DNA of 32,000 nucleotides from Aliivibrio kagoshimensis (GCF_050337105.1 NZ_JAKJSQ010000024.1:1-32000), one strand, 5' to 3'; numbered from the stretch's first letter, positions 1 to 32,000 are shown. Numbers and translations are program-made. The notes: generated from the sequence alone by a model not told the origin.

Positions 1-473
1 GTATTATATTTATATCAGTTGTTTTAAGTATATTAGTGGGGTGTGGTACAACTCGTATGGCTTACACGCCAAATGATGTTGATATTGAGAAAGCTCCGAT
101 GCTAATTGATAGGATGATAATGACTCAGCATCGTGCATGGAAACCAGATTATTTTGTCATTACTGAACATTACTTTGGTTGGGATTTTGGATATGAATCT
201 ACAACAAGTGGAGTCGGAAGTGTAGTAGGTGATAGTGGTATTGTTTTTTCTAGCTCTTCCAGCACAACTCATAGAGTCTCAGATCGGGTTTACTATGACG
301 AAGTTGCTGAAGTGAAATTATTAGACTGGACAAGAAAATTTAAACAGTGGTACGTAGTTACGCTTTATCGAGAGGATGGAAGTCAGATTATGCATATATT
401 ACGTACACGTAATTTAAAAGATGCCCAAATAATGGTTGATGCGGTTAATACTTTTCTAAAAAATCGCACATAA
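1..473 (+). CDS. Hypothetical lipoprotein, 5' end outside the window
   Basis: The frame of ORF 36..473 stays open back to nt 3. It reads IIFISVVLSILVGCGT, a hydrophobic signal segment with lipobox L-V-G-C. The listed GTG at 36 is therefore probably internal, and the stop TAA at 471-473 lies inside the repeat motif. I recognise no family. Confidence 0.6.
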   Translation, partial: IIFISVVLSILVGCGTTRMAYTPNDVDIEKAPMLIDRMIMTQHRAWKPDYFVITEHYFGWDFGYESTTSGVGSVVGDSGIVFSSSSSTTHRVSDRVYYDEVAEVKLLDWTRKFKQWYVVTLYREDGSQIMHILRTRNLKDAQIMVDAVNTFLKNRT

Positions 474-685
474 CAAATAAGAATAGGGCGGTGTTGAACA
501 AGCCCGAAGCTCCTCTCTATAATATAGTAAATTGTGAAGTTTGAGGTTATCGAGGTGATTTTGCTAGAGCAGCTCGTACCGTTTTTGTGAATTACGGGGA
601 CAGACACTTTTTCTTAATGGACGCATTTTCGGACGAATAATCATGCAACTACGTGAAATCTAGATAGGTTCAACCGCTAAAGGCT
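472..685. repeat. Modular repeat, copy 1 (L block, C block, degenerate recombinase 5' fragment, second core site)
   Basis: L block 472-504 is AACAAATAAGAATAGGGCGGTGTTGAACAAGCC and recurs at 3256-3288 and 4255-4288. Bases 536-559 are identical 24/24 to 1869-1892, with about 70% identity onward to about 600. Bases 589-616 match 3514-3541 at 27/28. A second core, GTTCAAC, lies at 668-674 and is preceded by CTAGATAGG (compare CTAGAATAGGG in the L block). Confidence 0.7.
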
Positions 686-755
686 TCTACTTTTTAACGT
701 AGAAGACGGTATTAAAATAGCTGTGGAGAAATCCTACAGCCTCGTTATGTGCCTA

Positions 756-959
756 CTATTGTGCTACTCGATCTATCGTCACACTTACTTTAGGCGCAAT
801 TATTAAAACCATGATAGGAACTAAAATTATTGTTATTGCCAAGGTTTGTTGCCACAGAGGTAATTGAAAACCTAGGTTTGTGAGTATAAATATTAGTAAT
901 GTCACAATAGGATAAACACACGCCCAAGTTAAAATAATTCTAAATATTTTTTTCTTCAT
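756..959 (-). CDS. Small 2-TM membrane protein (DUF2798-like)
   Basis: The 67-aa product has two hydrophobic helices. Its start lies 2 nt after the MarR stop, so it is the last gene of a three-gene minus-strand operon. The DUF2798 assignment is from memory of that family's size and pattern. Confidence 0.55.
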   Translation of the reverse strand: MKKKIFRIILTWACVYPIVTLLIFILTNLGFQLPLWQQTLAITIILVPIMVLIIAPKVSVTIDRVAQ

Positions 960-961
960 AT

Positions 962-1393
962 TTATCCCATTAATTTATTTATTTCATTGAAATATCCAGG
1001 AAGAACATTGGATAAACAGGTAATTCCTTTTTTTGTTAGTGAAATTTTCTTTGCTCTTTTATCTGTATCATCATTACTCGAAGTCAGTAAGCCATCCTCA
1101 ATTAACCTTTTTAACGTCCTTGTCAGTACTGGCCGTGACACGTCTAAACGGGATGCGATTTCATGTGCATAGAGACTGGTTCTATCGGGCTCTCGATCAA
1201 TAACAATAAGTATTAAAAACCTTAGCTGTGAAAGATCATGACTAGAAAAATAGGTTTCTATATTCCTTACTAGCAGGCTTGATTGTCGCATTATGCAAAG
1301 AGCTTCAGTTATTGTGTTCTTCTCATTACTTGTTAAATCACTTGTGTATTTATCAAGCATTGCTTTGGTCGGAAGTTCCTTTAGAAAAAACAT
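962..1393 (-). CDS. MarR family transcriptional regulator
   Basis: The 143-aa product has a winged-helix region (LYAHEIASRLDVSRPVLTRTLKRLIEDGLL...DKRAKKISLTKKG) typical of MarR. Confidence 0.85.
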   Translation of the reverse strand: MFFLKELPTKAMLDKYTSDLTSNEKNTITEALCIMRQSSLLVRNIETYFSSHDLSQLRFLILIVIDREPDRTSLYAHEIASRLDVSRPVLTRTLKRLIEDGLLTSSNDDTDKRAKKISLTKKGITCLSNVLPGYFNEINKLMG

Positions 1394-1402
1394 ATTTTAC
1401 CT

Positions 1403-1693
1403 TTAGGCTAGTTTAATAAGTTTAGAAATTTCAGGTGGGGTTGCTAACCAGTCAGTGTAAGCTTCAAAAACAGCTTTTGTATAACCCATTTCATGATGAA
1501 GTTTCAAAGCATTGTCATCAATCCATTCTTCGTATAGGTATAAACTACCAGCTCCATCTTCATGGAGTGTAAACTCTAAGCACCCAGATTCATTCCGAGT
1601 CTGCGATATAATTTCTATAATAGCCTCTTTTGATACCTCAAAATATTCTGGTTTTGGCGTTATCTTTGCAAAAATAAACGTATGCTTATTCAT
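1403..1693 (-). CDS. Antibiotic-biosynthesis-monooxygenase (ABM) family protein
   Basis: It has ABM-like ferredoxin-fold sequence (FIFAKITPKPEY...GCLEFTLHED...LYLYEEWIDDNALKLHH). I chose the ATG at 1693 because AAGGA lies 7 nt upstream. The ORF track's longer start at 1726 is possible. Confidence 0.8.
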   Translation of the reverse strand: MNKHTFIFAKITPKPEYFEVSKEAIIEIISQTRNESGCLEFTLHEDGAGSLYLYEEWIDDNALKLHHEMGYTKAVFEAYTDWLATPPEISKLIKLA

Positions 1694-1731
1694 AAATATA
1701 TCCTTCATTTGAAATTTAGTTATCATGGTAA

Positions 1732-1935
1732 CTATATTTCAAATGAAGTCACTTTACAAGGCACATAATGAATTAACGGGGACTGGCACTTTTCCAGGCA
1801 ATCGAGATATTGAGTCACTCGCGTTACGGCTCGTGAGTACGCATCTATGGTGGCAGGTCGTTTTCCTTGAAGTTTGAGGTTATCGAGGTGATGTTGGTAC
1901 AGTAATTCGTATCGTTTTTGTTGTTGAATATCCAT
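1732..1935 (-). pseudogene. Truncated tyrosine recombinase, N-terminal SAM-like domain only
   Basis: MDIQQQKRYELLYQHHLDNLKLQGKRPATIDAYSRAVTRVTQYLD matches the N-terminal core-binding (SAM-like) domain of tyrosine recombinases, including the type found upstream of some IS91-family transposases. The ORF ends after about 67 codons, with no catalytic domain, directly against the ABM gene. Confidence 0.65.
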
Positions 1936-2023
1936 AACAGATCTCCACTTAATCTGGTTTAATAACAATCAGTTAGGGTAGTATGGTTTTTATTCCGCCG
2001 CGAAGCGGCTTCGTTCAACAAGC
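1866..2023. repeat. Parent copy of the repeat: recombinase 5' coding region, leader, GC hairpin and core site
   Basis: Bases 1869-1930 align with 536-597. The hairpin GCCGC-GAA-GCGGC is at 1997-2009 and the core GTTCAACAAGC at 2013-2023. Confidence 0.6.
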
Positions 2024-2149
2024 AATTAAACAAGGACAAAAAATAGTGGTTTTTGTTCCTTCGTCACTATTTTCGCCAACAATTTTTTACCTGTTAATGT
2101 GGGCGTTAGAAGCTTGCTATACCAATAGGACCCACTTAAACGATGCTCG

Positions 2150-2158
2150 TGATATAAT
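2150..2158 (+). promoter_or_regulatory. Possible extended -10 promoter element (TGATATAAT) for the yhfG-fic pair
   Basis: The TGnTATAAT match lies 32 nt upstream of the ATG at 2190. I saw no good -35 element. Confidence 0.3.
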
Positions 2159-2189
2159 GGGAGTATGATTAAGATATTAGGTTTCCAGT

Positions 2190-2666
2190 ATGAATGTTTC
2201 GATAACTAAGATCTTGGCTTGTAAGAGTGTTGAAGAGCTGAAGTCGCTAGATTCTTATTTAGGATTGAAAAGGTCAGTTGAAGATAAGTTAGGCTTTAAG
2301 CTGCACGTAAAGGGATGGGAGTCTTTTTTCAACCGTATAAAGTCCCTTAAATCGTTGGTTTCAAAAAGTAAAAATGAGTTAGAAAGAATTCCAGATGCTA
2401 AGTCTTTTGTAGAAGCTAAGCGAGAGGCTAATAATGTTCTAGGCTTTAAAATAGATGTAAAGGAACTATCTAAACTTAAGGAAATGCTGAGATCATTAAT
2501 ATCCGTATTTTCTCAAGCCGTGATCAGCGCCCATGAGCGGTTTGAATCAACTAAAATTAGAAATTTTGTCCATAGTTCTAGATTAGAAGGTATAGATATT
2601 TCCAATCAAATGCCGGAACAATCATTGGAAAGTATTCTAGCTAAATATAGAGTGAAACATGGATAA
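2190..2666 (+). CDS. yhfG: Fic antitoxin, YhfG/VbhA-like C-terminus with a long N-terminal extension
   Basis: The C-terminal part (KIRNFVHSSRLEGIDIS...LESILAKYR) resembles E. coli YhfG and contains the inhibitory S-x-x-x-E-G motif (S129..E133-G134, nt 2574-2591). Its stop overlaps the fic start (ATGGATAA at 2659-2666). The N-terminal roughly 100 aa contain an internal duplication. Confidence 0.7.
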   Translation: MNVSITKILACKSVEELKSLDSYLGLKRSVEDKLGFKLHVKGWESFFNRIKSLKSLVSKSKNELERIPDAKSFVEAKREANNVLGFKIDVKELSKLKEMLRSLISVFSQAVISAHERFESTKIRNFVHSSRLEGIDISNQMPEQSLESILAKYRVKHG

Positions 2667-3243
2667 GTATGATGCTTCTAACGATCATTACTGCTACAAG
2701 AATAGTTCGACTTTAGTCAATTTGCTAAACATCGAAGATATAGACACGTTGGAAGCTGCAGAGCGCGACATTACAGCTAAAACAGTGGCAAACGTTACTT
2801 TTTCTGAACCCCCTTACGATCTTGCGTATATGCAGAGTCTGCATCGTGAGCTTTTTTCTGTCTTGTACAGCTGGGCTGGTGAGGTTAGAGCTGTTGATAT
2901 ATCAAAAGGAGGTACTCGTTTTTGTACATGCTCACGTATTGAAGCTGAATCAGCCAAGCAGTTTGATAATTTAGCTAAAGATGGTTGGCTTAAAGGGCTA
3001 AAGCGGGAAGAGTTTTGTGAAAAACTAGCCGAATACTATTGCGAGTTCAATATGGTTCACCCTTTTAGGGAGGGGAACGGTAGGGTTCAGAGACTTTTGT
3101 TCGAACATTTAGCTCTAGCTGCAGGATATGAGCTAAATTGGGAGCATGTCGATACGTCTGAATGGGTGCAAGCAAATATCGACGGTGTTTATGTAAACTA
3201 CGAACCTATGAAAAACATATTCTTGACCGTTGTGCAATCCTAA
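2659..3243 (+). CDS. fic: Fic family protein (AMP transferase-type toxin)
   Basis: The canonical Fic motif HPFREGNGRVQR is at nt 3058-3093, and overall similarity to E. coli Fic (about 200 aa) is clear. Confidence 0.9.
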   Translation: MDKYDASNDHYCYKNSSTLVNLLNIEDIDTLEAAERDITAKTVANVTFSEPPYDLAYMQSLHRELFSVLYSWAGEVRAVDISKGGTRFCTCSRIEAESAKQFDNLAKDGWLKGLKREEFCEKLAEYYCEFNMVHPFREGNGRVQRLLFEHLALAAGYELNWEHVDTSEWVQANIDGVYVNYEPMKNIFLTVVQS

Positions 3244-3255
3244 CCATCCGCTTCT

Positions 3256-3360
3256 AACAAACTAGAATAAGGCGGTGTTGAACAAGCCTTAAACCCCTCC
3301 TATATAGTAAATTGTGAAGTTTGAGTTTGTGTCGACTTACGAGAACAGACACTTTTTATT
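3256..3360. repeat. Modular repeat, copy 2 (L and C blocks, internally deleted recombinase-leader fragment)
   Basis: The L block is at 3256-3288 (AACAAACTAGAATAAGGCGGTGTTGAACAAGCC). The C block shares TAGTAAATTGTGAAGTTTGAG with copy 1. About 45 nt are missing relative to copy 1, followed by ACTTACGAGAACAGACACTTTTT. CAGACACT (3346-3353) and AGTGTCTG (3383-3390) could pair. Confidence 0.7.
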
Positions 3361-3513
3361 GGTGATACTCCCTATAGATATGAGTGTCTGCCCCGCTGTA
3401 AACGTGAGTAAGAACCGACGAATCACGATCTCCGTTATATCTATGCGATTAAATAGTATGGAAACAAAATGTTAGAAATAGAGAAAGTTAACGAATCAAA
3501 TATTGAGTCAATG

Positions 3514-3541
3514 GAATTACGAGGACAGACACTTTTTCTTA
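3514..3541. repeat. Isolated fragment of the repeat R block
   Basis: GAATTACGAGGACAGACACTTTTTCTTA matches 589-616 at 27/28. Confidence 0.55.
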
Positions 3542-3655
3542 CTAAATGTAGATTTACCAAGGCTGTCATGCCATTTGCTGAGAAAATCGCCCGCCAGCAC
3601 ATGGCTCACTTATTAGCAGGGCGTTATGTGTTCTTTCTGAGTCAGGGTGACAATA

Positions 3656-4234
3656 ATGAAGAAGATACTGGTTATAAATGGAAACCCAAAAAAGCAAAGC
3701 CTCTGCAAATCATTAGCAGAAACATACGCGCACGGTGCAACGGCTTCAGGCCATGACGTTGATGTGTTTCATTTAGCAGATTGTGAATTTAGCACAGTCC
3801 TCAAATCTGGTTATGAGAATAAACAGCCTTTAGAAGAATCACTTCAAATCATTAAGGAAAAGATTGAAGAATCTAATCATGTGGTGGTTGTTTCTCCGGT
3901 TTGGTGGGGGTCAGTGCCAGCATTATTGAAAGGAATGGTAGATCGAATTTTTTTACCAGGTTTTGCATTCAAATATGAGAAAAGTGATGTGTTACCAAAA
4001 CGTCTATTAAAAGGAAGGTCTGCAAGAATCATTCTCACAATGGACACTCCAATTTGGTACTACAAACTCTTTTATGGATCTCCAGCCACAAAAATGATGA
4101 AAAAAACCGTATTTGAATTTTGTGGTTTCAGTCAGGTTAAAGTTACTGAGTTTGGCTCTGTTTTGAAATCTAATGAAAATCAGCGGATAAAATGGCTTGA
4201 AAAAGTGAAGCAGCAAGGTGTAATGGCTATTTAA
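3656..4234 (+). CDS. Flavodoxin-like-fold NAD(P)H dehydrogenase (quinone), KefF/MdaB-like
   Basis: MKKILVINGNPKKQSLCKSLAE...VVVSPVWWGSVPALLKGMVDRIF is typical of the Flavodoxin_2 family. I preferred the ATG at 3656 to the GTG at 3647. Confidence 0.85.
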   Translation: MKKILVINGNPKKQSLCKSLAETYAHGATASGHDVDVFHLADCEFSTVLKSGYENKQPLEESLQIIKEKIEESNHVVVVSPVWWGSVPALLKGMVDRIFLPGFAFKYEKSDVLPKRLLKGRSARIILTMDTPIWYYKLFYGSPATKMMKKTVFEFCGFSQVKVTEFGSVLKSNENQRIKWLEKVKQQGVMAI

Positions 4235-4236
4235 AG

Positions 4237-4332
4237 TTAGAACCAAAACGCAGATAAAAAACTAGAATAGGGCGGTATTGTACAAGCCGATAATGCAAAA
4301 CAAACAAGTACTAGGCTAAGCAGTTTTTTCAC
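4237..4332 (-). CDS. Candidate 31-aa mini-lipoprotein overlapping repeat L block copy 3
   Basis: A GTG at 4332 lies 8 nt downstream of AAGGAG (4341-4346 on +). The product is MKKLLSLVLVCFALSACTIPPYSSFLSAFWF, with lipobox L-S-A-C, and the stop TAA is at 4237-4239. It is too short for the ORF track, so treat it as speculative. Confidence 0.35.
   Translation of the reverse strand: MKKLLSLVLVCFALSACTIPPYSSFLSAFWF
4255..4288. repeat. Repeat L block, copy 3 (variant core ATTGTACAAGCC)
   Basis: AAAAAACTAGAATAGGGCGGTATTGTACAAGCC aligns with 472-504 and 3256-3288. It lies 21 nt after the stop of the preceding + strand gene. Confidence 0.6.
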
Positions 4333-4451
4333 GATAATAACTCCTTGCATATCGAATATAACCTGTTCATTACAAGTGCAATTCCAGATAATGTCAAATC
4401 ATTTACTAGTTATTGATAACTCGATTTTTGTACTCTGCGGAGTGTAATTTC

Positions 4452-4462
4452 GTTCAACAAGG
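4452..4462. repeat. Last copy of the core site (GTTCAACAAGG), probable accessory/core boundary
   Basis: It shares TTCGTTCAACAAG with 2010-2022. No repeat blocks occur to the right of it. Confidence 0.4.
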
Positions 4463-4544
4463 GTCAGTCATGGGCTCGGTGCCATGTACATATGATCAGA
4501 TTTAATAGGACGTAGTTAAAGCGGCATAGCTACACACAAAACTC

Positions 4545-4569
4545 AAAAAGGGAGCAACTTGCTCCCTTT
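4545..4569 (-). terminator. Rho-independent terminator downstream of codA
   Basis: The GGGAGCA-ACT-TGCTCCC hairpin (4550-4566) is flanked by AAAAA on the + strand, which gives a T run after the hairpin on the codA strand. Confidence 0.6.
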
Positions 4570-4602
4570 GTGGTTATTTACATCGATAAAAAAGTGCACT
4601 GC

Positions 4603-5895
4603 TTAACGCTTGAAGTCGATCGCTTCATCTTCTTCCAAATGAATCGTCGTCGTAGCTGGTTGTGTTTGAGCAATCAGTTTACCAGCACGAATCGAATAAC
4701 GAACCGGAACTTGGCGACGAACCGCATCAAATCCATTTTCTGCTGGCAGAATGAGCAAGTTACCTGGCTTACCTTCTTCGATACCATACTGATCTTGGAT
4801 ATTCAATGTACGTGCAGAGTGGGTGCTGATCAAATCGAGCGAGTGGTTGATCTGATCGTAACCCATCACTTGAGTAACATGTAAACCCATATGCAGAACT
4901 TGCAGCATATTGGCTGTTCCTAGTGGGTACCAAGGGTCAAATACGTCGTCGTGACCAAAACAAACATTAATGTCTGCAGCCAACATCTCTTTCACTCGGG
5001 TGACACCACGGCGTTTAGGGTAATCATCGAATCGGCCTTGTAAATGAATGTTAACCAATGGGTTGGCCACAAAGTTAATGCCAGACATTTTCAATAAACG
5101 GAATAGGCGAGACGCATAAGCGCCATTGTACGAACCCATTGCTGTCGTGTGGCTTGCCGTGACTTTATGACCCATTTCAAATTTAAGCGCTAGCGCGGCA
5201 AGTGTCTCTACAAAGCGGGACTGTTCGTCATCAATTTCATCACAGTGTACGTCGATTAAACAGTCGTATTTACGCGCAAGTTCGAACGTGTAATGCAGTG
5301 ACTCTACGCCATATTCTCGGGTGAATTCAAAGTGTGGGATCGCCCCAATAACGTCAGCACCTAGCTTGACCGCTTCTTCTAAAAGTTCTTTACCGTTCGG
5401 GTAGGAGAGTATGCCCTCTTGTGGAAAGGCCACAATCTGAATATCCACCCATTGCTTCATCTCTTCGCGAAGCTCAACCATGGCTTTTAGGGCAATTAAT
5501 GTTGGGTCTGAAACATCAACGTGGGTTCTAACATGCTGTACACCATTCGCAATTTGCCACTTTAAGGTTTGCTTCGCTCTTGATTTTACATCATCAATAG
5601 AGAGGGTTTGTTTACGCTCAGCCCAGCGCTCAATGCCTTCAAATAGCGTACCAGAGATATTCCAGCTTGGTTCGCCAGCAGTTTGAGTGGTATCTAGGTG
5701 AATGTGAGGTTCACAAAATGGCGCGATAGCGAGTCCACCTTCAGCATCGATGACAGATTCAGGAGCAATACCTTGATGACCGGTTGTAGAGATGGATTTG
5801 AACTGACCATCTTCAATCAGAATGTCAACAAGACCTTCCTGAGATGGAAGCTTGGCGTTTTTGATTAACAGGGTATTGCTAACGTTCTTAGACAT
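4603..5895 (-). CDS. codA: Cytosine deaminase
   Basis: The 430-aa product has the amidohydrolase metal motif HIHLD, and its length and overall sequence are close to E. coli CodA. Confidence 0.92.
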
Positions 5896-6182
5896 GCTTT
5901 TTCCTCGATTGAACCGACAAGAGAATCATACTCTATATTAAGCCAATTGATCGGATAGTTTCCCTTGGAGGTGCTTATTGATTAGCGGTGCAGATACATT
6001 AACTGCGAGCCAGTGGGTTTTAAGCGTGAAATAGATGAAACGTGAAGGGGAAGTTTGTGAGTGAGGTGGCTAACTTGTCAGCTCTACTGCCCAAAAAATA
6101 GTGATAATCAGTGGAATCAGTCCAGGTATGGTAAACCTATTACTAGCAGTATCAGAAATGAACTCAGTAAAAGGATAATCAA

Positions 6183-13908: not shown

Positions 13909-14940
13909 ATGAAAATACTATTACCGACTTCCACTGCTGGTAGCTTACCTAAACCCTCTTGGTTGGCTCAACCCGAAACTCTTTGGTCCCCTTGGAAGCT
14001 GCAAGGTGAAGAACTTATTGATGGTAAGCGCGATGCGTTACGAGTCTCTTTGCAAGAACAAGAGCTTGCAGGGCTAGATATTGTTAGTGACGGCGAACAA
14101 ACTCGCCAACACTTTGTGACCACGTTTATTGAGCACCTTAGCGGTGTGGATTTTGAAAATCGGAAAACGGTTAGAATTCGTAACCGCTATGAGGCAAGCG
14201 TACCGACCGTTGTTGGCCCAGTGAGTCGCGAAAAGGCAGTCTTTGTTGAAGATGCTAAGTTTCTGCGTCAGCAAACCAAGCAACCTATTAAGTGGGCGTT
14301 GCCTGGACCTATAACGATGATTGATACGCTTTATGACGAGCATTACGGGAGCCGCGAAAAACTGGCTTGGGAATTTGCTAAGATCCTTAATGAAGAAGCG
14401 AAAGAATTAGAGGCGGCGGGTGTCAACATCATTCAATTCGATGAGCCCGCATTTAATGTCTTTTTTGATGATGTCAATGATTGGGGGATTGCTTGTTTAG
14501 AAAGAGCCATCGAAGGGTTGAAGTGCGAAACTGCAATTCATATTTGTTATGGTTATGGCATTAAAGCCAACACTGATTGGAAAAAATCGTTAGGCACTGA
14601 GTGGCGACAATACGAAAAAGTATTCCCGAAATTGCAGAAATCCAATATCGATATTATCTCGTTAGAGTGTCACAACTCACGAGTGCCTATGGATCTGCTT
14701 GAACTTATTCGAGGTAAGAAAGTGATGGTCGGAGCGATTGATGTTACGACCAACAAAATAGAAACACCAGAGGAAGTCGCTAATACGTTGCGAGAAGCAC
14801 TAAAGTATGTTGATGCTGAACAGCTTTATCCCTGTACTAACTGTGGAATGGCCCCTTTGTCTCGTGAGGTCTCAACAGCGAAGCTCAATGCCCTAAGTGC
14901 AGGTGCAGAAATAGTTCGAAAAGAGCTTTCTAATTTGTGA
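13909..14940 (+). CDS. Cobalamin-independent methionine synthase, short single-domain form (MesD-like, Meth_synt_2)
   Basis: It has the MetE catalytic-domain features AGSLPKPSWL, DGEQTRQHF, HICYGY and a C-terminal CTNCGM zinc-ligand region. I chose the ATG at 13909 because AGGA lies 6 nt upstream. The ATG at 13903 is also possible. Confidence 0.88.
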   Translation: MKILLPTSTAGSLPKPSWLAQPETLWSPWKLQGEELIDGKRDALRVSLQEQELAGLDIVSDGEQTRQHFVTTFIEHLSGVDFENRKTVRIRNRYEASVPTVVGPVSREKAVFVEDAKFLRQQTKQPIKWALPGPITMIDTLYDEHYGSREKLAWEFAKILNEEAKELEAAGVNIIQFDEPAFNVFFDDVNDWGIACLERAIEGLKCETAIHICYGYGIKANTDWKKSLGTEWRQYEKVFPKLQKSNIDIISLECHNSRVPMDLLELIRGKKVMVGAIDVTTNKIETPEEVANTLREALKYVDAEQLYPCTNCGMAPLSREVSTAKLNALSAGAEIVRKELSNL

Positions 14941-14983
14941 CAAGTTCTTAGGAGCAGAAGCTAAAAAAAACCATGCAAGCTTT

Positions 14984-15019
14984 CATATATCTGATTCTAA
15001 AGGCTGAACCAGATATATG
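14984..15019. terminator. Hairpin between convergent genes (possible bidirectional terminator)
   Basis: CATATATCTG (14984-14993) and CAGATATATG (15010-15019) form a 10-bp stem with a 16-nt loop. It is AT-rich, so it would be weak. Confidence 0.4.
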
Positions 15020-15030
15020 AATAGACTTAA

Positions 15031-16512
15031 TTAAAGGTAACGACTTCTCAAATGATCTTGGAAGTACTTGGCATTTAAGGTATCACCCGTTGCACCTTTA
15101 ACCAGCTCATCGGTGGTTAACGTGCTGCCTTTTGACCAGATGTTGTCACCCAACCAAGTAAAGATTGGAGCAAGGTTGTTATTAGCAACAGACTCCATCA
15201 CATTCAGGTCTTTGTTCATCGCTGCCATAAACTGCGCTGCGTACATCGCGCCTAACGTGTAGCTTGGAAAGTAACCGAAGCTCCCGTCAGTCCAATGAAT
15301 GTCTTGCATACAACCATTTTTATAATTGCCTGCGGTAGATAGGCCAAGATACTGCTGCATTTTTTGGTCCCACAACTCAGGAATATCTTTATAACTGATA
15401 TCACCGTTCATCAGATCGCGTTCAAGCTCATAACGCAATATGACGTGTGCTGGGTAGGTAACTTCGTCCGCATCAACACGGATAAAATCAGGTTTTACTC
15501 GTGTATAAAGTTTTAGCATGTTCTCTTTTGAGAAGAGAGGACTATCTTGCTGACCAAACGCTTGGGCAGTCATTGGCGCAAGGTGACTCATGAACTCACT
15601 GCTGCGGCCTAATTGCATTTCAAAAAATAGGCTTTGTGATTCATGAATGCCCATTGAGCGAGCATCACCAACCGGAAGTCCAGCAAACTCATTGGGAAGG
15701 CCTTGTTCGTACCGGGCGTGACCTGACTCATGTACTGTGCCCATTAAGGCTTGAATGAATTCATCATCTTCGTAACGAGTGGTAATACGTACGTCGCTAG
15801 GCACACCACCACAGAAAGGGTGAACACTGATATCGAGGCGGCCGTGATTGAAATCAAAGCCTAGCATTTTCATTACATCAAGGCTGAGTTTCTGCTGGAT
15901 ATCTCTATCAAAGGTGCCCGCAGGGGTAATGAGGGTCTCACTGGCTTGCTTGTCACCGACCTGAGCAATTAAGTCAGGTAACCAGGTTTTGGTGTCATTA
16001 AAAAGTGTATCTAAAGAGGCTGAAGTAGCCCCTGGTTCATAAAGATCCAACATCGCATCGTAAGGTGTTTTCCCCGCTATTTGAGCACGAATCTGAGCCT
16101 CTTCTTGAGAAAGCTCAACCACCTCTTTGAAGTTTTTAGCAAACCCTTCCCAATCATTTTGACCACGTTGTTCGCGCCAAGCATGTTCACATTTTGAGCC
16201 CGCAAGAGACTTGGCTTCAACAAGCGCCTCTGGTAACACAGTCGCTTGTTGCCATTGGCGTTTCATCTCTCGTAAACTTGCCGCTTCAGTAACGGAGAGA
16301 GCTTCTGTATGGGCATTATCAAACCATTCGCCTAATTGAGGCTGTGTGGTTAATTGATGGACATGAACAGAGAGTTCAGCCATTGCTTCAGATCGAGCTT
16401 GGTTACCGCCTGCTGGCATGACAGCGGCTTGATCCCAGCCACAGATTGCGCCAAGGTGGTTAAAGCGAGAAATCTTATGGAAGTGAGATACGAGTTTTTG
16501 ATAATGGCTCAT
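15031..16512 (-). CDS. Carboxypeptidase Taq-type metallopeptidase (family M32)
   Basis: It has the HESGHA zinc motif, HPFCGG, DVRITTRY and IHWTDGSFGYFPSYTLGAMYAAQ, all hallmark M32 blocks. Confidence 0.92.
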   Translation of the reverse strand: MSHYQKLVSHFHKISRFNHLGAICGWDQAAVMPAGGNQARSEAMAELSVHVHQLTTQPQLGEWFDNAHTEALSVTEAASLREMKRQWQQATVLPEALVEAKSLAGSKCEHAWREQRGQNDWEGFAKNFKEVVELSQEEAQIRAQIAGKTPYDAMLDLYEPGATSASLDTLFNDTKTWLPDLIAQVGDKQASETLITPAGTFDRDIQQKLSLDVMKMLGFDFNHGRLDISVHPFCGGVPSDVRITTRYEDDEFIQALMGTVHESGHARYEQGLPNEFAGLPVGDARSMGIHESQSLFFEMQLGRSSEFMSHLAPMTAQAFGQQDSPLFSKENMLKLYTRVKPDFIRVDADEVTYPAHVILRYELERDLMNGDISYKDIPELWDQKMQQYLGLSTAGNYKNGCMQDIHWTDGSFGYFPSYTLGAMYAAQFMAAMNKDLNVMESVANNNLAPIFTWLGDNIWSKGSTLTTDELVKGATGDTLNAKYFQDHLRSRYL

Positions 16513-16675
16513 TGAGTCTCCTTAGACAGGCTTAACAATAGAGATATTGTTGTTTTAGAATCCTTCAGTTGCGCCCATCATATAGGGGCATGCAGAGGAA
16601 ACAAAGCAAATCATTGATGGCCAGATTGCTAGTGTTCACGTAAAGTGATTCACAGCACAGAAAAGAGGTAATGAT

Positions 16676-17296
16676 ATGGATATTTGGGCATTTTTAATTG
16701 CGATTACGCTGCTAACGTTAACCCCAGGATTGGATACGGCACTGGTGATCAGAAATACCAGTCGTGCAGGATGGAAAGATGGGGTAATCAGTAGCTTGGG
16801 GATCTGTAGTGGTCTATTTGTACACGCACTATTTTCCGCTATTGGTATCTCTGTATTACTACTAAACTCTGCCTGGTTATTTGAAGCTGTTAAGATGTTA
16901 GGAGCGGCGTATTTGATCTGGTTAGGTGTGTCGAGTATTCGCTCTGCTAGAAAGTCTGAGTCGATGCGTTTTGATGCATGTGCCGGTTCAACATTAGATA
17001 TGAAACGCTCTTTTAGAGAAGGGTTACTCTCGAATGTATTGAACCCCAAAACGGCCATCTTCTATTTGGCCTTTTTGCCTCAGTTTATTGACCCAAGCTA
17101 CTCGGCAATTGCTCAATCGATGATATTGGCGGCACTGCATTTTATGATTGCAATGGTGTGGCAAACTATAGTGGCGCTGTTGGTTGAAAAGGCCAAACGC
17201 ATTATGGCCAACCCTGCGGTTAACAGAAGAATTGAGTCAATCACAGGGGCGGTACTCATTGCGCTTGGCGCTCAGCTAATCATTAACCGCCAGTAG
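16676..17296 (+). CDS. LysE/RhtB family amino-acid exporter
   Basis: The 206-aa product has six hydrophobic segments, the N-terminal LTLTPGLDTALVIRNT motif and LSNVLNPKTAIFYLAFLPQF. Confidence 0.88.
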   Translation: MDIWAFLIAITLLTLTPGLDTALVIRNTSRAGWKDGVISSLGICSGLFVHALFSAIGISVLLLNSAWLFEAVKMLGAAYLIWLGVSSIRSARKSESMRFDACAGSTLDMKRSFREGLLSNVLNPKTAIFYLAFLPQFIDPSYSAIAQSMILAALHFMIAMVWQTIVALLVEKAKRIMANPAVNRRIESITGAVLIALGAQLIINRQ

Positions 17297-19010
17297 GTTT
17301 ATCTTCGTCTATTGTAGATCGCTTTCTAAAAGTTGAGAGCGCCTTTCCAATTTTAGCTCCCGCTACCTGCGTCATGCGATCGCTGCTCTTTTTTGCCACG
17401 TTGTGAATATGAACATCTTGTTGTGGGAAGGGGATTGAAATGCCTTCTTCATCAAAGCGCATTTTCACTTCACGAGTTACATCCCAATAAACATCCCAGT
17501 AATCATCCGTTTTTACCCAAGGACGAACCACAAAATCAACGGAGGAGGTGTTGAGTGTTTGTACTTTGATATTGCACTCGGGCTTCTTTAAAATCTTCTC
17601 GTGGTTATCGATAATCTCCGCCAATACCCGTTCGGCGTGGGGAATGCTGTCGCTGTAACCAATACCGAAAACCATATCCACACGTCGTACACGCTCATGA
17701 GTGACATTCATGATGACATCACCCCAAATTTTGCTATTTGGTAAGATGATGATCTGGTTATCAAAGGTTCGAATCGTGGTATTCACTAAGCTCATGTGGC
17801 TTACCTTACCTCGAACCCCGCCAGCTTCAACCAGGTCATTGACATCAAAGGGGCGATAGATGAGTAACATCATGCCAGAGGCGAAATTAGATAGGGTGTC
17901 TTGCAATGCAAAACCAATAATAATACCCGCGACACCAAAACCGGTGAGCACTGGTGCTAGGTTTAATCCAATCTGAGAGAGAGCGATCAATAAACCGATG
18001 AAGAAGACTGCTTTTCCTGATATTGATACAAAGAAATCCTGCATCAACTGAGTCATCTTTAAGTGAGGTGCGACCACCGCTCGTTTTACCACGTTACGCG
18101 TAATTTTCGATAGACTACGAGTAATCACAACCAGTAATGCAAAGATAAAGAGCTTAAAGAGTAAATCAGGAGTGTTGGTAAGAATCCAATTAACCGACGT
18201 TTCAATCCACTCTTTACTAATTGAGGTAATGACTGACAGAGTAAATATACCTTCAGTGAGGTTACCGGTGGTGGTGAAGATTTGGCGTTTAAAATCGGTC
18301 GTAGGTAAACCGAGTTGATCGGCAAGATCAATTAATGAAGCGAATTGGTTGGTTGAATTATCAATCTTCCTCTGCATATACAGATGTTGAGGTTGTAACT
18401 TAGCTTTTTCGCTTTCAGAAGAGTGGGTAATCTGATCGTTGAGTAGATCGAAATTACTGAGATCAAACGTCAATGAAGCAGATGAAAATTTTATTTTTTG
18501 ATCAATCAGTAAACGAAACTTATCTCGCAAGTCTGTATTGGTTACCCCTAAATAGGTCAACCACTGATAGTTTTGCCATTGGTCGTGGTAAATGTGAAAC
18601 AGCAGGCTCTGCTTGTCGTTAAAATTATTTTGTAAAGAGAGGCGACTTTCATAGCTCTCATTGTCTATTCTCTCTTGTAGCCGTTTAATGGTTTTACTGA
18701 CAAACTCAATGCTTTCATTGGTATAGGCTAGCTGCTTATTTACTTCAGTAATCAGTCGGCTGTGAACAGAAGGGTCATCAAGTTTGATGAGCTGACCAAT
18801 GGTTTTACGCAGTGCGATGTTTTTATCTAAACGTTGAGCACGAACAATTTCGAGGTCACTACCACTGAACTCAATGGATTCCACGGCCAATTTAACTAAA
18901 TCTTCATTGAGTTGATCGAGTGTACGCAGTAACTCTGTTGGCGTGCTTTCGGCTTGCACTGAAAACAGCGGTGAAATAAGTAAAAACAGTACTAAGATAA
19001 GGTTACGCAT
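17283..19010 (-). CDS. MscS-family mechanosensitive channel with large periplasmic N-terminal domain
   Basis: The MS_channel core is GFALQDTLSNFASGMMLLIYRPFDVNDLVEAGGVRGKVSHMSLVNTTIRTFDNQIIILPN. I chose the ATG at 19010 because it yields a signal peptide, MRNLILVLFLLISPLFSVQAES. The ORF track's start at 19127 adds 39 unlikely residues. Confidence 0.88.
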   Translation of the reverse strand: MRNLILVLFLLISPLFSVQAESTPTELLRTLDQLNEDLVKLAVESIEFSGSDLEIVRAQRLDKNIALRKTIGQLIKLDDPSVHSRLITEVNKQLAYTNESIEFVSKTIKRLQERIDNESYESRLSLQNNFNDKQSLLFHIYHDQWQNYQWLTYLGVTNTDLRDKFRLLIDQKIKFSSASLTFDLSNFDLLNDQITHSSESEKAKLQPQHLYMQRKIDNSTNQFASLIDLADQLGLPTTDFKRQIFTTTGNLTEGIFTLSVITSISKEWIETSVNWILTNTPDLLFKLFIFALLVVITRSLSKITRNVVKRAVVAPHLKMTQLMQDFFVSISGKAVFFIGLLIALSQIGLNLAPVLTGFGVAGIIIGFALQDTLSNFASGMMLLIYRPFDVNDLVEAGGVRGKVSHMSLVNTTIRTFDNQIIILPNSKIWGDVIMNVTHERVRRVDMVFGIGYSDSIPHAERVLAEIIDNHEKILKKPECNIKVQTLNTSSVDFVVRPWVKTDDYWDVYWDVTREVKMRFDEEGISIPFPQQDVHIHNVAKKSSDRMTQVAGAKIGKALSTFRKRSTIDEDKPTGG

Positions 19011-19169
19011 GATGCTCCGCTTAATAAATCGAGATACAGTATTTAAATTAGCACAAAAGAAAGCTCTTAATGTTCTCGAAAAGTCAAAGTGTATGATAAA
19101 GCTGTAAAAATCAATCAAACGGGACATGGATATGCTAAAGTGATAGCGGTATATATTGGGGAGTGAGTT

Positions 19170-19328
19170 ATGTTGAGAATCGGTGCAATATTTGGTCTTT
19201 TGCTAGTGAGTTTTCTTCTAATTCGCTACCGAACCAATGAAAAACTGCAAAAATTTGTCATTATTAGCGTATTAGGATCGCTGGTTGCCTATATATTGGT
19301 AGTGATGACAATGGAATTATTTAGATAG
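19170..19328 (+). CDS. Candidate 52-aa two-helix membrane protein
   Basis: The ATG at 19170 lies downstream of GGGGAG. The product is MLRIGAIFGLLLVSFLLIRYRTNEKLQKFVIISVLGSLVAYILVVMTMELFR, and the ORF ends 15 nt before the next gene. It is below the ORF-track size cutoff. Confidence 0.4.
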   Translation: MLRIGAIFGLLLVSFLLIRYRTNEKLQKFVIISVLGSLVAYILVVMTMELFR

Positions 19329-19343
19329 GTCACGAGGTTAAGC

Positions 19344-20096
19344 TTGAAACAGAGATACGACAAACATCAAGAGATGAACGATAGTGACGTGGTCGTCATT
19401 GAAGAACATAAAGCGGGTTTCTATTGGGTCGCACTACTTGGTGTATTACTTGGTCTAGCTGTGGGGGGATTCATAGGCGATCACCTCTCCTCTACTAAGT
19501 GGCGTGAAGCGTATCAAAAAATCGAATTGAAACTGGCTGATTCGAATCACACCGTTGAGAAGTACAAGCAGAATCTTGAAAAATTAAGTCAATCAATCAT
19601 TGAAGCGCAGCAAAAACAGCAAGAGGTGAAAGTAGAGGTGGTTAATCAGGAAGAGCTAAAGCTGAAAGCCAACCTAACAAAGCTAGAAGAGACAAACCAA
19701 ACGCTGAAAACGAAAAACGCTGACATGAATCGACAAAATGAGGAGTTGGATAGCCAAGTTGAATCTCTGAATGCCACCGTCGATCAGTTGAATAATCAAG
19801 TCGGTTTGCAATTAACGATGCTTAGCCGTGCAAAAGAGCTTTTTCAACGTCAATTGGTATTGAAAGAGAAGGTGATTATTATTGAGCAAGAGCTGAATAC
19901 TTTACCCGCTAAGATCAAAAGAATGACAGCAGACTGCCAAGCTTATGAGAGTGGGAAGGGCTGGGACAGTGCTTCAGATTCTTGTAATGCATTAGATAGC
20001 TTGAAACAGCGACGCTCTGAGCTAAACCAAGAACTGGACATACACAACATGGACATTAATGAAATTGACTCGATCAGTGAAGGGTTAGGCATGTAA
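19344..20096 (+). CDS. Membrane-anchored coiled-coil protein, function unknown
   Basis: The TTG start has GAGG 6 nt upstream, and an ATG at 19374 is an alternative. It has one TM helix (FYWVALLGVLLGLAVGGFIG) followed by about 200 aa of heptad-like Q/E/K/L-rich sequence. Confidence 0.6.
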   Translation: MKQRYDKHQEMNDSDVVVIEEHKAGFYWVALLGVLLGLAVGGFIGDHLSSTKWREAYQKIELKLADSNHTVEKYKQNLEKLSQSIIEAQQKQQEVKVEVVNQEELKLKANLTKLEETNQTLKTKNADMNRQNEELDSQVESLNATVDQLNNQVGLQLTMLSRAKELFQRQLVLKEKVIIIEQELNTLPAKIKRMTADCQAYESGKGWDSASDSCNALDSLKQRRSELNQELDIHNMDINEIDSISEGLGM

Positions 20097-20102
20097 TTCG
20101 AT

Positions 20103-20124
20103 AAACCCCACGCTGGTGGGGTTT
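20103..20124. terminator. Bidirectional rho-independent terminator
   Basis: AAACCCCA-CGCTGG-TGGGGTTT sits between convergent genes, with A and T runs on either side. Confidence 0.65.
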
Positions 20125-20161
20125 ATTGTCATTGAAAGTGTGTACTTTGAAGCAGGTAGCC

Positions 20162-21562
20162 TTAGCCGCTAAACAGTGAATACACGGCCATCATCGAGGC
20201 GATGACTAACGCGATAAGGAGACCAATATCTTTCGTGTTGAATGCCGTTAATTGATGCTCTTTTCTTGCTTTAAGGTAAAAGAAGACACCTGGCAGGTAG
20301 AGCAGTGATGAAAGCAATAGGTACTCTAAACCAGAAGCGTACAGCAACCATATTCCATATACTGTTGCCAGTATACCTACCAACAAATGCGAACCACGGT
20401 TCTTAGTTTCAATCGCAATTTTAAGCATATAAGCAGCCACTAAAAAGTAAGGGACCAAAATCATCTCAGAAGCGATAATTAACAGCTTGTCATAAGTACC
20501 ACCAAGATAAGTTACCAATAACAGTGAAATTTGGACACCACCATTAGTTAATAGCAGAGCATTAATTGGTGAGCCAGCGCTATTTTGTTTGGAAAAAACA
20601 GAAGGGAACATGTTTGATTTAGCAGCCAAATAAGGCGCTTCTGAAGCCAGAACGGTCCAACTTAAAAATGCACCGCACACAGAGATAAGTAGAGCAATAG
20701 AAATTAATAGTCGGCCAAATGGTCCAATGATATGTTCAAGTATGACCGCCATTGATGGATTGTCGTACCCAGCGAGTTCAACCGGCTTAATGACTCCCAT
20801 TGAAAGTAGACTAACTAACACATAGATCGTTAAGGCCGTGGCAAGGCCCATAATGGTTGCTCGTCCGATATCCTGTCTATGTTTAGCACGGCTCGAAACA
20901 ATAACAGCCCCTTCGATACCAACAAACACCCATACCGTAATCAACATACAGGCTTTAACTTGATCTAAAAGCCCCGTCTCTTCTCCAAAATGGAGGCCTG
21001 AGAAATCAAATACGAAGGTGTCCCATTTAAATGCCATAAAAGCAAAAACAATAAAAATACCTAGCGGGACAATTTTTGCGATGGTGGTAACCAGGTTAAT
21101 CAAAGAAGCGGTTTGTACGCCTTTTGAGACTAAAAGGTGTATCGCCCAAAGTAGAAGGGAAGAGCCTGCGAGAGAGAGGTAGGTATTTCCGTCACCGAAC
21201 AGAATATTATCCGGAGTATCAAAGAGCATTCCAAACGTGCTGAAAACAATAACAAGGTAAGAGACGTTAGCGAGTGTGGCACTGAGCCAGTAACCCCAGG
21301 CTGAATTAAAGCCGATGAAGTTGCCAAAACCCGCTTGAGCGTATCCAAATACGCCAGTTTCAATGTCAGGTTTGATGCGAGATAAGAAGAGAAAAGAGAA
21401 AGCAAGAAAAGTCATGCCTATTCCAGTGATTATCCAGCCAATCAATGTTGCTGCCGGACTGGCGACTGCCGCCATATTTTGCGGTAGGCTAAATACCCCC
21501 GCACCTATCATTGAGCCAACAACTAATGCAGTCAATGAGCCTAAACCAAGTTTTTTCTCCAA
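20162..21562 (-). CDS. arcD: Arginine:ornithine antiporter-type APC transporter (ArcD/YdgI family)
   Basis: It is collinear with E. coli YdgI (EKKLGLGSLTALVVGSMIGAGVFSLPQNMAAVASPAA...). I chose the TTG at 21562 because it reproduces the MEKKLGL N-terminus and has GAGG upstream. The ORF track's GTG at 21610 adds 16 residues. Confidence 0.88.
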   Translation of the reverse strand: MEKKLGLGSLTALVVGSMIGAGVFSLPQNMAAVASPAATLIGWIITGIGMTFLAFSFLFLSRIKPDIETGVFGYAQAGFGNFIGFNSAWGYWLSATLANVSYLVIVFSTFGMLFDTPDNILFGDGNTYLSLAGSSLLLWAIHLLVSKGVQTASLINLVTTIAKIVPLGIFIVFAFMAFKWDTFVFDFSGLHFGEETGLLDQVKACMLITVWVFVGIEGAVIVSSRAKHRQDIGRATIMGLATALTIYVLVSLLSMGVIKPVELAGYDNPSMAVILEHIIGPFGRLLISIALLISVCGAFLSWTVLASEAPYLAAKSNMFPSVFSKQNSAGSPINALLLTNGGVQISLLLVTYLGGTYDKLLIIASEMILVPYFLVAAYMLKIAIETKNRGSHLLVGILATVYGIWLLYASGLEYLLLSSLLYLPGVFFYLKARKEHQLTAFNTKDIGLLIALVIASMMAVYSLFSG

Positions 21563-21717
21563 AGGAACCTCTGAGCAAAAATGAAGCTCAGAATTATATA
21601 GCGTTTTCACTTAGCGTGGAGCTTTAGATTTACAAATTTGCCGATTATCTGAGGTAGAACACCTTCTCAGACGCTAATATTTATAAATTGTTAACGATTG
21701 GTAATACTCTGTATTAC

Positions 21718-22140
21718 TTAGTGTAGAGAAACAGCAGAACTAGTAAACATAACCTTGGTTGTAAACTCTGCAGCGTGTTGTAAAACAGACAGGGCATCTT
21801 TATGGTGCTCAGGTTTTGCGCTGATGATAGCACTTGCAGTATTGGCGCAGAGCGCTTTATTAATAACCTCTAAATCCGAAAGAGAAGAGGACTCTTTTAG
21901 AACAACCAGTTTACTTAAATCAATACCAGCGGCCTCTAAAATACCTCTCTCGGGAATGTCAGCGGTATGTGTAATGAAAATCCATTTATTCAATCGGCTA
22001 AGCTCTTTTAATGTCTTCAATAGCTGGTCTGCATCGCTGTTGTCGACTGTTGAGGTTTGAATGCCTGAAAGAGGGTTTTTACGGTTATAGCCATTGTTAA
22101 AAGCAAGCGCGTTATTATGTAGTGTGTATTGATTGCTCAT
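21718..22140 (-). CDS. sulA: SOS cell-division inhibitor SulA
   Basis: The 140-aa product from the ATG at 22140 has a middle region (QLLKTLKELSRLNKWIFITH...LSKLVVLK...VINKAL) that parallels E. coli SulA. A consensus LexA box sits 40 nt upstream. The longer ORF from 22290 would run through that operator. Confidence 0.8.
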   Translation of the reverse strand: MSNQYTLHNNALAFNNGYNRKNPLSGIQTSTVDNSDADQLLKTLKELSRLNKWIFITHTADIPERGILEAAGIDLSKLVVLKESSSLSDLEVINKALCANTASAIISAKPEHHKDALSVLQHAAEFTTKVMFTSSAVSLH

Positions 22141-22179
22141 CGCTGAATTCCCTATAATTAAGTAGTGATCATATATACA

Positions 22180-22199
22180 GCCTGTGGATATATACAGTA
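22180..22199 (-). promoter_or_regulatory. LexA operator (SOS box) of sulA
   Basis: On the minus strand it reads TACTGTATATATCCACAGGC, which is CTGT-N8-ACAG. It matches the gammaproteobacterial consensus TACTGTATATATATACAGTA at 16/20. Confidence 0.75.
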
Positions 22200-22516
22200 C
22201 TTTCAAATCGGCTACTTGGCAAGCGATTTGTGTAAAAAAACTGCAAATTGAATCTTTGCTATTGTTTGTTTCTATTACGGTGGTACACAATGATTCTAAA
22301 TATCAATATGTTAACTTCGGGTTATTTCATGCTTATCGTAAACTTCATTGATGAGAACCACACTGGCAATCTACAGTGGCTTACTGTCTCTATTCTCTGA
22401 TTTTTTTTCTCATATTCAATAATTCCGAACAGTCTCATTGAAGAAACACGTTATTTTCCAAATGATCGTTATGCTTTTTGGAAGGTTAATATATTGAAAT
22501 AGAACAGGAAATAATA

Positions 22517-23212
22517 ATGAATAAGTACATGGCCGAATGTATCGGTACCTTTTGGTTAGTGTTGGGTGGTTGTGGTAGTGCCGTACTAGCGGCGGGTTTC
22601 CCTGAAATGGGGATCGGTTTTGTTGGAGTGTCACTGGCATTCGGTTTAACGGTATTAACCATGGCATTTGCGATCGGGCATATTTCTGGTTGCCATTTGA
22701 ATCCAGCCGTGTCGATTGGCTTGTGTACGGCAGGACGATTCCCTGCGAGTCAGTTAGTGCCATATATTGTGGCACAAGTAACCGGTGGTCTGATCGCCGG
22801 TGGTGTTTTATATGTGATTGCTAGCGGTCAAACTGGGTTTGATGTGACTACAGGTTTTGCTTCGAATGGTTATGGTGATCACTCTCCAGGGGGGTACTCT
22901 TTAATGGCCGCCTTGGTGTGTGAAATTGTAATGACTATGATGTTCTTAATCGTCATTCTTGGTGCAACTGATGAACGTGCACCAGCCGGATTTGCCCCAA
23001 TTGCTATTGGACTCTGCTTAACGCTGATTCATTTGATTAGTATTCCTGTTACCAACACCTCGGTAAACCCAGCAAGAAGTACTGGTGTTGCCTTGTTCGC
23101 AGGGGACTGGGCTGTATCGCAGTTGTGGTTGTTCTGGTTAGCACCTGTGATTGGGGCAGTACTCGGGGCCATGATTTATCGTGTGGTAGGTTGTGAATCT
23201 AAGGGCATATAA
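22517..23212 (+). CDS. aqpZ: Aquaporin Z
   Basis: The 231-aa product has two NPA motifs (HLNPAVS and SVNPARS) and an N-terminus close to E. coli AqpZ. Confidence 0.93.
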
Positions 23213-23220
23213 AAGAGTAA

Positions 23221-23245
23221 AGGCAGAATAATGATTATTCTGCCT
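23221..23245. terminator. Bidirectional terminator hairpin
   Basis: AGGCAGAATAA-TGA-TTATTCTGCCT forms an 11-bp stem between convergent aqpZ and the small Cys-rich gene. Confidence 0.65.
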
Positions 23246-23274
23246 TTCACGGTCTTCAATCTTATACGAGAGAC

Positions 23275-23460
23275 CTAGCTATTGACTGTTGCCTTAGCAC
23301 TGCTTAATGCCATTTCAGCTTGATTGAATTGACGAACATCTTGCTGAGCGTGATCATTACACTCTTCACAGGAATAATGTTTTAAGCCATCACAATAATT
23401 GTGTTGAAGCAGCATCGCTGGGCGATGGCACCAATCACAAATCCCTTCTATTCCAAACAT
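23275..23460 (-). CDS. Small Cys-rich (zinc-ribbon-like) protein
   Basis: The 61-aa product has CxxC (CDWC), a lone Cys in YCDG, and a second CxxC (CEEC). I recognise no family. Confidence 0.5.
   Translation of the reverse strand: MFGIEGICDWCHRPAMLLQHNYCDGLKHYSCEECNDHAQQDVRQFNQAEMALSSAKATVNS

Positions 23461-32000: not shown

Follow-up and report, generated by a model that had tools for sequence, protein, structure and literature searches.

The first part of the 32-kb window (the whole stretch of DNA that was analysed, 32,000 nucleotides), from position 1 to ~4530, is very probably an integron-type cassette array whose attC sites are occupied by decayed copies of an IS91-family insertion sequence (IS). 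It is the distal end of a gene-cassette array beside codA in an Aliivibrio kagoshimensis-like chromosome, and the bidirectional terminator of codA (4544-4572) lies just beyond the array end. This array, which may be a sedentary chromosomal integron or a CALIN (cluster of attC sites lacking integrase), is of the ordinary integron type, parasitised by one IS, and is not a new gene-capture system. Five cassettes were counted in the window, and in four of them the R'' box of the attC is occupied by an IS remnant; the only attC without such a remnant belongs to the truncated cassette 4, whose R'' is lost. The gene content is of cassette type, with a Fic/YhfG toxin-antitoxin pair, small accessory genes and low G+C. 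The array continues past the window start, and the 32-kb window contains no intI and no detected group II intron or other Rfam family. As the window holds neither an intact IS copy nor a tnpA ORF, the identity of the element was drawn from relatives. In a close relative (L024), the same locus carries cassettes entirely different from those of the window, and synteny restarts at window position 4561.

The repeats described by an earlier sequence-only reading of this DNA are real and non-random. Pattern matching places three L blocks in the 32-kb window (479-504, 3263-3288 and 4263-4288; the full-length blocks begin at 472, 3256 and 4256), with no match expected in shuffled sequence and no copies in the remaining 27 kb; as that reading had noted, the blocks follow stop codons (471-473, 3241-3243 and 4232-4234), at distances of 0, 12 and 21 nt. 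The related cores that it listed are present as well: GTTSAACAAG is found five times versus 0.18 expected, with four matches within the array region (493, 2013, 3277 and 4452), and GTTCAAC is found at 668-674. The fifth GTTSAACAAG (7803), within an ABC-transporter gene, is probably a chance match. The partition of the region into units was also recognised correctly, although the units are bounded by the integron core sites 744/745, 2105/2106, 3471/3472 and 3623/3624 and not by the L blocks. Similarly, the C block (repeat D4) is common to L copies 1 and 2, as stated (96%), but no recombinase piece accompanies the C block of copy 2; the additional module shared by the two is D2. This is a separate 29-nt module (589-616, 3334-3361 and 3514-3541), with weaker copies at 1771-1798 and, inverted, at 3383-3397. 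Four junctions break directly after D2. The recombinase 5' piece at 535-588 is repeated at 1868-1921 (repeat D3, 87%), inside an N-terminal tyrosine-recombinase fragment on the minus strand (1798-1935).

All modules derive from one mobile element, an IS91-family IS of ~2.25-2.36 kb in which int is followed by tnpA. Intact elements with both genes and matching termini are present at Photobacterium, Salinivibrio, E. coli plasmid, Shewanella, Vibrio, Psychromonas and Pseudoalteromonas loci. The int product is a Xer/IntI-like tyrosine recombinase of ~295 aa that matches Xer and integron-integrase models below cutoff, while tnpA encodes a Y2 HUH transposase of ~350-363 aa with the domains Zn_Tnp_IS91 and Y2_Tnp, scoring 344-358 bits against the IS91 model NF033538 (cutoff 125). 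These intact relatives, together with locus L003, in which the L and C blocks lie ~200 nt downstream of the 3' end of the Y2_Tnp transposase gene, bear out the link to IS91 and to a recombinase that had been proposed earlier. The L block is the right terminus of the element, its hairpin having been lost via a deletion between flanking TAGAATARGG direct repeats, a shape that the full-length ends of L003 and L024 explain; the C block is the subterminal right end and the recombinase pieces are the 5' end of int. D2 probably represents the last codons (3' end) of tnpA, an assignment based on weak protein similarity and on one relative (L024), where a sequence resembling D2 immediately precedes the tnpA stop and 3' UTR. 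At the other end, GTTCAACAAG is the left terminus (…CGTTC) fused to the AACAAG with which the resident attC continues, and GTTGAAC (inside L) and GTTC/AAC (at the left junction) are the two complementary terminal boxes of the element.

In seven genera, the junctions place the insertion point between T and AAC of an RYYYAAC-like box: every one of the 14 left flanks ends in TTGTT, every one of the 17 right flanks starts with A, and there is no target duplication; on the element's own strand, the point reads TTGTT^A. Orientation is single, the element being antisense to the cassettes in the arrays examined. One insertion (L006) sits in the aadA1 attC of an E. coli class 1 integron, and subtracting the element restores a complete aadA1 attC. 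Two others (L014 and L025) are located outside obvious arrays, suggesting that the target may be TTGTTA in a suitable context and not attC as such. Internally deleted derivatives exist elsewhere, with sizes of 404 bp in L004 and ~773 bp in L008, and another in L024. Short, non-coding, intergenic copies, including three MITE-like units of ~200 bp (472-671, 3256-~3465 and 4256-4455), are what one would also expect if the L block and its core were a generic genome-wide REP or MITE lying near gene ends by chance. This explanation is barely credible, as every module maps onto one IS, insertion always takes place at one and the same point, no copies lie in the window's other 27 kb, and the exact L pattern recurs in only one other species-representative genome, where it marks an IS right end in a cassette array.

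Exact complementarity between the R'' and R' boxes is the classical signature of an integrated cassette. We found two such 9-nt pairs, GCACATAAC (466-474) with GTTATGTGC (744-752), and GCTTCTAAC (3250-3258) with GTTAGAAGC (2105-2113); these are the two interpreted here out of eight exact 9-mer complement pairs in 4.6 kb, pairs of this type also arising by chance, and a third pair involves an incidental GCTTCTAAC at 2674 inside fic. The segment 2017-2114 belongs to an attC-like hairpin family with strong covariation, in 14 of 21 pairs, and is 80-87% identical to Pseudoalteromonas, Aliivibrio and Photobacterium sequences. Its score of 99.7 bits against the covariance model of this family (R1) is not, by itself, independent evidence, because the segment was one of the four seeds. 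The model has seven non-seed matches beside ORFs, six of them immediately 3' of a same-strand annotated ORF and one intergenic in a cassette-like run. In the window it matches only this one attC; the other sites, identified from R''/R' complementarity and position only, are heterogeneous in sequence and do not form one homogeneous repeat. attC sites are present yet split, because the IS inserts inside the 5' inverse-core box. The view that attC sites are lacking here is not supported: against it stand the R''/R' pairs, the covarying hairpin family and the occurrence of the same IS in the aadA1 attC.

Along the array, cassette boundaries obey the integron inverse-core/core rule, the cassette start being complementary to its own R''. 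Cassette 1 (plus strand) has a lipoprotein-like gene ending at 473, and the R'' (inverse core) box of its attC, GCACATAAC (466-474, plus), is immediately adjacent to the IS right terminus, an arrangement common to all the other insertions. IS remnant 1, on the minus strand, starts with the hairpin-deleted L copy 1 (472-504), the tnpA-distal right terminus, which aligns with the right ends of L003, L024 and L006-L008 minus ~40 nt between the TAGAATARGG direct repeats. It continues with the subterminal C copy 1 (505-534, repeat D4), 92% identical to L003 462-522, downstream of the Y2_Tnp gene end; with an int 5' fragment of about codons 3-22 with an in-frame stop (535-588, repeat D3), matched by blastx to intact-element integrases and joined to the C block at the microhomology CTCAAACTTCA; and with D2 copy a, the probable last tnpA codons of the IS lineage (589-616). 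The left part (617-671) ends in GGTTC (667-671), a tentative variant left terminus: the junction GGTTC/AAC resembles other left junctions, yet CGGTT takes the place of TTGTT in the flank. Vibrio plasmids share the conserved stretch 649-671. The rest of the cassette 1 attC (672-744, plus) ends at the G of the R' box GTTATGTGC, and the reconstructed site folds with z = -3.5, its closing stem being present by construction.

Cassette 2 (745-2105, plus), whose own attC is split by an IS remnant, carries genes on the minus strand for a small membrane protein (756-959), a MarR protein (962-1393) and an ABM monooxygenase (1403-1726). Its first bases are TTATGTGC; the core made up of G plus this start, GTTATGTGC, is complementary to its R'' GCACATAAT (1761-1769) at 8 of 9 positions. 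The remnant, again on the minus strand, consists of D2' (weak copy d, 1771-1798, 2 mismatches in 15), between int codon 46 and the R''; of an int 5' fragment with codons 1-46 (MDIQQQKRYELLYQHHLDNLKLQGKRPATIDAYSRAV..., 1798-1935), which shows 61-67% identity to intact-element integrases by blastx, 91% identity to P0001 and a weak PF13495 match; and of the int 5' UTR with a canonical left terminus (GAACGAAGCCGCTTCGCGGCGG on the minus strand; 1936-2016, hairpin at 1997-2009). The same left end is found in L004-L009, L013-L016, L025 and L026. The rest of the attC, AACAAG...GGGCG/TTAGAAGC (2017-2114, plus), is the member of the conserved hairpin family.

Cassette 3 (2106-3471, plus) encodes a YhfG-like antitoxin (2190-2666) and a Fic toxin (2659-3243), and its start TTAGAAGC, taken together with the G before it, is exactly complementary to the cassette's R'' GCTTCTAAC. 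The IS right end lies in this R'' (3256-3333, minus), with L copy 2 at 3256-3288 and C copy 2 at 3289-3333, followed by D2 copy b (3334-3361) and an inverted D2-like arm (~3383-3402) that form a hairpin (3334-3402, minus); the extent of this remnant 2 towards 3465 is tentative. The R' box GTTAGAA (3471-3477, plus), complement of the R'' TTCTAAC (3252-3258), closes the site. Cassette 4 (3472-3623) is gene-less and truncated, and contains D6 and D2 repeats (3492-3541, minus), namely a short int-like piece of the VTQYLD region, assigned by eye (3492-3513), and D2 copy c (3514-3541). An R' box, GTTATGTG, after GGGC (3623-3630, plus) marks the transition to cassette 5 and has a GGGCGTTA ending as in the attC family. 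The body of cassette 5 (3624-4255, plus) contains a gene for a flavodoxin-like NAD(P)H oxidoreductase (3647-4234) and its R'' is degenerate (CAGATAAA, 4251-4258; 6/8 match to the complement of the cassette start). A decayed, internally deleted IS remnant of 200 bp follows (4256-4455, minus), with a mutated L (4256-4288) and a degenerate left terminus …GCGGAGTGTAATTTCGTTC, and the array closes with the rest of the last attC (AACAAGGG…; 4456-4530, plus, end coordinate approximate).

The sequence-only reading had inferred that the array was built by a recombinase- or IS91-like element. Under this explanation, one-ended rolling-circle transposition past the left end would pick up genes and deposit IS-plus-gene units, with no role for IntI or attC. 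IS91 and ISCR are known to co-mobilise DNA adjoining their left (terIS) end (summarised in PMC7923331), and the geometry fits, since each gene block of the window follows the left end of one remnant and precedes the right end of its neighbour. Such an origin is nevertheless very unlikely, as the unit boundaries follow the cassette rule, with starts complementary to their own R'', and the IS-derived DNA excludes the cassette genes, which lie outside the IS boundaries. Moreover, the sequence from the IS left end to the next gene is a covarying attC hairpin that also occurs IS-free beside ORFs elsewhere, the same IS is found in an attC of a class 1 integron with cassettes known as IntI products, and cassettes in L024, L002, L007 and L008 are flanked by IS-free sites.

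When joined, the ends of the element fold like an attC (z = -5.0 to -5.8), with an inner stem that is 91.7% paired and shows compensatory changes in 4 of 8 pairs. This hairpin, with its perfectly complementary GTTCAAC/GTTGAAC, bulged bases and covarying inner stem, could suggest that the element is an integron cassette moved by the host IntI through R''-side (top-strand) insertion, its own int and tnpA being irrelevant to targeting, and the crossover can be written inside the GTT of the opposite-strand GTTRRRY box. We consider this very unlikely: every observed insertion occupies R'' and the canonical R' G/TT has none, L014 and L025 lie outside arrays, the family is very large, occurs in multiple copies and yields the ~2.3-kb contigs that characterise an active IS, and the ends carry terminal inverted repeats and subterminal hairpins, as an IS91-type element should.

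We take the element to belong to the ISfinder group that includes ISShvi3, ISSde12 and ISSod25 (ISfinder/TnPedia names), and L009 comes from Shewanella denitrificans OS217, the species behind the ISSde names. The group is alike in int plus an IS91-type Y2 tnpA, a length of ~2.3 kb, the lack of duplication and subterminal hairpins, whereas the window has only decayed, internally deleted, hairpin-less remnants. With IS91, IS801, IS1294 and ISCR the element shares the transposase family (NF033538), orientation-specific insertion without duplication, asymmetric ends and the potential to co-mobilise DNA beside the left end; unlike them, it has a recombinase gene. The classical IS91 target, GAAC/CAAG abutting the right end, is not seen in that form, the flank being TTGTT^A; the element itself opens with GAAC, and CTTG/GTTC is subterminal. 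The units of the window resemble Vibrionaceae integron cassettes in their RYYYAAC/GTTRRRY boxes, starts complementary to their own R'', attC directly after the ORF and content varying between relatives; they differ from Vibrionaceae integrons and CALINs in that four of five attC sites carry an IS remnant, the attC are heterogeneous and intI is absent from the window. Other attC parasites are the IS1111-attC group (IS110 family) and class C-attC group II introns, both mentioned in PMC9229058, which notes only the adjacency of elements like ours to an attC. These likewise have a fixed orientation to the cassettes and leave arrays interrupted, but IS1111-attC elements use a DEDD transposase and a bridge RNA, and the introns a reverse transcriptase and a ribozyme, in contrast to the Y2 HUH transposase and tyrosine recombinase of our element, which is further distinguished by its insertion point, the R'' box. 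The literature searched contains no statement of R''-box insertion or attC mimicry by joined ends for elements like ours; here, we show where each module comes from, by what rule the element inserts, where the cassettes are bounded and that the joined ends fold like an attC.

We propose that the Y2 transposase would release a (single-stranded) circle by rolling-circle replication, whose joined ends may form the attC-like hairpin with the boxes GTTCAAC/GTTGAAC, and that the element's own recombinase or its HUH enzyme would join this circle to a folded attC at its exposed TTGTT^A. Each insertion parts R'' from the remaining attC, which would be expected to abolish the function of the site and to immobilise the cassette.

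The sequence-only reading had described a repeated block, L, behind several genes of this region, and the repeat is real: its 26-nt core is present at 479-504, 3263-3288 and 4263-4288, with no other copy in 32 kb and none expected from shuffles. The shorter core GTTSAACAAG is likewise non-random (five occurrences against 0.18 expected), four of the five lying in the array region and the fifth, at 7803 inside an ABC-transporter gene, being probably due to chance. Direct-repeat analysis resolved four blocks: L (D1), C (D4, 96%), D3, which is 54 nt common to 535-588 and 1868-1921 (87%), and D2 (GAATTACGRGGACAGACACTTTTTCTTA), found at 589, 3334 and 3514 and, in weaker form, at 1771 and (inverted) at 3383. 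The modules proposed from the sequence, L, C and a piece of a recombinase gene, were recovered, except that D2 had been left unseparated. In a check for a REP or MITE, every L copy in the 32-kb window was found at the R'' box (the inverse core, RYYYAAC) of an attC site, and a scan of species-representative genomes retrieved the exact L pattern from one other genome only, a Vibrionaceae MAG (L003).

The array region has a G+C content of 36-40%, below the remainder of the window. On the + strand it carries a lipoprotein-like gene (to 473), a YhfG-like antitoxin with a Fic toxin (2190-3243) and a flavodoxin-like NAD(P)H oxidoreductase (3647-4234), and on the - strand a small membrane protein (756-959), a MarR regulator (962-1393), an ABM monooxygenase (1403-1726) and an N-terminal fragment of a tyrosine recombinase (1798-1935). 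ORF and RNA searches of positions 1-4600 detected no DEDD transposase, reverse transcriptase or group II ribozyme, and Rfam, which holds no attC model, returned no relevant RNA family at the gathering threshold or at E ≤ 5. Two local features were observed in these genes. A 46-bp near-perfect palindrome at 1703-1748, whose two 23-nt arms are 91% complementary and adjoin directly, has its centre at the start of the ABM monooxygenase-MarR operon and is likely a MarR operator. The YhfG-like gene contains an internal repeat (2290-2313 and 2440-2463, 150-nt spacing; LGFKLHVKG… and LGFKIDVKE…), which suggests that an N-terminal module was tandemly duplicated ahead of the YhfG domain.

The link to IS91-type or recombinase-bearing elements that had been drawn from the sequence proved correct, since in L003 an ORF matching Y2_Tnp, the transposase domain of the IS91 family, has its 3' end about 200 nt before the L and C blocks, the ORF being on the strand opposite to the window + strand. 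The close homologues of the window recombinase fragment are all short fragments from Vibrio and Photobacterium; full-length relatives of this gene, int (about 295 aa), always lie directly upstream of an IS91-family transposase gene, tnpA, on the same strand. The tnpA products of relatives with the same termini score 344-358 bits against the NCBIfam model NF033538, 'IS91 family transposase' (cutoff 125), and the relatives' transposases carry the Pfam domains Zn_Tnp_IS91 and Y2_Tnp. Within the window, blastx found 5' fragments of int at 1798-1935 and 535-588 and no tnpA, the sole trace of that gene being the 29-nt D2, read as its 3' end. The recombinase scores 154-162 bits against the integron-integrase model TIGR02249, below its cutoff of 265 and with the match split into two stretches; the XerA and XerD models score it equally well, all below cutoff, and its best solved relatives are XerC-like, IntI4 and XerA. 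As the integron-integrase match is broken in two, we consider this recombinase to be Xer/IntI-like but not IntI. More than 7,900 homologues were retrieved at E ≤ 1e-30, mostly in Shewanella, Photobacterium, Vibrio, Pseudoalteromonas and Psychromonas (mainly marine gammaproteobacteria), and many of them are on contigs of about 2.3 kb, as expected of a multi-copy IS. The element type is catalogued, being that of IS91 members with an integrase such as ISShvi3, ISSde12 and ISSod25.

In order to define the ends of the element, both IS junctions were extracted from all loci. Read on its own strand, the IS always begins with GAACGAAGCCGC-N3-GCGGCAG… and always ends with …GGCTTGTTCAACAC-(hairpin)-CCTTATTTGTT, and intact copies measure 2246-2364 bp. 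The left flank ends in TTGTT at 14 of 14 junctions and the right flank starts with A at 17 of 17, in the form A(T/G/A)NN. Like other members of the IS91 family, the element has asymmetric ends with subterminal hairpins (GCCGC-N3-GCGGC on the left, a covarying one on the right) and makes no target duplication; in the comparison locus from P. toruni (L004), the terminal CTGTT of the element differs from the TTGTT of the flank. Classical IS91 targets GAAC or CAAG (GTTC/CTTG) abutting the right (oriIS) end, whereas none of the 17 right flanks has this form; here the left end opens with GAAC, and the right end has a subterminal CTTGTTC. The junctions show that insertion is orientation- and position-specific, at TTGTT^A.

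When the same junctions are viewed on the opposite strand, the IS sits between T and AAC of boxes such as GTCT^AAC, ACAT^AAC, GCCT^AAC and TTCT^AAC, each of which is the inverse-core (R'') box, RYYYAAC, of an attC site. An E. coli IncC plasmid (L006) is decisive here: its class 1 integron carries the IS between aadA1 and qacEΔ1, and removal of the IS leaves a complete aadA1 attC, split as GTCT^AACAATTCG…. A near-identity search for the E. coli element returned one plasmid and one fragment only, and no E. coli chromosome. The IS was also found antisense to runs of small same-strand genes in Salinivibrio (L007), a V. tritonius-like genome (L008), P. toruni (L004) and Pseudoalteromonas sp. A25 (L026); two further insertions (L014 and L025) have no obvious array, yet follow the same sequence rule. 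In one locus (L016), two IS copies in the same orientation (225-2345 and from 3450 onward) enclose a single reverse-strand gene (T5orf172/MUG113), indicating that neighbouring attC sites can be hit repeatedly; such an arrangement could let one IS copy mobilise the intervening gene. We also observed IS110-family (DEDD) transposase genes within about 1-5.5 kb of these elements, in the same stretches of small genes: at 7139-8110 in Shewanella denitrificans (L009), at 3451-4422 and 6671-7692 in two other comparison loci (L010 and L013, respectively), and at 3690-4808 and 14058-14522 in L008. These neighbours may be IS1111-attC-type elements of the same niche.

The rule accounts for the repeats of the window, where IS remnants were mapped at 472-671, 1770-2016, 3256-~3465 and 4256-4455. 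On the window + (cassette) strand, L is the right terminus of the IS and begins at the AAC of R'', which is why it lies 0-21 nt past stop codons. At 2013-2022 and 4452-4461, GTTC^AACAAG marks the point where the left terminus (…CGTTC) passes into the rest of the resident attC. The IS has two terminal boxes complementary to each other, GTTGAAC within L and GTTC^AAC across the left junction. The L of the window has no hairpin; the full-length end, present in L003 and in L024, a close relative of the window genome, reads AACAAAC-TAGAATAGG-(hairpin…)-TAGAATAAGG-CGGTGTTGAAC, and the window L is reproduced exactly by a deletion between its two TAGAATARGG repeats. In remnant copy 1, int codons ~3-22 are fused to the last 60 nt of the IS at the microhomology CTCAAACTTCA, and comparable internally deleted derivatives are found in L004 (404 bp), L008 (~773 bp) and L024. 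A 100-nt block at 649-748 (CTACGTGAAATCTAGATA…TTTTAACGTAGAAGAC…GGAGAAATCCTACAG.CTCGTTAT), covering most of the cassette 1 attC remainder as well as the left end tentatively assigned to remnant 1, is 73-78% identical to intergenic sequences of V. parahaemolyticus and V. diabolicus plasmids; one of these plasmids, NZ_CP060089.1 (L001), has a serine recombinase and a Tn3-family transposase close to it.

Several origins were considered for D2. By eye, it matches no consensus of a separate element, whether a Tn3-type inverted repeat, a dif site, a group II intron end or a separate attC type, and an N-terminal extension of int was discarded, as the sequence beside D2 differs at each copy. Immediately upstream of the tnpA stop and a conserved 3' UTR, L024 has a stretch resembling D2 (18 of 22 identical), and for this reason we hold with moderate confidence that D2 represents the last codons of tnpA in this IS lineage. 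Translated in the tnpA frame, L024 gives GKSACRCNF* and the window D2 gives KSVCPRNS, canonical termini being …EMACVGISRTM*. D2 is missing from intact IS relatives, plasmid BLAST found no copy, a metagenome scan gave seven unrelated chance matches and a viral scan none. Four junctions break directly behind D2. A further candidate was that 617-1770 (MarR, ABM and membrane protein) is cargo of one IS between D2 repeats. It was rejected, since the inverted repeat I2 (742-763 and 1750-1771) is explained as the R' and R'' of cassette 2, an ordinary cassette with its three genes in reverse orientation.

Once the IS-derived DNA is set aside, the units follow the integron cassette rule. The attC of cassette 1 has R'' GCACATAAC at 466-474 and R' (the core GTTRRRY) GTTATGTGC at 744-752, complementary at 9 of 9 positions. 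Cassette 2 (745-2105) starts with TTATGTGC and has its own R'', GCACATAAT, at 1761-1769 (8 of 9). Cassette 3 (2106-3471), the yhfG-fic unit, starts with TTAGAAGC, and its R'' GCTTCTAAC at 3250-3258 is complementary to GTTAGAAGC at 2105 (9 of 9 including the preceding G). Cassette 4 (3472-3623) is truncated and has no gene, and the flavodoxin-like cassette 5 (from 3624) starts with TTATGTG and has a degenerate R'', CAGATAAA, at 4251-4258. Some core boxes depart from strict RRR, for example GTTATGT. Complementary 9-mer pairs of this type can also arise by chance; 4.6 kb contain 8 of them, 2 being interpreted here, so that position carries part of the cassette argument.

Further evidence came from 2017-2114, which is 80-87% identical to sequences of Pseudoalteromonas chromids and of Aliivibrio, Photobacterium and Vibrio plasmids, and also homologous to IS left flanks in S. 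denitrificans and P. toruni. A covariance model, R1, built on four seeds including this segment, found seven further matches and one palindromic opposite strand of a seed; six of the seven non-seed matches are immediately 3' of an annotated same-strand ORF, and the seventh is in an intergenic gap of a cassette-like run. In an alignment of the 12 matches that was fitted to the model, 89% of cells are paired, and compensatory change was seen at 14 of the 21 pairs; shuffles gave 6.0±1.5 such pairs and slid controls no more than 7. The 2017-2114 family is a structured attC-type hairpin family. In one Pseudoalteromonas chromid (L002), members at 33-132, 1069-1163 and 6001-6100 each lie directly past a + strand gene stop, with ordinary two-component and TonB genes in the same region, indicating that attC-like sites of this family are dispersed outside classical arrays.

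Among the other attC sites of the window, the reconstructed cassette 1 site folds with z = -3.5. Single-strand folding of the repeat copies with their flanks gave no attC-like hairpin (z about 0), and the sequence-only reading saw none because the attC sites are split. Its two claims that the repeats are not attC and that an IS-like element built the array were not borne out, given the R''/R' complementarity, the covarying hairpin at 2017-2114 and the adherence of the unit boundaries to the cassette rule. The window feature consists of the remains of a known IS type within an ordinary cassette array, and no new gene-capture system is called for. The array runs off the window start, and no integrase was found among the ORFs of 5900-32000.

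The CodA of the window is 100% identical to the Aliivibrio kagoshimensis protein. The codA locus was compared with that of L024, whose CodA is 97% identical to that of the window. Synteny resumes at window 4561; beyond the equivalent point the L024 cassettes are completely different (VapBC, BrnT and others), with IS end pieces as the only common part. At 7376-9908, L024 has a 2.5-kb insertion (corresponding to window 5988-6003, where it is absent) between codA and a type I secretion ABC transporter, with toxin-antitoxin pairs of the RelE/MqsA-like and ParE/Phd kinds and a copy of this IS that has an internal deletion, so that codA is there flanked by cassettes on both sides. In the window, codA is followed at 6183-12493 by a type I secretion cluster, about 84% conserved in L024, which comprises a C39-peptidase ABC transporter (6183-8300), an HlyD-like adaptor (8297-9625), a 229-aa ORF and a 733-aa RTX-repeat protein (10292-12493).

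The ends of the element themselves resemble an attC site when joined as in a circle. Their fold has an outer stem (GCTTGTTCAAC with GTTGAAC(G)AAGC) and a bulged inner stem, together with unpaired spacers and a loop of 6 nt, and DNA folds of three diverse copies give z = -5.0 to -5.8. The inner stem is 91.7% paired, with compensatory changes in 4 of 8 pairs; the outer stem is supported by the individual folds and not by the pair count. We propose that the Y2 transposase may generate a single-stranded circle by rolling-circle replication, whose junction (…TTTGTT^GAACGAAG…) would fold and become linked to a folded attC at its R'' end. In our preferred reading the IS's own Xer/IntI-like recombinase would do the joining; otherwise it would be the HUH enzyme recognising TTGTT, by analogy with IS200/IS605 enzymes, which recognise their target. 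As insertion parts R'' from the remaining attC, the site should become inactive for IntI and the cassette fixed.

A bolder reading, which we regard as possible but rather doubtful, is that this IS91 subgroup is a hybrid of rolling-circle transposon and integron cassette, with a functional attC mimic and its own recombinase, instead of the host IntI, joining the circle at R''. The GTTCAAC/GTTGAAC boxes and the covarying bulged stem would then constitute the mimic, and joining at R'' would reverse both the end and the strand used when a cassette is normally inserted. With each insertion the attC would be split into two hybrid sites, freezing cassettes, setting new boundaries and possibly carrying neighbouring cassettes along.

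In summary, the result for the window is mostly a clarification, the cassette-like array being an integron-type array; the part worth following is the general insertion rule together with the attC-like junction. Tyrosine-recombinase-bearing IS91 elements insert at one nucleotide of the attC inverse core, in one orientation, a rule for which we found no description. A full-text literature search of incomplete coverage, and hence absence of evidence only, gave none for R''-specific targeting or attC mimicry by IS91-plus-integrase elements. Parasites specific to attC sites are known in concept from IS1111-attC elements and group IIC-attC introns. If the rule holds, these elements would form a third class of attC parasite beside them, one that would be mechanistically new were the hybrid reading true, and the so far unexplained accessory integrase of these IS91 members would gain a testable role. 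The rule would also give a reason why attC-finding software may miss sites in such arrays. The family has spread as far as a class 1 integron carried by an IncC resistance plasmid, and the rule, if it holds, suggests a route by which the cassettes of chromosomal arrays become immobilised.
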